A DNA stretch of 64,000 nucleotides, from assembly GCA_963765495.1 (NCBI GenBank), contig CAVXWP010000015.1, positions 1 through 64,000 on the forward strand, read 5' to 3'. The translations under genes and the position numbers were made by a program. Source of the stretch: Blastocatellia bacterium (GTDB lineage: Bacteria; Acidobacteriota; Blastocatellia; UBA7656). The notes beneath the pieces were generated by a model, which did not search any database, was not told where the DNA came from, and was given only the letters and a program-made list of their open reading frames with translations. Below, piece after piece: positions 1 through 64,000 of the stretch (within the stretch, counting starts at the first letter, position 1; every line of letters begins with the position of its first letter).

Positions 1-1754
1 ACTGAAAGATCGCCTTCAGGTACTGGGTTACGGATTCTGTTTAAGGGCAAATTGCCGGGGCACGGATTGAATCGCACCGTTCGGGGAATGCATGCCGAAA
101 TTTATGATAGCGGCCGGTACCTTACTCTAACCGGCCACCATATCAAAGATACTCCAATAACGATAGAAGAAAACCAAGAAGTGCGAGTCAATTCTACCAA
201 TGGATTCTCGACAACACAGGCGCGAGCAGGCAACCAAACGTACGACCTGTCATTGATCCAAACCAGAAAGGGAAGGATTTAACAGACAATGAAGTGATGG
301 AATGCGCCATGAATGCGGCCAACAGCGCGAAATTTGAAAAGCTCTGGGATGGAGTTATAAGCGATTATGCAGACAGCACCCATCCAAATGGCAACCCTTC
401 GCGCGCCGATTCTGCAATGGTAAGCCTGCTCTGCTACCACTCTCTTGATGATGAGCAGGTTAAAAGGTTGTGGAAAGCCAGCGGACTCTATCGGAACAAG
501 CTAGAGCGCAAGGATTACGTCGAGCGAACAATCAATTTCATCCGCAAGACTCAAACTGATGCCTGTGTGAAAGTTCTTCCAGAAAAGAAAGGCGATAATA
601 TTAAGCCTTCTCCTGTCGGCGAGCCTAGAATTACCTCGGAATTTGATGACATAGTTTTACTAATGCTTACCCATCTTGAGCCGGTAGTTACAGAAGAGGA
701 CAAGCTTACCCTTCTCGCCTTGATAGGTATCTTCAACGGCCGAAAGACTGCTGCTATATCTCGCGGTATGCTGGCCCGACGCTTACGGCGGCTCGATAAC
801 AACGGAGCCGTGGCAAGCAGTAAAACCTTAGACCAGTTTGGAGGGCGCAGGCTTACTGCTCTTAAAAAGGCACTAAAACACTCAATAAATGTGCCTGTGC
901 TGACAGTCGTTGAGCATAGCAAAAAACGGGGCTTCGATAAGAGAATGCAAAAGCCTAAAGCCTCCCGGTACTCTCTTGACCTTTCGATCTTCCATGAGGC
1001 GCTTAGGCTTGCGCGCTACTACTATGACGAATGGTGCGACGGTAAGCCCCGTTTCAAAGAATGGCAGGGAGATAAAGATTATCAGCCAAAGCCGAATCCT
1101 GGGAAGTGTCGAGAGGTGGCAGCGCAAGAGGTCGTGCGCAAATATAGCAAGCTAAATCAGCCGAAGGAGTCAGAACCGCAAGTGTCTAAGCCGGACGATT
1201 TCAGCAGATGGGTAGGATCGGAAAAAGCAATTTTTCGGGCAGCAGGTGAATGGGCCGATGCGGTTGATGGCCTCGGCAAGACAACCCAGGACCGCAGGGT
1301 GTTTGCAGGTCGCTTGTTGGACCGGACAAAGCTAATTCTACTCCAAAAAGATAAGCGTGAACGTTGCCGCATGTTGTTGAAATTATTACAGGATAGCAAA
1401 ACTGATGGGGAAGGGCATACCTTCATGCATGAAGGTATGCTTTCTAGTGATCCCACCTGTAGTCATGATGGTGTGAATAATAATGGCGACAGGAAAGATT
1501 CAATCTATGAGCAACAATTACAGCAGTGGCGAGTGCTCGGCGAAATTTCAGCGGAAAAACCTAGAGCGGTAATCTGGCACAAAAAGGACTTTGATGAAAT
1601 AAAGACCGCCATAGGGATCCTTGACGAACCGGGTACAGACGGCACTCTTTATGTCAAGATCTTGGAGTGTGCGGCAGGCTTGCCCTTCCATGAGCTTGAG
1701 TTCTTACCATCTGCATATGACCTCATCGGAGACGAAATGGAGAGTTTTGCATGA
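1..1754 (+). pseudogene. NrS-1-like primase-polymerase/replication protein, 5'-truncated by the window edge, with an apparent frameshift near nt 184
   Basis: Frame 1 reads TERSPSGTGLRI...EIYDSGRYLTLTG (primpol motifs) and stops at 282. Frame 3 continues SQFYQWIL...LTDNEVMECAMNAANSAKFEKLWDG...SRADSAMVSLL (helix-bundle domain) to 1754. Confidence 0.65.
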
Positions 1755-2197
1755 ATCCGTATAACCACGCATTTGGAATCTCTTACATTAATGCGACCAA
1801 AATCTTGGCGCAGATAAAGGCGGCTGGCTTGAAGACGGATATTAGAAACGGTGTGTTATTCATCGGGCCAAGCTCTCGAATCAGTGAAGACCTGCGAGGG
1901 CACATTAGAGATCATTCGCCTGAATTGCTGGGGCTGGTTGCCATCGAAGATGTTGACGTGGCATGGCGTGTTGGTGCGATGTTGCGGCAGTTAAAGCCGC
2001 TCAATTGGCCCTGTCCGATTCCTTGCCTATTCGCCCATCCTGATGCGAAGCCAAACCCGGAAGAGTGCAAGTCGTGTGGCGAGGTTCTCAACATGGGCGA
2101 AGGCAATTCTCTTATCTGTGGACCATGCGCACGGGCCAAACAGCTTGCAATCGAGCTATGGATGCAAAGGCCAGCCAACATAGCGAATGTTGCTTGA
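1751..2197 (+). CDS. Small element protein with TubC-N-like N-terminus and Cys-rich (CxxC..CxxC) C-terminus
   Basis: ILAQIKAAGLKTDIRNGVLFIGPSSRISEDLRGHIRDHSPELLGL pattern; CKSC and CGPC pairs; ATGA overlap with the upstream gene. Confidence 0.6.
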   Translation: MNPYNHAFGISYINATKILAQIKAAGLKTDIRNGVLFIGPSSRISEDLRGHIRDHSPELLGLVAIEDVDVAWRVGAMLRQLKPLNWPCPIPCLFAHPDAKPNPEECKSCGEVLNMGEGNSLICGPCARAKQLAIELWMQRPANIANVA

Positions 2198-2256
2198 AGC
2201 ATTGTGAGATAAATACTTGATCTCTGCATTGTCAGACCCGTCCAAGTAGAAAGGAA

Positions 2257-4860
2257 TTGATGAGCGCACCTGCTTTACATCGAACCACTTTTGAAACGAG
2301 CCGATTGCTTGAGTTCTTCACTGAAAAAGAACTCCAAATGCAGATCGGCTATCCGGCTCCGCTTTGGCCCGTCGCGCTCGTCAAAGAACTTATAGACAAT
2401 GCGCTCGATGCCTGCGAATCGGCCAGCATTCGATCTGAGATCGCCATCACCATTGAGAGCGATTCTGTCAGCGTGGCAGACAATGGCCCCGGCATCCCTT
2501 CCTCTACTATCGAGCGGTCCCTTGACTATTTTAATAGCGTGAGCGACAAGGCACACTATGTCAGCCCGACGCGCGGCCAGCTAGGGAACGCATTAAAATG
2601 CGTATGGGCTGCGCCTTACGTTGCCAGCGGACAGATTGCTGGATGTATTGAAGTATCAACCTGCGGACAGATTCACTATGTAGATGTGACACTTGATCGC
2701 ATAGCTCAAATACCAAACTTGGTGCATCGAGTAGTAACTGATGGGCTTGTAAAAAACGGCACTCTTGTAAGAATGCACTGGTCAGAGATAGCTGGATTGC
2801 TCGATAAACGATACTTGCTTGATTCTTACATAACACCGAACATTGAAACCCTTGTGAATGGATATTCTCTATTCAATCCTCACGCGCAATTCAGCTTATT
2901 GATGGATGGCGAGGAGGTTTTGTGTCCGGCAATGCAGGCGGATTGGCAGAAATGGAAGCCTAACAATCCGACTTCGCCTCACTGGTACACGCTTGAAAGA
3001 ATCAAATCGCTGATCGCTGCTTATGTGACTGCGGAGCGCAGTGGCGGTAAAGCTCGCACCGTCCGCGAATTTGTTTCTGAGTTCGCGGGTTTGACCGGGA
3101 CAGCCAAGCAGAAGGCTGTGACTGATGAGGCCGAGCTATCAGGTGCCTACTTACATGATCTCGTTGATGGCGGTGATATTGCGAGTGATCAAGCAAGTTG
3201 GCTGCTCCAGGCGATGAAATTGGCTTCACGAACTATTAGGCCCTCTGCACTCGGTGTGATCGGGCAAGAGCACCTGAAACAGAAAATGGCGGAAGACGGG
3301 GTCGCACCTGAAAGCATCCGGTATAGGAAAGTCGAAGGTGTTGCAGGCGGTGCTCCGTTTGTTCTGGAAGTAATATTTGGCGCATACGAAGATGGTGAGT
3401 ATGACGAAAACAGGCGGCAAACCTTTGTGGGCCTGAATTGGACGCCGTTGCTGAGAAATCCAATCTCGCGGCTCTCTGATCTCCTTGGGCAGATGCGTGT
3501 CAACAGAGGCGATCCTGTCTTGCTAATTGTTCACTTGGCCAGCCCTCGGCTTGAGTTCACGGATCGGGGTAAGAGTTCGCTTGCCGCTGGTTCTGAAATA
3601 CTCGCGGCTTTAGAAAAGTGCGTGACTGGTGTTGCAACTCAATGGAAACAGGAGAAGCGCCACGCTGACCGCAATGATAGGCTCAACAGGCAAGCGTTAG
3701 AGCGAGTAAGGCGCTCAACTCAAGCCAGAGTGATGAGTATCAAGGATGCCTCGTATAGAGCGATGGAGCAAGCGTATATGGATGCGAGCGCAGGCGGAAG
3801 TTTACCGGCGAATGCTCGTCAGATAATGTACTCGGCTCGGCCTCTGGTGCTGAAACTGACAGGGGGTAGGCTCTGGAAAGAATCATCCACCTTCACTCAA
3901 CAATACTTGAATGATTTCATAGAAGACAATCCGGCGCTCACGGGTAACTGGAATGTTGTATTCGATGCACGCGGCCAGTTCATTGAACCTCATACGGCGC
4001 GTCGAGTCGAGCTTGGAACGCTCGGTGTGCGACAGTATGTGCAAAGCTGGTCTGACGACATCTCAGAAGATCCAAAAATCGAGCTTGAAATTCATTCTCC
4101 GACATCCGGCCCGTCGAATCGTTACAAGTTCGTGCTGTTTGTCGAGAAAGAAGGGTTTAACGAGTTATGGAAAGCCGTTGATCTGGCGAGTCGTTACGAC
4201 ATTGCGATAATGAGCACTAAAGGGATGTCTGTCACGGCAGCGCGCGAGTTGGTCGAAAGACTATCGGAGCGGGGCGTAACAATTTTGGTTTTGAGAGACT
4301 TCGACAAGAGCGGGTTTTCGATAGTACACACGCTGAAGACGAATACGCGGCGCTATCGGTTCAAAACCAAACCGAAAGTGATTGATTTGGGTTTGAGGCT
4401 CGCGGACATTAAGGAACTCAACCTACAAAGCGAATATGTAAGCTACAACTGCAAGGTGGACCCGCGTGAGAATCTAAGAGCCAGAGGAGCGACAAAGAAA
4501 GAATGCGATTTCCTTGTGCATCATGGGTCCGAAGGCACGAACTGGCATGGGGAGCGTGTGGAATTGAATGCGCTGGGATCATCTCGGTTGGTCGAGTGGT
4601 TAGAGCGTAAGCTGCAATTTGTAGGGGTCGAAAAGCTAATCCCTTCAAACGATGTGCTGGCTGAGGCATACCAGCGAGCCGTGATAGTTGCAAGATTGCA
4701 AATGTTAATTGGAGAAGCGCTTGCGGAAGGCCCAGGTGAAATCGTAATACCGTCAGATTTGGCGAAACGCATACGAAGCAGCATTAAGGGCAAGTCGCTT
4801 TCTTGGGATGAAGCAGTCTTTAAGATGGCGTCTAACGACATGAACGAGCCAATAGAGTGA
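2257..4860 (+). CDS. Single-chain type IIB DNA topoisomerase (Topo VI B-A fusion, Topo VIII-like)
   Basis: GHKL motifs KELIDNALDA, DNGPGI, RGQLGNALK, GT; H2TH/transducer-like middle; winged-helix RQIMY (candidate catalytic Tyr); TOPRIM VEKEG and DFDKSG; RVELNAL. Confidence 0.85.
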   Translation: MMSAPALHRTTFETSRLLEFFTEKELQMQIGYPAPLWPVALVKELIDNALDACESASIRSEIAITIESDSVSVADNGPGIPSSTIERSLDYFNSVSDKAHYVSPTRGQLGNALKCVWAAPYVASGQIAGCIEVSTCGQIHYVDVTLDRIAQIPNLVHRVVTDGLVKNGTLVRMHWSEIAGLLDKRYLLDSYITPNIETLVNGYSLFNPHAQFSLLMDGEEVLCPAMQADWQKWKPNNPTSPHWYTLERIKSLIAAYVTAERSGGKARTVREFVSEFAGLTGTAKQKAVTDEAELSGAYLHDLVDGGDIASDQASWLLQAMKLASRTIRPSALGVIGQEHLKQKMAEDGVAPESIRYRKVEGVAGGAPFVLEVIFGAYEDGEYDENRRQTFVGLNWTPLLRNPISRLSDLLGQMRVNRGDPVLLIVHLASPRLEFTDRGKSSLAAGSEILAALEKCVTGVATQWKQEKRHADRNDRLNRQALERVRRSTQARVMSIKDASYRAMEQAYMDASAGGSLPANARQIMYSARPLVLKLTGGRLWKESSTFTQQYLNDFIEDNPALTGNWNVVFDARGQFIEPHTARRVELGTLGVRQYVQSWSDDISEDPKIELEIHSPTSGPSNRYKFVLFVEKEGFNELWKAVDLASRYDIAIMSTKGMSVTAARELVERLSERGVTILVLRDFDKSGFSIVHTLKTNTRRYRFKTKPKVIDLGLRLADIKELNLQSEYVSYNCKVDPRENLRARGATKKECDFLVHHGSEGTNWHGERVELNALGSSRLVEWLERKLQFVGVEKLIPSNDVLAEAYQRAVIVARLQMLIGEALAEGPGEIVIPSDLAKRIRSSIKGKSLSWDEAVFKMASNDMNEPIE

Positions 4861-4935
4861 CAACGATTTCGAATTGATTAAAGCAGTTGATGCCAGCGTA
4901 GCAATGCGGCTCAACGGCAGGACTGAGGTAGACGT

Positions 4936-5403
4936 ATGAGTAACGCAATAACATCGCCGGGTAATGATAACGGCCCATGCTTGAATCCGTGCTCGCACAT
5001 TGATTGCATCGCCGCGAGGCAGATCGCAACCGAACTCTGCCGAGTGTGCCACGAGCGGATCGGGTATGAAAAGCCTTTCTATATAGAGCCGGACAGTAAG
5101 GTGCATAAAAGTTGCCTCGAAGATGAGCTATTGAAGAAACTCAGCGCAGGTATGCCCGGGGCCGAGGTTCGATTTCTAACATACGAAGAGACTGCTGAAC
5201 TTCTACGGGTCGAAGTCGGAACGCTCCGCAATTGGGTCTCGCAAGAGAAGATTCCTTATAGAAAAGCAGGTGGCAATATTCTGTTTCTGCTTGAAGAGAT
5301 TTTAGCGTGGACGGTTCCACAGACGAGAAAACAAGGCTCTGAGAAAAGACAAAGCGGACAATCGAATCGCAGTAAATCAACTAGACTCTCGCCTGTTTCA
5401 TAG
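4936..5403 (+). CDS. Excisionase-like HTH protein with N-terminal Cys/His zinc-finger-like region
   Basis: FLTYEETAELLRVEVGTLRNWVSQEKIPYRKAGG (HTH_17-like); CRVC...HKSC; directly upstream of the integrase. Confidence 0.8.
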   Translation: MSNAITSPGNDNGPCLNPCSHIDCIAARQIATELCRVCHERIGYEKPFYIEPDSKVHKSCLEDELLKKLSAGMPGAEVRFLTYEETAELLRVEVGTLRNWVSQEKIPYRKAGGNILFLLEEILAWTVPQTRKQGSEKRQSGQSNRSKSTRLSPVS

Positions 5404-5460
5404 ATAGGATTTCATCAGTCCTTTCTGGCTGATGGCAACGGCTTGAGAAAGGAGCTTTCA

Positions 5461-6546
5461 ATGGTTCGAGAGAGACCAAAGAAAAGCGGCAACTGGTATT
5501 ACGATTTTATGATCAAGCGGATAAGGTATCGAGGCGCGATACCGGAAGCCAGAACGAAAGAGCAAGCGAAGAATGCCGAAGCCGCTGTGCGAAAGGCTGT
5601 CTTTGATGGAACCTACGGCAGCCCTTCGGGCACAGCGAGCTTCATAGAGTATGCTGAGAAGGTTTTCTTGCCATGGTCAAAGGAATATAAGCGCTCAACC
5701 AGCGACCAGTATCACATAAAAACTTTCAAAGGCTACTTTTCAAACAAGAGCTTCAGAGAGATTACACCCATGTTGATCGAAAAATTCAAGCGGGAAAGGC
5801 GGCAAGGCATTACGCGCTACAAAATCGAACGCAAGCCTGCGTCCGTCAATCGTGAGCTTGCATTGCTGTCGAAGATTTTCAACATGGCGATCCGCGATGG
5901 ACTCACCGATACAAATCCTTGTGAGAAAGTTCAAAAACTGCGAGAGGACAATAAGCGCACACGCTACTTACTGCCAGAGGAAGAGAATAGTTTGATGGCA
6001 GTACTTACGGGAACCCGCGCTCACTTGCGGCCAATCGTGCTTCTGGCGATATACACAGGGATGCGTAAAGGCGAAATTCTATCGCTCACTTGGCCGCAGG
6101 TTGATTTCATGCGTAATGTAATCCACCTGATAACAACCAAGTCCGACAAGGCGCGTAGCGTGCCGATGAGCGAGTTGGTGAGGAATGAGTTGCTCAACCT
6201 CAAAGCTGGATCAAATGGTTCTGAGTTTGTCTTTGTCAGCGTAAGAACAGGCCGAGCGCTCGGATGGATCAAGAGAGCTTTCGTTTCTGCTTGTAGAGAA
6301 GCAGGGATCGAGAATCTGCACTTTCACGATCTGCGTCATACTGCGAGCACACGGTTAGCTGATAATGGCGTTGACCCGTTCACGATTGCTCAGATACTCG
6401 GCCATTCAGATTTGAGGATGACGGCGCGTTACACTCACGCGACGGATCATAGTCTCAGAAGGGCTGTTGAAGGGTTGGCGGAATATAACCAACCTGAAAA
6501 AGATTGTCACAAGATTGTCACAAACGAAAAACGGAAGGCCGGTTGA
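5461..6546 (+). CDS. Tyrosine recombinase/integrase
   Basis: TGMRKGEI (R), HDLRH, LGH, TARY catalytic motifs; N-terminal arm-binding-like WYYDFMIKRIRYR; AAGGAG precedes ATG at 5461. Confidence 0.95.
   Translation: MVRERPKKSGNWYYDFMIKRIRYRGAIPEARTKEQAKNAEAAVRKAVFDGTYGSPSGTASFIEYAEKVFLPWSKEYKRSTSDQYHIKTFKGYFSNKSFREITPMLIEKFKRERRQGITRYKIERKPASVNRELALLSKIFNMAIRDGLTDTNPCEKVQKLREDNKRTRYLLPEEENSLMAVLTGTRAHLRPIVLLAIYTGMRKGEILSLTWPQVDFMRNVIHLITTKSDKARSVPMSELVRNELLNLKAGSNGSEFVFVSVRTGRALGWIKRAFVSACREAGIENLHFHDLRHTASTRLADNGVDPFTIAQILGHSDLRMTARYTHATDHSLRRAVEGLAEYNQPEKDCHKIVTNEKRKAG
6500..6521. repeat. 11-bp direct repeat AAGATTGTCAC x2, candidate integrase arm-type binding sites
   Basis: Perfect tandem repeat about 50 bp from the tRNA 3' end (att region). 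Confidence 0.5.
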
Positions 6547-6570
6547 CCTTCCGCTAATCGTTGAAATGAT

Positions 6571-6646
<76 letters not shown>

Positions 6647-6788
6647 ATACGTATCGGCCGGAATGAATTGACCTGCGCTGTCTGCTCAACGGCGCAGGTC
6701 AATAGTAGCAAAGGGGTTTTTGTTGAGTCAACCCGGTCTCAGTCTGTCCTTTCGCTCGCATCTTTACCGAGATTCGTCATCGGTGCGA

Positions 6789-8816
6789 TCACATGCTGTT
6801 GGATGAAGACCGCTCACGTTTATAGGGCTGTCCGAGATATTTCTCGGCTGCTTTTTGAGCCCCGTTGTAATTGCTGCCTGTCTCTTTTGCTTTGTTGTAT
6901 TCGGCTACGGCTCGGTCGCGTTGGTCTTCCGCGTCATAGGAATTACCACGGTATATATATGACCATACTTCGATCCAGGTGGGTTCGAGGTCGCCGTTTA
7001 GAGCCTCCGTAAAGGCATCCTTGGCCTTTTGCCAGTTACGCTGTTCCATATAGAGCAGGCCAATGTTATACCACGCCCAGGAGGAGCGCGGGTTGAGCTT
7101 CAGCGCGGCTCGGAACTGGTCTTCGGCTTCGGCATACTCTTCGCGCTGGAAATGCTGTATCCCGCGTCGCACGACCACAGATGTTCGCAAGGCATCCGAA
7201 ACGCGCAGATAGCGGTTATCCGGGTCCACTATGACATCGAGCGGCTTGCCGTCGGATGTGATCGTAAAATCGGCCGAGGTGCCTTGCAGATCAACCGTGG
7301 TCTTTTCTTCCCGACCGCCTTCGGCTTCCATTTCTACGACTACGGGACCTCGGAAATTATCGAGGTTTTGACGAACGGTTCCGCGCACTTTGAATTTGCC
7401 TTCTCGGGTTCGGATTATCGCGTAATCTACATTGAATTCGGGAACGCCGGTCGAATCCACCCACAGGCCGAAGAATCCGCGCATGCTCGCTCCGGCGATC
7501 TTGTCGGCTAATGCCTCGAAATCATCTATGTTGGCGTTCTTGCCTTTGTAAGTCGAATAATAGGTCTTGAGCAGGTTAAAGAATTTATCGTCTCCAATCG
7601 TGCTTCGCAGCATGTGATAGACGTACGCACCTTTATAGAAGACTATCGAACGGTAGGCAGGCGACTGATCGTTGACCGCCGCGGGCGCTCGCGCAATTGA
7701 TGCTTCCTGCTCGAATGCGAGAGCCAGTTCCAGTATCTCGGCGAGCGTGCCCTGGAATTCGGCCTGGCTTTGACGCGACTCCCTGTAGAGCACGGATGAG
7801 TATTCGGCAAGTCCCTGTGATAACCAGGCGGAATCGAAGTTGTTCAATCCGACTGCCTGTCCCCACCACTGATAGGCCACTGTGCGCGCCAGATCCTCTA
7901 CGGGAAGCTCCTTGTCGGAAGCCAGCATGCTGTGTGAGAGAAAGGCTATTCCGGGGCCGTTGTAGGTTTCCAGCGTTTCGTCATCCACTTCGGCCACTAC
8001 ATAACGCGAGCCGAAGGCGTAAGGGCCAAAGCGAGTGTTATAGAATTGAAGTACCTGCGCTATCTCCTGGCCGAATTCTTCGACGCGGCTCTCGCTGCCG
8101 GGATAAACAAAAAGATCAATCTGCATGCCTGCGGAATTGATCGTCCGGGTGATGAACTGCCCTGCGGCAAACGACCCTGGCAAGGCCGGGTCCTTCTCGG
8201 TAAAGGTGAAGGCCTTGCGCCCGTCTTTTGTAGGTGTAGAGATTATCGGCGTAGAGCTGTGAGCGGCAATCTGCCAGTCGCCGGGCACCGTGACGGTGAT
8301 TTCGGATGTCGCGCGGTCAGCCGCGTATCCGTGAAAAGGAAACCACCGCGCGGCATAAAACATGTAAGAGCCACCCGGGCCTACATAGGCCAGCGCCTTA
8401 TCGGGGAGCGGGCCGCCTTCGGGTGTGGCAAGCGGGCCGCTGTAATCGAATGTCAAGGTGATGTCTGCGCCTGCCTGATACAATTGCCCCAGATTTACCT
8501 TTACATTCAACTCGTTAACACGGTCCTGAATAAACTGAAGTTCTGTCTTGCCGTCCGGCCCTTTTACGCTCGAAATAATGAGCGAGCCATTCATCTCAAG
8601 CACAGCCGATTGCGTCTGCTTGAGAGCCTTAAAAGAGACTACAGTCTGCGCCTTGAGCGTGTGCGATTCGGGCAGCAACTCGGCGTTGATCCTGTAGCTG
8701 GTTATGTCAATCGTTGCGCCTTCTTCTGTCTGAGCTTGTGCGCCTGGAACCAGAGCAAACCCCAGCAGGAGAGCGAGCGCCAATAGCACCTTCCTATTGA
8801 TCTGTCCCAATATCAT
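6789..8816 (-). CDS. Secreted M1-aminopeptidase-fold protein with C-terminal TPRs; zinc motif degenerate
   Basis: Signal peptide; LARTVAYQWWG...WLSQGLAEY in place of HExxH...E; IVFYKGAYVYHMLR; TPR helices at C-terminus. Confidence 0.8.
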   Translation of the reverse strand: MILGQINRKVLLALALLLGFALVPGAQAQTEEGATIDITSYRINAELLPESHTLKAQTVVSFKALKQTQSAVLEMNGSLIISSVKGPDGKTELQFIQDRVNELNVKVNLGQLYQAGADITLTFDYSGPLATPEGGPLPDKALAYVGPGGSYMFYAARWFPFHGYAADRATSEITVTVPGDWQIAAHSSTPIISTPTKDGRKAFTFTEKDPALPGSFAAGQFITRTINSAGMQIDLFVYPGSESRVEEFGQEIAQVLQFYNTRFGPYAFGSRYVVAEVDDETLETYNGPGIAFLSHSMLASDKELPVEDLARTVAYQWWGQAVGLNNFDSAWLSQGLAEYSSVLYRESRQSQAEFQGTLAEILELALAFEQEASIARAPAAVNDQSPAYRSIVFYKGAYVYHMLRSTIGDDKFFNLLKTYYSTYKGKNANIDDFEALADKIAGASMRGFFGLWVDSTGVPEFNVDYAIIRTREGKFKVRGTVRQNLDNFRGPVVVEMEAEGGREEKTTVDLQGTSADFTITSDGKPLDVIVDPDNRYLRVSDALRTSVVVRRGIQHFQREEYAEAEDQFRAALKLNPRSSWAWYNIGLLYMEQRNWQKAKDAFTEALNGDLEPTWIEVWSYIYRGNSYDAEDQRDRAVAEYNKAKETGSNYNGAQKAAEKYLGQPYKRERSSSNSM

Positions 8817-9174
8817 CCTGTTCTGCTTCCTTCTTTTTGATTACATTTGTAGAGATATAAATTATAGCATCCTGTTTACCGGCAATACTAGTACGGCCAT
8901 TTGTAAATGTTCGGATGCCACCGTCACCGCCATTAACAGGGAATGATCGGACGATCGCTTCTTGCGGAAGCATATGCCAACCCCTTTGACCCTGTCGGGC
9001 ATCTCACTCTCACACAGTTGAAGTAAACTCCTCTGTTTAACCACACGATTTCGTGTGAACACATCCCATAACAAGAGTTAAAGCAAAGGCCGAGCAGACC
9101 AGGCTCGCTCTCGCCGTTTTTTATAAGTTGTGCCATTAGTGTATTTACGGGCGCTCGTGGGCTGCTCGGCATTC

Positions 9175-9190
9175 TGGCACGTCAATCGCT
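9175..9190 (+). promoter_or_regulatory. Candidate sigma54 (-24/-12) promoter for the ECF sigma gene
   Basis: TGGCACGTCAATCGCT: GG-N10-GC spacing, one mismatch to TTGC. Confidence 0.55.
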
Positions 9191-9257
9191 CTATGATAGG
9201 ACAGGTTCTCAGGATAGAGAACGCTGAACGCGCGAGCGGGCGCAGTATATTGGAGGG

Positions 9258-9839
9258 ATGATAAAGATGGCAACCAACGCAATTTCGATCAAAGCCGATA
9301 CCGGCGTCAGCGCGGCACTCGCCGGTGATTCAATGAGCGGATTTGAAGAGCTCTATCGTAAACACTATCGCAGGGTCTATTCGATATGCCTCAGGATGAC
9401 GGGCAACGTGGCCGAGGCCGAGGACCTGACTCAGGAAGTATTCATACAACTGAGCCGCAAACTGGGATCGTTTCGCGGCGAGGCAGCCTTTACCACCTGG
9501 CTGCATCGTCTGACCGTAAACCAGGTGCTCATGCACTTTCGCAAGCGGTCTGTGAAATCCGAACTGACAACCGATGACGGGGAGATGCCCGACTCGGTTG
9601 ATCCCGAAACGATAAATCCGGAAGCGATGCCTATCGTTGATCGCATTGCGCTTGAGAATGCCATTGCTCAACTGCCCCCCGGCTACCGCTCGGTGTTCGT
9701 GCTGCACGACGTAGAAGGTTACGAACACGAAGAGATAGCCAGGATACTGGGATGCAGTTCCGGGACATCCAAGTCTCAGTTACACAAAGCGAGATTGAAG
9801 CTGCGTCGCCTGCTCCAGCAGCGCGCCGAAGCCGCCTGA
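9258..9839 (+). CDS. ECF RNA polymerase sigma factor
   Basis: [17 protein letters not shown] (region 2); [23 protein letters not shown]...[11 protein letters not shown] (region 4); GGAGG RBS. Confidence 0.95.
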
Positions 9840-9864
9840 AATATTTTCCGATCTGTGGGAAAAG

Positions 9865-9903
9865 AGGCTGCCAGTCATCGAACTGGCAGCCTTTGTAGTT
9901 TTT
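9865..9903 (+). terminator. Intrinsic terminator
   Basis: AGGCTGCCAGT-catcga-ACTGGCAGCCT stem followed by a T-rich tract. Confidence 0.75.
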
Positions 9904-10000
9904 ATATCACTGCGTTAAGTCTTAAAGTTTCCGGCTATATATACTTCTCACTTAAACCTCGATCTGCTAGCATGTGTTATCACTCTAACGCGGTCAGGAT

Positions 10001-10651
10001 TTGCTCGATTCTCGATCAAGAAACGAATCGGACAGAAAGAGGGTAGACGAACTGGCAAAGACCAAGATAGCGGAAAGCTTTGCAAAACGCGATGACGGCG
10101 AGCTTATTGCTGCCTGCCTCGAAGGCGACCCGGTCGCGTGGGAGGCGCTTGTGATGCGCTATCAGAGGCTGATCTATTCCATCCCGGTCAAGGCGAGGTT
10201 ATCGCCGGATGACGCGGCAGATATTTTCCAATCCGTATGTTTGAAGCTTTATGAAAAGCTGGCCTCTTTGCGCGATCACGGAAAGATAAGCTCCTGGCTG
10301 ATCACTACGACAAAGCGCGAATGCTGGCGGGTGGCCGCGCTCAACCGTAGAGAAGGCGCGCGCACAGACTCAGGCGAAGACGACTCACCTGATGGAGTAA
10401 GTCAGATTCCATCTCAGGGCCTTCTGGCCGACGAGCAGCGAGAAATCCTTGAACAACAGCAGATAATTCGCGAATCGGTCGAGTCGCTTTCCGAGCGGTG
10501 CAGAGATTTACTGACCATGTTATTTTATCAAAAAGATGACCTCAGTTATTCGGACATAGCCGTACGAATGAAGATGCCGGTTGCGTCAGTAGGCCCTACG
10601 CGCGCTCGATGCCTCGAAAAGTTAAGAAAGCTTTTAGAAGGCAAAATTTAA
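10001..10651 (+). CDS. ECF sigma factor (start codon uncertain)
   Basis: AWEALVMRYQRLIY, DAADIFQ, SWLITT, LSERCRDLL...SYSDIA...SVGPTRARCLEKLR. Confidence 0.92.
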   Translation: MLDSRSRNESDRKRVDELAKTKIAESFAKRDDGELIAACLEGDPVAWEALVMRYQRLIYSIPVKARLSPDDAADIFQSVCLKLYEKLASLRDHGKISSWLITTTKRECWRVAALNRREGARTDSGEDDSPDGVSQIPSQGLLADEQREILEQQQIIRESVESLSERCRDLLTMLFYQKDDLSYSDIAVRMKMPVASVGPTRARCLEKLRKLLEGKI

Positions 10652-10725
10652 TCGAAATTCATGTATTTTTTCTCGTCTCAGGGTCTCTGCTGTCATGTGA
10701 AAGGGTGGTAACCGGAGAAAAATCA

Positions 10726-11352
10726 ATGAGATGCCCCAGTTTTGAGAAAATTATAGATTATCTCGACGGCTCAATTGATACGGACGAGGCGGCCCGCACA
10801 AAGGCGCATCTTGAAACGGGTTGCTCGATGTGCGCGGCTACACAACAGTGGTACGAGAGGGTCAATCTATTAACATCGAGCGATGACCTGACGGAGCCGC
10901 CGCCATGGGTCTTAAAACGCGCGCTCAAATTATTTGAGAGTCAGCGCGCTCGCGGTTCCGTCATAGAGCGCATAGGCCGGGCCGTGGCTTCGCTTGTCTT
11001 TGACAGTCTTGCGCGGCCCGCCATAGCCGGGGTTCGCTCGACCGATACTGCAAATCGCCAGCTACTCTACAGAGCCGGCGATTACAATATAGATTTGCAG
11101 ATCGCTCCGATTGACGAAGCTCGCGCCGAATTGATAGGTCAGGTCCTGCGAGAAGGTGAAAACACCTTTCAATCTGTGGCCGAGCTTTCTCTGAACCTCA
11201 AAGGCGCAGGCGAAACGCAGCTTTCTTCGAAGACCAATCAACTCGGAGAGTTTGCATTCAATAACGTAGATCAGGGGAATTACGATCTGTCAATCGAGAC
11301 GCCCGAAGGCGTTATAACTATCCAGGGATTGCCTGTTACTCAGTCCCTTTAG
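10726..11352 (+). CDS. Soluble zinc-finger (zf-HC2/ZAS) anti-sigma-like protein with C-terminal carboxypeptidase-regulatory-like beta domain
   Basis: MRCP...DYLDG...HLETGCSMC; LVFDS...AGVR...RQLLY; TNQLGEFAFNNVDQGNYDL; no TM segment; GGAG RBS before ATG 10726. Confidence 0.8.
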   Translation: MRCPSFEKIIDYLDGSIDTDEAARTKAHLETGCSMCAATQQWYERVNLLTSSDDLTEPPPWVLKRALKLFESQRARGSVIERIGRAVASLVFDSLARPAIAGVRSTDTANRQLLYRAGDYNIDLQIAPIDEARAELIGQVLREGENTFQSVAELSLNLKGAGETQLSSKTNQLGEFAFNNVDQGNYDLSIETPEGVITIQGLPVTQSL

Positions 11353-11438
11353 GTTTTTCCGTTAAGTTTTTCCGGCCCACGCGGACTGAGATCACCCGCG
11401 ACTGAGAAGGTCAAAATCCAATTAAAACCGGGCTGGAC

Positions 11439-14315
11439 GTGTATGCGCAGAGCAGAAAAGTGAGCAACGAATTAGCAGAAAAATTGATGCGGGCCGAAAG
11501 CGCCGGGGCTTTCCTGAGCGAGCAAAACGGCTCTGCCGGGTGGCAGACGGTTGCGGCGCTCAAATCCGAAGTGGACCGCCTCGTTGGCTGCGATCTGAAA
11601 CTGGCCGATGGTCTTATCGCGCGCATAGATGAGTTGGCCGAGCTTTTAGGCGATCCCGTATCGCGCGCCTTCGCCGATGCGGGCCGCGCTCGCGCTCTTC
11701 ACTTTTCGGGACGCTATGAGGATGCTCGCGTTCTGATGCAGAGCGCCACGGATACTTTGCGTGAGGCACGCCTTAACTCGGAAGCGGCCTTCATACAGGT
11801 GCAGCAGGTTTTTACGCTCACGCAGATGGGGCGTTATGATGAGGCGCTTCGCACGGCCCGCGCCGCCCGCCGCGCGCTTTCTGGCGGAGAGCCCAGAGAC
11901 CTCGCTCAACTGGAATCGAATGTCGGCACGATCTATTACCGGCTCGACCGTTACAAGAAAGCGCTCCAGCATTATGACCGCGCCTACGAGATGTTTTCCG
12001 ATTCGGATGACTTTCACATGCGAGCGCTAATAGATTTCAACCGCTCAAATATCTTTACGGAGATGGACCGGCCCGCAGAGGCGCTTGCCCTGCTCGAAAG
12101 CGCCGCCGGAGGATTCGACCGGGCCGGGCAGAGCCTGTTTGCCGCCGAATCGCGTTTTCACATCGCATACCTACAGTTTCTTCGCGGCAGTTACAATCTA
12201 TCGCTTGCGAATTATTATCTGGTAAAAGACCGCCTCGCCGATCTCGGCAGCGCGCAATCGGTCGCCTGGTGCAATCAGGAAATAGCCGAGATATTGCTCG
12301 CTCTCAACGCCTTCGATGAAGCTGCGGAAAACGCCTCGCTTGCCCGCGCGAGTTTTACCGCGCTCAACATGCCTTATGAATCGGCGCAGGCGCTGCTCGT
12401 ACACGCGCTGGCCTCGATGGGGCTCAGACAGTTCGAGCAGGCGCAATCCGACCTCCTGACAACCCGCGATGTGTTTGCTGCCAACCGCAATCATGCTTTG
12501 ACCGCCCTTGTGGATACCTATCTGGCCGAACTGGCTATCCGCCGTCAGGATTACACCGAAGCCGCCGGCAGGGCCTCCGCCGCGCTTCGCGTCTTTTCCC
12601 GTCAAGGGCTTTCAATCCGTTCGGCCTATGCCAGATTGCTACAGGCCCGCGCCGCTTATCATCAGGGCGAAAGGGCAAAGGCCGCTCGAATAGCGAGAGC
12701 CGCGATCAAGAAGATCGAAGGCCGCCTCGCCCCGGCAGTCGCTTATCAGTGCTACAACTTGCTTGGCCGAATAGCTCGCGACCGGGGACGAAATTCCCAG
12801 GCTCTTGAAAGCTTTCGCCGCGCGGTCGAAATCATAGAGCAGATGCGCGGCGGGATAGCCACCGATGAATTCAAGGCCACCTTTCTGCAAGACAAAATTC
12901 AGTCTTACGAAGATGCCATCACGGCTTGTCTGGATGAAGGAAGCGAGCCGATGGTTGAAGAGGCGTTTCATTATGTAGAGTCGTCTAAATCACGCGCGCT
13001 GGCCGACCTGCTTGCGCGCTATGCGCGAGGCGAAGACCATCCTTCGACCTCCGGCGCTGACGGTGAGACTCGCGCGCGGTTGGCGAGGCTGGTTGAGGAT
13101 TTGAACTGGTACAGTTCGCACGCCGGGCTTGAAGATGAGAAGGGCGATCAGCGCAGCGCCGACACAGCCGACCGATACCGCAGCGCGGCAGTCCGTTGCG
13201 AGCGGCAGATAGCGCGGCTGTTTCGACGCCTCGAATCCGAAGGTTCCGATTTTGCAGACCCTCGGCGAATGCGCGCGGCATCCATCCTGGATTTGCGCAC
13301 GTCGCTTTACGAAGGCGAAACGGTCATCGAATACTTCACAACAGGCGACGAGGTGTCGGCTTTTGTCGCAACCCGCGACCGGGTCAAAGTCATCCGCGCC
13401 TTTGCCTCAAAACAGGAGGTCGAACACCATCTGTCCACGCTCCGGTTTCAACTGGAAAAATTCAATTACGGCCCCGAGTATGTTGATGCGCATTTCGGCC
13501 ACCTCCGCCGTGCAACCGACGAACATCTTTCGCGTCTCTATCAGGTAATATTTGCGCCTCTTGAATCTGCGGTTGAAACCGAACAGATCATAGTTATCCC
13601 TCACGGCCCGCTTCATTACGTACCCTTTCACGCCTTGCGCGGTGACGGGGAGTTTCTGGTTGAGCGATTCGAAATTTCTTATGCGCCAAGCGCATCGGTA
13701 CTCAAGCATTGCCGCGAGACGGCTTCAAATTTGAGGGCTCAATCTTCGGATCGCGGGAGGATGATCGCCCTCGGAGTTCCCGAGCGCGGCACGCCAAGCA
13801 TCGAAGACGAGATCCGCGCGCTTTCAAAGATATTTCCCGATGCCGTGAGCCTGACCGGACACGAGGCCACGCGCGACAATCTGTTGCGGCTCGCGCCCGA
13901 GGCCCGCTTCCTGCATCTGGCATCGCACGGTTATTTCCGGCGCGACAATCCTATGTTTTCATTTCTGAAGCTCGCCGATTCGCGCCTGAACTTTTACAGT
14001 CTGCTCGACATCCGAATGAACGCCGAGATGGTGACGCTTTCGGCGTGTCACACGGGCGTAAATATGATCTTTCCCGGCGACGAACTGCACGGGTTGATGC
14101 GAGGATTTCTTTACGCGGGCGTGCCGTCGCTGGTGGCGAGCCTCTGGGCCGTGAGCGACCGCTCGACCTCCGAACTGATGAGCGAGATGTATACACACAT
14201 CCGTGCCGGGGCTACAAAACGGGCGGCATTGCGCCAGGCTCAGCTTGCGATCAAGGACGCTTACGGGCATCCCTACTACTGGGCGCCGTTTATCCTGATG
14301 GGAGACCCGAATTGA
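11439..14315 (+). CDS. TPR-CHAT (caspase-like) protease
   Basis: Long TPR array; ESSKSRAL; IIPHGPLHYVPFHAL; catalytic dyad LHLASHG and VTLSACHTG; HPYYWAPFILMG end; no signal peptide. Confidence 0.93.
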   Translation: MYAQSRKVSNELAEKLMRAESAGAFLSEQNGSAGWQTVAALKSEVDRLVGCDLKLADGLIARIDELAELLGDPVSRAFADAGRARALHFSGRYEDARVLMQSATDTLREARLNSEAAFIQVQQVFTLTQMGRYDEALRTARAARRALSGGEPRDLAQLESNVGTIYYRLDRYKKALQHYDRAYEMFSDSDDFHMRALIDFNRSNIFTEMDRPAEALALLESAAGGFDRAGQSLFAAESRFHIAYLQFLRGSYNLSLANYYLVKDRLADLGSAQSVAWCNQEIAEILLALNAFDEAAENASLARASFTALNMPYESAQALLVHALASMGLRQFEQAQSDLLTTRDVFAANRNHALTALVDTYLAELAIRRQDYTEAAGRASAALRVFSRQGLSIRSAYARLLQARAAYHQGERAKAARIARAAIKKIEGRLAPAVAYQCYNLLGRIARDRGRNSQALESFRRAVEIIEQMRGGIATDEFKATFLQDKIQSYEDAITACLDEGSEPMVEEAFHYVESSKSRALADLLARYARGEDHPSTSGADGETRARLARLVEDLNWYSSHAGLEDEKGDQRSADTADRYRSAAVRCERQIARLFRRLESEGSDFADPRRMRAASILDLRTSLYEGETVIEYFTTGDEVSAFVATRDRVKVIRAFASKQEVEHHLSTLRFQLEKFNYGPEYVDAHFGHLRRATDEHLSRLYQVIFAPLESAVETEQIIVIPHGPLHYVPFHALRGDGEFLVERFEISYAPSASVLKHCRETASNLRAQSSDRGRMIALGVPERGTPSIEDEIRALSKIFPDAVSLTGHEATRDNLLRLAPEARFLHLASHGYFRRDNPMFSFLKLADSRLNFYSLLDIRMNAEMVTLSACHTGVNMIFPGDELHGLMRGFLYAGVPSLVASLWAVSDRSTSELMSEMYTHIRAGATKRAALRQAQLAIKDAYGHPYYWAPFILMGDPN

Positions 14316-14407
14316 GACCGACGAACATTGTTATATTTTTGTTGTCCTGTGCTCCGCGACGCTTGCGGGGTTGAATCGACATTATACTTGTAAGGCAGGA
14401 TAGAGAG

Positions 14408-16840
14408 ATGTATATGAAACGCAACAACGCACTTTTTACCGCTTCGATCAAGGCAGTTGCCCTGATAATAATTCTGCTCTGCACGGCCTCGGCTTTGCCC
14501 GCGCAGGCGCAAAACGGCGATCTTCCCGACTTCCGAAAGGGCGAAGTCATAGTCGAACTCAAGCCGGGCGTGGCGATTGATGACATCAACGCGCAATACA
14601 AGACTACTACGATCAAGCAGATTTACGGGACGAATTTCTATCTGCTGGCCACCAAGAAGAACAAGAAAGAGAAGAAGTGGCAAAAGAAGTTGTCCAAAGA
14701 CAGCCGGGTGTTGAGCGCATCGCTCAACCCTGTGATCACAAGCCCGCTAAATGTTTTCGGAAGATCGGTACTCGGATTTCCCGGCGACCGCCCTTTGCCG
14801 GGCCGTGTACAGCCTGATTACGCGGGTCAGCTTGATATGCTCAGCATGCGGGACGCGCAGTTGCGCTCGAAGGGCGAGGGCGTCGTCGTCGCGGTCATTG
14901 ATACGGGAGTAGCGCGCACTCACGCGGCTCTCGTCTCGCATCTCTGGGTGAGCGCGGGCGAGATCGCAGGCGACCTTATTGATAACGATCTGGACGGGCT
15001 TGTTGATGATGATCGCGGCTGGGATTTCGTAGATAACGACAACGACCCCTCGGAAGCCAATCCAGACCCCGAACACAACATCACGGGGCACGGCACTTTC
15101 ATCGCGGGGTTGATCGCGCTCATGGCTCCCGGAGCGCGCATTATGCCTGTGCGCGCATTCGCGCCCGAAGGTGTAAGCGATGCCTTCACCGTTGCTTCGG
15201 CAATCAAGTATGCTGCCGATCACAACGCGCAGGTCATCAATCTCAGCTTCGGCTCTCCCGATCAATCCGACGTGCTGCTTGATGCGATCATGTATGCCCG
15301 ACAGCGTGGCGCGGTGGTGATTGCGGCCGTAGGCAACGAAAACCAGAACACCGATTCGCATCCGCAGTTTCCCGCCGCCTATGTGACCGAGACTATGGGA
15401 GTGATGGCGGTTGACAATTCGGATCACAAGGCCGAGTTTTCGAATTTCGGCAGCAACGTATCGGTTTCAGCGCCGGGCGTCGGGCTTGTCAGCGCATTTC
15501 CCGGCGGAGCAAATGAAGACTATGCCGTATGGAGCGGGACTTCTTTTGCCGCGCCTCTGGCTTCGGCAGAAGCGGCCTTGATCCTGGGTGTTGATCCGAG
15601 ACACCCTGATCCGAGAGCTACTATCGAAAACACCGCTTCCAACATTGATAGCTCAAACCCGGGATTCGCGGGCAAAGTGGGTAAGGGCCGGATCAATCCG
15701 CTCGAAGCGGTTCGCAGCTTCAGTTCTACGGTAAATAACCACGCGGAGACGACGCTGATTTCCACGGGGGTCGAGCCGGGCGCTCAGGGCGAGGCCGAAA
15801 TTACGATTACCGCCTCCGAACAGGAGTTCGAGGTTACGGCCAGCGGGCTTAAGGTGCGCGCTCCTTACAAAGTAGTCGTAGACGGCGCAGTCGTAGTTGA
15901 CGGCAAATCAAACCCTCTGGCCAATACCAGTAACTTCGGTAATCTCAAAATAGAGTTTTCAACCATAGCTGATAATGACCACGTGCTGCTGCCTGCCGGG
16001 CTCATTCCAGTGAGCAACATCAAACACGTGGAAGTGCGCGACGATCAGGATCGAATCGTGCTTCAAGGCGATTTCGGCACAGGCGCAGGCGGCGGCGGGC
16101 AGGCGGTCGAGAAAGAGACGAAACTCGTCTCAACAGGAATCCTGCCGGATGCTAAAGGCGATGCCCGCGCGCAAATCGAGCCCGAGCGTCAAGAGCTTAG
16201 AATAAGGGCTGAAAACGTGACCGCCGGACTCACCTATAAGATAGTCGCAGACGGAATAAATATCGGTTCAGGTGTCGCGCAATCTGACTCGGACGGGTCG
16301 GGCTATCTCGAGATCAGGTTTACGAGCGACGGATCGAAAGGCCCGTTGCTTCCGCAATCGGTCCAGCCGGTGACATCTATCAAACACGTCGAGGTGCAAA
16401 ATCAGGCGGGGCAGGTCATCTTGCAGGGAGACTTCCAGCCCGGCAGTGGTAGCCTTGGCGGAGACGATAATGGAGGCGGAGACGACAACGGCGGTGGCGG
16501 CGGCGGTGGCAGCCAGGAAATCAGCAAAGACGTAAACCTCAGTCCTGCGGGGGCGAATCACTCGGCCGAAGGCAGGATAAAGCTTAAATCTTCCAGCGTG
16601 CGCGATGATCTGGAGATCGAAGCAAAAAAGATCAACCCCTCGACTCAGTACAATATCTACATTGATGGATTTTTGCTGGCCGGCGTCACTACAGACGGCT
16701 CGGGCGAGTTTAAGCTGGAATGGAGCAGCGCGGATTCGAGCAAATTGCCTTTGCCCGAGCAACTTCGCCCGTTGAGCGGTATTCATCACATAGAAATCCG
16801 CGACCCTTCGAATCAGGCGGTATTGTCGGGCGACCTGTAA
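14408..16840 (+). CDS. Secreted S8 subtilisin-like serine protease with three C-terminal ~100-aa repeats
   Basis: Signal peptide; VIDTG, HGTFIAG, AVGN, SGTSFAAP; repeats each ending I[KH]H[VI]E[VI]...[VI]L.GD[FL]. Confidence 0.93.
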   Translation: MYMKRNNALFTASIKAVALIIILLCTASALPAQAQNGDLPDFRKGEVIVELKPGVAIDDINAQYKTTTIKQIYGTNFYLLATKKNKKEKKWQKKLSKDSRVLSASLNPVITSPLNVFGRSVLGFPGDRPLPGRVQPDYAGQLDMLSMRDAQLRSKGEGVVVAVIDTGVARTHAALVSHLWVSAGEIAGDLIDNDLDGLVDDDRGWDFVDNDNDPSEANPDPEHNITGHGTFIAGLIALMAPGARIMPVRAFAPEGVSDAFTVASAIKYAADHNAQVINLSFGSPDQSDVLLDAIMYARQRGAVVIAAVGNENQNTDSHPQFPAAYVTETMGVMAVDNSDHKAEFSNFGSNVSVSAPGVGLVSAFPGGANEDYAVWSGTSFAAPLASAEAALILGVDPRHPDPRATIENTASNIDSSNPGFAGKVGKGRINPLEAVRSFSSTVNNHAETTLISTGVEPGAQGEAEITITASEQEFEVTASGLKVRAPYKVVVDGAVVVDGKSNPLANTSNFGNLKIEFSTIADNDHVLLPAGLIPVSNIKHVEVRDDQDRIVLQGDFGTGAGGGGQAVEKETKLVSTGILPDAKGDARAQIEPERQELRIRAENVTAGLTYKIVADGINIGSGVAQSDSDGSGYLEIRFTSDGSKGPLLPQSVQPVTSIKHVEVQNQAGQVILQGDFQPGSGSLGGDDNGGGDDNGGGGGGGSQEISKDVNLSPAGANHSAEGRIKLKSSSVRDDLEIEAKKINPSTQYNIYIDGFLLAGVTTDGSGEFKLEWSSADSSKLPLPEQLRPLSGIHHIEIRDPSNQAVLSGDL

Positions 16841-16857
16841 GCCTGAACGCGAACAGA

Positions 16858-16925
16858 ATCTTTTGACAGGATTAACAAGATTACAGGATTAATAACTGTA
16901 AATCTTGTTAATCCTGTCAAAAGAT
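16858..16925. repeat. ACAGGATT/AATCCTGT-family palindromic element (D1)
   Basis: ATCTTTTGACAGGATTAACAAGATT ... AATCTTGTTAATCCTGTCAAAAGAT, perfect 25-bp arms. Confidence 0.85.
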
Positions 16926-16939
16926 GTTTTTTTATAAGA

Positions 16940-18715
16940 ATGAACTCGCGCGTGCTTGCGGTCCTGCTCATTTTGCTCTGCCCCGCTTGCGGGCGTAGCG
17001 GCTTGCCCGCAGCTTCAGATACCGGCATTCAATCATCTCAGATCACAGGCGAGACGATGCTCTGGCTGTTTAATCGGGCGAGAGCGCGTCTGGGCGGCGA
17101 GAGCCGGATCGAGGATCGCCCCTCTCCACGTCAGGTGATTGAATCGCGCCCGACAACGATTTTTCTAACCGTTTTCGCGCGAGGCCAGATACTAAATCCC
17201 GACTCACGTATTGGAACGGGGAACGGTTTGCTTGCGGCACTCGATTCGGCGCTCGATTCTATCAAGCCCTCAAAATCTGCATCCGAGCCTGACCGGGTTC
17301 AAATAGATGTTCTCAAAGACAGCTTTATCCCTCTCGGACGCCCCGATGATTTCACGGGGCTTTCGGCGGCCCGTTTGATTGACATAGGCGCGGAAGGGCT
17401 GGCCGTTCGCGCGGGCAAGAGTACGTATTATTTGATGCCTGCCGAGATCATCTACCGATCAATAGTTGATGACGACCCCGACGCTCAATCGGCTGCCGAT
17501 CTGCTGGATCGCGTCATGACTTATACGCATCTTTCGCCGGGCGCATGGAGATCGTCCGCTGTCAGGCTAAGCCGCTTTCGCACCATTTCATTTATAGAAA
17601 ACGCCGCGCGCGATTCGGCGCTCAAGCTCACGGGCGCGCTCGTTACGGTCGAAGAACCATCCAAACAAACGCTCCTTTCGGCGGCTCGAAGTGGCGGCGA
17701 TTATTTGATTCGCGCGCAAAAACCTACGGGGCGCTTCTATTATTCTTACGAGCCGCTCGAAGACAAAATAAACACCCGGGGCTACAACATAGTTCGTCAC
17801 GCGGGAGCGGCATTCTCTCTGTTTGAGCTTTACTCCGTCACGCGCGATTCGCGCTATCTGGAAGCGGCCCGCCAGGCGATAAGCTTTCTCAAGTCGCGGT
17901 TTCGCGCTGCGCGAGATAAAGATTCGATCTATGTTCTGGATAATGACGGCAAGGCAAAACTCGGCGCAAACGGGCTGGCGCTTGTGGCGCTGGCTCGGCA
18001 GATAGAGCTGGACCCGCAATCGTCGGATCGCAAAAACGCCGAGCAACTGGCGCATTTAATTCTAGCCTTGCAGCGCAAGGATGGCTCCTTTAGGAGCTAT
18101 CATCCGGTGCGAGGCGACGAACCGGAAGGAAGCGTTTCGCTTTACTATCCTGGCGAGGCCATTCTCGGACTGGTCATGCTCTATCGTGTGAACGGCGACA
18201 GGCGATTGCTTGACTCTGCGCGCAGGGGCGCAAATTATCTGATCGCATCCGAGCGCAAGATGGATAGGCTTCCGCCGGATGCGTGGCTTATGCAGGCGCT
18301 CGAAGCGCTTTGCGCCGTAAAGCGCGAGCCGGAATATGTCGAACACGCGATGCGGCTGGCGGAGGCGATGATGGCCGATCAATACGCCGCAAACAGCCCG
18401 GCGGGCTACCCGGGCGGATTCGGCCCGGGAATGCCGCGCTCGACTCCGGCGGCGGCGCGGGCCGAAGGCATGGTCGCCGCATATCGTTTAGCGCGGTTGA
18501 CGGGAGACGCACGCGCGCCGAAAATCCTTGCTTCGCTCAAATCGTCTGCCCGGTTTCAGTTGTCTCAGCAATTCGACGCCGACAACAGCTTTTTTCTTCC
18601 GAATCCTGAACGAGCCACGGGGGGATTTCGCGCCGGGATGACTTCTATGCGAATCCGCATAGACTTCGTGCAGCACAGTATCTCTGCTCTGCTTGGCTTG
18701 GCGCAGATAATCTGA
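16940..18715 (+). CDS. Exported (possibly lipo-) protein with C-terminal alpha/alpha-barrel-like region; function unknown
   Basis: N-terminal hydrophobic stretch ending CPAC; motifs YNIVRHAG, KLGANGLA, YYPGEA, RIDFVQH. Confidence 0.6.
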   Translation: MNSRVLAVLLILLCPACGRSGLPAASDTGIQSSQITGETMLWLFNRARARLGGESRIEDRPSPRQVIESRPTTIFLTVFARGQILNPDSRIGTGNGLLAALDSALDSIKPSKSASEPDRVQIDVLKDSFIPLGRPDDFTGLSAARLIDIGAEGLAVRAGKSTYYLMPAEIIYRSIVDDDPDAQSAADLLDRVMTYTHLSPGAWRSSAVRLSRFRTISFIENAARDSALKLTGALVTVEEPSKQTLLSAARSGGDYLIRAQKPTGRFYYSYEPLEDKINTRGYNIVRHAGAAFSLFELYSVTRDSRYLEAARQAISFLKSRFRAARDKDSIYVLDNDGKAKLGANGLALVALARQIELDPQSSDRKNAEQLAHLILALQRKDGSFRSYHPVRGDEPEGSVSLYYPGEAILGLVMLYRVNGDRRLLDSARRGANYLIASERKMDRLPPDAWLMQALEALCAVKREPEYVEHAMRLAEAMMADQYAANSPAGYPGGFGPGMPRSTPAAARAEGMVAAYRLARLTGDARAPKILASLKSSARFQLSQQFDADNSFFLPNPERATGGFRAGMTSMRIRIDFVQHSISALLGLAQII

Positions 18716-18825
18716 GTGATTCGTGATTCGTGAAGAGTGATGCGTGACTTTCAGGGAGCCCACGGTTAAAGATTAATTTGCAAACCTGATAAATCACGGA
18801 TCACTCTTCACGAATCACGAATCAC
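18716..18825. repeat. GTGAT(T/G)C-heptamer inverted-repeat element (B1)
   Basis: 32-bp arms 18716-18747 and 18794-18825 with one mismatch; starts immediately after a TGA stop. Confidence 0.9.
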
Positions 18826-18922
18826 AGAAACGCATCACTCGTAATGTAAACAGGCGCGGAAGAGAGAAGACTTTTTGGTAGTTTTTCTCTATTATTCTCT
18901 CTTCCGCTCGGCGGGATTTACT

Positions 18923-19495
18923 ATGGGAAGACAGGCTATATTCATTGATCGAGACGGGACTATAAACGAAGACATAGGCTATGCGTCGAGTCCCGATGAG
19001 TTGATTATTTATCCGTGGGCCGCCCGAGCCGTGCGCCTGATCAACGAGGCCGGTTTGCCGGTTATCGTGATAACGAATCAGTCGGGTGTGGCGCGCGGAC
19101 TTTATACCGAAGATACTCTTGCAGAAATTCACGATCACTTGCGTGAAGTGCTTTCCGAAAGCGGCGCGCACGTAGATGCGATCTATTATTGCCCGCATCA
19201 TCCGAAACATGGTGACGAGCGATACCGCAAACTATGCGATTGCCGCAAGCCGCAAACGGGACTTCTCGACCGCGCGGCGCGTGAACACGATATCGACCTC
19301 GGGCGATCTTATGTCATTGGAGACAAGGCGAGCGACATCAATCTGGCAACCAACGCGGGCGCTCGCGGAGTGCTTGTCCTGACGGGCTATGGGAGCGAAA
19401 CCTTTGCCAATCCCGACCGCTGGCCCTGCGCGCCCTCTCTTGTAGCCGATGATTTACTTCGGGCTGTCGAGTCGATACTTGCCGATTTATGCTGA
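18923..19495 (+). CDS. gmhB: D-glycero-D-manno-heptose 1,7-bisphosphate phosphatase (HAD IIIA)
   Basis: FIDRDGTIN, ITNQSG, YCPHHP...CDCRKP, IGDK..D. Confidence 0.85.
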   Translation: MGRQAIFIDRDGTINEDIGYASSPDELIIYPWAARAVRLINEAGLPVIVITNQSGVARGLYTEDTLAEIHDHLREVLSESGAHVDAIYYCPHHPKHGDERYRKLCDCRKPQTGLLDRAAREHDIDLGRSYVIGDKASDINLATNAGARGVLVLTGYGSETFANPDRWPCAPSLVADDLLRAVESILADLC

Positions 19496-21201
19496 TCTTA
19501 CTCAACATATCGAATTTTGCTCTCATAGAGAATTTGCAGGTCGAATTCGACCGGGGGCTTAACCTGTTGACGGGTGAAACCGGATCGGGCAAATCCATAC
19601 TCGTTGATGCGCTGGGTCTGTTGATCGGAGGCCGGTCCTCATCCGATTTGATCAAGGCGGGCCAGTCACGCGCATTCATCGAGGGGCTTTTTTCGGTGGG
19701 CCGGAATGCCGAACTCGAAGAGTTGCTCCTTTCGGCGGGCATCGCCTTTGACCCCAAACCGGAAAGCGAAATCCTGATCCGCCGCGAGCTTTCAACGGGC
19801 GGTCGCAACAAGATATTCATAAATCATCAGCTTGCCACTCAATCCTTGTTGCGTGATCTCAGACCTTTCCTCGTAGACATTCACGGCCAGGGCGATCAGC
19901 AGACTCTCTTCAATCCCGATACGCATCTCGAATTACTCGACGCATACGCGGGTGGCGCGGATCTCCGTCAGGAAGTCGCCCGCCTCTACAATTGCTGGAA
20001 TGCGCTCAGACGCGAGCTTGATGATCTCCGTCAGGACGAGGCCGAAAAATTTCAATTGATCGACATTCTGCGGTTTCAGATAGACGAGCTTGAGCGTGCC
20101 CATCTGGTCGCGGGCGAAGACGAGCAACTCGAAGAGGAACGGCGGCGATTGACCAATGTCGAAAAGCTCTCGGCGCTGTGTGCCGAAAGCTTCGGGCTGA
20201 CTTATGAGGACACCGATTCGGCCATCGCCCGCATAGGCCAGGCGACCCGACGAGTCGAAGAACTGGCCGATTACGAATCGAGCTTCCGCGGATATATCGA
20301 GGGCCTGAATACCGCTCGCGCCATGCTGGAAGACCTGGCATTTTCACTCCGAGATTTTGCCGACCGGCTGGAATATTCCCCTGAACGGCTGGCGGAAGTG
20401 GAGGCGAGGCTGGTGGAAATCTCGCGATTGAAGCGCAAGTACGGCGGGTCAATCGAATCTGCGCTCGAGCATCACGCGCGATCCGAAGAGCGATTGAACA
20501 ATATAGAAAAGTCCGACGAACGCGAAAGAGAACTCAATCGTGAACTTGCGCGTGCCTCGGCCAGTTATCTTGAAGCGGCGCGTCGCCTTCATCACGACCG
20601 GGTCAGCGCGGCAAAGTCCTTTGAACAGGAAATCGTGCGCGATATGGCCGAAGTCGCAATGGAAAGCGCACGGTTTCAGGTGCAGATTACTACCGATTCG
20701 GAGGAAGAACTGAACGTCTCAACTTCAAGTAGTTTTACGCCCAGAGGCATCGACAGGGTGGAGTTTTACTTTTCAGCAAACGTGGGCGAAGGAGTGCGCC
20801 CGCTTGCCAAAGTAGCTTCGGGCGGCGAAGCTTCGCGATTGATGCTCGTTCTCAAAACGATTGCCAACGCCTCGGAATTTCCGCGCACTATAGTCTTTGA
20901 CGAGATTGATACAGGCATAGGAGGGCGCGTATCTGAAGCGGTCGGGGTCAAGCTCAGGAAACTCTCTGAGACAAATCAGGTGCTGTGCGTCACCCATCAG
21001 CCGCAGATAGCCAGATTTGCGGATTCGCATTTGCTGGTTCGAAAAGAGGTCGTGGCCAATCGCACCGAGGTCTGTGTAGAAAAGCTCGACCGGCGAAGTC
21101 GCGTCGAAGAGATCGCCCGCATGCTTACGGGTGCCGAAATAACCGAGACCGCTCGCCGCCACGCCAGAGAAATGCTCAGGCCCGTGATACGTGATGCGTA
21201 A
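19489..21201 (+). CDS. recN: DNA repair protein RecN
   Basis: LTGETGSGKS, IHGQ, ASGGEASR, FDEIDTGIGG, VTHQPQIA. Confidence 0.97.
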   Translation: MLILLNISNFALIENLQVEFDRGLNLLTGETGSGKSILVDALGLLIGGRSSSDLIKAGQSRAFIEGLFSVGRNAELEELLLSAGIAFDPKPESEILIRRELSTGGRNKIFINHQLATQSLLRDLRPFLVDIHGQGDQQTLFNPDTHLELLDAYAGGADLRQEVARLYNCWNALRRELDDLRQDEAEKFQLIDILRFQIDELERAHLVAGEDEQLEEERRRLTNVEKLSALCAESFGLTYEDTDSAIARIGQATRRVEELADYESSFRGYIEGLNTARAMLEDLAFSLRDFADRLEYSPERLAEVEARLVEISRLKRKYGGSIESALEHHARSEERLNNIEKSDERERELNRELARASASYLEAARRLHHDRVSAAKSFEQEIVRDMAEVAMESARFQVQITTDSEEELNVSTSSSFTPRGIDRVEFYFSANVGEGVRPLAKVASGGEASRLMLVLKTIANASEFPRTIVFDEIDTGIGGRVSEAVGVKLRKLSETNQVLCVTHQPQIARFADSHLLVRKEVVANRTEVCVEKLDRRSRVEEIARMLTGAEITETARRHAREMLRPVIRDA

Positions 21202-21305
21202 TGCGCGATCCGTGAAAAGTGATGCGTGACTTTCAGGAAGGCCACGGTTAAAGATAAATCGCAAATCTGGCAAATCACGAATCACGAATCACGAATCACG
21301 TATCA
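21183..21305. repeat. GTGAT(T/G)C-heptamer inverted-repeat element (B2), overlapping the recN stop
   Basis: GTGATAC/GTGATGC arm and (GAATCAC)n arm; spacer nearly identical to B1. Confidence 0.85.
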
Positions 21306-21430
21306 GCGATATATACTTGAAACCTGCTGTCTCTGTGATAGACTAGCGCTTGTTGTTCTGAACGGATTCAAAGGGTGGCCCTACTATATTGAACGTATGA
21401 AAATAGATATTATCGGCTCTGGAGAGAAAG

Positions 21431-21811
21431 ATGGCAGACGATAAGGCTTTCGGCCTGGGCGAAGCGGAACGTCGCGAAGGCCAGGACCGCCGCAGGGAAG
21501 ACAGGCGCAAACAGGACCTCGGCCCATCGCCCGGTGCCCCTGAACGGCGTAGCGGAAATGACAGACGATTGTTTGACCGTCGCGCGCAGGGCAGCACTAC
21601 CGGGCAGTTGCTGGTTGAAGTAGGCCGCTTTGCTGCTGAGAACATGGCCTTTCGCCAGAAGAGCAACAAGGCTGCCGCCCGCCGCGCAAGGAAGCATCTG
21701 TCGCTGATAATGAAACTTGCAAAACAACGCCGCGCAGAGATCTCCGCCGAGGTCAAGAGCCTTTCTTCGGGTGATGACACGGATTCGGATGACGACGATG
21801 ATGATGATTAG
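21431..21811 (+). CDS. Small protein with ERRxxxDRR repeats, Hc1 (histone H1-like)-type helix and acidic tail
   Basis: ERREGQDRRREDRR, ERRSGNDRRLFDRR; SNKAAARRARKHL...KLAKQRRAEI; poly-Asp end; GGAG RBS. Confidence 0.65.
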   Translation: MADDKAFGLGEAERREGQDRRREDRRKQDLGPSPGAPERRSGNDRRLFDRRAQGSTTGQLLVEVGRFAAENMAFRQKSNKAAARRARKHLSLIMKLAKQRRAEISAEVKSLSSGDDTDSDDDDDDD

Positions 21812-21938
21812 CAGCGCGGCTCGGGTCTTGGATTTATAGCTCCGGCGTTCAAGAATATTTTTCGGCGGCGAGCGATGAGAATCGAACGGCTGATATTTCA
21901 TGTATAATTAGTATAATTAGCCTGGAAGAGGTGAAGAT

Positions 21939-22484
21939 ATGTCAGAGACTTCATGCTCGTACTGCGGTACCGTCCTTTATGAGAACTCCAGATACTGTCC
22001 GCGCTGCGGGGCTACAGCCGGGTGGACGCCCCCCTCGGCCGTCGGACCGCAAACGGCCTATCAGGAGCAACCCCGCGAGCAACCCCGTTATCAGGAGCCT
22101 CCTTATCAGCAACCTCCTCATCAGCAACCTCCTTATCAGCAACCCCCTTATCAGCAGCCATATCAACAGGCTCCCAACACGCAGCCTTATTACCAGCCGC
22201 CCGCCTATGCCGCCTCTCCGGCCATGACGCCGGTTTATGTAGAGCGAAAAGATAAGACGGTAGCTATCTTGCTGGCGATATTTCTGGGCGGGTGGACCTG
22301 GCTTTACACCTATAAGAAAGACTCGTGGAAATTCTGGCTCTCCTTCGCCCTCAACCTTACGCTCTTTAACCCTTTATGGACGTGGCTGTTATTGTTTATA
22401 CCAAACTTTGGCCTTCATATCTGGGCGATCATAGATGTAGCCGTCAAGCCGCAATACTACTATGATAATTTCCCGAACGCCTGA
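21939..22484 (+). CDS. Zinc-ribbon, Pro/Gln-rich, TM2-like membrane protein
   Basis: CSYC...CPRC; YQQPP repeats; KDKTVAILLAIFLG followed by TM helices. Confidence 0.8.
   Translation: MSETSCSYCGTVLYENSRYCPRCGATAGWTPPSAVGPQTAYQEQPREQPRYQEPPYQQPPHQQPPYQQPPYQQPYQQAPNTQPYYQPPAYAASPAMTPVYVERKDKTVAILLAIFLGGWTWLYTYKKDSWKFWLSFALNLTLFNPLWTWLLLFIPNFGLHIWAIIDVAVKPQYYYDNFPNA
22089..22169 (+). repeat. Coding 15-bp tandem repeat (YQQPP)
   Basis: (T/C)ATCAGCAACC(T/C)CCT-like units. Confidence 0.8.
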
Positions 22485-22558
22485 TGCCGATTGTGGTATC
22501 TGAGATCGGCAGGAGTGAAAGAGAGTTTAGCAAGCTGGACTTGCGATCCCCCCAGGTG

Positions 22559-22936
22559 TCAATTCTCGGCGCGCAACCTTGCTTCCAACTGACGGCGTAA
22601 GTCGTAGTATTCTTCGACCAGCCTGTTTAGCATCACGATAAACGGAATCTGTAAGGCAGCCGCATCGTCTGCGCGCCGCTCAAGATCGGAGGCTTCATCC
22701 GATCCCGGCTCGACTTTGTCGAGTTGCTCCATTATCTCGTGTACATTTTCGCCGCGCGGATGACGGTGATAACAATAACTGATAAGTGACAACGTCATGC
22801 CGTCTATGATTGTTTGCATCTGATCTGCGTCGTCAAGAGAAAAGCGCCTCATCAAAAAAGAGCTTTCAGGCGCTTCGGTAGCCCTGGCAAATTCAAGCAC
22901 TCTCTTTTGGAGACCATCTGGTGAGAGGTCGCTCAT
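22559..22936 (-). CDS. Hypothetical helical protein
   Basis: 125-aa ORF with ATG start filling the intergenic gap; no motif recognised. Confidence 0.65.
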   Translation of the reverse strand: MSDLSPDGLQKRVLEFARATEAPESSFLMRRFSLDDADQMQTIIDGMTLSLISYCYHRHPRGENVHEIMEQLDKVEPGSDEASDLERRADDAAALQIPFIVMLNRLVEEYYDLRRQLEARLRAEN

Positions 22937-22987
22937 ATAGATAAATATTTAACTGTCAGACCCGACGTTGTCAACCATAAGTTACTT

Positions 22988-23174
22988 GTGAAAGGTGATG
23001 CGTGAAGAGTGATTCGTGACTTTCAGAGAGGCCGCTGTGAAAGGCAATCTGCAAGGTCAGTAAATACCTTCGCCTCCGTATCTGAGATTTGGAAACTTCA
23101 TATCTCAGATCGGCAAGAGTGAAAGCAATCAAGTTCCGATAACGTAAATCACGCCTCACTCATTAGGAATCACG
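22988..23174. repeat. Degenerate B-family element (B3) with nested GATTTGA-family mini-palindrome at 23080-23110
   Basis: GTGATGCGTGAAGAGTGATTCGTGACTTTCAG arm; AAATCACGCCTCAC...GAATCACG arm; ATCTGAGATT...TATCTCAGAT inside. Confidence 0.7.
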
Positions 23175-23195
23175 CACGAAACGCTGGACACAGTT

Positions 23196-25994
23196 ATGAT
23201 CGAGCCAAATCTGTTGCCTCGCCATCAGCCCTTTGTCTATCTGACGGCCGCGCTCGGTCTGGGGATCGTTACGGACAGGTGGATTGAGCCTGCGCCGAGA
23301 GTGATCTCCGTCATGGTTTTTCTATCAATCCTGCTCTCGATCAAATTCGTTCTGAGCAGGAAAGGCGGGGGCGCGACCTTTGTTCTGCTGATAGGATTTG
23401 CCTCGGTTGGCGCGCTACTCTCTCTGGCCGAAAGGGCCTCGGTTGATGATGCGAGGCTGACGCGACTCTATGATGCGGGCCGGATAAACCCCGACGACCC
23501 GGTAGAATTGACCGGGCGACTACGGCTTCCGCCTGAGCCGCTTCCGGGTGCCTTGTATCTCGATGTTGACGCTGAGAGCCTGCGCGTACGGGGGAGGGTC
23601 ATCCCTGCAAAAGGATGCGCGAGATTATTGCTTGCAATCACTGACTCGGAAGCGGCCAGTGAGTTTGCCGGGCTCGGGCTCGATATAGGCTCTCCGATCA
23701 GAGTGCTGGTCAGGCTTACGCGGGCGCGTCAATACAACAACCCCGGCTCGCCTGACTTCAACGAATTCCTCGAACGCGGTGGTTATGATCTGAAAGGGAC
23801 GATCAAAAGCCCCCTGCTCATCGAGCGGGCGGGCAAGGGCGAGGCGAATCGAGCGCTGGCTGCCATCTATCATGCGCGCTTGAATTTGATGAGCGCGATA
23901 GACAACCAATTCAGCCCTGCCGTAGCAGGCACGCTGAAAGCCATGCTGATGGGCAATCGATATTTTCTGGATCAGCAAGCTATGGCGCGTCTCAGACAAG
24001 GGGCGGTATTTCATGTCCTGGCGATCTCAGGGATGCACATAGGCATAATCGCGTGGGTGCTTCTGGGCAGAGGAACACGGCGCAGGAGGCGACGAGGGGC
24101 GCGATTGATTTTTTCATTGTCTGGGCTCTGGGTCTACGCTCTTATGGTAGGTCTTGCGCCGCCTGTCACCCGCGCTACGGTTATGATTACAATCGGGCTG
24201 ATAGGTCCGATTCTTTTTCGTCGGGTCGCTTCGATCAACACCGTGGCGCTGGCGGCCTTCCTTATGCTCTCGCTGAAACCGGCTCTGGTAGCCGATCCCG
24301 GGTTTCAGTTGAGTTTTATCGCTGTCGCCGCCGTAGTTGCGCTCGCGCTGCCGCTTGCCGGAAAGCTCCGCGCCGTAGGAGAGTGGAGACCGAGCGCGAG
24401 AACGCCTCACCCGCCTGCCTGCTCACGCGCTGTCAGGTTTCTGGCGGAGTCTCTTTTCTGGAACGAGCGTGATTTCAATCAACAGATGCGCCGCTCGCAC
24501 GTGCGGTTTTATCTGGATAAATCTCAGACGGCTTGCCTGCTTAACCGGGCGCGAGTGCAGCCGGTCCTGAGAGGCGTTGCTCTGCTTGTGATGACCTCGA
24601 CCGCGATACAACTTTCTACGCTTCCACTGATGATCCTCTACTTCAACCGCGTAGCGCCAATTGGAATCCTGTTGAACATAATCTCCGGGTTGCTTGTGGC
24701 AGTGCTGATGTTGACATCGCTTGCGGCCTTAGCGGCTGGAGCCATTCACTACGGATGGCTTTCAGGCGCGTGGGTTGCCGCAAAACTCGGAAGCGTAGTC
24801 ACGGCTGCTCACTACCTGCTTGTTAACGCAATAGTGCCCTTTGCTGATCTGCCTTTTGCCACCTTTCGCGTCCCGCATTACGAAGGCCGACAGCAGATAA
24901 TCTACGCCGTCTATTTCGCCCCCCTCGTTTTACTGTCTATCTTGATAGACCGATGGCAGCCGGTTGAGCTAAAGGGTGCCGGTAAGCAGACAGCCGGGAG
25001 GGCTTCGAGAAATTACTTTGCAGATCAAGCAGGTGCCGGGAAATCAGTTCGACCCGACCCCCTCTTCCTGTGCGGCGTGGCTCTGCTTGTGTGTGGTGTG
25101 GCGGTGATGCGGCCTCTGGCCGATCCGGCAAACGGCAGGCTGACGATCTATTTTCTCGATGTGGGGCAGGGAGATTCGGCGCTCGTAGTCTTTCCGCGTG
25201 GCTCTACGATGTTGATAGATGCAGGAGGCGAACCCGATTTCAATCATCGAAATAAAGGCGACCCTGATGATGGGGGGGAGACTGAATCCGAATTCAAGAC
25301 AGGCGCTTTCTCGATAGGCGAGGCAATAGTTTCGCGTTTCCTGTGGTCGCTCGGTCTTACGCGCATTGATTATATAGTTGCTACTCACGCGGATGCCGAC
25401 CACATTGAGGGGTTTTCGGATGTGATCGAAAACTTTCAAATAGGGCAGGCCACTGTGGGGCGTGTGCCTGCGCGTGATGCCGAATATAATCGCTTTGCCA
25501 GAGCGGTCTCGCATCACGCCATACCTATGACAGTGGTAAAGGCGGGCGAAAGCTTCGAACTTGAGGGCGTCCGCATAGAGGTACTCTGGCCAAAGGACGA
25601 AGCAAGTTCTGTTGCCACCAGCGGCAATAATGACTCCATCGTCTTGCGTCTTATTTACGGCTCGGTTTCGCTATTGCTTACCGGCGACATCGAGCGGCCC
25701 ACCGAAGAGGTGCTGATTCAATCAGGCTGTGATTTGCAGGCCGACCTGTTAAAGGTGGCGCACCACGGTTCCAGAACCTCATCTTCGGAAGCCTTTCTCG
25801 GTCGTGTGCGCCCGCGCCTTGCGGTGATATCGGTGGGCGAGCGAAGCCGCTTCGGCCATCCTCACCCGGATGTTGTCTCTCGCTTCGCCGAGCGGGGCAT
25901 AAGGCTTCTTCAAACCGGACGCGACGGCATGATTTGCGCTCAGACCGACGGGGCGACTCTCTCCATTAATACATACAGGGCTGCCGGTCGATAG
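23196..25994 (+). CDS. comEC: ComEC/Rec2 DNA uptake protein with metallo-beta-lactamase domain
   Basis: HVLAISGMHIG, GFQLSF, FLDVGQGDS, THADADH, KVAHHGSRTS, FGHPH. Confidence 0.95.
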   Translation: MIEPNLLPRHQPFVYLTAALGLGIVTDRWIEPAPRVISVMVFLSILLSIKFVLSRKGGGATFVLLIGFASVGALLSLAERASVDDARLTRLYDAGRINPDDPVELTGRLRLPPEPLPGALYLDVDAESLRVRGRVIPAKGCARLLLAITDSEAASEFAGLGLDIGSPIRVLVRLTRARQYNNPGSPDFNEFLERGGYDLKGTIKSPLLIERAGKGEANRALAAIYHARLNLMSAIDNQFSPAVAGTLKAMLMGNRYFLDQQAMARLRQGAVFHVLAISGMHIGIIAWVLLGRGTRRRRRRGARLIFSLSGLWVYALMVGLAPPVTRATVMITIGLIGPILFRRVASINTVALAAFLMLSLKPALVADPGFQLSFIAVAAVVALALPLAGKLRAVGEWRPSARTPHPPACSRAVRFLAESLFWNERDFNQQMRRSHVRFYLDKSQTACLLNRARVQPVLRGVALLVMTSTAIQLSTLPLMILYFNRVAPIGILLNIISGLLVAVLMLTSLAALAAGAIHYGWLSGAWVAAKLGSVVTAAHYLLVNAIVPFADLPFATFRVPHYEGRQQIIYAVYFAPLVLLSILIDRWQPVELKGAGKQTAGRASRNYFADQAGAGKSVRPDPLFLCGVALLVCGVAVMRPLADPANGRLTIYFLDVGQGDSALVVFPRGSTMLIDAGGEPDFNHRNKGDPDDGGETESEFKTGAFSIGEAIVSRFLWSLGLTRIDYIVATHADADHIEGFSDVIENFQIGQATVGRVPARDAEYNRFARAVSHHAIPMTVVKAGESFELEGVRIEVLWPKDEASSVATSGNNDSIVLRLIYGSVSLLLTGDIERPTEEVLIQSGCDLQADLLKVAHHGSRTSSSEAFLGRVRPRLAVISVGERSRFGHPHPDVVSRFAERGIRLLQTGRDGMICAQTDGATLSINTYRAAGR

Positions 25995-26257
25995 TTTTTG
26001 CGTAGATAAGTCAGCCCTGTATGTGCCATTTTCTCTTTGAACTGATAGCGTACGTTGAGGACATTTTGTTGACCTCTAAGAGTACAAATTGCCGCAGCGA
26101 TCTGTCAGCAACTCTCATTAAATGTGTGACTTATAGAAACGCCGGGACAAGCGTTTGTGAATAATGGAAACGTTGGTGTGCCAGTATTGTTTGAATGCAG
26201 GCAAGACCGAAGCGCAAATGGGATGATGGATTGTCGAACAGACGGATGAGCTATAGT

Positions 26258-26273
26258 TGGCACACTGCTTGCC
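26258..26273 (+). promoter_or_regulatory. sigma54 (-24/-12) promoter
   Basis: TGGCACACTGCTTGCC, GG-N10-GC, about 77 bp before ATG 26350. Confidence 0.7.
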
Positions 26274-26349
26274 GAATAGTCGTGCAGCCAGAGCTTGTAA
26301 GTGATTAAAATTTTCCGTCGGTGTGGGGAGGCGGACAAGGGGACTGGAA

Positions 26350-27495
26350 ATGGTAGCTCAACTTAATTATTTCACGAGTAATAACAACTCATCCGATAAC
26401 GACGACTACATGGTGCTCGACCACACGGTCAAATCCGAAGATGCGTTGAGCTTTGAGCAACAACTGCTTTCGCGTGTTGTCGGACAGGATCAAGCCGTGC
26501 AGACACTCGCTCAGTTATATCAGGTGTATCAGGCGGGTTTGAATATCCCGGGGCGACCGATTGGGACGCTCCTGTTTTTAGGGCCGACCGGAACCGGGAA
26601 GACAAGATCGGTCGAAGCGGCAGCCGAAGTATTATTTGGCAATCAAAATGCCTTTATAAGAGTCGATTGTGCCGAGTTTCAACATTCGCACGAGATCGCC
26701 AAACTTATTGGCTCGCCTCCGGGCTATCTCGGGCATCGAGAGACTCCGCCGATTTTGACTCAAGAGCATATTAACAGCTATCATACGGATCGCGTGAAAT
26801 TGACGCTGGTGCTTTTCGATGAAATAGAGAAGGCATCCGATGCGTTATGGCAACTCCTGCTCGGCGTTCTCGACAAGGCTACGCTGACGCTTGGCGACAA
26901 TCGCCGCGTCGATTTTTCGCGCACTATAGTCGTGATGACCTCGAATTTAGGCGCGCGCGAAATGGAGAAGCTCACAGAGACGAAACTCGGTTTTTCCATA
27001 ACCTGTGAGCCTCCGAAAGTAATGGACACTCATCTGAGCCGCGTAGGAGTGGATGCGGCGCGCAAGAAGTTCTCGCCCGAATTCATGAATCGCATAGATA
27101 AGGTAGTGGTCTTCAAGCAACTCACTCACGAATCGATGCAACATATACTCGAACTTGAGTTACAGGCAGTTCAACGCAGGGTTCTTACGGTCAGCGGAGG
27201 CCGCTTCATATTGCGATATACCGACACCTCTAAAGAGTTTCTGCTCGCCGAGGGCACGAACGCCAGGTACGGGGCGCGCCCGCTCAAGCGAACCATAGAG
27301 CGTTTCGTCGTGCTGCCGTTGTCGAACCTGATCGCAACCCGGCAGATAAGCGAGGGCGACATAATCAGAATAGACCTTGCCAAAGACGAACAGAGCCTTA
27401 TCTTCATGAAACAGAATGTGACGAACATTTTTGCAGGCAGATATGAATCTCCATTTGGACGCAGATCAGGGATACGTCCGGTGAAGTCATATTGA
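26350..27495 (+). CDS. Stand-alone ClpA/B-type D2 AAA+ ATPase
   Basis: VVGQD, GPTGTGKT, LIGSPPGYLG, LFDEIEKA, MTSN, PEFMNRID, YGARPLKR; no N, D1 or M domains. Confidence 0.88.
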   Translation: MVAQLNYFTSNNNSSDNDDYMVLDHTVKSEDALSFEQQLLSRVVGQDQAVQTLAQLYQVYQAGLNIPGRPIGTLLFLGPTGTGKTRSVEAAAEVLFGNQNAFIRVDCAEFQHSHEIAKLIGSPPGYLGHRETPPILTQEHINSYHTDRVKLTLVLFDEIEKASDALWQLLLGVLDKATLTLGDNRRVDFSRTIVVMTSNLGAREMEKLTETKLGFSITCEPPKVMDTHLSRVGVDAARKKFSPEFMNRIDKVVVFKQLTHESMQHILELELQAVQRRVLTVSGGRFILRYTDTSKEFLLAEGTNARYGARPLKRTIERFVVLPLSNLIATRQISEGDIIRIDLAKDEQSLIFMKQNVTNIFAGRYESPFGRRSGIRPVKSY

Positions 27496-27545
27496 TCCTG
27501 TCAAAGAGAGTCTAGTTTTATCAAAGCAGGAAACAGGAGAAGACT

Positions 27546-27980
27546 ATGAATGATACTGCGAGCCTCCAGGAGAGGGGCGAAATTCAGCCTACGCTCTTGA
27601 TCATTGACGATGATGCCGAATGGACAGAATTGCTGAGATCCTATTTTTTAGATAAGTATCAGGTGCGTGTGGCTAACTTTGCGGGCGATGCATTAGAGAT
27701 TGTCCACAATGAAAAACCGAGCGTTATCATAGTTGATCTTGTCATGCCTTCTATAGATGGTTTCGGAGTCATTCACCGCTTAAACGACAAGAACCAGGTT
27801 CCAATACCAACGATATTATTGACGGGATGGAACACATCAGAGGTCGAAGCGTGCGCAAAAGCCGCCGGTTTTGCCGCCGTCGTAGGCAAGCCCGTGTCGC
27901 TCTCTACTCTTGATGAACTTGTGTCATTAGTTATGAGCGGGTTGCCGGTCAGATCGAAGGGACCCGCGATTGTACACTGA
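27546..27980 (+). CDS. Single-domain response regulator
   Basis: IIDDD, VDLVMP, LLTG, GKP; AGGAG RBS. Confidence 0.9.
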   Translation: MNDTASLQERGEIQPTLLIIDDDAEWTELLRSYFLDKYQVRVANFAGDALEIVHNEKPSVIIVDLVMPSIDGFGVIHRLNDKNQVPIPTILLTGWNTSEVEACAKAAGFAAVVGKPVSLSTLDELVSLVMSGLPVRSKGPAIVH

Positions 27981-27995
27981 TAAGCGCGAGTAATT

Positions 27996-28031
27996 ATCTG
28001 AGATTGAGAACTGAGATTTCAAATCTCGGAT
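27996..28031. repeat. GATTTGA/TCAAATC-family short palindromic repeat between convergent genes
   Basis: ATCTGAGATT...AATCTCGGAT. Confidence 0.6.
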
Positions 28032-28036
28032 TGTAT

Positions 28037-29917
28037 TTAATCGTCAGCGATGCTTTCAGCAAAGGTTTGCTTGAAATCCTGGTAAAACTGCAACTGATAG
28101 AGCGTCCAGTAAAGCCCACGCAGAGCAAGTAAGGTTTGATGCGTACCCATCTCGCGTATCTCGCCCTTATGCATCACGATGATCTTATCCACCGATTGGA
28201 TTGTAGAGAGCCTGTGCGCGATCACAAGCGATGTGCGATTTTCCATCAATCGTTCCACGGCGTCGCGGATCAATATCTCGGTTTCGGTATCAATCGAGCT
28301 TGTGGCTTCGTCGAGTACAAGCACACTTGGGTCGAAAGCAAGCGCCCGCGCAAAACTGATCAGTTGTTTCTGGCCTACCGACAGCCCTGCCCCGCGCTCG
28401 CGCAATTCCGAACCGTAACCTTCGGGCAATCTCTGAATAAAATCATGGGCGTGAACTTCTCGCGCAGCCTGTTGCAGTTGCTCATCACTTATCGCGGTAT
28501 TGCCGAGGCGAATGTTTCCGGCTATGTCGCCTGAAAAGAGAAATACGTCCTGTAGCACTATGGAAAATTGCGAGCGCAACTCCGCAAGGTCCATTTCACG
28601 GATGTTCACGCCGTCGAGCAGAATCTCTCCGCGCTGCACATCATAAAATCTCAACAAGAGGTTTGTGATCGTAGTCTTGCCCGCGCCCGTATGCCCCACA
28701 AAGGCAACGCGCTCGCCAGGCTCGACCACAAACGACACGTCTTTCAAAATCCAGTCTTCGCCCTTGTAGGCGAACCAGACGTTGCGAAACTCTATCTGCC
28801 CGCGCGCGCGCCCTATGTGGACGGGTTTTTCAGGGGGCTTGATCGAGACCGGCTCATCCATCAGCTTAAAGATTCGCTCGGATGATGCCATCGCCGCTTG
28901 CAGGATGTTGTATTTCTCGCTGATGTCGGAGATAGGCTCATAAAACGAGCGCGCCAGTTGAATAAACGCCACAAGCGTGCCTATGGTGGCGACGCCCTGA
29001 ACCACCTGCCCGCCGCCGTACCATATAATCAGGGCTATACCGAGCGAGCCTATGAGTTCGACCGCCGGGTAGAAGACCGCGTAATAAAAGATCGTATCAA
29101 TGTTGGCCTTTCGATGCGCGTTGTTTATCTGGTCGAACTGGCGCATCTCTTTCTCTTCGCGGTTGAACAACTGCACGACGGGCATGCCTGTGATGTGTTC
29201 TTGAAGGAAAGCGTTTATGCGCGCGATGCGCACCCTGACTTCGCGAAAGGAGGAACGCGCCCCCAATCGGAACCAGACCGTCAGCACGGCAAGCAACGGG
29301 AGTATGGCGAAAGAGACCAGCGCAAGTCTCCAGTTGACCTGAAACATAAAGATGACGATGTAGAAGATCATCGCCACATCGCCAAAGACGGCGATAACGC
29401 CCGCCGTGAACATCTCGTTGAGCGCATCGACATCGGTCGTAAGGCGAGTCATCAAACGGCCCACGGGGTTGCGGTCATAGAACTGGACCTGAAGCCTTTG
29501 CAGGTGGGCGAATACCTGTTTTCTGAGGTCGTACATTATGTACTGACCCATCGCCTGCATCACTATTGCCTGTGTGTATTGCACTAAGAAGGCCGCGATG
29601 TTTGCGAGCAAAAAGACTAGGGCGATAAATGCGATGCCCCGATAAGGGCTGCCGCCGAATCCGAACCAGTCGGCTGCATTTTTGAGAAAGAGAGCAAACC
29701 CCGTGATGGGCTTTGTGGGATCGGGCGCGAGGAATAAGTCTATAGCCGCCTTTGTAAGAGGCGGCCCCGCAAGCACAAGCGGCGCGCTCAAAATCGTGAG
29801 CACGACCGCCGTGACCGCATACAGTTTATAAGGCCACAGATACTTGAGCAGCCGCCGCATCAAGCGCGCGTCATAGGCTTTGCCCAATACTTCTTCTTCG
29901 TGGTGCGAATCTGCCAT
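28037..29917 (-). CDS. ABC exporter half-transporter (TMD+NBD), subunit B of a heterodimer
   Basis: GHTGAGKT, degenerate LSVGQKQ signature, LDEATS, AHRLST. Confidence 0.93.
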
Positions 29918-31659
29918 TAGCTTGCCGCCAACTCTTCTTCGAGCAATTGTTTTTCGTATAACTCGGCGTACAACCCGCCGCGCGTTATCAGTTCATCGTG
30001 CGTGCCGCGCTCGGCTATCCGACCGTCTTCGAGGACCACTATCAAATCGGCGTCCTTTACGGTCGAGACGCGGTGCGAGACCAGGAGGCTCGTGCGCCCG
30101 CGCATGATTCGGCGCAAATGTTCGAGTATCTTCTCTTCGGTGTATGTGTCTACCGAAGAGAGAGCATCATCGAGGATCAAAATTTTCGGCCTTCTTATCA
30201 AGGCTCGGGCAATGGCTGTGCGTTGTTTTTGCCCGCCTGAAAGCGTGATCCCGCGCTCGCCTACAAGGGTGCTGAATCCCTTTGGAAACCCCCGAATATC
30301 CTCGGCTATACCCGCTTCAACGGCTGCGCGCTCTATCTCTTCTTCGGAAGCCCGCTCGACCCCGAAGGCGATGTTTTCGGCTAAAGACTCGCTAAATAAA
30401 AAAGTCTCCTGCGGCACATAGCCTATCGAAGAGCGCAACGTATCAAGCGGTATCTCACGAATAGGATGATTATCAATCAACACCTGCCCGGGTTCGGCGT
30501 CGAGCAATCTGGTCACAAGGTTCATCAGAGTGGATTTGCCTGATCCGACCGCGCCCACAAAGGCTACGGTCTGTCCGGGCGCTATACGCAGGTTTATGTT
30601 TTTCAGCGCGGGCTCGTTTGCCGTGCCGTATCTGAAAGTGAGATTGCGAAATTCAATCTCGCCTTCTATCTCTCTTATTGGCTTTGTCTGGTCGGTATCT
30701 CGGATGGCGGGCTCTATCGACATTATTTGATTCATCCGGCCCATTGATGCCATGCCGCGCTGAAAGATATTTATTACCCATCCCAGCGCGATCATAGGCC
30801 ACACCAGATAGCCTAGATAAAGCGTGAACTGCACAAACTGGCCTATGGTGATCGTGCCGCGTACCGTCAGCGTGCCTCCGAACCACAACACCGCGATGAA
30901 GCCCAGTCCGATGAAGAACTGTAAAATAGGGTGGAATATGCCCGAAAGCCGTATGAGCTTCAGATTGCGATTGACGAATTCGCGGTTCACGCAGCGGAAA
31001 CTCTCTATCTCGGTTTGCTCCTGCGCGTAGGCGCGAATCACACGCACACCCGCGAGCGATTCCTGCGCTCGATTTGAGACGGTTCCGAAATATTCCTGCA
31101 CCTGCTCGAAGCGGTCGTGAATGCGCTTTGAGAAATACTGTGTAGCCGTAGCCACAAGCGGCATCGACAGGAATGCCAGCAGAGTGAGTTGCCAGCTGAT
31201 CGTCGCCATTATGGGCAGTATTAGCGCCATCGCAAAGATGGTATTCATCGAATACATCAGGGCGGGGCCTACGATCATCCTCACCGCCGAAAGATCATTT
31301 GTGGCACGCGCCATCAGATCACCCGTTCTGTGATCTTGATAAAACTCGAAAGACAGCTTTTGAAGATGGTTGTAAAAATCGTTTCGCAGATCGTATTCGA
31401 TGTGGCGCGACATATTGATGAGCGCCCGCCTCTGCATGAAGAGAAAGACCCCCTGTACGAGCGCGATCAAAACCAGGAGGCCGCCATCGTTGAGCAGTTT
31501 CGTATCCGTGATTTTTGTTGTCAGGTCATCGATTGCGTGCCGAAGCACGAGCGGGGCGGTCATCCTGACCAGATTCGTCATAAAGACACACGAAATCCCG
31601 AATATGAGCGTGCGCCGGTAGGGCGCAAAGTATGTCAAAAGCTTTCTGAAAGGACTCAT
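29917..31659 (-). CDS. ABC exporter half-transporter (TMD+NBD), subunit A of a heterodimer
   Basis: [16 protein letters not shown], degenerate LDDALS; TAATG overlap with partner. Confidence 0.93.
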
Positions 31660-31707
31660 GCTATTACCGTTAAATTGAAATTGTAGCGATCAAAGAAGGA
31701 ATAAGAA

Positions 31708-31838
31708 AGGGATGAGGGATGAGGGATGAGGGATGAAAAGAACTCTTACGAGCTGTCTTAATAACAGGTAAGATGCTTTTCACCGCAATCTCAATAATCT
31801 CAATTTAGAGTCCTTTTCATCCCTCATCCCTCATCCCT
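31708..31838. repeat. (AGGGATG)4...(CATCCCT)3 inverted heptamer element (A1)
   Basis: Read directly; sub-terminal AAAAGAACTCT/AGAGTCCTTTT pairing; contains the thioesterase stop. Confidence 0.92.
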
Positions 31839-32254
31839 CCTGAAATCCTTATGTATGTCAGCAGTCCCTTTGCGGCGAGACGCCCTTTTGCGTCGTGCAC
31901 GTCGCACTCGGCTACGATGATGCGGCGTCCGTCGCGCAGAAGGCGGGCATCGGCCACGATGCGCCCTTCGCGGATCGCTGACAGATAATTAACCTTCATC
32001 TCGACCGTTGTGAAGCGGTCCCCGGGTTCGGATACGCTCATTATGGCAAAGGCTACGGCGGTGTCTATAAGGCTTGCGGTTGCGCCGCCGTGCATCACTC
32101 CCTGTAATTGCCTGAGTTCCTGTCTTACTTCCACGCTGAGACGCGCGCGGCCCGGCTCGATGGAATCAATCTCGATCCCGAGCAGTTGCGGAAAGTGATT
32201 CTCTTCGAATTTCTCTCTTATGGCCTGTTCTCGCTCAGGTGTTATTTCCATCAA
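31817..32254 (-). CDS. PaaI-family hotdog thioesterase
   Basis: GVMHGGATASLID, TVEMKVNYL. Confidence 0.9.
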   Translation of the reverse strand: MMEITPEREQAIREKFEENHFPQLLGIEIDSIEPGRARLSVEVRQELRQLQGVMHGGATASLIDTAVAFAIMSVSEPGDRFTTVEMKVNYLSAIREGRIVADARLLRDGRRIIVAECDVHDAKGRLAAKGLLTYIRISGGMRDEG

Positions 32255-32716
32255 TCAGTCTCCCTTTTTTGGGGACGTCCGGGTTCTCTTTTGTGGCGGC
32301 GACCACTGATAGGTGCTCAGGTCACAATGGCCTCGTTCGTCAAACACTACGCCCTCGGCTTCGAGCAAGAGGCGCTGAAGGTCGGGTTGTTGGATAGTGA
32401 TTCGCCCTGTCGAAATCCCTCCGCGCGAATTTATCACTCGATGCCAGGGGATGTTGCGTTCATCTTGCGGAGTCGCGTGCATGGCCCACCCTACGAGGCG
32501 CGGGCTGTAGCGGTCTTCTAGCAATCGGGCAATCTGACCGTAAGTCATAACACGCCCGCGCGGTATTCGTAGCACCATCCGGTATATCTTCTCGAAGGCC
32601 TGATCGTAACCGGGACGGGATTCAGCCTTTGCCGGTCTTGTCTTTCCGTCTTCGCTTTGCGGGCGGGTGCCCGGACCTCTTTCCCGCTTTTTTCCGCTTT
32701 GACCGATTTTCCCCAT
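32255..32716 (-). CDS. Alkyltransferase-like (ATL, MGMT family) protein
   Basis: IPRGRVMTYGQIA, RLVGWAM, PWHRV (Trp replaces the MGMT acceptor Cys), LLEAEGV. Confidence 0.9.
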   Translation of the reverse strand: MGKIGQSGKKRERGPGTRPQSEDGKTRPAKAESRPGYDQAFEKIYRMVLRIPRGRVMTYGQIARLLEDRYSPRLVGWAMHATPQDERNIPWHRVINSRGGISTGRITIQQPDLQRLLLEAEGVVFDERGHCDLSTYQWSPPQKRTRTSPKKGD

Positions 32717-33105
32717 CTCTTTGAATAGTCACTTCCTTTCAGACCGATATTATCCGTGACCAAAGGGCGGGTCGCAACCAAAAGTCGATGTTGGCGCTTG
32801 TACATCAGTTGCCGTTGTTTGACAGTTGCTAAAGATTGTCAGGCGGGAGGTGGCAAATTGCGGCGGCTGTTGAATATAGCCCCACGTCATAGAATTAGAA
32901 ATTTTTTCTATGGGCGGTAGGCTCACTGCTTTGGGGAGGAGCCTAAGTCTTGAAGTAACACAATTTGTCAACCGCGACTTCCGAAAATTGTTAACCCGTG
33001 GCTTGAACTTATCCGGTCATGTTGAAAGTTATTCTTTAAGGGTTATGACCTAACCTGAAATCAAAAAAGCCGATCCGGGTTCTTATCTTTATGCGTGGCA
33101 GGCAG

Positions 33106-33121
33106 TGGCACGCCCATTGCA
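33106..33121 (+). promoter_or_regulatory. Consensus sigma54 promoter
   Basis: TGGCACGCCCATTGCA matches TGGCACG-N4-TTGCA. Confidence 0.8.
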
Positions 33122-33131
33122 AAAGGGAACA

Positions 33132-33430
33132 GTGGTTCTAGCAGTTCGACAGTTTGATAAGGAAACCTCTTCTGCTCAGAGCAACTGCGGGATGCAGAAC
33201 TAAGTGCAGAGAATGGAAGGGAGGATGGGGGCCCTGCCTTCCATTCAATGCTAAAACCTGAGATCGACAGAAGCGAGCAGGCTCGATCGGTCTAATAATA
33301 ATGAAGCTTTTGCAACACTGAGAGAAGCGACAGACAGACGAAGTTCAAGGTGTAGGGGCACAAGGGGGCGTGGCCCTACATCCTGACTAAGCCGCCGATG
33401 ACTGAGGTTATCGGCGGCTATTATTTTTTG
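33132..33430 (+). ncRNA. Candidate sigma54-dependent structured small RNA (~300 nt)
   Basis: Bounded by a sigma54 promoter and an intrinsic terminator; four internal hairpins; no ORF in the track. Confidence 0.55.
33390..33430 (+). terminator. Intrinsic terminator
   Basis: AGCCGCCGATGAC-tgag-GTTATCGGCGGCT followed by ATTATTTTTT. Confidence 0.85.
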
Positions 33431-33724
33431 GCTTTTATTTTTTTCTGCCGGTTAATCCTGCCAAAATTTTCTTCACGCATCACGCGTCATCGAATGAAAG
33501 GGTCGTTTCGGAATCCTTAAACTTATGTGTTATGATTTGTGCAGACAGCGAAGAGGGTGCCTGTCTCAGCCTGGAAAAAATTGACAGAGGTGAGCGCATG
33601 GGTTGTAGGAAAAAGCCCCACGGGGAAATTGTCAGGGAAGAAGCGCTCGGGCTGCGAAACCTCTCCATAGCTCTCAATCTATACATGGCTTTCAAGAACA
33701 TACACAAAATAACGAGGACAGATC

Positions 33725-35023
33725 ATGACACGCGGCAGAAAGTTCAAGTCGGCGCGGCGCAAGCCCGGAAGCGAGCGCTCCCTGTTCGAGCAAAAACTGA
33801 TCGGAGGATATTCGCGAACGCTTGACCGGATTGATCTGTTAAACCTCATACGCGGCGGAGAAGATACTTACCTCGAATTCAAGATTCGGCTGGTCAACAC
33901 CGATAAAGTGACAGGCGAAATCGTAGCTCTCGCCAATGCCGGGGGCGGCGCAATCATCTTCGGCGTGAACGATCAGCGCAGGCTCGAAGGTCTTGACGAC
34001 CCGGAACAGGTCGAAGAACAACTGATAGACATCTGCCGCAACCAGATAATACCTCCTCTTTTGCCTCGTATAGACAAGGTCGCTTTCGATAACGGCACCC
34101 GCATAGTGGTCTTACAGGTTGACGACCGCCGCGCGCCCCATACTACACCCGATCACCGTTACTTTCTCCGCATAGGCTCGCACAAGCGCGAAGCCGAGGG
34201 GCTGGAAATAGCCGCGCTTTTTGCCCGTTCCCGTGTAGTGGCCTTTGAGGATATGCCGCTTGTGAGGGCCGACATCGAAGACGTTGACGAGGCGCTTGTG
34301 TGGAGTTACATACGCGATCTCGAAGGCGAAACCTTCCGCGAGCCGGACGGCTTTCCCACGCCTGCGGCCATGCGAGATTTGAGACTGGCCTCCGATTACG
34401 GGATGAGCATTACGCCGACGCTTGCGGGCTTTCTTCTCTTTGCGCGCAGCAGCGCCATCGAGCAAATAATCCCTCAAAGCGTGGTTTCCCTTGTTCGCTA
34501 TTCCGGCTCGGACCCGCATTCTCCGGTAGTAGAAAACGCCGACGTTTACGGCAATTTGACGAGGTCATTCGATCTGGCGCTTTCCTTTATCAAGCGTTAC
34601 GCCGATCTGTGGGATGCGCGCCCGCCTCGTTCTCAAACCCATCTGGATGAAAGCAGGAAAGAGCCTGTGCGCGCCCGCGCCAATTATCCGCGTCAGGCTG
34701 TCATCGAGGCCCTGACAAATATGCTTGTGCACCGCGATTATTCTATGACCGGTCCCCCGGCCCGCGTGCTGATTTATGACGACCGCATCCATTTCATCAA
34801 CCCCAGCCACACAAACGGAGCAAGCCGCAAATCCGTAGAATACGGAGCGACCCTGCGGCTCAACCCGCGATTGCATCATGTATTCACGAGCCCGGAATAT
34901 GGCGTAGCGCCCGCGCCGCGCGGCATCCCTGCGCTTCGCAGATCGCATTACGCATTCACCCGGCGCGAGCCCCGAATCACCCTCACAGGCGATGAATTCA
35001 GCCTCGAACTCTACGGCATTTGA
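33725..35023 (+). CDS. Schlafen AlbA_2 domain + HATPase_c_4-like protein
   Basis: EDTYLEFK, IVALANAGGGAIIFGVND; YPRQAVIEALTNMLVHRDYS...IYDDRI. Confidence 0.85.
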   Translation: MTRGRKFKSARRKPGSERSLFEQKLIGGYSRTLDRIDLLNLIRGGEDTYLEFKIRLVNTDKVTGEIVALANAGGGAIIFGVNDQRRLEGLDDPEQVEEQLIDICRNQIIPPLLPRIDKVAFDNGTRIVVLQVDDRRAPHTTPDHRYFLRIGSHKREAEGLEIAALFARSRVVAFEDMPLVRADIEDVDEALVWSYIRDLEGETFREPDGFPTPAAMRDLRLASDYGMSITPTLAGFLLFARSSAIEQIIPQSVVSLVRYSGSDPHSPVVENADVYGNLTRSFDLALSFIKRYADLWDARPPRSQTHLDESRKEPVRARANYPRQAVIEALTNMLVHRDYSMTGPPARVLIYDDRIHFINPSHTNGASRKSVEYGATLRLNPRLHHVFTSPEYGVAPAPRGIPALRRSHYAFTRREPRITLTGDEFSLELYGI

Positions 35024-35086
35024 AGCCTTGGGGCGGAACCTTCCCGGTTTGATAGGCTTCAACGGCGGGTGCTAGAATCAAATGGA

Positions 35087-35181
35087 GTGACAAGTGATTG
35101 GTGATGCGTGACTTTCAGGCAAGTAACTTTTGCCGGTTGATTGCAAATCTTACGAATCACAGATCACGAATCGCGCATTAC
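35087..35181. repeat. B-family heptamer inverted-repeat element (B4) just upstream of trmFO
   Basis: GTGATTGGTGATGCGTGACTTTCAGG ... TTGCAAATCTTACGAATCACAGATCACGAATCGCGCATTAC. Confidence 0.75.
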
Positions 35182-35185
35182 TATT

Positions 35186-36550
35186 ATGACGACTCAGGCG
35201 GAAGTAACGGTGATTGGCGGAGGGCTGGCCGGGCCCGAAGCCGCGTGGCAGGCGGCTGAACGCGGCCTGAAGGTGCGGCTCTACGAAATGCGCCCCACAC
35301 GCCTTACACCCGCTCACAAGACCGAGAATCTCGGTGAAGTAGTCTGTTCCAACTCTCTAAAATCGGATGAGCCGGGCTCGGCTTCATACCTGCTCAAGGA
35401 GGAGTTGCGCCGGGGCGGCTCGCTTTTGATCCGAGTGGCGCACGAAACGGCTGTTCCGGCGGGTGCCGCACTGGCCGTTGATCGCGAGAGGTTTTCTGAG
35501 GCTGTGACCAAAAAGATACTGGCGCACCCAAACATAGAGGTGGTGCGCGAGGAAGTGACCTCGCTTCCCTCCGAAGGGCCTGTAATTATAGCGACAGGAC
35601 CGCTCACGTCGCCCGCGCTGTCACAGGAGATAGCGCGTCTCACGGGCTCGACGGCGCTCTATTTTTACGACGCGATTTCGCCCATCGTTGACGCTGAGAC
35701 TATAAATCACGACATAGTATTCAGGGCGGCCCGTTACGATAAAGGCGGGCCCGATTACCTGAACTGCCCGATGACGGAAGAAGAGTATGCGCGCTTTTAC
35801 GATGCGCTCCTGGCGGCCGAATCCGTCCCCCTGCACGAGTTCGAGCAGACCATGTATTTCGAGGCATGTCTGCCCATCGAGGAGCTTGCCCGAAGAGGGC
35901 GTGACACGTTGCGCTTCGGCCCTATGAAGCCCGTTGGTTTGCGCGATCCTCGTACAGGCCAAATCCCTTATGCGGCAGTGCAGCTTCGGCAGGAAAACTT
36001 GCTCGCAGACAGCTACAACCTCGTTGGCTTTCAAAATCATCTGAAGTTCGGCGAACAGAAACGCGTGCTGAGGCTGATACCGGGTCTTGAAGAGGCCGAG
36101 TTTGCCAGATTCGGTCAAATCCATCGCAACACTTTTATTTGCGCGCCCCTGCTGCTTGCCGAGACTCTGCAAATGCGCGAGTCGCCGCGCATTCTTTTTG
36201 CGGGGCAGATTTCAGGTGTCGAAGGGTACATAGAAGCGATGGCCACAGGATTTCTTGCGGGCGTGAATGCGGCAGAACTTGCGCGAGGGCGCAAACCTGC
36301 GCCTGCGCCCCGCCGCACCGCGATGGGAGGGCTTACAAACTACATCGCAAACGCAGAGGCAAAGAATTTTCAACCGATGAATATAACATTTGCGCTTCTG
36401 CCGCCGCTTGAGCCGGAAGATCGCCGCCGCCTCAAGCGGAAATCGGACCGGCGCAAGTATCAGGTAGAGCTTGGGCTGAAAGATTTTGACCTGTGGCGCG
36501 CAAGCTATCTTTCGAATAATGATGTGCATGAAGTTCAAAAGCAGGTTTGA
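35186..36550 (+). CDS. trmFO: Folate/FAD-dependent tRNA U54 methyltransferase
   Basis: IGGGLAG.EAA, LYEMRP, VCSNSL, FYDAISP, YFEACLPIE, FGPMKPVGL, AGQISGVEGY, FQPMN. Confidence 0.96.
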   Translation: MTTQAEVTVIGGGLAGPEAAWQAAERGLKVRLYEMRPTRLTPAHKTENLGEVVCSNSLKSDEPGSASYLLKEELRRGGSLLIRVAHETAVPAGAALAVDRERFSEAVTKKILAHPNIEVVREEVTSLPSEGPVIIATGPLTSPALSQEIARLTGSTALYFYDAISPIVDAETINHDIVFRAARYDKGGPDYLNCPMTEEEYARFYDALLAAESVPLHEFEQTMYFEACLPIEELARRGRDTLRFGPMKPVGLRDPRTGQIPYAAVQLRQENLLADSYNLVGFQNHLKFGEQKRVLRLIPGLEEAEFARFGQIHRNTFICAPLLLAETLQMRESPRILFAGQISGVEGYIEAMATGFLAGVNAAELARGRKPAPAPRRTAMGGLTNYIANAEAKNFQPMNITFALLPPLEPEDRRRLKRKSDRRKYQVELGLKDFDLWRASYLSNNDVHEVQKQV

Positions 36551-36551
36551 A

Positions 36552-37682
36552 ATGAAAAGGCAAAAGGAAAACGGTAAAGGAAGAGATTCAAATAACAAAA
36601 TCCGAGGCAGGATCGAATTCGTGCTAAAGCTCTGTCTATTGCCTTTGGCTTTCAGCCTCTTGCCTTTTTTCGTATCGGCGCAATCGGGCAGGCAACCTGC
36701 TCCGCCTCAACCCGCGCGCCCGCCCTCGCTGTCTCAGCCTCAAGAGACGCGGCCTCGCCGGGCGACTGAAAAGCCGCCGCAACAGCAGCCACCATCCGAA
36801 GATCAGAAGCAGGGCGAAGATCAGGACGAGAAGGCCATCAAGTTGAGCGCCGATCTTGTTACCGTCATTACGTCGGTTACCGATAGTCAGGGCAATCAGA
36901 TCAACGACCTGTCGGAGAAGGATTTTCAGCTATTCGAAGACAACGAGCAGCAGGATATAGCCGGTTTTTATCGACAGGATGAATTGCCCTTGCGTCTCGT
37001 CTTTTTATTCGATACGTCAAGCTCGATACGTCATCGCTTCGATTTCGAGCAGCGCGCAGCCGCGCAATTCTTCCGCAATGTGATGCGCCCCACCGATCAG
37101 GCGGCGATTGTAAGCGTCGGGACCGATCCGAAAATCGAAGTCCAGTTCACTCCGAATCTTGAGGTGCTCGTGAGCATTCTGGCCGGGCTCAAACCCGAAG
37201 GCGCGACCTCGCTCTATAGCTCATTGATAGAGGCGGCCAAATATATTCGCCCCGCCGAAGGCCGCCACGTCATGGTAGTGCTGTCTGACGGCACGGATAC
37301 CGCATCACCTTCGACGCTGGCGCAGGCTCTCACGGAGGTGCAAAAATCAGACGCCGTTATCTACGGCGTGCATTCGACGGGAGTTGCGCCTTCGGCCAAT
37401 GTTCAGGACCTGGCTGGCGAATTCGTGCTAAAAGCGATGAGCGAAGACACGGGCGGACGTGCTTTCTTCCCACCCATTTACGAGGATCAGAAGAAGGAAG
37501 TGCGCGACCTCGAAGACATATACAGGCGAATCGCCAATGAAGTGCGCGCTCAATATGTGCTGACCTATTATTCGAAAAGCGAGGCGCGTCCGGGCACATT
37601 CAAGACTATACGAGTGACGAGCACGCGGCCCGGCCTCCAGGTGCGCGCCCGCCGCGGGTACTACACGGCGAAATCCGAATAA
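36552..37682 (+). CDS. Exported VWA-domain protein (acidobacterial VWFA-related type)
   Basis: Signal peptide; VTDSQGNQINDLSEKDFQLFED; MIDAS DTSSS; LSDGTD; TGGR; QYVLTY; ARRGYY. Confidence 0.88.
   Translation: MKRQKENGKGRDSNNKIRGRIEFVLKLCLLPLAFSLLPFFVSAQSGRQPAPPQPARPPSLSQPQETRPRRATEKPPQQQPPSEDQKQGEDQDEKAIKLSADLVTVITSVTDSQGNQINDLSEKDFQLFEDNEQQDIAGFYRQDELPLRLVFLFDTSSSIRHRFDFEQRAAAQFFRNVMRPTDQAAIVSVGTDPKIEVQFTPNLEVLVSILAGLKPEGATSLYSSLIEAAKYIRPAEGRHVMVVLSDGTDTASPSTLAQALTEVQKSDAVIYGVHSTGVAPSANVQDLAGEFVLKAMSEDTGGRAFFPPIYEDQKKEVRDLEDIYRRIANEVRAQYVLTYYSKSEARPGTFKTIRVTSTRPGLQVRARRGYYTAKSE
36555..36668. repeat. Degenerate AAAAGGC/GCCTTTT inverted heptamer element (E) inside the VWA gene 5' end
   Basis: AAAAGGC AAAAGGA AAACGGT AAAGG ... 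GCCTTTG GCTTTCA GCCTCTT GCCTTTT. Confidence 0.6.
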
Positions 37683-37746
37683 CCCGTTTCCGAGCAGTTC
37701 GACTCAAAGACCCGGGTGTATTATCTTGCAGAAAGAGGTATCGCAA

Positions 37747-38070
37747 ATGAACAGCGATGAACTTACCAGCAAACTACCCGATGACCGGATGACCACACAT
37801 CCGACAATCGAAACCGTGCTTGAGCGCATCAATGCTCTGGCCGGTCGAATAGGCGAATTTCAGACAAAGTTCGAAACCGAAATTGCAGCACTGCGAACCG
37901 AAGTTATTGGGATGCGAACCGAGTTTTCTACACTCCAAACGAGCATGGGGAAAGGGTTTCGGAGGCTTGAGCGATTTGATGGTGTGCTTGGTGATCAGAT
38001 GAGGAAGATGGAAGTCGATCACCGTGATCTTGCAGACCGCGTTGACCTGATAGAATCGAAACTTTCGTGA
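37747..38070 (+). CDS. Hypothetical coiled-coil protein
   Basis: Heptad-like helical sequence; GAGGT RBS before ATG 37747. Confidence 0.7.
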   Translation: MNSDELTSKLPDDRMTTHPTIETVLERINALAGRIGEFQTKFETEIAALRTEVIGMRTEFSTLQTSMGKGFRRLERFDGVLGDQMRKMEVDHRDLADRVDLIESKLS

Positions 38071-38170
38071 TGGGTGATGCGAACTCTGATTCGTGATTCG
38101 TGATTTACAAGGCTTGCAATATGTCCGTATCAGCCCATCTCCCTATAAAATCACGAATCACAAATCAGAA
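38067..38170. repeat. B-family element (B5), apparently in reverse orientation, overlapping the stop codon at 38068-38070
   Basis: GTGATGGGTGATGC..TGATTCGTGATTCGTGATTT ... AAATCACGAATCACAAATCAGA. Confidence 0.75.
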
Positions 38171-38196
38171 TTCATTGACCATAGAGTGAGGACGAC

Positions 38197-39519
38197 ATGA
38201 CAACGTTTATAGGACTTGCCCGGTTTTTCACAGCAGTTATTCTCGGTGCGGCTGTGCTTATCTCGTCTTCCGGTGTGGCGGGTGGCCAGGGGAAGAAATC
38301 TCAGGATGATGCCGCGCTCCGCGCTCGCGCTGAAAAGCTTCACCGCGAAGCCATAGTCATAGATACTCACAACGACATCACTTCGCCTATGGTTGACGAT
38401 GGGTTTGATCTGGGGATGGCCGGAGATGATCCAAACGCCAGGGTCAAGACACATACCGATCTGCGACGCATGAAGGCGGGCGGGCTGGACGCGGAATTCT
38501 TCGCCGTCTATGTCGGGCGCGAATATGTAAACAAGAAACCTTCCGAGGGTGGAGGCTCGGCCCGTCGCGCGCTCGATGTGATTGATTCGGTTTACGAGCA
38601 GGTGCGCCGCCATCCCGACTCGCTTGAGATGGCCTTCACCGCCGATGACATCCGGCGCATAGCGAAGAAGAGCAAGATCGCGGCTTTGATGGGCATCGAA
38701 GGCGGGCACGCTATCGAAGACAGCCTCGCCACGCTTCGCGTCTTTTACAGACTGGGCGTGCGCTACATGACGCTCACTCACACAAACACAAACGACTGGG
38801 CCGATTCATCGGGCGACATCGACGATCCCAAAGTGGAGCATCATAACGGGTTGACCGATTTCGGACGCGATGTGGTGCGCGAGATGAATCGCATAGGCAT
38901 GATGGCAGACATCTCGCACGTCGCGGATAAGACTTTTTACGATGTGATAGAAGTGAGCCGCGCGCCCGTCATCGCATCGCATTCTTCGGCGCGCGCGCTG
39001 GCCGATCACCCGCGTAACATGACCGACGACATGCTGCGGGCCATATCAAAAAACGGCGGCGTGGTGATGGTGAATTTCTATGATGGATTTCTTGATCCGC
39101 AAAAGGTCGAATTTGGCAAGAAGGCTAACGCCCATCAGGAGGAGTTGACGAAACAGTTTCCCGACGACAAACAGCGCGTGGATGATGAAATGAAGAAATG
39201 GCTTGAGGCCAACGCCCCGCCAAGGACTCCGCTCTCTTTGCTGATAGATCACATCGATCACATAGCCAAAGTCGCCGGGATTGATCACGTAGGATTGGGA
39301 TCGGATTTTGACGGTGTACCCTTTACCGGCCTTCCCGAAGGCATGGAAGACATATCAAAACTTCCCAATATCACAATCGAGCTTATGAAGCGCGGCTACT
39401 CCGACGCAGATATCAAGAAGGTACTGGGCGAAAATTTCCTTCGCGTCATGTCGCAGGTCGAGCGCGTAGCAGCCGAAATGCAATCAAGCAAGTCTGCGCC
39501 CGCAGCAAAAAAGATTTGA
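38197..39519 (+). CDS. Secreted M19 (renal-type) dipeptidase
   Basis: IDTHND, MGIEGG, DISH, IASHS, HVGLGSDFDG; signal peptide. Confidence 0.93.
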   Translation: MTTFIGLARFFTAVILGAAVLISSSGVAGGQGKKSQDDAALRARAEKLHREAIVIDTHNDITSPMVDDGFDLGMAGDDPNARVKTHTDLRRMKAGGLDAEFFAVYVGREYVNKKPSEGGGSARRALDVIDSVYEQVRRHPDSLEMAFTADDIRRIAKKSKIAALMGIEGGHAIEDSLATLRVFYRLGVRYMTLTHTNTNDWADSSGDIDDPKVEHHNGLTDFGRDVVREMNRIGMMADISHVADKTFYDVIEVSRAPVIASHSSARALADHPRNMTDDMLRAISKNGGVVMVNFYDGFLDPQKVEFGKKANAHQEELTKQFPDDKQRVDDEMKKWLEANAPPRTPLSLLIDHIDHIAKVAGIDHVGLGSDFDGVPFTGLPEGMEDISKLPNITIELMKRGYSDADIKKVLGENFLRVMSQVERVAAEMQSSKSAPAAKKI

Positions 39520-39547
39520 GATTTGAGAACTCTCAAGTCTCAAATCT
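39512..39547. repeat. GATTTGA-family hairpin containing the stop codons of two convergent genes
   Basis: AGATTTGAGATTTGAGA-ac-TCTCAAGTCTCAAATCT; TGA at 39517-39519 (+) and 39540-39542 (-). Confidence 0.85.
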
Positions 39548-40289
39548 CGGATGATTCGGCTTTCAAGGTGGCTTCGGTTCTTGATTCCCCCGTTTCGCAG
39601 GATGCGATGTGTCTCTTGAACCATTCAGCCGCGAGCCGAGCGACCTCTTCAAGCGCCCCCGGCTCTTCAAAAAGATGTGTTGCGCCCGGGATGAGGACCA
39701 TCTCTTTTTCGCACCGCAATTGTTCGTATGTTTCCTGATTTACCTTGATAACCGGTTCGTCGTCGCCGCCCGCAATCAGGAGCGTAGGAGCCTTCACATA
39801 AGGGAGGTAGGGCGCGGCCAGGTTCGTCCATCCGCCCCGGCAAACCACTGCGCACGGCCCGGGCTCGCCTGTAAACGGCACCGCGCCTTCGATCCCCGCC
39901 CGCGCAGCCGCCATCAAAGCGGGCCCCGCGCCTGTGCTCGATCCGAAATAACCTACGCGCAGATGCTTTGCCTCGCTCATCTCTTCAAGCCAGTCGGTGA
40001 CAAGTAAAATCCTCTGAGCCAGCAAATCAGTATTCGATACTTTTTCAGAGTCTTCGCGCTCATCGACCATGAGCAAATCCATCAACAGGGTGGCAAGCCC
40101 GGCTTCGCGCAGCAGCCGGGCTACCTGATTATTTCGGGGGCTGAGCCGCCCGCTCCCCCGGCCATGAGCGAATAAAACGATCCCCTGCGCGTTTTCAGGC
40201 AACCCGAGTATTCCCTGTAGCCTCGCCGCTCCCGCCGGTATCTCTACAAGTTTTTCGTTGTCGTGTATCTTAGTATTCAAATCCGACAT
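39540..40289 (-). CDS. Dienelactone-hydrolase-like alpha/beta hydrolase
   Basis: LFAHG, SPRN, YFGSSTG, PTLLIAGG.D, GATHLFEEPG; start moved to ATG 40289 because the upstream extension is repeat-derived. Confidence 0.85.
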   Translation of the reverse strand: MSDLNTKIHDNEKLVEIPAGAARLQGILGLPENAQGIVLFAHGRGSGRLSPRNNQVARLLREAGLATLLMDLLMVDEREDSEKVSNTDLLAQRILLVTDWLEEMSEAKHLRVGYFGSSTGAGPALMAAARAGIEGAVPFTGEPGPCAVVCRGGWTNLAAPYLPYVKAPTLLIAGGDDEPVIKVNQETYEQLRCEKEMVLIPGATHLFEEPGALEEVARLAAEWFKRHIASCETGESRTEATLKAESSEI

Positions 40290-40312
40290 ATCAATAACCC
40301 CGACATTTATTA

Positions 40313-40441
40313 AGGGATGAGGGATGAGGGATGAGGGATGAACCGGACTGTGGCGTGAGATCTCGGTAAAAAGCGGCTCGCTAGTTATCAAGATAAACCC
40401 CGACAGTTCAGTTCATCCCTCATCCCTCATCCCTCATCCCT
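40313..40441. repeat. (AGGGATG)4...(CATCCCT)4 inverted heptamer element (A2)
   Basis: Read directly; contains the hemF stop codon. Confidence 0.93.
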
Positions 40442-41389
40442 TCGAGAGAGCCACTCCTGTGGCTGGAAGAATTTCCAGGCTTCGGCCTCGCGTGTGCCCG
40501 GCTCCGGGCGATAATCGTATTCCCATCTCACGAGCGGCGGCAGCGACATCAGTATGGATTCAGCGCGTCCGCGTGTCTCAAGTCCGAATTGCGTACCGCG
40601 ATCATAGACCAGATTGAATTCAACGTAACGGCCCCGGCGAATGAGTTGAAAGTGGCGCTCGCGTTCGGTGTAAGGCTCGTTCATACGACGTTCGGCTATG
40701 GGGAGATAAGCGGGCAGAAAGGCGCGCCCCAGTCCCTGAACCATCTCGAAAACAAATTCGATGCCGCGCGAGTGCTCCGGTCGCTTTTCATCCGCATCTA
40801 TGAGCGGGCCTTCGTGCTCGCCCGTCAGATAGTCGAAAAAGATGCCGCCGATCCCGCGAGTTTCGCCTCGATGTTTGATAAAGAAATATTCGTCGCACCA
40901 CTTCTTGAATTTCGGATAAAGGGCCGCATCGAATGTGTCGCACGCCTCTTTCAGCGTGCGGTGAAAATGGATCACATCTTCCAGGTAGGGATAGTAAGGC
41001 GTCAAATCCGCGCCGCCGCCAAACCACCCGCGCGAGCCGCGCTCGAAGTGGCGGAAGTTGGCGTGGACCGTGGGCACCATCGGGTTCAGCGGATGAAGAA
41101 CGAGCGATACGCCGCTTGCGGAAAACTCAAAACCTTCGCCTACTGGGAGTTTGGCCGCGAATGCGGCGTCGAGTTTTCCGTGGACTTCGGAAAAGTTCAC
41201 ACCGGCTTTTTCAAAAACGCTGCCGCCTTCCAGTACTCGCGTACGCCCGCCGCCGCCGCCTTCCCTCTGCCAGATATCCTGGCGAAAGGTGGCCGCGCCA
41301 TCAAGTTGTTCGATGGCCGCGCATATCTCGTCCTGAAGTCCGGCAAAAAAATTACTGGCCTGCTCTTTAAGCGGACTTGCGCTGCTCAT
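40427..41389 (-). CDS. hemF: Oxygen-dependent coproporphyrinogen III oxidase
   Basis: FEKAGVNFSEVHG, PTVHANFR, WFGGGADLTP, RGRYVEFNLVYDRGTQFGL, ESILMSLP. Confidence 0.97.
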   Translation of the reverse strand: MSSASPLKEQASNFFAGLQDEICAAIEQLDGAATFRQDIWQREGGGGGRTRVLEGGSVFEKAGVNFSEVHGKLDAAFAAKLPVGEGFEFSASGVSLVLHPLNPMVPTVHANFRHFERGSRGWFGGGADLTPYYPYLEDVIHFHRTLKEACDTFDAALYPKFKKWCDEYFFIKHRGETRGIGGIFFDYLTGEHEGPLIDADEKRPEHSRGIEFVFEMVQGLGRAFLPAYLPIAERRMNEPYTERERHFQLIRRGRYVEFNLVYDRGTQFGLETRGRAESILMSLPPLVRWEYDYRPEPGTREAEAWKFFQPQEWLSRRDEG

Positions 41390-41538
41390 TTTCCCGCTCC
41401 TTCCCCGACCGATTCGCGCCCAACCTGCCCCATAAAGGTTTTCGTTGCCAAAGGCGAAATCAAGAAGGTATCATATTCACATACTCACAGAAAACTGAAT
41501 AAGCAGTTTAGAGAGTAGTTCTGAGTGGAGGAATTGCA

Positions 41539-42126
41539 ATGCGCGTAATCCGAAACCTTTCACCCGCCTGTAGCGCAGGTTTTTCTGTCGTTCTGGCGCT
41601 GTTGCTGCTGACCGCAGTGGAAGCCGCGCAGGATACGGCGCTTTCAAAAATAAAGATCAAGAATTTTGGTTGTGTGAATCAGAACTATTATCGCGGCGCT
41701 CAACCGCAGGGTCAGGATTACCGGGACCTTGCCGGGCTCGGTGTCCGCATGGTCATTGACCTTGAGCGCGAAGGCGATGCAAACGAACAGCAAGAGGTCG
41801 AAGCGGCGGGAATGAAATTCCATCGCATGGAGATGAGCGACAAGTCGCGGCCCACATTTGAACAGGCCGAAGAGTTTCTGAAGATGGCTAATGATCCGGC
41901 AAATCAACCCGTCTTTGTTCACTGCCACGGCGGTCGCCATCGCACGGGAGCGATGACGGCTATTTATCGCATAGCCAACCAAGGATGGACCGCAGACATC
42001 GCATATGACGAGATGAAGCGCTATGACTTTGGACACGGCATCGGGCATGGCCCTCTCAAAGAATTTGTTTACGATTACTACAAACGAACGAACAACAAGG
42101 GTGCGGTGATCGACTCGGCAAAGTGA
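41539..42126 (+). CDS. Exported cysteine-based (PTP/DSP, Siw14-like) phosphatase
   Basis: Signal peptide; NFGCVNQNYYRGAQP; VHCHGGRHRTG. Confidence 0.88.
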   Translation: MRVIRNLSPACSAGFSVVLALLLLTAVEAAQDTALSKIKIKNFGCVNQNYYRGAQPQGQDYRDLAGLGVRMVIDLEREGDANEQQEVEAAGMKFHRMEMSDKSRPTFEQAEEFLKMANDPANQPVFVHCHGGRHRTGAMTAIYRIANQGWTADIAYDEMKRYDFGHGIGHGPLKEFVYDYYKRTNNKGAVIDSAK

Positions 42127-42167
42127 TCCCCGCAAGATAAAATTCAGCAGCCCCTCGGGAGTACAAA

Positions 42168-42872
42168 TTGATGAAGTTTCGATTCGGCAGCGTGCTAGCC
42201 CTCGCCCTTGCGCTCCTTGTGCAGCCAATAGCTTTTGCACAGAGCGCACCGCAATACAAAGAACTGCCCAATTTCGGTCAGGTGGACGAGCACCTCTATC
42301 GAGGCGCGCAGCCTCGCAGTGGAGGCATAGAAAAACTCGCCTCGCTCGGCATAAAGACGATCATTGATCTTCGCGGCGCATCGAGCCGGTCGCGTCAGGA
42401 AGAGCGTCAGGCAAAGGCCTCGGGGTTGAATTACCACAACATCCCTATGCCCGGCTGGGGACGCCCTACAAACGAGCAGGTGGCTCGCGTGATGGCGATC
42501 ATTGACGAGCCGGAAAATCAGCCCGTCTTTGTTCATTGCCGCAGAGGTTCTGACCGCACGGGAGTCATAGTGGCCTGTTATCGTATCAGCCACGACGATT
42601 GGAAAGAGGATCAGGTAAGGGCTGAGGCAAGCAAGTATGGTATGGCGTGGTATCAGTTCTGGATTAAAGACTATGCCTCAGATTACTACCGCGCGTGCGA
42701 GGCGAGGAAAAAAGAGGATTCCGAGGCGGCAGACAAAGGCTTTGCGCCCAAAAGCGATGACTTTGGAGATAAAATCGGCCACGGTTTTACGCTGCTCGAA
42801 CGGGCGGCGCGCAAGGGGGAGACGGCGCTTGTGTCTCTCTTCCATAAGACCGCGCACAGCGAGTCGAACTGA
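42168..42872 (+). CDS. Exported cysteine-based (PTP/DSP, Siw14-like) phosphatase, paralog
   Basis: Signal peptide; NFGQVDEHLYRGAQP; VHCRRGSDRTG. Confidence 0.9.
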   Translation: MMKFRFGSVLALALALLVQPIAFAQSAPQYKELPNFGQVDEHLYRGAQPRSGGIEKLASLGIKTIIDLRGASSRSRQEERQAKASGLNYHNIPMPGWGRPTNEQVARVMAIIDEPENQPVFVHCRRGSDRTGVIVACYRISHDDWKEDQVRAEASKYGMAWYQFWIKDYASDYYRACEARKKEDSEAADKGFAPKSDDFGDKIGHGFTLLERAARKGETALVSLFHKTAHSESN

Positions 42873-42875
42873 GTT

Positions 42876-44147
42876 CTATTTGCCCGAGCCATTTGAATAG
42901 ATGGTTTCAAAGCGTCCGATCATCGAGCGCAAACCATAATTTTCAGAAGCGAGCCGTTGTCCTCGCGCACCCATCCGTGCGGCGCGTTCGGGGTCGCTCA
43001 ATACTTCAATCAAGGCGCGGGCAAGCGCGCGGGCATCCTTTGGCGGAAAAAGCAGCCCGGTCTCTTTATCGCGCACCACCGAGGGCAGATCGCCCACGGA
43101 TGACGCCACGACGGGCAGCCCGGCAGACATTGCTTCGAGCACGGCAATGGGCAGACCCTCGCGGTCAGACGACAGGACGAAAACATCAGAAGCCGCAAGA
43201 ATACGCGCTACATCGCGCCTCACTCCGAGCATTTGCACATTCCGGTCAAGCCCGAGACGCGAAATCTCTTTTTGAATCGAATCTCGCTCCACGCCTTCGC
43301 CTACGACGAGCAACTTTGCGTTTTCCATGCGGCGGGTTACTTCTGCAAATGCCTCAAGCAGCAACCTGTGATTCTTTTCGGGAAAGAGCCGGGCGACTAT
43401 CGTAACCACGCGGTCCGTTTCGCCAAGCGCAAGCGCGCGCCGGGCTTCGCTTTTCGACTCTGAAAAGGCTGACGTATCAACCCCCGCGCGAATGATCTCA
43501 AGCTTGTCGGAAGGGATGCCTACCTGCTCGCGCAGAACCTCCGCTCCGTCGCGGCCTATGGCTATTACTTTATCGCAGAAGAGAGAGAGAATGCGGAGCG
43601 CCACTCTGAGCCGTCTGCGTTTGAAACATTCGATAGAATGCTCTGTGTGGATAATTCGCGCGCCCGAAAGCCTGGCTCCGAGCGCGCTGTAAAAGAGTTG
43701 ATTAAAGTGATGTGTTTGAACCACCTCAACTCTGGCCTTGCGAAACAGTTTATAGAGCCGCCACATCAATTTGAAATCCAGGCCGGGGCGGCGATTCATT
43801 ATCTGATAAGGGATTCCCGCTTCTTTGATTTCGCCTTCGAGCGCGCCGCCCTGATCCACGGCGCACAGCATACTGCGGTATCGGTCGCGGTCCAGATTTG
43901 AGGCGATGGTAAGGGCGTACATCTCTGACCCTCCCGCGACAAGCGACCATGTCACCTGCATGACCACGCTCGGGTCGGATGCTGCTTCGATCTGACTGCG
44001 AGTTCCAAACTCTGTAGTTTGCACGAAGGCTCTTTCGGTCACAACTCTCTCCAAAGCGGTCTTTCCCTCTCTGATGAATAAAATGGTTAATGATTGAATA
44101 TTTCTATAAATCGCTTTAAGCAAATCGGTTAATAGGCCGAGGGCCAA
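42876..44147 (-). CDS. GT4 glycosyltransferase (true start probably downstream of 44147)
   Basis: GGSE, HTEH, ARLFPEKN, SSDREGLPIAVLEAMSAGLPVV. Confidence 0.9.
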   Translation of the reverse strand: MALGLLTDLLKAIYRNIQSLTILFIREGKTALERVVTERAFVQTTEFGTRSQIEAASDPSVVMQVTWSLVAGGSEMYALTIASNLDRDRYRSMLCAVDQGGALEGEIKEAGIPYQIMNRRPGLDFKLMWRLYKLFRKARVEVVQTHHFNQLFYSALGARLSGARIIHTEHSIECFKRRRLRVALRILSLFCDKVIAIGRDGAEVLREQVGIPSDKLEIIRAGVDTSAFSESKSEARRALALGETDRVVTIVARLFPEKNHRLLLEAFAEVTRRMENAKLLVVGEGVERDSIQKEISRLGLDRNVQMLGVRRDVARILAASDVFVLSSDREGLPIAVLEAMSAGLPVVASSVGDLPSVVRDKETGLLFPPKDARALARALIEVLSDPERAARMGARGQRLASENYGLRSMIGRFETIYSNGSGK

Positions 44148-44240
44148 TTGTGGAGCCGCAATTTAATCGAAATCCAGCCTGAAAATGAAGCCTCATTGAG
44201 CATTTAGCAGAATCTGGACGAAGTAGGTTGCGTCTACGGT

Positions 44241-45461
44241 ATGAACAAGGGTGATTTAAGCGGCTTTATTATGACCTCAAAAGGCCCCGATCTCTTTAGC
44301 AAGCTGGCAATCTCTTTTCCGTGGCTTGTGCGCTATCCCGGCTGGCGTGCGGGCGAGCTTTTCAGGCGGTTTACCGAGCCGGGCACGCCCCCCCATCTGA
44401 TCTTTATCGTAGCGAACCACTTCGAGCCAAGCTGGACCCCGAAGGGATTTTTGACCGACCTGAGCACGCAACTTTCCCGATTGGACGTATGGCTCAAGAA
44501 GGCTCGCGCCATCGGCAAGACTGTATTTGATTCAGACGGGACCCCGTTTCGCCATACCTATTTTTACCCGGCCGAGCAGTATCACGCGCCGTTGCTTGAA
44601 GGGCTTGCCGAGTTGCAGTCGGAAGGATTGGGCGAGGTCGAGGTGCATCTGCATCACGGGGTCAAGAAGCCCGATAACGCGGCAAATCTCAGGCGCACAA
44701 TAGAAGATTTTCGTGATGCTCTGGCAGAAGAGCACAGATGTCTGTCTCGCAAAGACGGCGCAGGCCCGCCCGTTTACGCCTTTGTTCATGGCAACTGGGC
44801 GCTGGCCAACGCGGCAAACGGCATCTGCTGCGGCGTGGATTCAGAGATGCAAATACTTGCCGAGACGGGCTGCTACGCCGATTTCACGCTTCCCTCGATT
44901 ATGCATCCGGCGCAGGTTCCGCGCATCAACTCTATTTATGAATGCGGCGGCCCGCTCGACGAGCGGAGCCCGCATCGCACGGGGCCGAATCTCAGCGTAG
45001 GCAGACAGCCATCACTGCCCGTATTGTTTACAGGCCCGACGGTCTTCGATTGGCGGCGGCGCAAACGCGGGTTTCCCGTGCCGAGAGTCGATGACGGCAT
45101 GCTTGCGGCGAGCTATCCCATAGACCGGGCGCGGTTGCGGCGCTGGCGCAACGCGAGAATTACCATAGAGGGGCGACCCGATTGGGTCTTTGTAAAGCTC
45201 TACTGCCACGGTTTCTTTCCCGAAGATCAGGACACAGTGATAGGCGAGTCTGGCAGGCGATTGTGGATGGATGCGCTCGAACTGGCAGATCGGACGGGAG
45301 ATTTCAAGGTGCACTTCGCAACGGCTCGCGAGGCGTTCAACATGGCTATGGCGGCAATCGAGGGGCGCGAAGGCGAACCGGGGCTATACAGAGATTATCA
45401 GCTGCGCCAGATCATGCAGACCTGTTCAGGCTCAGAGTCTGCCGCAAGCAAAATTGCTTAG
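44241..45461 (+). CDS. Hypothetical polysaccharide-deacetylase-like metalloenzyme
   Basis: ANHFEP, HTYFYPAE, EVHLHH, FVHGNWAL motifs; EPS-locus context. Confidence 0.55.
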   Translation: MNKGDLSGFIMTSKGPDLFSKLAISFPWLVRYPGWRAGELFRRFTEPGTPPHLIFIVANHFEPSWTPKGFLTDLSTQLSRLDVWLKKARAIGKTVFDSDGTPFRHTYFYPAEQYHAPLLEGLAELQSEGLGEVEVHLHHGVKKPDNAANLRRTIEDFRDALAEEHRCLSRKDGAGPPVYAFVHGNWALANAANGICCGVDSEMQILAETGCYADFTLPSIMHPAQVPRINSIYECGGPLDERSPHRTGPNLSVGRQPSLPVLFTGPTVFDWRRRKRGFPVPRVDDGMLAASYPIDRARLRRWRNARITIEGRPDWVFVKLYCHGFFPEDQDTVIGESGRRLWMDALELADRTGDFKVHFATAREAFNMAMAAIEGREGEPGLYRDYQLRQIMQTCSGSESAASKIA

Positions 45462-45467
45462 AGTCTA

Positions 45468-45490
45468 ATTTGAGATTTGAGATCTCAGAT
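45468..45490. repeat. GATTTGA-family mini-palindrome
   Basis: ATTTGAGATTTGAGATCTCAGAT between two co-oriented genes. Confidence 0.6.
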
Positions 45491-45492
45491 AA

Positions 45493-47292
45493 ATGCGAGT
45501 GAAAGAAATTCTTAGCTGGCTTAATGAGGCGCTACCTATGATGGAATTGACACGAAGGCACACAGGTGATCTGGTCAGGAAGGTTTTCGAGTTGCTTCAG
45601 GCTCACCCGGAAGGGCTTCCGGCCGACGCCGTCTATGATGGGGTAGAGAGATATTTCGCGGCAGAATCCGGGCTTGCCGCTCGCGCCCCCACGAGATTTA
45701 ACAGGGTTTATGAAGAGGCCACGGAGTTTGGGATCATCGCGCCCGCAAAGGCGGGGTGGCTCGTCAAGGAGAAGGATCGATGGCTTGTGACCGATGAAGG
45801 GCGGCGAGCGTTTGCCCGGTTCACGGACCCCGAGCAGTTTCTCACAGAAGCGGGGCGGTTATCGGTAAAAGGGTGGCTCTCGGTCAATTGCCCGCGCCTT
45901 TACCCTCTGGCGAGCAGGATCAAATACCAGACGATGATCGAGTACAGGCTTGTGCGGCGAGTCGGAGTCCGTCAGCTTTTTGGAAATGCCTTTGGGAAAA
46001 CGGAATGGCAGAAAATCTTGCCGCTGCAAAAACCTCGCCGCTTTGCGATTGACGGATTGAACCTGATGAGCATCGAAGCCTTGCAGAACCATCTGAGATC
46101 GGTTGGAGCCCGATACTCAGAAGGCGGCAATACCATCTATATCCCGCCCGCATCGCTCCCCCTGACCGCGTTTCGCAAGCTCGCCGAAAACTATCCGCAG
46201 GATGCCGGAATCAAGATCATCAAGACTATTGGCGGCGTGGACGAAAGCCGCTATGTGCACGGCTCTCACAAAAAGGTCAGCAAGATGCACGTCAAGCTCA
46301 CGCACGAGTTGCGCCACCTTGCTCTTGTGGCCAATCTGTTGTTCAGCAAAGAGCTTGGACCCAGGCTTTACGATCTGATCGAATTGCAATGCGGCGATCA
46401 TCTATGGACCGCGTATGTGACCGCGCACGTCGAGGGCAGAGAGCCGTCCATCGAAGAATGCGAGGCCGGGCTTGGTAGAATCCGCCGGATGGAGGGCGAG
46501 CGCCTGATCAAAGTCACCATCCCCGATGGATATGAAGATGAAGATTTCGAGCCGCCTTCGTGCAACGGAAACGCCTTCATGGACGAGGCGGGAAAATTTC
46601 ACTACATAGATTTTCAAAACTTCCTTCTGTTGAATTACGGCGCGTATCTGAAACAGATCGCGGCAGAGGCTGCTGCACAGACTCATTTCGGAGACAAGAG
46701 TTTGCTGCGCGGCGGAAACTATCTGTACCAGTCAATCCCCGGCGTGGCGATGGTCGGAAAGCGCGGCGTGGAAGAGAGAATGGATGTCTTCGCCGAGTTG
46801 ATGAGTATCGCGGGCGTATCAATAGAAGATCGGCTGGTGCTCGACATAGGCTGTAACATAGGCATGATGATGGCTCAGTATTTGAAGCTTGGAGCCGCGT
46901 GGTGTCACGGTTGGGACCGGGCTATTGTCACGCCGCACACCGAGCAATTATTGCTCGCGCTCGGCTGCACAAGGTTTTCTACTACGGGCGGCGACATCAC
47001 ACACGACCAGCCAATCGAGGCGAATCTGCCAGCCTTCCTCAGACCTGTGCTCGCGGGATGCGTAATATCTTATCTTGCGATTCAGGGTCACGTGGGCTGG
47101 CTCGAAGCGCTTGCTCGCCTGCCGTGGTCATTCCTGATTTATGAAGGACACGAGTCGGACACGCGAAAGGATTTCGAGCGCAACATCGAGGAACTCGCAA
47201 AACAGGTGAGTTTCAAAGTTGCCGGGATAAGGAGCTACAGGGACGGAGACTGCGACCCGCGAGATGTGGCCATACTGATTCGTAATGCGTAG
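45493..47292 (+). CDS. Mrr-N-like wHTH + kinase-like + SAM methyltransferase fusion protein
   Basis: KAGWLVKEKDRWLVTDEGR (wHTH); GIKIIK...GPRLYD...GNAF...YIDFQ (kinase-like); VLDIGCNIG (SAM motif I). Confidence 0.65.
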   Translation: MRVKEILSWLNEALPMMELTRRHTGDLVRKVFELLQAHPEGLPADAVYDGVERYFAAESGLAARAPTRFNRVYEEATEFGIIAPAKAGWLVKEKDRWLVTDEGRRAFARFTDPEQFLTEAGRLSVKGWLSVNCPRLYPLASRIKYQTMIEYRLVRRVGVRQLFGNAFGKTEWQKILPLQKPRRFAIDGLNLMSIEALQNHLRSVGARYSEGGNTIYIPPASLPLTAFRKLAENYPQDAGIKIIKTIGGVDESRYVHGSHKKVSKMHVKLTHELRHLALVANLLFSKELGPRLYDLIELQCGDHLWTAYVTAHVEGREPSIEECEAGLGRIRRMEGERLIKVTIPDGYEDEDFEPPSCNGNAFMDEAGKFHYIDFQNFLLLNYGAYLKQIAAEAAAQTHFGDKSLLRGGNYLYQSIPGVAMVGKRGVEERMDVFAELMSIAGVSIEDRLVLDIGCNIGMMMAQYLKLGAAWCHGWDRAIVTPHTEQLLLALGCTRFSTTGGDITHDQPIEANLPAFLRPVLAGCVISYLAIQGHVGWLEALARLPWSFLIYEGHESDTRKDFERNIEELAKQVSFKVAGIRSYRDGDCDPRDVAILIRNA

Positions 47293-47374
47293 ACAGGATT
47301 AACAAGATTTAGAAACGCGGATTCAACAAGATTCTATTCTTGTTGAATCCCTCAAAAATCCTGTTAATCCTGTC
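47292..47374. repeat. ACAGGATT-family palindromic element (D2) between convergent genes
   Basis: GACAGGATTAACAAGATT...GGATTCAACAAGA/TCTTGTTGAATCC...AATCCTGTTAATCCTGTC. Confidence 0.85.
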
Positions 47375-47385
47375 AAAAACGCCGA

Positions 47386-50300
47386 CTAGCCTAACCCTAA
47401 CCTTCGCCTGATTGCTTCAATCGATCTATCATTTATTAAAGCAAACCAGACCTTTTCAACCTGCGATTCGGTGGCTTTGTCGAAGCTTTCCGCCACAACG
47501 CCGTTTGACGCGGGCACAAGAACCACATTGCCGACCGACCCGTTCAGGGCTACAAACGAGGTGTCAACCAGCAACGGATAGGAAGGCGCTTTCTGGCTCG
47601 TGTAGAAGCGTGTGCCGTTCTTGTAATACTTGACGACGCCTCCCTCTACCGCGATGCGGAAAACGTCTCCGGTCGCATACGACAGGTCCCACTTATAAAC
47701 ATTATTCTCACGAACGGCGGCGATGCCTATGTCGGTCAACTTGATGCCGAAATCAATGTCTTCCGGCGTAGTGTCGTCATTGCCCTTGCTCAAGCCGATG
47801 TACCGCTCCTTGTTCGTTTCCGTGGCCGTGAACTCCATATAGCCGTCGCCTGATACGAGAACCTGTTGAGAGACTGCCCCGGCATCCGGCGAATCGTCCC
47901 GGCCGGAACTCTTTCTGAGCGAATTGCCCGTAGCCGTGCAATTGACGATACTCGTCCAGACCACGGCCTGGCTTCCGCCGCCGCCGCCACCGCCGCCGCT
48001 TGAAGAAGTGGCGAAAGTGAAATCTGCCGACACAGCTTGATTACCAGCCGCGTCCCTGGACTTGACTCTGAAGTGATAGGTAGTGCCCGAAGACAACCCC
48101 GTGAGCGCAAGAGAATGGCTTGTGACAAGAGAGGTGTTAACGGGAGTCGAAGAGCCGTAAGAGGTGGTCGAGCCGTACTCTACCTGAGAATCGCTCGCCT
48201 CGTTAGTGGTCCAGTTTACACTCGCTCCGCTCGATGTGAGATTCCCGCTCGCCACGTTGCTGATCACGGGCGGCGTGGTGTCTCCCGGTGGCGGCGGCGG
48301 AGGAGGAGGAGGAGCCGACCCGTCTGCCTTCAATTCGACTACAAAGGCATCCACACGACCCGAGCCTAAGGACTGGCCCCAGTTGGAGCTGAACATAAAC
48401 CATCGCCCGTCCTGGCTCACGTTGCCTTTAGGGAGCGCGCCGAAATCGACCGGCACACTGCGATGATGCGCGATACGCCAGACGGTAGTTTGTGTGCCGT
48501 CGGTGCGAACCGCGATTATTTCGTTATCCCATGCGCGCTGCGCGAGCCCCCGGTCGTTTCTGTATGTCGAAATCAGGACCGGCGCGAGCGCGTTTGCCTG
48601 CGCGTTGTTCCACGAAAGATGGCTGTCTATTTCATACTGCGAGGGCGTGAGCAACGGCGATATCAACTGCGTGATAGCGCCAAGGTTTGACAGGTTGAGC
48701 GAACGCCGCTGCCATACCGCGCCGTCACCCGCGCCATCGTGGTTGAGCATATAGCCGAATGCGCCTACCTTGTGGCCGCCCGAAGACGGAGCCAGCGCGA
48801 TATTGCCCGTCTGCGTATCCCATATCACCTGCCCGTTTGGACCGTCGGATGGCGATATGGTAACGTACCGCCCGCCTTTTTCGAGACGCGCATTATGAAT
48901 ATGCCATCCCAGAGACATGTTTGTGGGGTTGCCGTTGACTCTTGAAGTCACCGTATTGAGAAGAGTCTGCTGCCCCGTGGTCTTGTCCCAGACTAGGATG
49001 TAGAAATGCTGATCCTGCGACTGTCCTCCGAAATAGGTGCAGAGCTTCTGATTGACGCCTTCGGAAAGATCGCCCGTACTCCCGCTCAATCCCTGCACGA
49101 CCGTATCCAGATTAAGCAGTGTCGTGTAGGTATCGGTCTGGAAGTTGTACTGCACGATAGAACGCCCGGCCGCCCCGCCTGTACCGTAGATCAGATTGGG
49201 ATCGGAATGGCTAAATTCCGGGTTGCTCAAATTGAGCAGCAATCCGCCGCTTTCGTTGGATGTATCGCCTAAGCGCGAGGCAACCATAGTCGAAGGATTG
49301 AACGAATAAGGAACGATTTCGCCGCCTTCGCCCGTGATGAAGAAAAGCGTGCTGTTTGTATTCCAGGTGTTCTGTTCGGAAGAACTCGGACTGAAGAATG
49401 AGCGATTAGGCCGGTCAGGTCTCGTGTTGGCATCCGTGATCCGGCGTATGCGTGAGCCAAATGTCGGGTCCGTGATGAGCGTCCCGCGTCCCGTAGCGCC
49501 GCCCATGTTTGGCAAAGACGGCTCTCTTCTGGTGCTGCGGTCGGTTAAGGCGTTATAAGACATCGGCACGCTGCTTCCGCCGCCGCCACCACCGCCGCCG
49601 CTTGAAGAAGTGGCGAAAGTGAAATCTGCCGAGACGGCTTGATTACCAGCCGCGTCCCTGGACTTGACTCTGAAGTGATAGGTAGTGCCCGAAGACAACC
49701 CTGTGAGCGCAAGAGAATGGCTTGTGACAAGAGAGGTGTTAACGGGAGTCGAAGAGCCGTAAGAGGTGGTCGAGCCGTACTCTACCTGAGAATCGCTCGC
49801 CTCGTTAGTGGTCCAGTTTACACTCGCTCCGCTCGATGTGAGATTCCCGCTCGCCACGTTGCTGATCACGGGCGGCTGTGTGTCTCCGCCCGGCGCTGTC
49901 GTGAAAGTATAATCTCTTGAAACGCCAGCATTGCCCGACGGGTCTTTTGACCTCACGCGGAAATGATAGAGCGTGAGCGGCGAAAGCCCGCCAAAGGCTA
50001 CACTATGATTCAGCACCATTGCGGGGTTGAGCGCAGACACGCTGCCGTAGGCGGTCGTGGTTCCAAACTCCACCTGCGTATCGCTCGGCTCATTTGTGCG
50101 CCAGGCAACAACAACGCCCGTGGCCGAAACATTGGAAACGACTACGTTGCTGATCTCAGGCGGCTTTGTATCTTTTGGCGTTATCCGCACAACGGACGAA
50201 GCATTGACCACCGGGTTTGCGGCGCTTGCCGCCATTACGGTAAATGAGCCGGTCGCGGCAGGCGCTGTATATATTCCTTCCGTTGAGATCGCGCCGCCGC

Positions 50301-52170
50301 TTGCGGTCCAGTTGAGAGCACTGGTTGCGCCTCCTGTGACAAGAGCGGCGAATTGCATGACGCCGCCTGCGCCGACTTCCGTATCGGCGGGGCTTATCGA
50401 AACGACCGGATTGAAGCCCGCGCCCGCTATCATTGCATTGCTGATTTGAGAACTCTTATTCACAAGCGAGGCAGTGACGAGTAGCGGATAAACAGGCTGG
50501 AGCGTGCTCGTATAGAAAAGCTGGTTGTTTTTGTAATACTTGACCACGCCCGATTCAATCGCGATGCGAAAGACGTAGCCGACCTTGTATTTGGTCTTTT
50601 TCTTCGCTTCGCCTTTCTCGTACACAAAAGCCTTTTTCTTCGTGAACTGGATGGCAAAATCAATATCGGTCGCCGCTTGATGTATAGAGTTCGAGTTGCT
50701 CAGACCGCACCAGCGTTCTTTTGTATTGTCGTGAATGGTGAATTCCAACTGGCCGTCCCCGGATTGAATCGATTGCATAGAGGTGGCTCTTGCATCGTCT
50801 TCGTCATCCAACCCGCTTGTCTTCTGCAAAGTGTTTTCGAGCGGAGTGCAATTGACCGTGTTGGTCCAGACTACGCTGTCCATCGAAGTCGCACTATTTA
50901 TGGCCGCGATAAAGACGTCTGAGCGCGACGGTCCCGAAAGCGAATTGAAGGCGATAAAGCGACCATCACGCGACAGATTGATCCGAAGGTCCGAGCAATC
51001 TTCCCAGAGGCCGGTTCGAGCATCCGCGAGACGTTCAAGTGTGCCGCTGCCATCTTTCGATATGCGAATCACATCGTTTGAGCGGGCGCGCAAGTCGCCT
51101 ATGACGGGAGCACTATAGAGGTCTCCATTTGTATTCGGATTTGAATCATCGGGCATCCGGGCAAACAACTCATCGGTAGCTGAATTGTAATACCACTGGC
51201 CGGGGCCGAGGTCCGCGCTCGCCTGCTCGGTCAACTCCGCTCCCTTCCATTTCACAAAACCCACGGGGCTATATGTGTAATCACCGCTATCGCTTACGGC
51301 GTGGGTCTTGCTATAGATAGCCGTGCCCGGCAGGTTCACCCAGCCCGAAGCTTGAACCGTGCCCGGTCCTATCCCCAGATAGACATGCCTGCCGGTCGAA
51401 ACTATCGACGGGCAATGCGGCGTTTGGGCATCATTTGGCTGTAAAGATGAAAAGTAATTGAGGCTGTCGCCTGTGGCGCTTGCCGTTCGAAGGCCGCCGT
51501 ATTGAGCGGAGCCCGACCGCTCGCGCAGTGTCTCGAACTTTGCGGCTTCGCCTTCGGCTGATAGATCTGGATTCTCTTTGAGCGGTGTGAACTCTCTTGC
51601 CCGAACATTATAAGCGTAAAGCTCGCCACCTGCTTCTGAATCGCTCAACCCTATCAAGGTATCGGGATCATTTGCGGACCATCGCATTTCGTTAAGCCTG
51701 AATGGCTGTCCGTCAAAGAGCGGCCCTTCCTTTTGAAACGTGAGCGCGGAAGCGTCAAAGCTGTAGAGCGTAGCCACTCCGTCTATGTCTACGAGGAAGC
51801 GTGTCGAGCCGGGATTGAAACTAGAATACCGGGCGCGGGCGACAAGCGGAACCTGTCCGTCGCGCTCATCGGTGACGCGAATTACCTTACTGCCGGTCAG
51901 AGGGTCGGCCACAATGCTGCCCGCCTCAGGCAGCAGGGAATTCAGCCCCGGCTCGGTTCGGGCGAGAGAATCGCTCAGATGAGCGCGGGTGATTCCATCG
52001 CCAAAAATGGATAGAATGATTAAACAGAAAACCGCCATGAATCGCTTTAGCGCGGACTTCGCGCCTGAGTTCTGAGCGCGCTGGCTTTGCCGAGCGCGAG
52101 TCGCTATCAGCTTTAAGCTCTGCGCTGAAAAAGCAGAGCGCACGGAGAGTATATTATTTTGTTTTGCCAT
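47386..52170 (-). CDS. Large secreted multidomain protein (two propeller-like regions, Ig-like domain, three FN3-like domains, two beta-sandwich-like repeats); adhesin or matrix protein candidate
   Basis: Hydrophobic N-terminal segment; W.TNE.SD.QVE.G.T..YG FN3-type repeats; SRDGRFIAFNS and SQDGRWFMFSSNW; Gly and Pro linkers. Confidence 0.8.
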   Translation of the reverse strand: MAKQNNILSVRSAFSAQSLKLIATRARQSQRAQNSGAKSALKRFMAVFCLIILSIFGDGITRAHLSDSLARTEPGLNSLLPEAGSIVADPLTGSKVIRVTDERDGQVPLVARARYSSFNPGSTRFLVDIDGVATLYSFDASALTFQKEGPLFDGQPFRLNEMRWSANDPDTLIGLSDSEAGGELYAYNVRAREFTPLKENPDLSAEGEAAKFETLRERSGSAQYGGLRTASATGDSLNYFSSLQPNDAQTPHCPSIVSTGRHVYLGIGPGTVQASGWVNLPGTAIYSKTHAVSDSGDYTYSPVGFVKWKGAELTEQASADLGPGQWYYNSATDELFARMPDDSNPNTNGDLYSAPVIGDLRARSNDVIRISKDGSGTLERLADARTGLWEDCSDLRINLSRDGRFIAFNSLSGPSRSDVFIAAINSATSMDSVVWTNTVNCTPLENTLQKTSGLDDEDDARATSMQSIQSGDGQLEFTIHDNTKERWCGLSNSNSIHQAATDIDFAIQFTKKKAFVYEKGEAKKKTKYKVGYVFRIAIESGVVKYYKNNQLFYTSTLQPVYPLLVTASLVNKSSQISNAMIAGAGFNPVVSISPADTEVGAGGVMQFAALVTGGATSALNWTASGGAISTEGIYTAPAATGSFTVMAASAANPVVNASSVVRITPKDTKPPEISNVVVSNVSATGVVVAWRTNEPSDTQVEFGTTTAYGSVSALNPAMVLNHSVAFGGLSPLTLYHFRVRSKDPSGNAGVSRDYTFTTAPGGDTQPPVISNVASGNLTSSGASVNWTTNEASDSQVEYGSTTSYGSSTPVNTSLVTSHSLALTGLSSGTTYHFRVKSRDAAGNQAVSADFTFATSSSGGGGGGGGSSVPMSYNALTDRSTRREPSLPNMGGATGRGTLITDPTFGSRIRRITDANTRPDRPNRSFFSPSSSEQNTWNTNSTLFFITGEGGEIVPYSFNPSTMVASRLGDTSNESGGLLLNLSNPEFSHSDPNLIYGTGGAAGRSIVQYNFQTDTYTTLLNLDTVVQGLSGSTGDLSEGVNQKLCTYFGGQSQDQHFYILVWDKTTGQQTLLNTVTSRVNGNPTNMSLGWHIHNARLEKGGRYVTISPSDGPNGQVIWDTQTGNIALAPSSGGHKVGAFGYMLNHDGAGDGAVWQRRSLNLSNLGAITQLISPLLTPSQYEIDSHLSWNNAQANALAPVLISTYRNDRGLAQRAWDNEIIAVRTDGTQTTVWRIAHHRSVPVDFGALPKGNVSQDGRWFMFSSNWGQSLGSGRVDAFVVELKADGSAPPPPPPPPPGDTTPPVISNVASGNLTSSGASVNWTTNEASDSQVEYGSTTSYGSSTPVNTSLVTSHSLALTGLSSGTTYHFRVKSRDAAGNQAVSADFTFATSSSGGGGGGGGSQAVVWTSIVNCTATGNSLRKSSGRDDSPDAGAVSQQVLVSGDGYMEFTATETNKERYIGLSKGNDDTTPEDIDFGIKLTDIGIAAVRENNVYKWDLSYATGDVFRIAVEGGVVKYYKNGTRFYTSQKAPSYPLLVDTSFVALNGSVGNVVLVPASNGVVAESFDKATESQVEKVWFALINDRSIEAIRRRLGLG
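47971..49876. repeat. 304-bp near-identical intragenic direct repeat (47971-48274 and 49573-49876)
   Basis: Copies match except about four positions seen by eye; both encode the same FN3-like domain and Gly linker. Confidence 0.92.
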
Positions 52171-52365
52171 CTCATACCCCAATTGCCACCATCTGGCCCG
52201 ACAGGGTGCGGACGCTTTGCGCGGTCACGCACACAGTCGAAATCCGACGGTGATCTATTTCTGCAGTTCGAAGCCTGAGGCTTCTGCTGTCGCTAGGAGC
52301 CACCTTGGGGACCTGTTGGTCTTTAAGTGAGATGGACCTGTTGGGGCGGGGAGGGTATCTCACTT

Positions 52366-52566
52366 CGGCAGCCAGACATCCTCTGGAGGGATGAGGGATG
52401 AGGGATGAGGGATGAAAAAGACTCTAAAGACAAATTCCAATTAATTGGCTTGACCTATTATCGGAGTATTTCCCTAAAGTCCTATTCATCCCTCATCCCT
52501 CATCCCTCATCCCTCAAAAGGCCTTGGCTTTGCGACCCAGGATTACTCCTGGTGTGCCTTTATCGG
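52366..52566 (-). ncRNA. c-di-GMP-I (GEMM-I) riboswitch with a ~128-nt heptamer element in P3
   Basis: Minus strand: CGAUAAAG-GCACA-CCAGGA-GUAA-UCCUGG-GUCGCAA-AGCCAAGGCCUUUUG-[insert]-CCAGAGGAUGUCUGGCU-GCCG; GNRA-capped P2, GCAAA junction, G at the position equivalent to G20. Confidence 0.82.
52387..52514. repeat. (AGGGATG)4...(CATCCCT)4 inverted heptamer element (A3)
   Basis: Read directly; inner ends closely match A4 in the opposite orientation. Confidence 0.93.
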
Positions 52567-52823
52567 TGAAACATCCGCTCGCGCGATTGGCGTGTGAGCT
52601 TGTCAATCGGGCTCGCAGATTCGATTAAATCGGTAACAGATTGTGAAATGACGCATCCGGGGTATCGAATCGAAGTAGTCATTCACAATCCCGGCCGATA
52701 AACCTTCTCAAACACAACGGAACAAACTTTATCTAATGCCCTGAAACGCTTCGGGCTTCGCGCAAATCCGAAATTTAACGCGGCCTGTGGGGCGATAAAG
52801 AGAGAGCCGTCCTGTAATCAATA

Positions 52824-52839
52824 TGCAATCAATGTTCCG
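52824..52839 (-). promoter_or_regulatory. Candidate sigma54 promoter for the riboswitch leader
   Basis: Minus strand CGGAACATTGATTGCA: GG-N10-GC with perfect TTGCA, imperfect -24 box. Confidence 0.45.
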
Positions 52840-52948
52840 CCCTGAATGGGGTATTTGTTGGCATTTGCAGGTCCATTTTTTCCCCGGGAGGAAGAAATTA
52901 CCACACCCCGGCGCACCGACTGTGTAGAAATTATCTACGCCGCTTTTG

Positions 52949-53075
52949 AGGGATGAGGGATGAGGGATGAGGGATGAATAGGACTTTAAGGAAATATTTT
53001 GATGAAATGGTTTGACCAGTTACCGCAGTGTCCCCGACAGTCTTTTTCATCCCTCATCCCTCATCCCTCATCCCT
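52949..53075. repeat. (AGGGATG)4...(CATCCCT)4 inverted heptamer element (A4)
   Basis: Read directly; inner ends AATAGGACTTTAAGGAAATA and AGTCTTTTT. Confidence 0.93.
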
Positions 53076-53152
53076 TATAGAATTCGGGCGGTAATAGACA
53101 TTTATATAGATATGAGAAGCAGGCTCTGTGAAGAGGCTCGCTCAAAAATATT

Positions 53153-54412
53153 ATGCAATCACTTTCAAGACCTACAGAGAGTCGCGGTATAGAGGCGGTT
53201 TCAGGCTGTCTTCCGCCCGCTCAGACCCCTCGTCGCGTCACGGCTAAACGGCAAGAGATGTTTGCCGTGGTAGTAAGTGATCTTTCTGAGCTTGAACAAT
53301 ACGTTTCAGCGTGGGAAGAACTGGCCGCCGCCGCGTTAGAGCCAAATCCGTTTTACGAACCATGGATGTTGATCCCCGCGCTCGAAGCGTTCGGCGCAGA
53401 TAAAGACTTGCGCCTCGTACTCGTCTTTGCCCCCGACAGGGCACATCCATCCCGGCCCCCAATCCTGTGCGGGATGTTTCCGCTTGAGCGAAAGCGGAGT
53501 TATAAGGGGATGCCCGTTTCTGTTCTCAGGCTGTGGAAGCACAGGTATTGCTTCCTGTGCACGCCGCTTGTCAGGACCGATTGCGCCCGCGAGTGCCTGG
53601 GCGTGTTTTTCGACTGGCTTGCCGTAGGCGCAGAATCTTGCCCCCTGATGGAGTTTCAATTTGTATCCGGGGACGGGCCTTTTCACCGGGCGCTGGTAGA
53701 TGTCTTCTATAAGCGGGCGAGCCTTACCTTTACCTCGGACCGTTTCAACCGCGCTATATTTCAGCCCTCGACGAGCGCCGACAATTATATGAAGGCGGCA
53801 ATATCGCGTGAACATAGAAAGGATTTGAGAAGAAAACAGAAACGGCTCTCGGAAACGGGACAACTGGAATATACGGAATTGCGGCGCGCTTATGAGCTTG
53901 ATAACTGGCTCGAAGAATTTCTGAGGATTGAAATGAGCGGCTGGAAGGGGAAAGACGGAGGCGCTCTTGCCTCCGAGGAAGCCAATAAGAATTTTTTTCT
54001 GCGCGTGGCACGCGAAGCCTTCAAGAGGGATCGGTTGATGATGCTTGCGACTCGCCTTGACGGGCGAACCATAGCACAGAAGTGCAACTTTCTGGCGGGT
54101 CGAGGATCGTTTGCTTTCAAAATCGCATTTGATGAAGATTACGCGCATTTCTCTCCGGGAGTGCTGCTTGAGATCGAAAATATTCACCGTCTCCACGCCC
54201 GGCCTCAGATTGAATGGATGGATTCGTGCGCCATACCGGATCACTTCATGATAAACCGGCTGTGGCCCGCGCGCAGAGGCATCCAGTCGGTAGTCGTATC
54301 CACAGGCAGGCGATTCGGCGATCTGGCGGTCTCGGGGCTTCCGATGTTGAGATGGGCCAACCGCAAGCTGATGTCTGTGCGCGGAAAAAATCGCGCTCGC
54401 GCATCAGAATAG
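53153..54412 (+). CDS. GNAT (CelD/BcsL-like, Acetyltransf_6) protein
   Basis: EPNPFYEPW, KDLRRKQKRL, EMSGWKG, FKIAFDEDYAHFSPGVLL. Confidence 0.85.
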   Translation: MQSLSRPTESRGIEAVSGCLPPAQTPRRVTAKRQEMFAVVVSDLSELEQYVSAWEELAAAALEPNPFYEPWMLIPALEAFGADKDLRLVLVFAPDRAHPSRPPILCGMFPLERKRSYKGMPVSVLRLWKHRYCFLCTPLVRTDCARECLGVFFDWLAVGAESCPLMEFQFVSGDGPFHRALVDVFYKRASLTFTSDRFNRAIFQPSTSADNYMKAAISREHRKDLRRKQKRLSETGQLEYTELRRAYELDNWLEEFLRIEMSGWKGKDGGALASEEANKNFFLRVAREAFKRDRLMMLATRLDGRTIAQKCNFLAGRGSFAFKIAFDEDYAHFSPGVLLEIENIHRLHARPQIEWMDSCAIPDHFMINRLWPARRGIQSVVVSTGRRFGDLAVSGLPMLRWANRKLMSVRGKNRARASE

Positions 54413-54425
54413 ATGAGGGAAACCT

Positions 54426-55349
54426 ATGAGTTCCGCAGAACTGTTTGAAAACGGCCGTGATTTTGGCCTTGCCACAGTAAAAGATCGTTTGAGTGAACCG
54501 CTGCTCGAACTGGACAAAGAGCAGTTTCGCGCCGGTTTTAATCGCAGGCCGTTCACCGTAGGCCATCGCCTTGCCGATCATCCTATGTTTGCTCTGCCGC
54601 GATTGATAGAGCTTGCCCGACGCCTGCCCACTGAACACGTCGAATACAACGCCGGGAATATATCCGTCAATATGGACCCCGACCTGACGCCGCGCACCGG
54701 CCTCTCTGTCGAAGAGACTATCGAGAGAATCGAAGAACGCTGTTCATGGATGGTGCTGAAATACGTCGAGCAGGATTCGGTTTATCGCGATCTGCTAAAC
54801 AGTTGTCTCGATGAGATTCAGGAACTCTCCGAACCGCTGGCTCCGCGCATGTGCCGCAGGGAGGGTTTTATCTTTATCTCTTCGCCGGGTTCTGTGACGC
54901 CTTATCATCTCGATCCCGAATACAATTTCCTGCTTCAGGTTCGCGGCAAAAAAACGGTCAACATCTTTGATCCATCCGACCGCTCTATACTTCCCGAACA
55001 GGAACTTGAGCGCTATCTGAACGGAGGCCATCGCAATATGGTCTTCAAGCCGGAGTATCAAGAGAAGGCTATGCGATTTGAACTGACACCGGGCAAGGGG
55101 CTTCACTTTCCCGTAAACGCTCCCCACTGGGTGCAGAACGGGGATGAATACTCGATCTCGTTCAGCATAACATTTCGCACCCCCGCCTCCGAGCGCAGAA
55201 CCTGTGTTTATTCGGTCAATTCTTATCTTCGCAATCGGGGGATCACGCCGGAACCGTTTGGCCGGTCTCCTCTGAAAGATTCGGCCAAATACCTTGCCCT
55301 TCGAGCGGTCAGACGCGCGAAAAGAGCTATGGGGTTTAGACAGGATTAA
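54426..55349 (+). CDS. JmjC/cupin-like putative Fe(II)/2-oxoglutarate oxygenase
   Basis: FISSPGSVTPYHLDPEYN (HxD) and APHWVQN (distal His). Confidence 0.8.
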   Translation: MSSAELFENGRDFGLATVKDRLSEPLLELDKEQFRAGFNRRPFTVGHRLADHPMFALPRLIELARRLPTEHVEYNAGNISVNMDPDLTPRTGLSVEETIERIEERCSWMVLKYVEQDSVYRDLLNSCLDEIQELSEPLAPRMCRREGFIFISSPGSVTPYHLDPEYNFLLQVRGKKTVNIFDPSDRSILPEQELERYLNGGHRNMVFKPEYQEKAMRFELTPGKGLHFPVNAPHWVQNGDEYSISFSITFRTPASERRTCVYSVNSYLRNRGITPEPFGRSPLKDSAKYLALRAVRRAKRAMGFRQD

Positions 55350-55370
55350 GAGGATTTAATCCCTAAACTC
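55332..55370. repeat. Short ACAGGATT-family hairpin spanning convergent stops
   Basis: GGGTTTAGACAGGATTAA...TTAATCCCTAAACTC. Confidence 0.55.
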
Positions 55371-56559
55371 AGGCATTAGACATCAAGCGCCGGAGCCTCA
55401 ACCTTACGGGGGCGGGAAGCACAGCCTTCAAGACGGGTTTGCCGATCTGGCCGGTTTGCTCAATCGCTTTGTAAATCATCGAACGCCTTCCGGGGCGTAA
55501 AAACGTAAGCGATTTGTTCTCACGCCTCAATTTGGTCCATCGCTCTTTGTAGGCATCGTCTCCGCCCATAAAGTCGAACTCCGAAACCTCCCTGTCTTCG
55601 ATGCAGGCCTTTATGCACAGCCCCACCAAAACATTCCCGGGGCAGTCTTTACTGTAGGCGGGATCGAATCCCCCCTGGAAATTATGCACTACGCCGTTGT
55701 CATAAAACCCCACAAGCGCGGCCGTTACCTTTTCGTTTACCAAAAGCGTCCACAGCCGCAGCCGACCTTCTTGCAGGCTGGCTCTCATCGCATCTTTAAG
55801 AAAATCTTCAAATCCTGCTATAGCAAAAGAGCCCGGCTCGCCTCTGGATTCCCATCGAGCCTGGTGCAGCCGCACGAGCGCCTCCATAGCTATGTTCAGT
55901 TCATCGGATGTTTCAACAAGGCGAAATTCGCAATCATACGAATTGAACATTCGGCGTGTGTAGTAAGAGAGATTATTTCGCGTATTTTTGCTGAGAGAGC
56001 GTTTGAAATCGTCCCAGGTCTGATTGGTGTCAACATAGCGCGAGCGATTGCAGGTTTCCGCCTGCGGCCCCGACCCGAGCGCCTGAATCAGGTGTGGCAG
56101 CACGACGGACGAAGCCGGAATTTCGTTCAGCCACAAACGGTCCCAATCCTTGCTTTCACGAAGGAATCGAGCTATTGAACCGGCTACGGCATTTTCATAA
56201 CCACGTCGGGCGACAATATCCAGATACTCGCTGGTTTGCGTGTGTATGCCTGTCCCAAGAAAGAGTAATTCTCTGACGTGGGGGATGCCCGCCGTGCGGC
56301 GCTGCCTCAGATAAAAAGGAGCCAGCCCCACGAGGCGGTTCTCCGCATCGCGGCAGGCGATGAGGAAAAGCTGCGCGTCCGCCGGTTTGAGCCTGCTCCA
56401 CCACGCGCGATTCCACGACCAGCCGAGGAAATAGACGCGCTGGTCGCTTGCCTCAAGCAAGCAGTCCCACTCCTTGGCAGTTTGATCAAGGGCCGCCTCA
56501 TCGGTGAGTGTTTCGGTGCGCAAGTCTAAAATCGTCTCAACGCCCGATCCGTTTTTCAT
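55369..56559 (-). CDS. GNAT (CelD/BcsL-like) protein
   Basis: LVGLAPF, SEYLDIV, LHQARW, GFDPAYSKDCPGNVL, FDFMGGDDAYKERW; GGAGG RBS before ATG 56559. Confidence 0.87.
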   Translation of the reverse strand: MKNGSGVETILDLRTETLTDEAALDQTAKEWDCLLEASDQRVYFLGWSWNRAWWSRLKPADAQLFLIACRDAENRLVGLAPFYLRQRRTAGIPHVRELLFLGTGIHTQTSEYLDIVARRGYENAVAGSIARFLRESKDWDRLWLNEIPASSVVLPHLIQALGSGPQAETCNRSRYVDTNQTWDDFKRSLSKNTRNNLSYYTRRMFNSYDCEFRLVETSDELNIAMEALVRLHQARWESRGEPGSFAIAGFEDFLKDAMRASLQEGRLRLWTLLVNEKVTAALVGFYDNGVVHNFQGGFDPAYSKDCPGNVLVGLCIKACIEDREVSEFDFMGGDDAYKERWTKLRRENKSLTFLRPGRRSMIYKAIEQTGQIGKPVLKAVLPAPVRLRLRRLMSNA

Positions 56560-56664
56560 TGAAAAAATCGTTCCTCCCTGTTTGGTACAAACCCCGTGTC
56601 CGCCCACTCATTATATAGCCATATTGCTTAAAGCCCGCTTTTTCCACATTTCCGCGCCCTCATA

Positions 56665-56695
56665 ATCTGAGGTTTCAAATCTCAAATCTCAAATC
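56665..56695. repeat. TCAAATC-heptamer repeat/mini-palindrome
   Basis: ATCTGAGGTT(TCAAATC)3. Confidence 0.65.
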
Positions 56696-56892
56696 CCCAT
56701 CAAAGCTGCCCCGATAGGGAGGCTATGGGCATTTTGAGGAAATTCAGGCCAATTAAGAATTTAGCTTTACCCAGGGAGACATGGCTGGCTTCATTTGGCG
56801 GGCCGACTCCGGGTCTTCTCCTTACGACATTTGGGAAAGGTGTTCGGGTTCTCTCAGGAATTAATGCGAATCCCGGATTTCAAAAGGTAATA

Positions 56893-58467
56893 ATGGCAAG
56901 CTTCAGACCTCGGAATGTAACGGAATGTCTACAGATAATCTGGCGTCGAAAGGCGCTGGTTCTGTTCGTAGCCATGATAGTGCTGCTCGCGGCGCTCATC
57001 ATAATCCTCAAGATTCCCCACGTTTATGATTCGCGCGCGCTTGTTCTGGTTTCAGGCCAGATTTACGACCGGCAGGCAAACGGCGCGCAAATCGCCGTAG
57101 TGACCGAGCAGATGACCAGCCGTTCAAGGCTCGAAACCCTTATCGGCAAATACGGTCTGTATCAGCCCGTGTCGAAGATGGACCTCGCCGTCGAGCAGAT
57201 GGAAAAGGATGTAAAGCTTGAAACCAAGTATCGCTCGGATTCCGCCGGGTTCCCCGAATCTTTCAGCGTCTCTTATCGCCATCCCGACCCCGCTATCGCA
57301 AAACAGGTGGTAAGCGATCTGGTCGCCGTATTCGACGAGGCAAACTCTACGCTCGAACGACAGGCAGCCGAAGAGGCAAAAGCCATACGCAACGAGATGG
57401 CCGACATCGAAGCCCAGATGTCGAATTCGAATCAACGCCGCGCCGCCGCAAGCGCAAACGCGAGCGCCGCCGGGCGCGCGGCAAGCAGCATGGAGCGACT
57501 GCGGGCCGAACGCAGCGCCGCCGCCTCTACGCTCGAATCGCTCAAAGACAAGCAATTCCTGCTCGAACGCCAGATAGCCGATCAGAAACGCCTGATCGCC
57601 CAGCAACAGGAGCTTGTCAAATCGGCCCCCCCGGCAGACGATGGTCGCTCGGGCAGCGCCTACAGCGCGCTCGTCCGGCGCAAGGCCGAGCTTGAAATGC
57701 AGATAAAAGACTACGCCGCAAACTACACCGATAAATACCCCAAACTGGTCGAAGCGCGCGAGCAACTGGCCGATGTGAACCGCCGCATCGCGCAGGTGGT
57801 AGCGGCGGGCGAACAGGCCCGCGCAACAGCCGGTTCGCCCGAATCGCAGGAGCTTCGCAATCTCCAGCGCGAGTTGACGCGGATGGAGACCGAACTCGAT
57901 GTGGTGCAGCGCGAGATCAGCAGAAAGCAACAGAATGTAGCCTCGCTGCCCGACACGGGCGGGGCGCGCGTTTCGGTTCCGGTCGCCGACGCAGGAGTCT
58001 CCTCTCAGGGCAATTATGAGTACGACAGCCTGAAAGAGCGATACACGGCCCTGCTCAGGCGAGAGGATGCCATACGACAGTTTCAGCCCTCGACCTCAGG
58101 CCCCGGCACCCCCTTTTTTCAGATGGTAGACCCGCCCAACCTGCCGCAGGCCCCGGCAGCGCCAAATCGCCGCTTGCTGTTTCTGGTTGCCCTGGGAATG
58201 GCTCTGGCAGCCGGTCTTGTGGCGGCGGTCATAGCCGATGCCCGCCGGTTCTATCTGCTCTACGACGAGCGCGATGTCAGTTATTACCTCGGCGTTCCGG
58301 TCGTAGCGCTGCTGCCTGAAACCTTCAACCTCTCCGAGCGCACCCGTCAGCAGAGCCGCCTGTTTCGGCGCGCGCTCGGTTATCTCGTCATCGGGGCGGC
58401 ATCCGTGCCTGTGCTGGCTTTCATTCTCAACAGCCTGCAAATTTTTCAAATCCTCGGGAATAAATAA
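56893..58467 (+). CDS. Polysaccharide co-polymerase / chain-length determinant (Wzz/GumC-like)
   Basis: IWRRK + TM, Y.SRA, periplasmic coiled coil, YTDKYP, VDPP.LP..P..PNR + TM. Confidence 0.87.
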   Translation: MASFRPRNVTECLQIIWRRKALVLFVAMIVLLAALIIILKIPHVYDSRALVLVSGQIYDRQANGAQIAVVTEQMTSRSRLETLIGKYGLYQPVSKMDLAVEQMEKDVKLETKYRSDSAGFPESFSVSYRHPDPAIAKQVVSDLVAVFDEANSTLERQAAEEAKAIRNEMADIEAQMSNSNQRRAAASANASAAGRAASSMERLRAERSAAASTLESLKDKQFLLERQIADQKRLIAQQQELVKSAPPADDGRSGSAYSALVRRKAELEMQIKDYAANYTDKYPKLVEAREQLADVNRRIAQVVAAGEQARATAGSPESQELRNLQRELTRMETELDVVQREISRKQQNVASLPDTGGARVSVPVADAGVSSQGNYEYDSLKERYTALLRREDAIRQFQPSTSGPGTPFFQMVDPPNLPQAPAAPNRRLLFLVALGMALAAGLVAAVIADARRFYLLYDERDVSYYLGVPVVALLPETFNLSERTRQQSRLFRRALGYLVIGAASVPVLAFILNSLQIFQILGNK

Positions 58468-58495
58468 AAACTCGATTGATCGAAAGGTGTAGCCG

Positions 58496-59368
58496 ATGGG
58501 CAAAGTATACGAAGCGTTGCAACGGGTAGACAATGCGAGCGACCCCGCCGGGAAGCTCCTGAAAGGCGCGCCCGCCCCGGATGAAGAAGAAGTCGAGCGG
58601 TCGCGCGACGGGTTCAATTTTCTGCGGTATTCGCTCGGCGCGCCTTCGATGTTTGAGTCGGAACGCCAGAGACGCGAAACCTCAGCCGTGCTCGCTCAAC
58701 GATCCGAAGCCCTGGCCGCCCGCGAGGTGACGCTCGATCCGGGCCGCGTAGACTCTCATCTGGTCTCTTTCTACAACATAGATCCGCAGGCCACAAATCA
58801 ATACAACAATCTGGCCCTCTCTCTGATCACAAAGGCAGCCGAGCGGCGGCTCAAGCGCGTGCTCATAGCTTCGCCAAACCCTTCCGATGGCCGCACGACG
58901 GTCACGCTCAATCTGGCCTGCGCGCTCGCTCGCGCCCGCCAAAGAGTCCTTGTGATTGATTGCGATCTGGCCGGGCCGTCTACCCTGCGGGCGCTCGGTA
59001 TCGACAGCGACACGGGTATTGCGGAAGTGGCTACGCTTGGCATTTCGCCAAGAGAGGTAACGATAAAGGTTCTGCCCTACGGGTTCAACCTCTTGCCTGC
59101 GTGCGGACCTGTGGAGATGTCGGCGGCTCTATTTACTGCGGCGGGCTTCAAGAGACTGCTGCAAATGTTTAGCGAGGATTATGATTTCATACTTTTCGAT
59201 TCGTCGCCTCTGCTCGTCTCCACGGATGCGAGCCTGCTTGCGCGACTGACGGACACGACTCTGCTGGTCATCCGCGCAGGCACGACCAGCACATCCCAGA
59301 TGGCCAGGGCCGTAGCGCCCTTTACTCAGGAGGATATCTTCGGCGCGGTGATCAATCGCGCCGTGTGA
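58496..59368 (+). CDS. CpsD/CapB-like BY-kinase-family ATPase (degenerate Walker A)
   Basis: MGKVYEAL; SPNPSDGRTT; VIDCD; ILFDSSP; LLVIRAG.T. Confidence 0.82.
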   Translation: MGKVYEALQRVDNASDPAGKLLKGAPAPDEEEVERSRDGFNFLRYSLGAPSMFESERQRRETSAVLAQRSEALAAREVTLDPGRVDSHLVSFYNIDPQATNQYNNLALSLITKAAERRLKRVLIASPNPSDGRTTVTLNLACALARARQRVLVIDCDLAGPSTLRALGIDSDTGIAEVATLGISPREVTIKVLPYGFNLLPACGPVEMSAALFTAAGFKRLLQMFSEDYDFILFDSSPLLVSTDASLLARLTDTTLLVIRAGTTSTSQMARAVAPFTQEDIFGAVINRAV

Positions 59369-59443
59369 TGAAAAAGAGTGTGATGAAGAGACGGGCGCAG
59401 ATTCGCCGCCCCGGATCATTTCACTCAGGTTTCGGAAATACTG

Positions 59444-60484
59444 ATGAAGCAAGCAATGCTCAATATGTTAAAGGCGACGGGCGCATTCGCCCCCTTCCGC
59501 TTTGCCAATCGCAACAAAGCGCTTGTCGTCACATATCACCGCTTCACCCAGACAGAGGAACCTCTGTCCACCTCGGCCCGCGCTTTCAACGAGCAGGTAG
59601 CTTATCTGGCCGAGCATTACCGCATAGTGCCGCTTTCCGATCTGGCCAAATATCTTTCGAGCGGGCGGCGTCTTCCGCCCGGCGTTGCCGCAATCACTAT
59701 TGATGACGGCTATAGCGACGCCTACGAAATCGCATATCCTATCCTGCGCCGCTACGATGTTCCGGCGGCAATCTTCGTAGTGACGGGGTTTGTGGATCGA
59801 ACAAACTGGCTGTGGACCGACAAACTCCGCTACCTCGCGCTGAATGCCAAGGGGGGAGTTGTCGAGGCCACGGTAAATCATTTCGGGCTGCCAGTCGCGC
59901 TCGGCGACAGCGCCTCGCGCCTCGAAGTCGCCAACCACATAAATTCGGTCCTGAAGGCCATTCCCAATTCAGAGAAGGAAGAGGCTATAGGCAGGATCGC
60001 CGCTTCGCTAGGCGTTCAACTGCCTTCCGCGCCGCCTTCGGAATTTTCCGCGCTCACCTGGGATCAGGTGCGCGAGATGGACACCGCAGGGATAGAGATA
60101 GGCTCGCATACGGTCACGCATCCGATCTTGACCAACATCACGCCCGAGCGATTGAGGCTTGAGCTTTGCCAGTCGCGTCTCAGACTCGAAGAGATGCTCT
60201 GCCGCAAGGTGGAACTCTTCTGCTATCCAAACGGCGATTACGATCTGTCGGTGCAGAGCGAGGTCGAGCGCGCCGGATATAAATGCGCGGCCACATCGCG
60301 CCCGGGTTTCAACGATAGTTATACAAGCCCGCTGCTTCTCAAACGCATTCACACCGAGCCCGACATGGTCCATTTCGTTCAGAGCACCAGCGGGTTTGAA
60401 CAGGTAAAGAATAAATTGCGCGGCATCAGCGCAGTTGCCGGGGCCGCGACCGATTTCGAGTACATTTCAGATTTATGGCTATGA
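59444..60484 (+). CDS. Polysaccharide deacetylase (CE4)
   Basis: TYHR, ITIDDGY, IGSHTVTHP, FCYPNG. Confidence 0.9.
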   Translation: MKQAMLNMLKATGAFAPFRFANRNKALVVTYHRFTQTEEPLSTSARAFNEQVAYLAEHYRIVPLSDLAKYLSSGRRLPPGVAAITIDDGYSDAYEIAYPILRRYDVPAAIFVVTGFVDRTNWLWTDKLRYLALNAKGGVVEATVNHFGLPVALGDSASRLEVANHINSVLKAIPNSEKEEAIGRIAASLGVQLPSAPPSEFSALTWDQVREMDTAGIEIGSHTVTHPILTNITPERLRLELCQSRLRLEEMLCRKVELFCYPNGDYDLSVQSEVERAGYKCAATSRPGFNDSYTSPLLLKRIHTEPDMVHFVQSTSGFEQVKNKLRGISAVAGAATDFEYISDLWL

Positions 60485-62016
60485 AGGAAACAGATAATCA
60501 GGGGAATGGGCTGGCCCGCCGGGCGGCGCTTTTGGCCGTGGCAAATGTGGCGGCCTTTGCGCTCGCTTTCCTGTTACCGCTTGTCCTGGTCCGCACGCTC
60601 GATCAGACGGAGTTCGGGCTTTACAAGCAGGCGTTTCAGATCATAGTCACTGCGATCTCGCTGCTCGGATTGCACGTTGCCACAAGCGCCTATTACTTCA
60701 TGCCGCGCTATCCCGACCGCAAGCCGCAGGTGGCGATCAATATACTCATATTTCACTCTGCGGTCGGCGCGGCGGTGGCCCTGCTTTTTGCCCTCTATCC
60801 TGAGTGGGTGACGGCTATCTTCAAAAGCGATGACCTTGTGCCTTACATCCCTCTGATCGGGCTGGCCATATTTCTATGGCTCGTATCGTCGCTGCTTGAA
60901 GTAGTCGCGGTCGCCGACGGTCGCATACGAATGGCTTCCGTCCTGATCGTAGTCGTGCAACTCGTAAAGAGTCTGCTTTTGATCGGAGCGGGGCTGATCT
61001 TCGGCACGATTCACGCGATAGTGGTGGCAGCGGTCATTCAGGGAGCGGCGCAGTGCGTGATACTTTTTGCCTATCTTTACACGCGCTTCGGCAGGTTCTG
61101 GGCCTCGTTCGACAAACCGCTTTTGAAGGCTCAACTGGCAAACGCCCTGCCTTTCGGGTTTGGCGCTCTCGTCTTTGCGACTCAATCGGATTTGAATAAA
61201 TATTTCGTAGCCCATTACTTCGACCCGACAGGATTTGCGATCTATTCGGTCGGATGTTTTCAGATTCCTCTGCTGATGGTGCTCGTAGATTCGGTCTCAA
61301 GCGTGCTGATCCCGGAAGTTGCCCGGCTGGAACTCACGGGCGATTATAAAAGCATAATCATAGTCTGGACCGGAGTGATGCGAAGGCTCTCTCTGTTTTT
61401 CGCGCCGACCTGCGTCTTTCTTTACGTCTGCCGGTACGAGTTCATCACCACGCTGTTTACAACAAAATATATTGATGCCGTGCCCGTCTTTACCGTCAAT
61501 CTCATAGGCGTGATGCTGCTCGTAACGGTGACAGGCCCCGTGCTGCGGGCCTTTGATGAATTCAAATACTTTCGCCTGAAGCTCTATCTGATCCTTATCC
61601 CCGTGACTTCGGCGGCGCTCTATTTCGGAATAAAAGCAGCCGGGCTCTTTGGCGCGATAACGGCGGATGTGTCGGTCCAGTTGCTCGCCATAGCGATAAC
61701 CATGACGGTGATTGCCCGTAAACTCCGCATCACACTCGCCGATCTGCGCTATGTCGCGCCGATACTCAAGACGGCAATCTCCGCCACGGCAGCCGGATTT
61801 CTAGCCTTCACAATCAGGCTTGTGATGACGGAGGCGCACCCGATTGTTACGCTCGCCGTCTGCGCCTCGGCATTCGGATTGGTCTATCTGGCGCTGGCTT
61901 TTATCACCGGCACGGTGACGGATGGAGAGAAGGATGAACTTCGCCGCGCGCTTTTGAAATCTTATCGCCTCGGCGCTTCGTGGAGAAAATTATTGTCGGC
62001 GACCGAAGCCCGGTAA
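60475..62016 (+). CDS. Wzx-like oligosaccharide flippase
   Basis: Many TM segments; LVRTLDQTEFGLY, ALPFG, FAIYSVG. Confidence 0.85.
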   Translation: MAMKETDNQGNGLARRAALLAVANVAAFALAFLLPLVLVRTLDQTEFGLYKQAFQIIVTAISLLGLHVATSAYYFMPRYPDRKPQVAINILIFHSAVGAAVALLFALYPEWVTAIFKSDDLVPYIPLIGLAIFLWLVSSLLEVVAVADGRIRMASVLIVVVQLVKSLLLIGAGLIFGTIHAIVVAAVIQGAAQCVILFAYLYTRFGRFWASFDKPLLKAQLANALPFGFGALVFATQSDLNKYFVAHYFDPTGFAIYSVGCFQIPLLMVLVDSVSSVLIPEVARLELTGDYKSIIIVWTGVMRRLSLFFAPTCVFLYVCRYEFITTLFTTKYIDAVPVFTVNLIGVMLLVTVTGPVLRAFDEFKYFRLKLYLILIPVTSAALYFGIKAAGLFGAITADVSVQLLAIAITMTVIARKLRITLADLRYVAPILKTAISATAAGFLAFTIRLVMTEAHPIVTLAVCASAFGLVYLALAFITGTVTDGEKDELRRALLKSYRLGASWRKLLSATEAR

Positions 62017-62024
62017 CTGGTTTT

Positions 62025-63521
62025 ATGAACGTAAAAGGCAAACAACCAAAGACGGGTCTGTTGATAAGGCGGGCCGCGCCGCGCCCGGAAGCCGCGCCTG
62101 AACCCGTTGAAGTCACGCACGACGAAACCGCGCGCGAAGGCAAGAAGTTCGACGGGCGCGGCTCGCACAGTCTTGCGTTTGCCGGGGTCTATCTGTTTAC
62201 GCTGCTGCTTTACATGCGCCCAAACGATCTGTTCCCGGGCATATTCGGCACGTTTTCAATCGCAAAGATCGTGGCCCTCGTGACGCTTGCCGTTTACGTG
62301 CTGTCGAAGTTCTCAAAGAACGAGCGGCTGACCGCTTTGCCTCTGGAACTGAAGATGCTCGGTTTGATGTTACTGCTCAGCATCATCTTCATGCCTCTGG
62401 CCGCGTCTCCGAAAGACAGCTGGAACATGCTTTCGGATACTTTTCTGAAAGTAGTGACCGTCTTTGTATTGATGATAAATCTGATCGACACGAGAAAGCG
62501 GCTGCGGCTGATCTGGAAACTGGTAGTCGTCTGCGGAGCGGTGCTTGCGATTGACGCGATAAGAAAATATGCCGAAGGGAAATTTTCGACCGCGCCCGAA
62601 GGCGGCGGCACGAGGATAGGCGGGCTGGTCAGCGGGATGTTCGGCAACCCGAATGATCTGGCGACCGCGCTCAACCTTTTGCTGCCGCTCGCGCTCATCT
62701 TGGCCTTCACGAGCAAAGGCTTTGCCCGCCTCTTCTATTTCGCCTGCGCGGGCGTGCTGACGCTCGGCGTCATAAGCACGTTTTCACGCGGAGGCTTTCT
62801 CGGCCTCATAGCGATGGGCGGTCTGCTTTTGTGGAAGGTCGGACGCCACAAGCGCGTGCTCACATTTGCCTCCGCTTTTCTGATGATAGTGGTCTTTATC
62901 TCGATAGTGCCGAGCGGATACGGCGACCGATTGTCAACGATATTCAACATCAAGCAGGACGAGACCGGCTCGGCGCAGGAGCGCAGCGAACTCCTCAACC
63001 GCGCCGCCTCTCTTGCGATGAGACATCCCGTCATCGGACTCGGGATGGGCAACTTTTATATCTACTCGATTCACGACAAGGCCGCGCATAACTCTTATCT
63101 GGAAGTAGCCGCCGAACTCGGTCTTGCGGGGCTTGTGGCTTATCTCGTGATCATCTTTGCGCCGTTTGGATCGCTCAAACGGATCGAGCGCGAGACCGCA
63201 TCCCGTGAAGACTCACGCGAGCTTTATTACATGAGCATAGGGATGCAGGCGGCGCTCGTGGCCTATATAGTCTGTAGCTTTTTCGCATCTATTGAATACC
63301 TCTGGTATCTCTATTATCTCGTGGCTTATGCGGTGGCGATTCGGGGGTTGAGAGAAGCCGCTCAACTGCAAGCGACGGGCCCAGTGAAGCTCGCTGCTAA
63401 CGGGTCGGTATGGAGCGCTCGATTGCAAAGGCCGCGATTCAAGTCCAAAGATCGCGCAACTGACGCGAACCTCTTTGGCCGCCCTCGGGCGCACAGTGCC
63501 GGTGTCAGAGGTCAGGATTAA
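62025..63521 (+). CDS. O-antigen ligase/Wzy-family polymerase
   Basis: FGNPNDLA, TFSRGGFLG, HPVIGLGMGNF, AHNSYLEVAAELG. Confidence 0.87.
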   Translation: MNVKGKQPKTGLLIRRAAPRPEAAPEPVEVTHDETAREGKKFDGRGSHSLAFAGVYLFTLLLYMRPNDLFPGIFGTFSIAKIVALVTLAVYVLSKFSKNERLTALPLELKMLGLMLLLSIIFMPLAASPKDSWNMLSDTFLKVVTVFVLMINLIDTRKRLRLIWKLVVVCGAVLAIDAIRKYAEGKFSTAPEGGGTRIGGLVSGMFGNPNDLATALNLLLPLALILAFTSKGFARLFYFACAGVLTLGVISTFSRGGFLGLIAMGGLLLWKVGRHKRVLTFASAFLMIVVFISIVPSGYGDRLSTIFNIKQDETGSAQERSELLNRAASLAMRHPVIGLGMGNFYIYSIHDKAAHNSYLEVAAELGLAGLVAYLVIIFAPFGSLKRIERETASREDSRELYYMSIGMQAALVAYIVCSFFASIEYLWYLYYLVAYAVAIRGLREAAQLQATGPVKLAANGSVWSARLQRPRFKSKDRATDANLFGRPRAHSAGVRGQD

Positions 63522-63524
63522 GAT

Positions 63525-64000
63525 ATGTGTGGTATAGCGGGAATCTATGAGCCTGAAATGACGATGGGGCCGGTCGAGCGCGATGGTCTGATCAGGCAGA
63601 TGTGCCGGGTGATAGAGCATCGCGGGCCAAACGATGAAGGCTTCTATTTCGGCAACGGCGTGGCGCTCGGCATGCGCCGTCTTTCAATCATCGATCTGGT
63701 GACGGGTCATCAGCCTATCTCGAATGAAGACGGCTCGGTCTGGATTGTCTTTAACGGCGAGATATACAACTACGCCGAGATTCGCGAAATTCTCGTCGCG
63801 CGCGGCCATACATTTCAAACCGGCACCGACACGGAGGTGATCGTTCACCTCTACGAAGACGAAGGCGAGGCTTGCGTAGAGAGGCTGCGCGGGATGTTCG
63901 CCTTTGCCATCTGGGACAGCCGTGAAGGCAAGCTTTTCGTAGCGCGCGACCGCGTAGGCGTAAAGCCCTTGCACTATTGCATGGTGGGCAGCGCTTTTCT
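63525..64000 (+). CDS. asnB: Asparagine synthase (glutamine-hydrolysing)-family amidotransferase, 3'-truncated by the window edge; absent from the ORF track
   Basis: MCGIAG, HRGPND, RRLSIIDL, QP, FNGEIYN, DTEV, LRGMFAFAIWD, ARDRVGVKPL. Confidence 0.93.
   Translation, partial: MCGIAGIYEPEMTMGPVERDGLIRQMCRVIEHRGPNDEGFYFGNGVALGMRRLSIIDLVTGHQPISNEDGSVWIVFNGEIYNYAEIREILVARGHTFQTGTDTEVIVHLYEDEGEACVERLRGMFAFAIWDSREGKLFVARDRVGVKPLHYCMVGSAF

Follow-up and report, generated by a model that had tools for sequence, protein, structure and literature searches.

Can a bacterial caspase-like protease of the TPR-CHAT type govern a sigma factor without CRISPR, and does a set of four adjacent genes in a soil acidobacterium encode such a control? 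Caspase-like CHAT proteases are abundant in bacteria, and to our knowledge only two of them have a known job, craspase and, putatively, DdvA, both in sigma control. The stretch of DNA analysed here (64 kb, hereafter the window) holds an ECF sigma factor, a soluble 208-aa protein, a TPR-CHAT protease and an S8 subtilase at positions 10001-16840. A sequence-only reading had described four co-oriented genes, and all four ORFs were indeed present on the + strand. As judged from their sequences, the CHAT protease probably releases the sigma factor from inhibition by a soluble zinc-type protein, and an exported protease is thereby switched on. The features concerned were as follows.

9945-9973, + strand: housekeeping-type promoter candidate of the sigma gene (TTCTCA, 17 nt, TAGCAT)
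10001-10651, + strand: ECF sigma factor, 216 aa from a TTG start, true start uncertain
10660-10689, + strand: ECF-type promoter candidate ATGTATTTTT-N-CTCTG, 11 nt 3' of the sigma stop codon
10726-11352, + strand: soluble anti-sigma factor by profile, 208 aa, true start at the Met of MRCPSF
11439-14315, + strand: predicted cytoplasmic TPR-CHAT caspase-like protease, 958 aa, CHAT E 2e-66
13926-13928: codon of the predicted catalytic His830 of the protease
14046-14048: codon of the predicted catalytic Cys870 of the protease
14408-16840, + strand: predicted secreted S8 subtilase, 810 aa, Peptidase_S8 PF00082 E 2e-42

The host genome carried three paralogous copies of the cassette, which were 48-64% identical with an identical gene order. 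A gene-neighbourhood survey, proposed in the sequence-only reading as a check, showed all three partners downstream of the sigma gene in 48 of the 56 sigma-seeded loci (related loci with at least 7.5 kb of downstream DNA). Taken singly, the anti-sigma gene was present in 51, the CHAT gene in 52 and the S8 gene in 49 of these loci, and the order sigma, anti-sigma, CHAT, S8 was kept in 42. From the side of the anti-sigma, 34 homologue places in 23 other genomes of the phylum sample adjoined a sigma gene (29), a CHAT gene (27) or an S8 gene (24), with all four together at 19. Co-occurrence of the four genes is far beyond chance. Of 401 genomes sampled from the phylum, 23 held full-length anti-sigma homologues, and homologues occurred also in Chloroflexota- and Actinomycetota-labelled records. 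The related loci came from records labelled Blastocatellia, Acidobacteriota, Terriglobia and Chloroflexota; the cassette is common and widely conserved. Across 67 cassettes, pairwise distances of the four proteins correlated (r 0.83-0.96), with the highest value for anti-sigma against CHAT (r 0.956), and the nearest relative of each of the host's own copies was a cassette of another genome. By these sequence distances the three copies are old, vertically kept paralogues.

The sigma factor matched Sigma70_r2 (E 3e-10) and TIGR02937 sigma70-ECF (81 bits, cut-off 42.9), which agreed with its earlier assignment. Its Cys39, Cys167 and Cys204 were almost invariant, no TM-like segment was found among 81 sigmas, and the family profile placed the SigW chain of the RsiW entry (5wuq_A) among its top PDB matches (E 5e-18). 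In the promoter candidate upstream, TAGCAT was preceded by TG, which gives an extended -10 (TGCTAGCAT). The element TGnTAnnnT was present at the same relative place in approximately 40 of 78 related loci (counted by eye from a list) and before both paralogous cassettes. With 8 of 12 matches the candidate itself fell below the threshold of the consensus scan, and this counts against a model in which the sigma gene has its own promoter.

The TPR-CHAT protein consisted of about 24 TPR-like helices followed by the CHAT domain from approximately residue 625. No N-terminal hydrophobic segment was present, and His830 and Cys870 were each found in 67 of 67 cassettes, as expected from the earlier description of a cytoplasmic TPR-CHAT with an intact His/Cys dyad. 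The structure model (pLDDT 87.6) had Csx29 as its best Foldseek match (8eey_B, from the Cas7-11/Csx29/Csx30 complex; E 5e-18, TM 0.52 on target), followed by separases and DdvA, and a sequence-profile search with the CHAT domain also ranked Csx29 first (E 2e-10). Membership of the Csx29 family was rejected since the protein reached 62.3 bits with the NCBIfam model NF041237, whose cut-off is 300. Of the 15 CHAT matches in the genome, the three cassette copies scored 52-65 bits with the Csx29 model, none outside them exceeded 24.7 bits, and a match above the cut-off was found nowhere in the genome. Type III-E CRISPR association was likewise rejected, as positions 1-32000 of the window held no CRISPR-like direct repeats and the genes nearby encoded M1 peptidase, an ECF sigma, a GH127-like protein, a phosphatase and RecN. 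The module had been called CRISPR-independent from the start, and the four genes are a conserved unit without CRISPR.

The ORF of the small protein was listed from 10609; by comparison with paralogues and orthologues, it begins at 10726, the Met of MRCPSF, and GGAG lies upstream. Its zinc ligands, C3 and H28-x4-C33-x2-C36, follow the pattern of ZAS or class I anti-sigma factors (C/H ... H-x3-C-x2-C in an N-terminal helical bundle) with an H-x4-C one residue longer than canonical. H28, C33 and C36 were kept in 96 of 104 homologues, and the first ligand was C or H in 55 of 67 cassettes. The highest 19-residue hydropathy was 1.37, and among 69 anti-sigma homologues there was no TM-like segment and none reached 1.6, so that the TM-less HxxxxCxxC protein first described was recovered. 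Against the PDB, the family profile matched RsiW (5wuq_C, E 7e-7 over residues 2-76), DdvA (8rlz_A, E 2.8e-4) and ChrR (E 1.7e-3), and none of its 13 matches was a chain named Csx30. By profile the small protein is a ZAS-type anti-sigma, as had been proposed. Counted against this were the single-sequence match to Pfam zf-HC2 (E 0.0026, 18.2 bits, below the cut-off of 22.2) and, for the N-domain, structural matches that were weak (RsiW with Z 6.0, rank 44; ChrR E 0.019). Binding of the ZAS domain to the adjacent sigma is suggested by the profile homology to RsiW, DdvA and ChrR, indirectly by the sigma genes next to 29 of the 34 anti-sigma places, and by one natural fusion of 432 aa, in which a 39%-identical sigma and an anti-sigma homologue form a single chain. 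Longer fused forms with CHAT were not found in a search that was swamped by repeat proteins. One homologue carried the source name 'anti-sigma factor RsiW'.

In the structure model, the N-terminal domain had three helices (6-13, 19-30, 34-52), and helices at 60-83 were followed by a beta-strand at 85-96 (A-x-L-x-F-D-S), a flexible loop at 97-109 and an Ig/transthyretin-like beta-sandwich at 110-204, where CarboxypepD_reg and SdrD_B gave weak matches. The beta domain seen earlier was thus present, while the linker once drawn from LVFDS to AGVR was redrawn; LVFDS belongs to a predicted strand of the C-terminal domain and only AGVR lies in the flexible loop behind it. This loop contains Arg104 (codon 11035-11037), which was invariant in 104 of 104 homologues, kept also in the actinobacterial homologue and situated within residues 103-105, the one segment where the model's pLDDT drops below 50. 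An invariant loop Arg could equally be a structural or docking residue, which counts against a cleavage site, and according to the available part of PMC11506125 the residue after which known craspases cut is Met or Leu rather than Arg. The zinc region was missing in members of one genus (5 of 34 aligned homologues) and in a Nonomuraea homologue, with sigma, CHAT and S8 kept in both cases. Some lineages therefore do without the zinc domain, and it is the C-terminal part that forms the conserved core, a point against the proposed model.

Directly 3' of the sigma stop codon, 62 of 79 related loci carried the consensus aTGTATTTTT-N-CTCTA, and in 55 of these 62 the spacer measured 16 nt. The copy at 10660-10689 was the sole match in the window, and a whole-genome PWM scan produced 4 matches including this one, against 0 in the reversed-sequence null; one of the three paralogous cassettes had a variant, shifted promoter. 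Both the conservation of the motif and its placement behind the sigma gene count for the model. Since the motif points towards the anti-sigma, CHAT and S8 genes, they probably make up the regulon, which fits the earlier claim that the sigma induces the exported protease; we infer that the sigma reading it is that of the cassette. An ECF operon in which such a promoter does not precede the sigma gene is unusual, and this counts against the model.

The S8 protein had a signal peptide-like N-terminus, a fervidolysin-type prodomain, a catalytic domain and a C-terminal region with three internal repeats of unknown family. Of its triad, Asp165 and His228 were present in all 67 cassettes and Ser379 in 66, and the N-terminus was hydrophobic in 52 of 55 S8 proteins. 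The secreted S8 with intact triad named in the sequence-only reading was thereby confirmed by its sequence features, and the subtilase is predicted to be exported.

Three known systems resemble the cassette. In SigW/RsiW of Bacillus subtilis (PDB 5wuq), RsiW ranks first among solved relatives of the anti-sigma and SigW close to first among those of the sigma. RsiW sits in the membrane and is cleaved by membrane proteases, whereas the inhibitor in the window is soluble and its candidate protease is a cytoplasmic caspase-like enzyme. Inactivation of RsiW by regulated proteolysis is cited in the available part of PMC10028731. The same part of that source describes the type III-E craspase module (Cas7-11, the TPR-CHAT Csx29, Csx30 and CASP-sigma), where a cytoplasmic TPR-CHAT cuts a soluble sigma inhibitor in its C-terminal part and the N-domain binds sigma; this layout is proposed for the cassette too, and the TPR-CHAT fold with its His/Cys dyad is shared. 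The cassette differs from craspase, with its Cas7-11, CRISPR and RNA activation, in its gene neighbourhood, in its ZAS-type anti-sigma and in the secreted subtilase. The third is DdvS/DdvA of Myxococcus xanthus, described in the available part of PMC11506125 as an ECF sigma controlled by a zinc anti-sigma domain of CHCC type, to which a TPR-CHAT with intact dyad is joined. DdvA (PDB 8rot, 8rw5, 8rlz), whose N-domain gave the E 2.8e-4 match above, is there a single transmembrane protein with a periplasmic, dimeric TPR-CHAT without a three-helix motif, and it controls a CBASS/CRISPR island. In the cassette, anti-sigma and CHAT are separate, soluble and predicted to be cytoplasmic, and a subtilase accompanies them. 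A DdvA-type single chain of ZAS, TM helix and periplasmic TPR-CHAT was rejected because the genes are separate and 0 of 69 anti-sigmas had a TM-like segment.

Overall, the earlier interpretation was partly supported, and we favour a protease-gated sigma switch of ECF54-like kind with a probability of about 0.45. The sigma gene would be expressed from its own housekeeping-type promoter, as the conserved extended -10 suggests, and the sigma would be held inactive by the adjacent soluble anti-sigma through the N-terminal ZAS domain. A cue received through the long TPR solenoid would activate CHAT, which would cut the C-terminal half of the anti-sigma, either in the flexible loop with Arg104 or in the neighbouring A-x-L-x-F-D-S strand, and the sigma-binding fragment would then be degraded, as proposed for Csx30 in craspase. 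Freed sigma would read the motif behind its own stop codon and transcribe the anti-sigma, CHAT and S8 genes, giving an exported subtilase, additional protease for as long as the cue persists and newly made anti-sigma that resets the switch. With its three paralogous cassettes, the genome would run three such circuits in parallel. Against the switch count 7 of the 56 sigma-seeded loci which lacked S8, and one locus (L063) with a caspase/FGE-sulfatase protein in place of S8. A more far-reaching version is tentative and rather doubtful. It holds that the cassette is a free-standing cytoplasmic caspase-to-sigma device predating or paralleling craspase, with the cut at the conserved Arg loop in the beta-sandwich half, a private promoter behind the sigma gene and insulated copies acting as parallel sensory channels, each releasing a dedicated exported protease. 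All parts of the cassette are soluble or easily expressed. If the protease-gated switch holds, it would offer a simple CRISPR-free system for what a bacterial TPR-CHAT senses and how its substrate is chosen, and the small private promoter with multiple paralogues would be useful for orthogonal genetic switches.

Foremost among the alternatives, though unlikely, is a redox or thiol switch, in which the ZAS zinc site is the sensor as in RsrA and CHAT and S8 are regulon members only. The C/H-H-C-C ligand set, the three nearly invariant sigma cysteines and a promoter that puts CHAT and S8 downstream of the sigma would suit it, but the cassette persists in some lineages that have lost the zinc region, conservation within the small protein is highest in the C-terminal domain with Arg104, the tightest co-variation of distances is that of anti-sigma with CHAT, and the RsrA match of the anti-sigma profile was poor (E 0.67). 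That same co-variation, together with anti-sigma and CHAT genes which were adjacent or overlapping in many loci and the relation of the CHAT fold to separase, which securin holds, would fit a securin-like inversion. Here the beta-sandwich half would inhibit CHAT as a pseudosubstrate or chaperone, true substrates would lie elsewhere and the sigma link would serve only to express the inhibitor together with the protease. The ZAS domain and the sigma fusion point instead to sigma control as the primary role and make this distinctly unlikely.

The third alternative comes from the ECF54 group, whose genomic context was reportedly described by Huang in 2015. The sequence-only reading had left it open whether the gene set was known; the combination is not new but already catalogued as the ECF54 genomic context, to which it is alike by neighbours and promoter type, and no experimental characterisation of it was found in the literature searched. 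As far as the available parts of the sources go (Casas-Pastor 2021, PMC7826278 supplement; PMC8999054), ECF54 has the same four gene kinds, namely an ECF sigma, a +1 protein with a carboxypeptidase-regulatory-like domain, a subtilase and a TPR-CHAT. These parts give ECF54 as 100% Actinobacteria and without anti-sigma, with the subtilase at -1, CHAT at -2 and a predicted promoter (-35 GTATCAG, -10 CTCC) before the operon. By contrast, the cassette is from Acidobacteriota with relatives labelled Chloroflexota, runs sigma, anti-sigma, CHAT, S8, has, as judged by profile, a full ZAS domain in its +1 protein and carries the variant form aTGTATTTTT and CTCTA behind the sigma gene. A Nonomuraea cassette in the ECF54 layout was homologous gene by gene (sigma 39% identical to that of the window; +1 protein E 1.6e-10 to the anti-sigma family profile), and its operon was preceded by GATGTATCAG-N-CTCTCTG, the promoter type predicted for ECF54 in those parts. 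For ECF54, section 3.3 of PMC8999054 and the PMC7826278 supplement, in their available parts, propose that CHAT and/or subtilase degrade the sigma directly; a functional anti-sigma would then be absent and the +1 protein would be an adaptor or substrate-recognition module. The zinc-less +1 proteins of one acidobacterial genus and of Nonomuraea fit this, but the RsiW-like ZAS domain, the retention of H28, C33 and C36 in most homologues and a subtilase which, being exported, cannot meet a cytoplasmic sigma render it less probable again. If the protease-gated switch holds, it corrects the published view of ECF54-type sigmas as lacking an anti-sigma.

Least probable is an anti-phage or conflict system in which the TPR-CHAT senses a phage protein and starts defensive or suicidal proteolysis. 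Craspase and DdvA/DdvS, the closest characterised relatives, do act in phage defence, but for the cassette PADLOC matched only generic TPR and subtilase models, and its neighbours are housekeeping genes (M1 peptidase, RecN, phosphatase). Old vertical paralogues with their nearest relatives among orthologues of other genomes also resemble signal transduction more than they do a defence island.

Upstream of the cassette, two further features were identified.

9258-9839: orphan ECF sigma gene
9863-9894, + strand: intrinsic terminator-like hairpin, 13 pairs and a T run

The hairpin was also conserved in the aligned orthologues, and its terminator-like form suggests that it ends the orphan sigma gene and separates it from the cassette.

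The four co-oriented genes named in the sequence-only reading (an ECF sigma factor, a small protein, a TPR-CHAT protein and an S8 subtilase) were confirmed as + strand ORFs at window positions 10001-16840. The features of this cassette and of its upstream flank were as follows.

9258-9839, + strand: orphan ECF sigma gene (SigE-like), directly upstream of the cassette and without an adjacent anti-sigma
9863-9894, + strand: strong terminator-like hairpin of 13 pairs, closing the orphan ECF sigma gene
9965-9973, + strand: candidate TG-extended -10 element TGCTAGCAT, with TTCTCA 17 nt upstream
10001-10651, + strand: ECF sigma gene (Sigma70_r2, E 3e-10; TIGR02937, 81 bits at a cut-off of 42.9)
10660-10689, + strand: ATGTATTTTT-N-CTCTG, 11 nt past the sigma stop codon
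10726-11352, + strand: gene of the small protein (208 aa), starting at the Met of MRCPSF, with GGAG upstream
11439-14315, + strand: TPR-CHAT gene (CHAT, E 2e-66; many TPR families match)
14408-16840, + strand: S8 subtilase gene (subtilase, E 2e-42; fervidolysin-type prodomain)

The gaps between the four genes were 74, 86 and 92 nt in gene order, and no convincing terminator was found between them. The ORF of the small protein as listed begins at 10609; the gene was taken as 10726-11352 because the Met of MRCPSF is the start in both paralogues and in most orthologues. The orphan upstream sigma was also kept by the closest orthologous cassettes, and contig 9 of the same genome holds a 62%-identical paralogue of it which no cassette adjoins.

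The four-gene set was found to be a unit and not a coincidence. The genome (7.3 Mb, 17 contigs, 15 CHAT matches) holds three copies of the complete set, one each in the window, on contig 9 and on contig 2; the gene order is identical in all three, and the copies share 48-64% identity. The ORF 3' of the S8 gene (16940-18715, GH127-like) was not repeated with the other copies. The gene-neighbourhood survey that the sequence-only reading had called for showed co-occurrence of the four genes from two starting points. A profile of the small protein, searched against a phylum sample of 401 genomes, matched in 66 of them, a count that takes in the window's own genome and a weak match in the unpublished genome G049, and the best E was ≤1e-10 in 23 of the 401. 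At 34 places of the small protein in 23 other genomes, sigma adjoined in 29, CHAT in 27, S8 in 24 and all four genes were together in 19. The second survey scanned public genomes with a 9-sequence sigma alignment, and the best 80 of 259 relatives were kept; these were labelled Blastocatellia, Acidobacteriota, Terriglobia and several Chloroflexota classes, with a few "uncultured Clostridia". Among the 56 loci from these best 80 of 259 that had at least 7.5 kb downstream, the small protein was present in 51, CHAT in 52 and S8 in 49; all three partners were found in 48, with the order of the window in 42, and eight loci were incomplete. An extra gene of 1.2-2.7 kb stood between sigma and the small protein in 17 loci (including L035:9210-10259 and L036:1142-2374); one example was DUF5666/CusF-like and another had no family. 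At another locus (L063:3143-5149, - strand), a protein with a caspase domain (Peptidase_C14) and an FGE-sulfatase domain occupies the place of the subtilase. A tblastn search of plasmids with the anti-sigma gave no match, and a Streptomyces plasmid match of the sigma (H3) was rejected as unrelated, sitting in a polyketide cluster.

Over 67 complete cassettes, the pairwise distances of the four proteins were correlated at r 0.83-0.96, values to which the species history common to all four proteins adds. Each of the three copies in the genome was nearer to a cassette of another genome than to its sisters, which argues for an ancient duplication of whole cassettes and for their evolution as units since then.

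The cassette is a variant of a catalogued system and not a new kind. The entry for sigma group ECF54 in the Casas-Pastor supplement (PMC7826278, after Huang et al. 2015) describes a group that is 100% actinobacterial with "lack of putative AS factor". The neighbours given there are a carboxypeptidase-regulatory-like protein at +1, a subtilase at +2 or -1 and a CHAT protein with TPRs at +3 or -2, and the predicted promoter is GTATCAG / CTCC (PMC7826278 supplement). One review puts ECF54 among the groups "regulated by proteolysis", a placement offered as no more than a proposal (PMC8999054). Nonomuraea gerenzanensis has a homologous cassette, with the TPR-CHAT gene on the opposite strand, followed by S8, a sigma (39% identical) and a 156-aa protein. 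This last protein matched positions 49-192 of the small-protein profile (E 1.6e-10) and retains A-x-L-x-Y-D-S, the Arg, G-Q and G-x-F, without the zinc domain; GATGTATCAG-N-CTCTCTG is present in the divergent promoter region. From this homology and the ECF54 description, the cassette of the window is therefore related to the ECF54 cassette, from which it differs in its phylum, in its complete predicted anti-sigma domain and in its operon layout. A full-text literature search returned no experimental study of the CRISPR-free cassette, and the comparison with catalogued ECF groups may have missed later groups of similar context.

The small protein is predicted to be an anti-sigma, an assignment that has computational support, and its second half is the more conserved one. 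The AlphaFold2 model (28-sequence alignment, mean pLDDT 87.1) showed helices at 6-13, 19-30 and 34-52 bearing C3, H28, C33 and C36, two further helices within 60-83, a strand at 85-96 that holds the motif A-x-L-x-F-D-S, a low-confidence loop at 97-109 and a beta-sandwich at 110-204. Against solved anti-sigma domains, the family profile matched RsiW (E 7e-7, residues 2-76), the DdvA N-domain (E 2.8e-4), ChrR (E 1.7e-3) and full DdvA (E 0.009), with weak matches to RslA and RsrA. Structural matches of the N-terminal half were weak (RsiW, Z 6.0 at rank 44; ChrR, E 0.019), and Foldseek with the anti-sigma model gave no match at E ≤0.001. The C-terminal sandwich had matches among macroglobulin MG, transthyretin-like and subtilase C-terminal domains, with Z scores (6-8.4) typical of common folds. 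A TM-like segment was found in none of 69 homologues, and one homologue carries the name "anti-sigma factor RsiW" in its source.

Across 104 homologues of the small protein, Arg104, Gly138 and Phe176 were invariant, Asp93 was kept in 100 (with Glu in the remaining 4) and H28, C33 and C36 were kept in 96. Arg104 lies in the only stretch of the model with pLDDT <50. The zinc-less homologues comprised five from one genus of the phylum sample (L058, L062, L064, L065 and L066) and the 156-aa Nonomuraea protein described above (L153:9533-10003); sigma, CHAT and S8 still adjoin them. As the zinc region is absent in these homologues, the indispensable part of the family is helix 4 and the beta half. 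A 50%-identity library held 1047 family representatives at E ≤1e-30, a figure inflated by giant repeat proteins, and more than 100 of the best 150 matches were of about 200 aa and full length. Searching for longer forms of the small protein gave only carboxypeptidase-regulatory-repeat giants, a weak indication that CHAT fusions of it are absent. In one protein of 432 aa (P0095), a sigma 39% identical to that of the window (E 2e-34) was joined to a small-protein homologue; coming from a single contig, this protein may be a genuine fusion or may have arisen from an error of assembly or frame.

For the sigma itself, Cys39, Cys167 and Cys204 were present in 66/67, 67/67 and 67/67 cassettes, and the latter two, both in region 4, were also found in the Nonomuraea sigma. 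These near-invariant cysteines suggest a possible disulfide or metal site within the sigma.

Two candidate promoters flank the sigma gene, and the sequence evidence was much stronger for the one behind it than for the one before it. Before the gene, roughly 40 of 78 related loci have a TGnTAnnnT element at the corresponding position, and one also precedes both paralogues. The consensus promoter scan did not report this extended -10, so the promoter before the sigma gene is a weak call. Behind the gene, ATGTATTTTT-N-CTCTG was the single match in the window (0.26 expected). Of 79 loci, 62 (46/61 labelled Acidobacteriota or other, 16/18 Chloroflexota) carry the general form GTAYYT-N15-18-YTCYD between -40 and +130 relative to the sigma stop; 62 other sites were counted on both strands of 1.18 Mb. 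The spacer was 16 nt in 55 of the 62 motif-bearing loci, and the offset from the stop was mostly 2-27 nt. The second paralogue has the variant GTACCT...CTCTT, and a more distant subgroup retained the -35 part with CACTGT as -10. Of 112 loci, 79 have a -35-like element after the sigma stop, where the background rate is 0.026 per 150 nt. In loci with the inserted gene the motif remains behind the sigma gene, so the inserted gene would also be sigma-dependent. The motif is conserved and is probably read by the sigma of the cassette as its cognate promoter. In one locus (L059), a series of heptamer repeats (GGACAAT/GGTCAGT type) takes up the spacer between sigma and anti-sigma, right behind the sigma stop.

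A strict regex search across the genome was uninformative, with 7 sites where about 3.5 would be expected by arithmetic. A PWM scan, the better test of a regulon, gave 4 matches against 0 in the reversed-sequence control, and two of these belonged to cassettes. The extra sites were at G000:C4:281278 (+; site 379 of locus L149) and G000:C1:1117378 (-; site 4079 of locus L147). One was upstream of a DUF1800/DUF1501 gene pair, and the other preceded an rpmE-like ORF by about 300 nt; behind that ORF come DUF1385 and a release-factor gene (PCRF/RF-1 domains). No ORF was found in the ~300-nt stretch before the rpmE-like ORF, and Rfam gave no family for the stretch behind the site in L147. A promoter before S8 was rejected; the enriched upstream k-mers were the conserved coding end of CHAT.

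The cytoplasmic TPR-CHAT protein with an intact His/Cys dyad, and the secreted S8 with an intact triad, both held as described from sequence. His830 and Cys870 of CHAT were present in all 67 cassettes, and the three S8 triad residues in 67/67, 67/67 and 66/67. A strongly hydrophobic N-terminus, with a conserved prodomain behind it, was found in 52 of 55 S8 proteins, and on this basis the subtilase is predicted to be exported; sigma, the small protein and CHAT are predicted to be cytoplasmic. The CHAT model (32 sequences, pLDDT 87.6, pTM 0.84) showed a long TPR solenoid and then the CHAT domain. Its best Foldseek match was Csx29 in the Cas7-11/Csx29/Csx30 complex (8eey_B, E 5e-18), followed by human separase (~3e-17), more Csx29 entries and DdvA (4-7e-13), and the sequence-profile match of the CHAT domain to Csx29 was at E 2e-10. 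Membership of the Csx29 family was rejected (62 bits, cut-off 300). The three cassette copies were the most Csx29-like of the 15 CHAT matches in the genome at 52-65 bits, and all other matches to the Csx29 model were at ≤24.7 bits. No CRISPR-like repeats were found in window 1-32000, and PADLOC defence models gave nothing relevant.

Two relatives have been characterised functionally, craspase and DdvS/DdvA, as described in PMC10028731 and PMC11506125. In craspase, Csx30 binds a sigma through its N-domain and is cut in its C-terminal part, which leaves an unstable N-fragment (PMC10028731). DdvA fuses ZAS and TPR-CHAT in one transmembrane protein; its cleavage was not yet shown in the account of PMC11506125. 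The proposed circuit, in which CHAT cuts the anti-sigma and the freed sigma induces the exported protease, was supported in part: computational evidence backs the gene set as a unit, the small protein as an anti-sigma and the wiring from sigma to protease, and the proteolytic step is an inference from analogy and from the invariant Arg loop.

At window 15740-16840 (S8 residues about 445-810), three C-terminal internal repeats of ~115 aa each were found without a Pfam family. An hhalign probability of 2.5% ruled out a relation of these repeats to the beta domain of the anti-sigma. An Atlas search with the S8 tail gave only unnamed clusters, mostly of Verrucomicrobiota, at ≤0.90. Finally, another CHAT gene of the genome (G000:C9:677865-678764) has an in-frame TAG inside the CHAT match.

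Follow-up and report, generated by a model that had tools for sequence, protein, structure and literature searches.

The gap between two divergent genes in the 64-kb window (the whole stretch of DNA that was analysed) very probably holds a stand-alone noncoding RNA gene of approximately 300 nt, with a sigma54-type promoter and an intrinsic terminator. In this genome "G-loop" sRNA genes would number six paralogs, this one being the largest. The RNA gene is real and previously undescribed, and the GGGGGC loops of its hairpins are the hallmark of a multi-copy sRNA family. Beyond the single locus first seen, what is new here is a predicted six-paralog sRNA family that, in the genomes searched, occurs only within a single Blastocatellia family (Acidobacteriota). 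Acidobacteria rank with the most abundant bacteria of soil, and a literature search covering titles and the beginnings of abstracts returned no sigma54-dependent or other regulatory sRNA of Acidobacteria or Blastocatellia. The initial annotation had proposed a novel sigma54-dependent RNA with multiple hairpins at this locus, acting as a sponge or by base pairing. The structural parts of this proposal are supported by a conserved sigma54-type promoter with enhancer-like sites upstream, covarying hairpins, a terminator, the lack of both a conserved ORF and an Rfam match, and copies from relatives in RNA libraries.

Genomic Context and Boundaries of the RNA Gene

The gap, described initially as spanning about 1 kb between divergent genes, measures 1008 nt and is indeed flanked by a minus-strand and a plus-strand ORF (Table 1). 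Conservation runs as a block from the promoter TGGCAC to the T-run of the terminator, and comparison of 40 distinct full-length homologs (the long form) places the start of the invariant sequence at 33134. We infer that transcription depends on sigma54, that the transcript ends lie as given in Table 1, and that the RNA acts in trans.

Table 1. Coordinates of the locus and its predicted features within the window.
Feature	Position	Strand	Description
Upstream ORF	32255-32716	minus	Pfam: MGMT-type DNA_binding_1 protein
Intergenic gap	32717-33724		1008 nt, between minus-strand ORF and plus-strand ORF
Distal enhancer-like pair	32832-32865		AAGATTGTCA ... TGGCAAATTGCGGCG; about -275 and -250; second site inverted
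Conserved GCTTTGGGGCA-like block	32926-32938		CTGCTTTGGGGAG in the window; about -175
UAS1, enhancer-like site	32956-32970	+	TAACACAATTTGTCA; about -150; gap-free in 40/40 homologs
UAS2, enhancer-like site	32979-32993	+	TTCCGAAAATTGTTA; about -127; present in 40/40 homologs
Conserved A/T-rich block	33023-33040		TGAAAGTnATTCTTTAAG; about -75
Conserved block CTAAyC...AAAAGC	33050-33071		about -55 to -35; from alignment of 40 upstream regions
Sigma54-type promoter	33106-33121	+	TGGCACGcccaTTGCA / TGGCACGCCCATTGCA; GG 33107-33108, GC 33119-33120
Predicted transcript	33132-33430	+	about 299 nt; start placed from the -12 element, end from the T-run
5' domain	33134-33201	+	nearly invariant; long form only
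Stem UUCUGC/GCAGAA	33170-33199	+	can form
G-loop module 1	33211-33246	+	10-bp stem, G·G mismatch, 3 bp AGG/CCU, loop AUGGGGGC at 33225-33232
Hairpin 3	33262-33288	+	variable stem, apical loop GAGCAG at 33275-33280
Conserved linker, candidate seed	33317-33337	+	ACUGAGAGAAGCGACAGACAG; partly unpaired by prediction
G-loop module 2	33349-33382	+	9-bp stem, G·G mismatch, 3 bp CAC/GUG, loop AAGGGGGC at 33362-33369
Intrinsic terminator	33390-33429	+	13-bp stem 33390-33419, 8 G-C pairs, 4-nt loop, T-run
Downstream ORF	33725-35023	plus	Pfam: Schlafen AlbA_2 protein

Promoter and Upstream Control

The sigma54-type promoter first read as TGGCACG-N4-TTGCA is present at 33106-33121. Its pattern, TGGCACGNNNNTTGCW, matches once in the window against 0.01 matches expected from 100 shuffles, and TGGCA[CT]-N5-TTGC is kept, with a variable spacer, in 40 of 40 distinct long-form homologs. 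The genome encodes rpoN (C12:139348-139821) and yields 31 strong matches to the Sigma54_activat domain. Upstream of the promoter lie two enhancer-like sites with the consensus T[GA][AC]C[GA]NAATTTGT[CT]A, spaced 23 bp start to start and aligned without gaps at all 80 sites over the 40 homologs. UAS1 is the top-scoring site (24.3) of a genome-wide matrix scan, in which six of the eight best enhancer-like sites fall upstream of five of the sRNA loci. An enhancer-binding protein probably activates the promoter through the sites at about -150 and -127. As six of the eight best sites precede sRNA genes, the genome's set of some 31 sigma54 activators may include one that serves mainly RNA genes. The alignment of 40 upstream regions shows further conservation: the distal enhancer-like pair is retained, the block at about -175 has the consensus gcTTtgGGgcA, and the A/T-rich block, with the consensus TgAAAGT..tT..T.AAg, is possibly a DNA-bending (IHF-like) site.

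An activator encoded next to its sRNA was considered and rejected, as none of the six loci in the genome has a strong Sigma54_activat match beside it and the domain occurs in the flanks of only one of 106 family loci (L069). As a separate lead, a GAF-type activator at C12 has in its vicinity two paired enhancer-like sites and a sigma54-like promoter of weaker match, upstream of an ORF with no Pfam family.

RNA Structure and Terminator

The RNA has a predicted minimum free energy of -116.9 kcal/mol, compared with -88.4 +/- 4.8 for shuffled sequences (z = -5.96; 0 of 200 as good). Fold energy is silent on the strand, because the reverse complement is just as stable (z = -6.15); it is the promoter and terminator, along with conserved G-U pairs, that give the strand. 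Over the 40 homologs compensatory changes are found in 19 of 53 predicted pairs, a count that none of 500 shuffles reached (11.4 +/- 1.8), and controls with the pairing slid out of register show changes on both sides in only 2-8 pairs. The initial annotation had named a homolog search with covariation analysis as a check; both speak for the gene, with a homolog present in all but two of the bacterial family's genomes (22 of 24) and with the 19 compensated pairs.

The stems at 33211-33246, 33262-33288 and 33349-33382, the last first drawn as 33349-33383, are upheld by both the fold and the homolog alignment, and the two loops displaying GGGGGC recur, as judged by homology, in both modules of all 40 long forms. 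Module 1 is nearly invariant in sequence, with GGAAGG/CCUUCC replaced by GGAAAG/CUUUCC in two homologs, and together with the 5' domain it is conserved almost without change across homologs from many genera. Module 2 has changes on both sides in 10 of 12 pairs, its inner helix CAC/GUG being replaced by CAU/AUG in seven homologs and by CAG/CUG in two. In hairpin 3 the stem sequences vary between homologs; the loop GAGCAG is present in 35 of 40, and in 33 of these 35 it falls within a hairpin loop of the minimum free energy fold of the segment. A fourth stem had been placed at 33170-33199. It can form, yet the 5' domain has alternative folds in competition with it and no covariation to decide among them, since the helices proposed there never or hardly vary.

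The strong terminator first noted some 270 nt after the promoter begins 269 nt past the promoter end and carries the tail ATTATTTTTT. A simple terminator scan gave one site in the 1.2 kb searched against 1.4 in shuffles, a count not above chance; the terminator is held to be real because it is conserved and covarying, with changes on both sides in 6 of 12 aligned pairs over the 40 homologs, and not from the scan count.

Between hairpin 3 and module 2 lies a purine-rich linker. Its core GAGAAGCGACA never varies over the 40 long forms, and the adjoining positions hardly do. The sequence that had been seen to occur twice is AGAAGCGA, at 33269-33276 and 33323-33330; of the two copies, relatives retain just the second. 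The whole linker also appears in one short paralog of the genome (C1:952462). An intramolecular "anti-seed" pairing of CUUCUGCUCAG, in the 5' domain, with CUGAGAGAAG was dropped, its energy of -18.6 kcal/mol being equalled or bettered by 65 of 500 shuffles (-14.7 +/- 3.4).

A Family of Paralogs in One Blastocatellia Family

Besides the long form, the genome holds five shorter paralogs, and each of the six loci has GGCA[CT]-N5-TTGC together with an enhancer-like site. The spacing is regular as well, the promoter lying 52-57 nt upstream of module 1 in 28 of 30 distinct short forms. Homologs of the long form are absent from the 16 genomes searched outside the bacterial family. A covariance model matches exactly the six loci in this genome, finds 1-7 copies in each of 34 genomes of the family (34/34), and returns none in 116 genomes from the nine other families of the class.

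The hallmark of the family is a hairpin module, present twice in most members. Its outer stem is variable and is followed by a 1x1 mismatch (G·G or G·A), exactly three base pairs that also vary, and an invariant 8-nt loop A-N-GGGGGC. A genome scan for 3 bp + A.GGGGGC + 3 bp returned 59 sites. Eleven have an outer stem of at least 7 bp, and all of these fall in the six loci; the remaining 48 have outer stems of at most 4 bp. Among 72 distinct modules, changes on both sides occur in all 11 pairs; these modules were selected for pairing, which makes the percentage paired circular, and the A-N-GGGGGC loop is found in 72 of 72 by construction of the search. The sRNA family is thus well delimited, with promoter, enhancer sites and terminator at exact coordinates and a compact RNA motif, and the covariance model finds every copy of it.

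Rfam and RNA Libraries

The RNA has no match at the gathering threshold among the 4227 models of Rfam 15, which include, where present in the library, Qrr, GlmY, GlmZ, CrcZ, RsmY/Z, CsrB, Pxr, Acido-1 and Acido-Lenti-1; the window as a whole yields only tRNA and a c-di-GMP-I riboswitch, both elsewhere. At E values up to 10 the region 32700-33750 gives eight matches, all far below threshold (best 19.5 bits against a threshold of 93). No Rfam family had been recognised in the initial annotation, and the search agrees.

Copies from relatives are present in two rhizosphere RNA libraries, in contigs that cover 33163-33248; being from relatives, these contigs are silent on transcript ends and strand, and the parts that they leave uncovered carry no information. 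Only three sequencing runs contain small shares of the words sought (0.06-0.13). In one RNA library, 81 million letters in size, a relative's copy reaches a depth of 67.8; as uniform DNA of a genome of at least 5.5 Mb, such a depth would exceed the letters in the run.

Possible Functions of the RNA

On a judgement falling a little short of even, the RNA titrates a partner that binds its G-loops, a reading favored over base pairing. A dedicated activator, once on, would cause many copies of the G-loop module to be produced, most members also yielding a purine-rich linker that contains GAGAAGCGACAGA. Modules and linker would then serve as trans-acting decoys, binding and titrating a single RNA-binding factor common to all, in the manner of RsmY/Z or CrcZ, and the invariant 5' domain and GAGCAG hairpin of the long form could recruit a second partner or set stability. 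Several observations point in this direction. The geometry of the module is fixed while its stems vary freely, each RNA carries two modules and each genome several of the genes, and the module is universal while the linker GAAGCGAC is lacking in nine of 30 short forms. In addition, crude target scans give no excess of complementary sites, and the depth reached by the relative's copy in the RNA library fits a titrating RNA. The case is weakened by the conserved linker, the presence of Hfq and the Qrr-like pattern of paralogs, which fit base pairing equally. Also against it are the near absence of activator genes beside the sRNA genes and the weakness of the negative target scans, which used crude gene calls and a single genome. 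If the G-loops bind protein, they would form part of a new RNA-protein regulatory pair. A more far-reaching version of the decoy reading, itself doubtful, is that the G-loop module is the recognition element of a new RNA-binding regulator and that the six sRNAs are the dedicated output of one sigma54 activator, forming a lineage-specific global post-transcriptional switch in Acidobacteria with the long form as elaborated master member. Such a switch, if true, would parallel Gac/Rsm or Cbr/Crc while having components unrelated to theirs.

Candidates for the titrated partner were sought among known RNA-binding proteins. CsrA was rejected, as the loops have GGG in place of GGA and its gene was not found (0 matches to PF02599 in the 97.94% complete genome; the control matched in three reference genomes). 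RRM proteins were rejected as a family-specific partner; seven are encoded in the genome, but 1-8 occur in 81 of 81 Blastocatellia genomes. The ANTAR domain (PF03861) gave no match in the genome, a negative without weight because the control likewise matched none of 14 reference genomes. A RapZ-like_N domain is encoded at C12:138019-138480, beside rpoN; RapZ is only a candidate because RapZ-like proteins are widespread and the sRNAs are limited to one bacterial family. Mimicry of Shine-Dalgarno sequences by the loops was also discarded, for among 311 well-defined starts AGGAG occurs at 52, GGAGG at 31 and GGGGG at 7, in an assembly that lacks the 16S 3' end.

It is possible, although on balance unlikely, that the six sigma54-dependent paralogs are instead base-pairing sRNAs of the Qrr type that pair redundantly with target mRNAs, probably with Hfq, which the genome encodes. 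Contact would be made through the linker (A)CUGAGAGAAGCGACAGA, the G-rich loops or both, and the hairpins would provide stability and presentation of the seed. The invariant and partly unpaired linker of the long forms suits such a role, as does GAAGCGAC, which 21 of 30 short forms have in the stretch separating their modules, and several sigma54-driven paralogs served by one enhancer type resemble Qrr as outlined in an excerpt of 10.1101/2021.07.01.450815. In a distant phylum, loops that pair with RNA would constitute a Qrr-like circuit. The linker motif, however, is missing from nine of 30 short forms, among them half of the six loci that the genome contains, and the strict geometry of 3 bp, mismatch and 8-nt loop is not needed for a seed. 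The target scans also speak against pairing, if weakly, because they rest on crude gene calls in a single genome. Against 10,613 crude 5' regions the best energy for the linker was -28.3 kcal/mol, compared with -27.4 to -32.4 for three shuffled queries, with no outlier, and exact 10-mers of its complement hit 211 genome sites, of which the top two are the antisense of sRNA genes and no others are outstanding. The C-rich sequences GCCCCC and GCCCCCNU are not enriched from -100 to +40 of 5,876 crude ORFs, and an apparent peak of GGGGGC at about -15 is an artefact of the start-picking rule.

It is improbable that the RNA has some other structured role, as a component of an RNP, a ligand- or ion-binding RNA, or one associating through G-tracts, with neither titration nor pairing. 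The 5' domain and module 1 are more invariant than hairpin stability needs, and G-tracts occur in every module. On the other hand, the modules are ordinary hairpins as far as covariation shows, control from an inducible sigma54 promoter and a multi-copy layout are typical of regulators, and nothing similar is found in Rfam.

The Schlafen AlbA_2 gene lies on the same strand as the RNA, approximately 295 nt past the terminator, but a cis-acting leader or attenuator of this gene is very improbable, as a strong conserved terminator closes the conserved block, downstream genes vary among genomes (the largest clusters of downstream ORFs account for 12-13 of the 40 long-form loci, and the gene of the window is in none of the 15 largest), and the short paralogs have their own synteny, with conserved neighbors upstream or on the opposite strand. 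Equally little weight is given to a gene for a small protein, or to a repeat or mobile element that has no function: the only ORFs within the RNA are tiny (32-40 aa), as had been noted, and the element is multi-copy, but no ORF keeps its start, frame or length over the 40 homologs (the best start is common to 25, with lengths of 15-77 aa), the invariant blocks have no third-position pattern, and each paralog sits in its own conserved neighborhood, with an MGMT-like gene upstream in 35 of 40 long-form loci and its own promoter at a fixed distance for every copy. A conserved, translated small ORF had been named in the initial annotation as one finding that could explain the region otherwise.

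Comparison with Known Regulatory RNAs

The RNA differs from Qrr, RsmY/RsmZ/CsrB, CrcZ/CrcY and GlmY/GlmZ alike in having no Rfam match, yet it has features in common with each. Qrr1-5 are the sigma54- and LuxO-dependent quorum-regulatory sRNAs of Vibrio, which pair with a LuxR/HapR-type mRNA. Like them, the family has several paralogs per genome, each with its own sigma54-type promoter and the same type of activator site, that encode short, multi-hairpin, terminator-ended RNAs with a common invariant stretch. It differs in phylum, and its hallmark is a hairpin-loop module, unlike the linear 32-nt region of Qrr. The LuxO site also differs from the enhancer-like site described here.

A short motif repeated in hairpin loops and several redundant sRNA genes are also seen in RsmY/RsmZ/CsrB. 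The CsrA-binding core is A-N-GGA-N-G, to which A-N-GGGGG looks similar, but the loops carry GGG in the place of the essential GGA and no CsrA gene was found; furthermore, transcription is predicted to be of sigma54 type and not through GacA, and each RNA has no more than two modules. ANTAR-binding dual-hairpin RNAs are characterized by a pair of hexaloops having A1 and G4, from which the present RNAs differ in having loops of 8 nt and not 6. CrcZ and CrcY of Pseudomonas, of which CrcZ had served as the comparison in the initial annotation, are a sigma54- and CbrB-dependent sponge for Hfq/Crc. With these the family has in common a sigma54-type promoter with upstream activator sites, the presence of Hfq, and purine- or A-rich linkers between hairpins; in place of an A-rich array of CA motifs, it conserves the G-rich loop.

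GlmY and GlmZ are described in excerpts of PMC3045617 and PMC7073468 as homologous sRNAs of Enterobacteria that depend on sigma54 and GlrR, with GlmY acting as a decoy for RapZ. The long and short forms with common modules are reminiscent of this pair, so that homologous sRNAs of different function could coexist, and the likeness extends to the sigma54-type promoters with activator sites and to the RapZ-like gene that adjoins rpoN.

Locus and Predicted Transcript

Judged from its sequence, the 1008-nt gap between an MGMT-type gene and a Schlafen AlbA_2 gene is predicted to hold an enhancer-dependent regulatory sRNA (the long form) whose RNA motif is new, whose family is clearly delimited and whose distribution is lineage-specific. 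The sigma54-type promoter proposed in the initial annotation is the single match in the window to the pattern TGGCACGNNNNTTGCW, with 0.01 expected, and the terminator hairpin proposed downstream is present. Placing the -12 C at 33120 gives a predicted start at 33132 and an RNA of about 299 nt. The fold energy of this RNA is -116.9 kcal/mol vs. -88.4 ± 4.8 in shuffles (z = -5.96). Since the opposite strand is equally foldable (z = -6.15), strand was assigned by promoter, terminator, and conserved G-U pairing. Three of the hairpins first proposed are recovered, whereas the stem at 33170-33199 can form but competes with alternative ways of folding the 5' domain. No Rfam family was recognized in the initial annotation, and a search against Rfam 15 found no family there, either at gathering thresholds or at E up to 10.

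Features of the long form, its upstream region and related loci (positions without prefix are those of the window; C, contigs of the same genome; L003, another long-form locus)
Feature	Position	Strand	Remarks
MGMT-type DNA_binding_1 gene	32255-32716	-	beside long form
Second pair of similar enhancer-like sites	32832-32865		partly inverted; 5' of proximal pair
Conserved GCTTTGGGGCA-like block	32926-32938		5' of proximal enhancer-like sites
Proximal enhancer-like sites	32956-32970; 32979-32993		~-150 and ~-127; T[GA][AC]C[GA]NAATTTGT[CT]A
A/T-rich block	33023-33040		~-75
CTAAyC...AAAAGC block			~-55 to -35
Sigma54-type promoter	33106-33121	+	TGGCACGCCCATTGCA
Module 1	33211-33246		loop AUGGGGGC
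Hairpin 3	33262-33288		loop GAGCAG
Linker	33317-33337		GAGAAGCGACAGA
Module 2	33349-33382		loop AAGGGGGC
Terminator	33390-33429	+	13-bp G+C-rich hairpin, then ATTATTTTTT
Schlafen AlbA_2 gene	33725-35023	+
Long form	C15:33106		in window
Short paralog	C1:952462	-
Short paralog	C1:817689	+
Short paralog	C7:734998	+	no T-run after module 2
Short paralog	C9:169178	-
Short paralog	C8:349048	-	one G-loop module only
MGMT-like/DinB-family gene pair (example)	L003:2174-2629 and 2642-3055
RapZ-like gene; rpoN, directly upstream of it	C12:138019-138480 and 139348-139821

Conservation and Structure of the Long Form

When 41 related genomes were searched at the DNA level, the stretch turned up in 22 of 24 members of the same Blastocatellia family and in none of 16 genomes from seven other families. 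Scanning a species-level genome collection with a 28-nt core of hairpin 2 returned 39 records, titled 'Blastocatellia bacterium' (30), 'Acidobacteriota bacterium' (3), 'Chloracidobacterium sp. UBA7656' (1), 'Candidatus Onstottus arcticum' (1), and 'uncultured Clostridia bacterium' (4). The last four (L037, L047, L051, and L067) contain a full Blastocatellia-type sRNA gene, and their titles are probably taxonomic mislabels. The loci together supplied 40 distinct full-length copies. Similarity spans the T of TGGCAC to the end of the T-run. TGGCA[CT]-N5-TTGC is present in every one of the 40 copies with differing spacer letters, 12 variable nucleotides follow the promoter, and invariant RNA sequence sets in at 33134.

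Covariation among these homologs supports a multi-hairpin RNA. RNAalifold predicts 53 pairs, 19 of which retain pairing through changes on both sides (11.4 ± 1.8 in shuffles, with 0 of 500 reaching 19; 2-8 in slid registers), and the covariation score is 0.218 vs. 0.141 in shuffles and 0.04-0.06 in slid registers. Module 2 is the main source (10 of 12 pairs), its inner 3-bp helix changing from CAC/GUG to CAU/AUG in seven copies and to CAG/CUG in two; the terminator comes second (6 of 12 pairs). Module 1 and the 5' domain hardly vary, so that covariation neither backs nor contradicts their folds. The stems of hairpin 3 differ strongly between genomes; GAGCAG occurs in 35 of the 40 copies and lies inside a hairpin loop in 33 of these. 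As first noted, only tiny ORFs are present, and none is conserved among the 40 copies: the commonest start (25/40) leads to products of 15-77 aa with differing stops.

Upstream Region and Candidate Sigma54 Control

Alignment of the 260 nt 5' of the 40 long-form promoters reveals several conserved blocks, among them the two proximal enhancer-like sites, which align gap-free in 80 of 80 cases with five invariant positions. The GCTTTGGGGCA-like block and the partly inverted pair lie within the interval that separates the divergent DinB/MGMT-like genes from the sRNA promoter. Enhancer-dependent sigma54 promoters typically combine two activator sites, a bending site, and -24/-12 elements. The long-form layout would correspond to such a promoter, the proximal pair being putative activator sites and the A/T-rich block a candidate for bending, alongside the -24/-12 elements. 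The genome encodes rpoN and 31 strong sigma54-activator domains; an activator gene linked to the sRNA genes was found at none of the six loci in this genome and at one of 106 loci in the wider set. At a separate locus, L118 (C12:107750-107905 and C12:108559-110091), a 193-aa ORF (starting MRCPNCH, no Pfam family) has an enhancer-like site pair upstream, together with a weaker sigma54-like element, CTGGTATCAAAACTGCC; the convergent neighbor of this ORF encodes a GAF/AAA+/HTH_8 sigma54 activator. L118 may belong to the same regulon or supply the cognate activator.

Paralogs and the G-Loop Module

The genome holds one further copy of the linker, at C1:952372 (minus strand), inside a gene for an RNA of about 150 nt. 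This gene has a TGGCACGcgcaTTGCC promoter to itself, and its RNA combines a 5' hairpin with two hairpins whose loops read ACGGGGGC. The 80 enhancer-like sites were turned into a position matrix, which was scanned over the 7.3-Mb genome and gave eight top matches, six of which precede five sRNA loci; together with a hairpin scan, these matches led to six loci. All five shorter paralogs (L078 and L103-L106) come with their own sigma54-type promoter and enhancer-like site. The GGGGGC loops first noticed in the long form are common to all six loci, as part of a module in which a 1x1 G·G or G·A mismatch separates the outer stem from exactly 3 bp that close the loop A-N-GGGGGC. Among 59 genomic sites with 3 bp + A.GGGGGC + 3 bp, the outer stem measures 7 bp or more at 11, all of which belong to the six loci, and no more than 4 bp at the other 48. 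In 72 distinct modules, changes on both sides are seen at all 11 pairs (covariation score 1.149 vs. 0.33 in shuffles and 0.12-0.20 in slid registers); these modules were selected for pairing, so that their 99% paired state is circular, but the variety of pair types is not.

The 30 distinct two-module short forms share GGCA[CT]-N5-TTGC 52-57 nt 5' of module 1 (28/30), an enhancer-like site at -88 to -113 (22/30), GAAGCGAC between the modules (21/30) and, in almost all, GCGUAGC-like letters about 3 nt past the predicted start. Short tandem repeats were observed beside two paralogs: GATTTTA-like units after the C1 short form (C1:952270-952300, minus strand), GGGGCC/GGCCCC-rich runs upstream of it (C1:952640-952760) and, 5' of the C9 copy, TGATGCG heptamers (C9:169350-169420).

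Distribution and Gene Neighborhoods

The strict two-module pattern is found in 46 of 52 genomes of the family and in 5 of 248 from the other nine Blastocatellia families; reversed-pattern controls are near zero, and the five outside matches look like chance in G+C-rich sequence. A covariance model trained on 28 short forms matches exactly the six loci in the genome of the window at E up to 1 and, in a sample of the class, 34 of 34 family genomes (1-7 matches each) and 0 of 116 in other families. At 35 of 40 loci the long form follows a divergent MGMT-like gene; in 26 a DinB-family gene lies between the two, and the window itself lacks that gene. At 11 loci a conserved ORF on the opposite strand neighbors the GAGAAGCGACAGA short form; judging from its first residues, the copy of this ORF in the genome of the window may be RadA-like. 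Other paralog types have conserved neighbors upstream or convergent.

Possible Expression in Relatives

A run index yielded three sequencing runs, each with a small word share, whose contigs were compared at 80% likeness. Two rhizosphere RNA libraries from two studies gave one short contig each (151 nt, depth 67.8; 168 nt, depth 13.2), matching the window without any difference across 33163-33248 or 33180-33248 and continuing into a relative's hairpin 3; such contigs give neither ends nor strand, and RNA libraries can contain DNA. From the third run, probably of DNA, came a 240-nt contig with a promoter in it. A depth of 67.8 in a run of 81 million letters does not fit uniform DNA of a genome of at least 5.5 Mb, and contig depth thus hints weakly at an abundant RNA in relatives.

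Mode of Action and Comparison with Known Systems

Two elements are conserved beyond the needs of hairpin stability, the G-loops family-wide and the purine-rich linker in most short forms as well as the long form. Titration of a putative G-loop-binding factor is tentatively favored: module geometry is fixed while stems vary freely, each RNA has two modules, and a genome has several of the genes, all of which would suit the display of a binding site to one partner. Hfq, a RapZ-like protein encoded beside rpoN, and RRM proteins are all present, and none appears specific to the sRNA-bearing family. A RapZ-like gene after rpoN is the arrangement of proteobacterial rpoN operons. Seven RRM_1 proteins, two of them adjacent, are encoded at C10:65909-67136 and five other places, and 81 of 81 sampled Blastocatellia genomes have 1-8 each. 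Plain Shine-Dalgarno mimicry was rejected, the usual ribosome-binding site at 311 well-defined starts being AGGAG/GGAGG and not G5.

Qrr-like base pairing through the linker or loops ranks next and is somewhat less probable than titration. Among crude ORFs of this genome GCCCCC is not enriched near gene starts, and among crude 5' regions linker targets include no outlier; an internal anti-seed to the linker was unsupported by duplex-energy comparison with shuffles. Another structural role is unlikely. Each paralog type keeps its own conserved neighborhood, which argues for old, vertically inherited, stand-alone genes and not leaders or mobile repeats; a leader is very improbable, and so, to the same degree, is a peptide gene or a repeat.

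Qrr, CrcZ, GlmY/GlmZ, and RsmY/Z come closest in predicted working logic: Qrr has several paralogs that depend on sigma54 and share one activator, CrcZ and GlmY/GlmZ are sigma54-dependent decoys, and RsmY/Z display repeats in loops. None is a relative, and no Rfam model matches. Hallmarks of the Csr/Rsm class were looked for in the genome and the sRNA loops and were absent. CsrA sites contain GGA, where these loops show GGG, and csrA itself was not found in the genome, which is 97.9% complete; both points argue against CsrA as partner. A literature search of listings and abstracts turned up no sRNAs of Acidobacteria. Elsewhere in the window, on the minus strand, are a tRNA gene (6574-6646) and a c-di-GMP-I riboswitch barely at its gathering score (52496-52568; 35.3 vs. 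35 bits).

Follow-up and report, generated by a model that had tools for sequence, protein, structure and literature searches.

The 64-kb window, meaning the whole stretch of 64,000 nucleotides that was analysed, carries on its minus strand a complete c-di-GMP-I (GEMM-I) aptamer in the leader of a long gene for a secreted-type protein (Table 1), whose product combines FN3 and purple-acid-phosphatase-N-like Ig domains with Gly- and Pro-rich linkers. The sequence and its two separated halves are as the sequence-only reading had described them, with the RNA reading on the minus strand. Between the halves, the P3-distal segment consists, in order, of CCUUUUG, four AGGGAUG units, a 72-nt centre, four CAUCCCU units and CCAGAGG, so that a heptamer-armed hairpin is enclosed by a short flanking stem.

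Table 1. Features of the riboswitch leader, the gene behind it and the heptamer-armed elements of the window.
Feature	Position	Strand	Details
c-di-GMP-I aptamer, complete	52571..52358	-	214 nt including the P3 insert
P1 outer strands	52571-52566 and 52363-52358	-	UUUCAC and GUGAGA
Aptamer 5' half	52571..52522	-	UUUCACCGAUAAAGGCACA, then P2, then GUCGCAAAGCCAAGG
P2 hairpin	52537..52552	-	CCAGGA-GUAA-UCCUGG, GNRA-type loop; Rfam alignment and MFE fold
Junction GUCGCAAAGCCAAGG	52522..52536	-	proximal P3 5' strand and internal loop; aligns with Rfam consensus GACGCAAAgCcAcgG
P3-distal segment	52380..52521	-	142 nt, unbranched hairpin atop P3; from the fold
Heptamer-armed hairpin element	52387..52514		128 nt; (AGGGATG)x4, 72-nt centre, (CATCCCT)x4
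(AGGGAUG)x4 arm	52514..52487	-	
(CAUCCCU)x4 arm	52414..52387	-	
Aptamer 3' half	52358..52379	-	AUGUCUGGCUGCCGAAGUGAGA; 3' core AUGUCUGGCUGCCGA same in short-P3 relative L164
Platform hairpin	52327..52363	-	GUGAGAU...AUCUCAC; 5' strand doubles as P1 3' strand; long fold, conserved in type-A loci
SD-like GGGG, then UGAGAUGG	52167..52180	-	UGAGAUGG at 52174-52167, with AUG at 52170-52168
Regulated gene	47386..52170	-	~1594 aa, secreted-type; PF16656 1.7e-25, PF00041 5.7e-16
Second element copy	52947..53075		~380 nt upstream of the riboswitch, same intergenic region
Further element copy	31708..31839		
Further element copy	40313..40441		
tRNA gene	6574-6646	-	64.3 bits

The conserved core nucleotides of the Rfam family RF01051 are present on both sides of P3 (GGCA..., ACGCAAAGCC, GGCUGCC). 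The 3' core GGCUGCCGAA, at 52373..52364, is identical to that of L164, a relative with a short P3 in which Rfam aligns the 3' core to GcUgCCgaa; the sole difference between the two cores is the P2 loop, GUGA in L164 and GUAA in the window. We take the initial G of GGCA, together with CC in GCC, to be the ligand-pairing positions (G20 and C92 of Vc2), and the G rather than A at the G20 position presumably indicates specificity for c-di-GMP rather than cGAMP. The three-helix GEMM-I fold (P1, P2 with its GNRA loop, and P3) is recovered in the minimum free energy (MFE) fold of 52358-52572 on the minus strand (215 nt), with the element stacked on P3 and an energy of -122.2 kcal/mol (z = -12.7 against 200 shuffles). 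Folded alone, the P3-distal segment reaches -97.5 kcal/mol with its first and last nucleotides paired. The P3 pairings proposed earlier stood in part: the distal CCUU.../...AGG stem is supported, since 45, 45, 45 and 42 of 45 relatives form its first, second, third and fourth pair, respectively, and the first pair covaries (C-G in 26, U-A in 18 and U-G in one of the 45), whereas the proposed GGC/GUC pairing falls within a conserved internal loop, CCAAGG / AUGNCUGG, and found no support as a helix. The junction GUCGCAAAGCCAAGG is invariant in 46 relatives, and the P2 stem covaries in loci outside the pattern-selected set described below (CCGGGA/UCCCGG in L036, CCGAAA/UUUCGG in L123). Judged from these alignments, both aptamer halves are as conserved as those of the short-P3 relatives. 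As the repeat is self-complementary and lies beyond the ligand pocket and the region in which the P2 loop docks with P3, its presence would merely make P3 longer and leave the core intact.

Detection of this aptamer by the standard model is precarious. Rfam places RF01051 at 52568..52496 on the minus strand with 35.3 bits, which barely reaches the gathering cut-off of 35, and misaligns the 3' half onto a heptamer arm, the true 3' half lying 142 nt further on. Natural relatives with a short P3 therefore served as controls for the split-aptamer reading, and that reading was borne out: all 13 loci with a P3-distal segment of 12-57 nt, which share a near-identical core, are detected by Rfam at 44-57 bits with GGCUGCCGAA correctly aligned. 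Furthermore, a covariance model (R1), built on 46 loci of other genomes with a hand-set core structure and leaving out the three loci of the window's own genome, matches the window along its full length (52359-52571 on the minus strand, model positions 1-162; 128.5 bits, E 1.3e-35) and only once in the 64 kb, while the two paralogues of the same genome score 128.7 and 116.1 bits. Part of the R1 score is derived from repeat-like model positions, and thus it speaks for the architecture and not for ligand binding. The outcome can be broken down by segment length. At the Rfam gathering score, the 13 loci with a segment of up to 57 nt were all found and correctly aligned; the 19 loci with 67-96 nt were divided into eight correct, three marginal and misaligned, and eight missed; and the 17 loci with at least 116 nt into one correct, four marginal and misaligned (the window among them), and 12 missed. 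Overall, 22 of the 49 loci were correct, seven marginal and misaligned, and 20 missed. The earlier suspicion that standard searches overlook such aptamers is thus substantiated, and repeat hairpins at the P3 tip often hide these riboswitches from them.

The insert had been taken for a hairpin element, and the search for copies together with the MFE fold confirmed it as a dispersed one that stacks on P3. The arms are 100% complementary over 23-24 nt, and longer arms 82% over 62 nt. The 21-mer (AGGGATG)x3 occurs 15 times in the window, as against none in 100 shuffles, and four copies of the element lie within these 64 kb. Throughout the 7.3-Mb genome, approximately 58 full copies and about 14 solo arms were counted, 73-90% identical to the riboswitch copy; the copies measure 108-135 nt (a few are longer), carry up to five units per arm and share the centre of about 72 nt. 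Several features of the inverted heptameric repeat pairs known from Xanthomonas and Nostoc are found here, namely convergent 7-nt arrays, the capacity to form a stem-loop and a dispersed occurrence. The genome is rich in such sequences in general, with roughly 716 period-7 arrays, built from many different units, in a heuristic count. About nine of its AGGGATG elements (for example C1:268571, C4:296362, C15:31708 and C16:88356) are wrapped in a further layer, with (A/G)GGATTTCAGG ahead of the arm and CCTGAAATCCCT behind it, which points to a longer, composite form of the element. Another family of heptamer hairpins, armed with CGTGATG / AATCACG, is present in the window in at least three copies (18716-18825, 21183-21305 and 38087-38171), and its AATCACG-type unit forms about 39 arrays genome-wide by our own count. 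At four loci of the same genome, GATTTTR hairpins are flanked by GCTTCGCGC...GCGCGAAGC palindromes.

Downstream of the aptamer, the expression platform apparently acts on the start codon, some 190 nt away, and not via a terminator. UGAGAUGG, which contains the start codon, is complementary to the platform strand CCAUCUCA (52335-52328). This complementarity is conserved in 12 loci designated type A, the window's included, in all of which GAGATGG follows the aptamer at a distance of 141-204 nt. In nine of the 12, the ATG of GAGATGG opens a long ORF (133 to 507 aa could be read, and no ORF reaches a stop inside its locus), most of these ORFs having a signal-peptide-like start. In the remaining three (L150, L005 and L148), it opens only an ORF of 16-51 codons that starts with MVNRTT, possibly a leader peptide or else the result of a wrongly placed start. 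Behind about half of the riboswitches stands, instead, a conserved type-B platform (GUGAAGUUGAA...UUUUCAACUCCAC), which replaces the GUGAGAUG...CAUCUCAC hairpin (L003, L006, L008, L012 and L015 are among these loci). Scans of 51950-52950 yielded one sigma-70 promoter-like match, not above the shuffle expectation and misplaced for the leader, and one terminator-like match, likewise not above the shuffle expectation, with none in the leader itself. The strand shared by P1 and the platform, the start-codon complement and the lack of a terminator together predict translational repression by c-di-GMP, and the leader looks like a translational switch in which CCAUCUCAC would pair with the start-codon region. 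Binding of c-di-GMP would stabilise P1, the 3' strand of which is GUGAGA; CCAUCUCAC would thereby be freed to pair with UGAGAUGG at the start codon, and translation would be turned off. With the ligand absent, GUGAGAU would pair with AUCUCAC and the start codon would stay open. We infer both the binding of the ligand and the direction of this switch.

The arrangement seen at the window is not confined to it. Three GEMM-I-like loci are present in the genome (on contigs C15, which is the window, C10 and C12), and all three carry an element at the same P3 site. The stems that flank the inserts differ in sequence and are nevertheless complementary in each case (CCUUUUG/CCAGAGG, CCUUCGG/CCGAAGG and CCUUUUG/CCGGAGG). 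A tree of 55 element centres groups the C10 and C12 copies as sisters (support 100/93), although the expression platforms of these two riboswitches differ, and places the window copy among copies outside riboswitches; two origins for the three riboswitch-borne copies would be the most parsimonious account of this tree. At a larger scale, this clade of riboswitches is carried by Blastocatellia (Acidobacteriota), and a family survey recovered 50 loci in 34 of 53 genomes and 17 of 20 genera, 49 of them analysed with both halves and one running off a contig end. Loci were found through a 37-nt pattern of the 5' half, so P2 conservation within the set exists by construction and decayed riboswitches, which would lack an intact 5' half, are invisible to the survey; 19 of the 53 genomes gave no match to this pattern. 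The counts given here were taken over related genomes and are non-independent samples.

Across the 49 loci, the P3-distal segment ranges from 12 to 162 nt, exceeding 38 nt in 40 and 82 nt in 29. The nine loci with at most 38 nt have the same core and platform. The segment closes on its own first and last nucleotides in 47 of the 49 and forms a single hairpin in 43, and in 19 each of its halves contains, by a strict rule, 18 nt or more of period-7 sequence. For comparison, among the matches listed for GEMM-I loci of other phyla with the same 5' core, the median distance between the halves is 28.5 nt and 85 of 88 loci do not exceed 78 nt; of the three that do, one is a family-type locus and two arise from errors of the heuristic that located the 3' half, which among these matches failed for 19 of 107 loci and mis-assigned two. 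By eye, no repeat inserts were seen in the first 75 nt downstream of the aptamer (the region of the platform hairpin) in the 49 loci, as is expected from purifying selection elsewhere and tolerance at the P3 tip. Nested inserts occur in the P3 of L143, L144, L171, L161 and L008, where the heptamer arms enclose either a second palindrome, GC-rich and of the GCGC..CGCG type, or another heptamer family, and a tip once filled thus attracts further hairpin repeats.

At least six unrelated families of 7-nt units share this one P3 site, as assigned partly by eye: ARGGATG, GATTTTG, AAGGYAA, TCCTGAG / CTCAGCR, CGTGAAT and TATTTGN / AAATAGA. The family is often common to both paralogues of a genome and different between congeneric species; in genus g7, three species have three different families, each in both paralogues. 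What fills the site mostly corresponds to what the genome holds. Three-unit ARGGATG matches number 222 in the window's own genome (G000), 211 in G041, 328 in G001, 74 in G015 and 35 in G007, with at most four elsewhere, and ARGGATG arms are found in the riboswitches of G000, G041, G001 and G015, G007 having no riboswitch match. Similarly, three-unit GATTTTR matches are abundant in G006, G012 and G022 and number 16 in G052, and the riboswitches of all four carry this family. Genomes with neither family mostly have a short P3 (12, 15 and 16 nt in G050, 14 in G057, 28 in G018, 31 in G056 and 34 in G058). There are counter-examples: G003 has 234 GATTTTR matches, yet a non-repeat P3 of 71 nt, and G014 and G016 likewise are rich in heptamer hairpins with a non-heptamer P3, while G005 and G022 have ARGGATG-like arms in a riboswitch and few copies elsewhere. 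Taken together, the distribution fits an opportunistic filling of the site by resident repeats with rapid turnover.

Chance alone does not account for the filling. With about 716 arrays over some 7.3 Mb and three permissive P3 tips totalling about 30 nt, a rough estimate predicts about 0.02 insertions where three are observed, which corresponds to a more than 100-fold over-occupancy; occupancy of P3 family-wide is above 60%. Random neutral insertion by itself is therefore insufficient, and the filling of P3 is not a single neutral accident. Possible causes of the site preference include an insertion bias, gene conversion or copying between paralogues, and selective retention. The element shows one trait of a MITE (miniature inverted-repeat transposable element), being dispersed in copies of uniform size with terminal inverted repeats; nevertheless, 55 of 56 copies have no flanking direct repeat of at least 2 nt, and identity with a classical MITE was rejected for want of this target-site duplication. 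Two genes of the Y1-transposase family PF01797 are present in the genome (138.6 and 38.4 bits). No period-7 array occurs within 2.5 kb of the former, the latter has only one element nearby, 2.1 kb away, and mobilisation of the REP/REPtron type (by a RAYT) was dismissed as neither gene is flanked by repeats. Insertion targeted to existing hairpins was also considered and set aside, because the flanks of the elements are no more complementary than shuffled pairs (2.57 vs 2.45 of 8; 552 of 2000 shuffles reach the observed value). Without target-site duplications, repeat-flanked Y1 transposases or complementary flanks, the element is neither a classical MITE nor a REPtron, and no insertion mechanism that explains the preference for P3 is visible. 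The public sequencing runs listed for this sequence include no RNA run. In three soil-metagenome DNA runs of one study, the matching contigs all end in repeat arms; none of them spans the riboswitch, and no empty-site joint is among them.

On this evidence, the locus is probably a working c-di-GMP-I riboswitch, the P3 tip of which is a strongly favoured harbour for the hairpin repeats of the lineage. A single copy of the AGGGATG-type heptamer-armed hairpin resident in the genome would have taken the place of the apical part of P3, lengthening the helix coaxially by about 56 bp, and the tip would be filled, with fast turnover, from whichever heptamer families a genome holds. That the insertion instead broke the aptamer, leaving a decaying relic that no longer senses c-di-GMP, might be read from the Rfam score at the cut-off and from the displacement of the 3' half by 142 nt; this is extremely unlikely, as the halves are conserved like those of short-P3 relatives, the flanking stem has remained complementary in all three paralogues despite different sequences, neither the platform nor the start-codon complement has been lost, the ORF is still long and intact, and the same architecture persists in 17 of 20 genera. 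It is also very unlikely that a single old insertion in an ancestral P3 was homogenised with other copies by gene conversion and slippage, so that the recurrence is only apparent. The sister relationship of the C10 and C12 copies, in riboswitches with different platforms, does point to conversion or copying between paralogues, no well-supported branch contradicts a single origin of the three copies, and related arm variants (AAGGATG, AGGGATG and AACGATG) occur in several genera. However, the units that share the site elsewhere (GATTTTG, AAGGCAA/AAGGTAA, TCCTGAG, CGTGAAT and TATTTGC-type besides ARGGATG) are unrelated, and homology-driven conversion could hence not have turned one into another, tips of the short tetraloop type coexist at the site with long stems free of repeats, and the junction sequences differ between genomes that share a repeat family.

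The long hairpin may, on the other hand, have been selected because it changes the function of the switch, which we regard as unlikely, though less so than either of the foregoing possibilities. Such tuning could proceed through a new site for RNase III, at which the leader would be cut in two or made unstable, through a slowed or ordered co-transcriptional folding or, for the AGGGAUG arms with their four GGG tracts, through a G-quadruplex that the 5' arm could adopt while the 3' arm has yet to be transcribed. It would be in keeping with an occupancy far beyond random insertion, with the concerted filling of paralogues, with the perfect pairing of the arms over 28 bp and with the RNase III gene that the genome encodes; moreover, G-rich heptamer repeats of Xanthomonas and Nostoc form G-quadruplexes in vitro according to the available part of that study (PMC4692102). 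Against it, the same core and platform are kept by the nine loci whose segment has at most 38 nt, neither sequence, length (up to 162 nt) nor composition relates the inserts to one another, most families (among them GATTTTG, AAGGTAA and AAGGCAA) are devoid of G tracts, and the length of P3 tracks whether a genome has such repeats, for which opportunism is a better fit than need. A duplex of about 56 bp is in any case a likely substrate of RNase III, and the transcript may accordingly not stay in one piece.

Several known systems help to place the favoured harbour reading. Members of RF01051, such as Vc2 of Vibrio cholerae, likewise have a conserved core, a GNRA-type P2 loop, a variable P3 tip and a leader position before a gene for a secreted or surface protein; the window aptamer differs from them in its length (214 nt, compared with a model length of 87), in a P3 lengthened by a 128-nt dispersed repeat and in scoring at the gathering cut-off with a misaligned 3' half. 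Intervening sequences (IVS) in the helices of 23S rRNA are extended hairpins that are removed by RNase III. They resemble the present insert in extending a hairpin at a helix tip with the host fold kept and in forming a long duplex likely to be cut, but the host here is an mRNA leader, in which processing is only predicted and cleavage would part the 5' half of the aptamer from the message. Short tandemly repeated repetitive (STRR) sequences occur in the RNase P RNA of heterocyst-forming cyanobacteria, and the parallel to cyanobacterial heptamer repeats drawn by the sequence-only reading holds as an analogy, the host being a soil acidobacterium and not a cyanobacterium. In the window's own genome, no clean heptamer arms were seen in RNase P RNA (503 nt) or tmRNA (358 nt). 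The RNase P RNA (L185, G000:C1:530752-531254; 503 nt against a 367-position model) does have, in its own P3 region, a small AT-rich palindrome of GATTTCA / TGAAATC-like units, reminiscent of the repeats in the riboswitch P3 of the relatives L162, L165 and L175.

A close published parallel is the P6b stem-loop of the tRNA-Leu(UAA) group I intron of Nostoc, which, as far as the accessible text of the report goes, bears repeats of distinct classes, one of which has repeatedly been replaced by another (PMC4476775). Short repeats extend a variable helix there as here, with independent replacements at the same site (PMC4476775). By the same partial account, the two cases differ in the host lineage (Cyanobacteria and Acidobacteriota), in the host RNA (an intron and a riboswitch aptamer), in that the window insert belongs to an element dispersed throughout the genome, the 72-nt centre of which is conserved, and in that several paralogous hosts in one genome are filled alike here. 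Convergent inverted heptamer pairs, mostly intergenic, have been described for Xanthomonas (GGGAATC; 70-75 pairs per genome) and Nostoc (GGGGA(C/T)T) in the part of PMC4692102 that was accessible. They too consist of tandem 7-nt units in two convergent arrays that can form a stem-loop, and nothing in that part of the paper (PMC4692102) locates them within a riboswitch or another structured RNA; compared with them, many unit families are present per genome here, and the AGGGATG family has a conserved non-repeat centre. In the pneumococcal trp leader, a BOX element lies between two T-box riboswitches, so that riboswitches there share a transcript with a small dispersed hairpin repeat, apparently without loss of regulation (PMC3049150, seen in part). 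The BOX element is, in the portion available, located between aptamers and not within one, and at a single locus with no recurrence across genera. A description of repeats within a c-di-GMP-I aptamer was not found in the literature covered, which mostly excludes subscription journals.

The chief interest of the finding lies in the recurrence at one site and in the blind spot that it reveals in annotation. Because Rfam misses 20 of the 49 loci and misaligns seven, censuses of riboswitches in repeat-rich soil bacteria probably are undercounts. A bolder view, which we hold to be doubtful, is that the P3 tip is a specific landing pad or selected slot in which interchangeable heptamer-hairpin cassettes are swapped, in concert across paralogues, and alter the behaviour of the switch; the routes may be cleavage by RNase III, which would part the aptamer from its message, a changed order of folding, or a choice between quadruplex and hairpin in the AGGGAUG arms. 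If this were true, a selfish repeat family would be a routine evolutionary tuning device for second-messenger sensing. The 49 near-identical c-di-GMP aptamers, with P3 tips that range from a tetraloop to a 162-nt repeat hairpin, constitute a natural experiment on the extra structure that this riboswitch class tolerates and provide ready-made constructs for studies of folding and binding. The roughly estimated excess of filled tips over chance offers a handle on the biology of heptamer hairpins, that is, on how they move, where they land and whether the host makes use of them.
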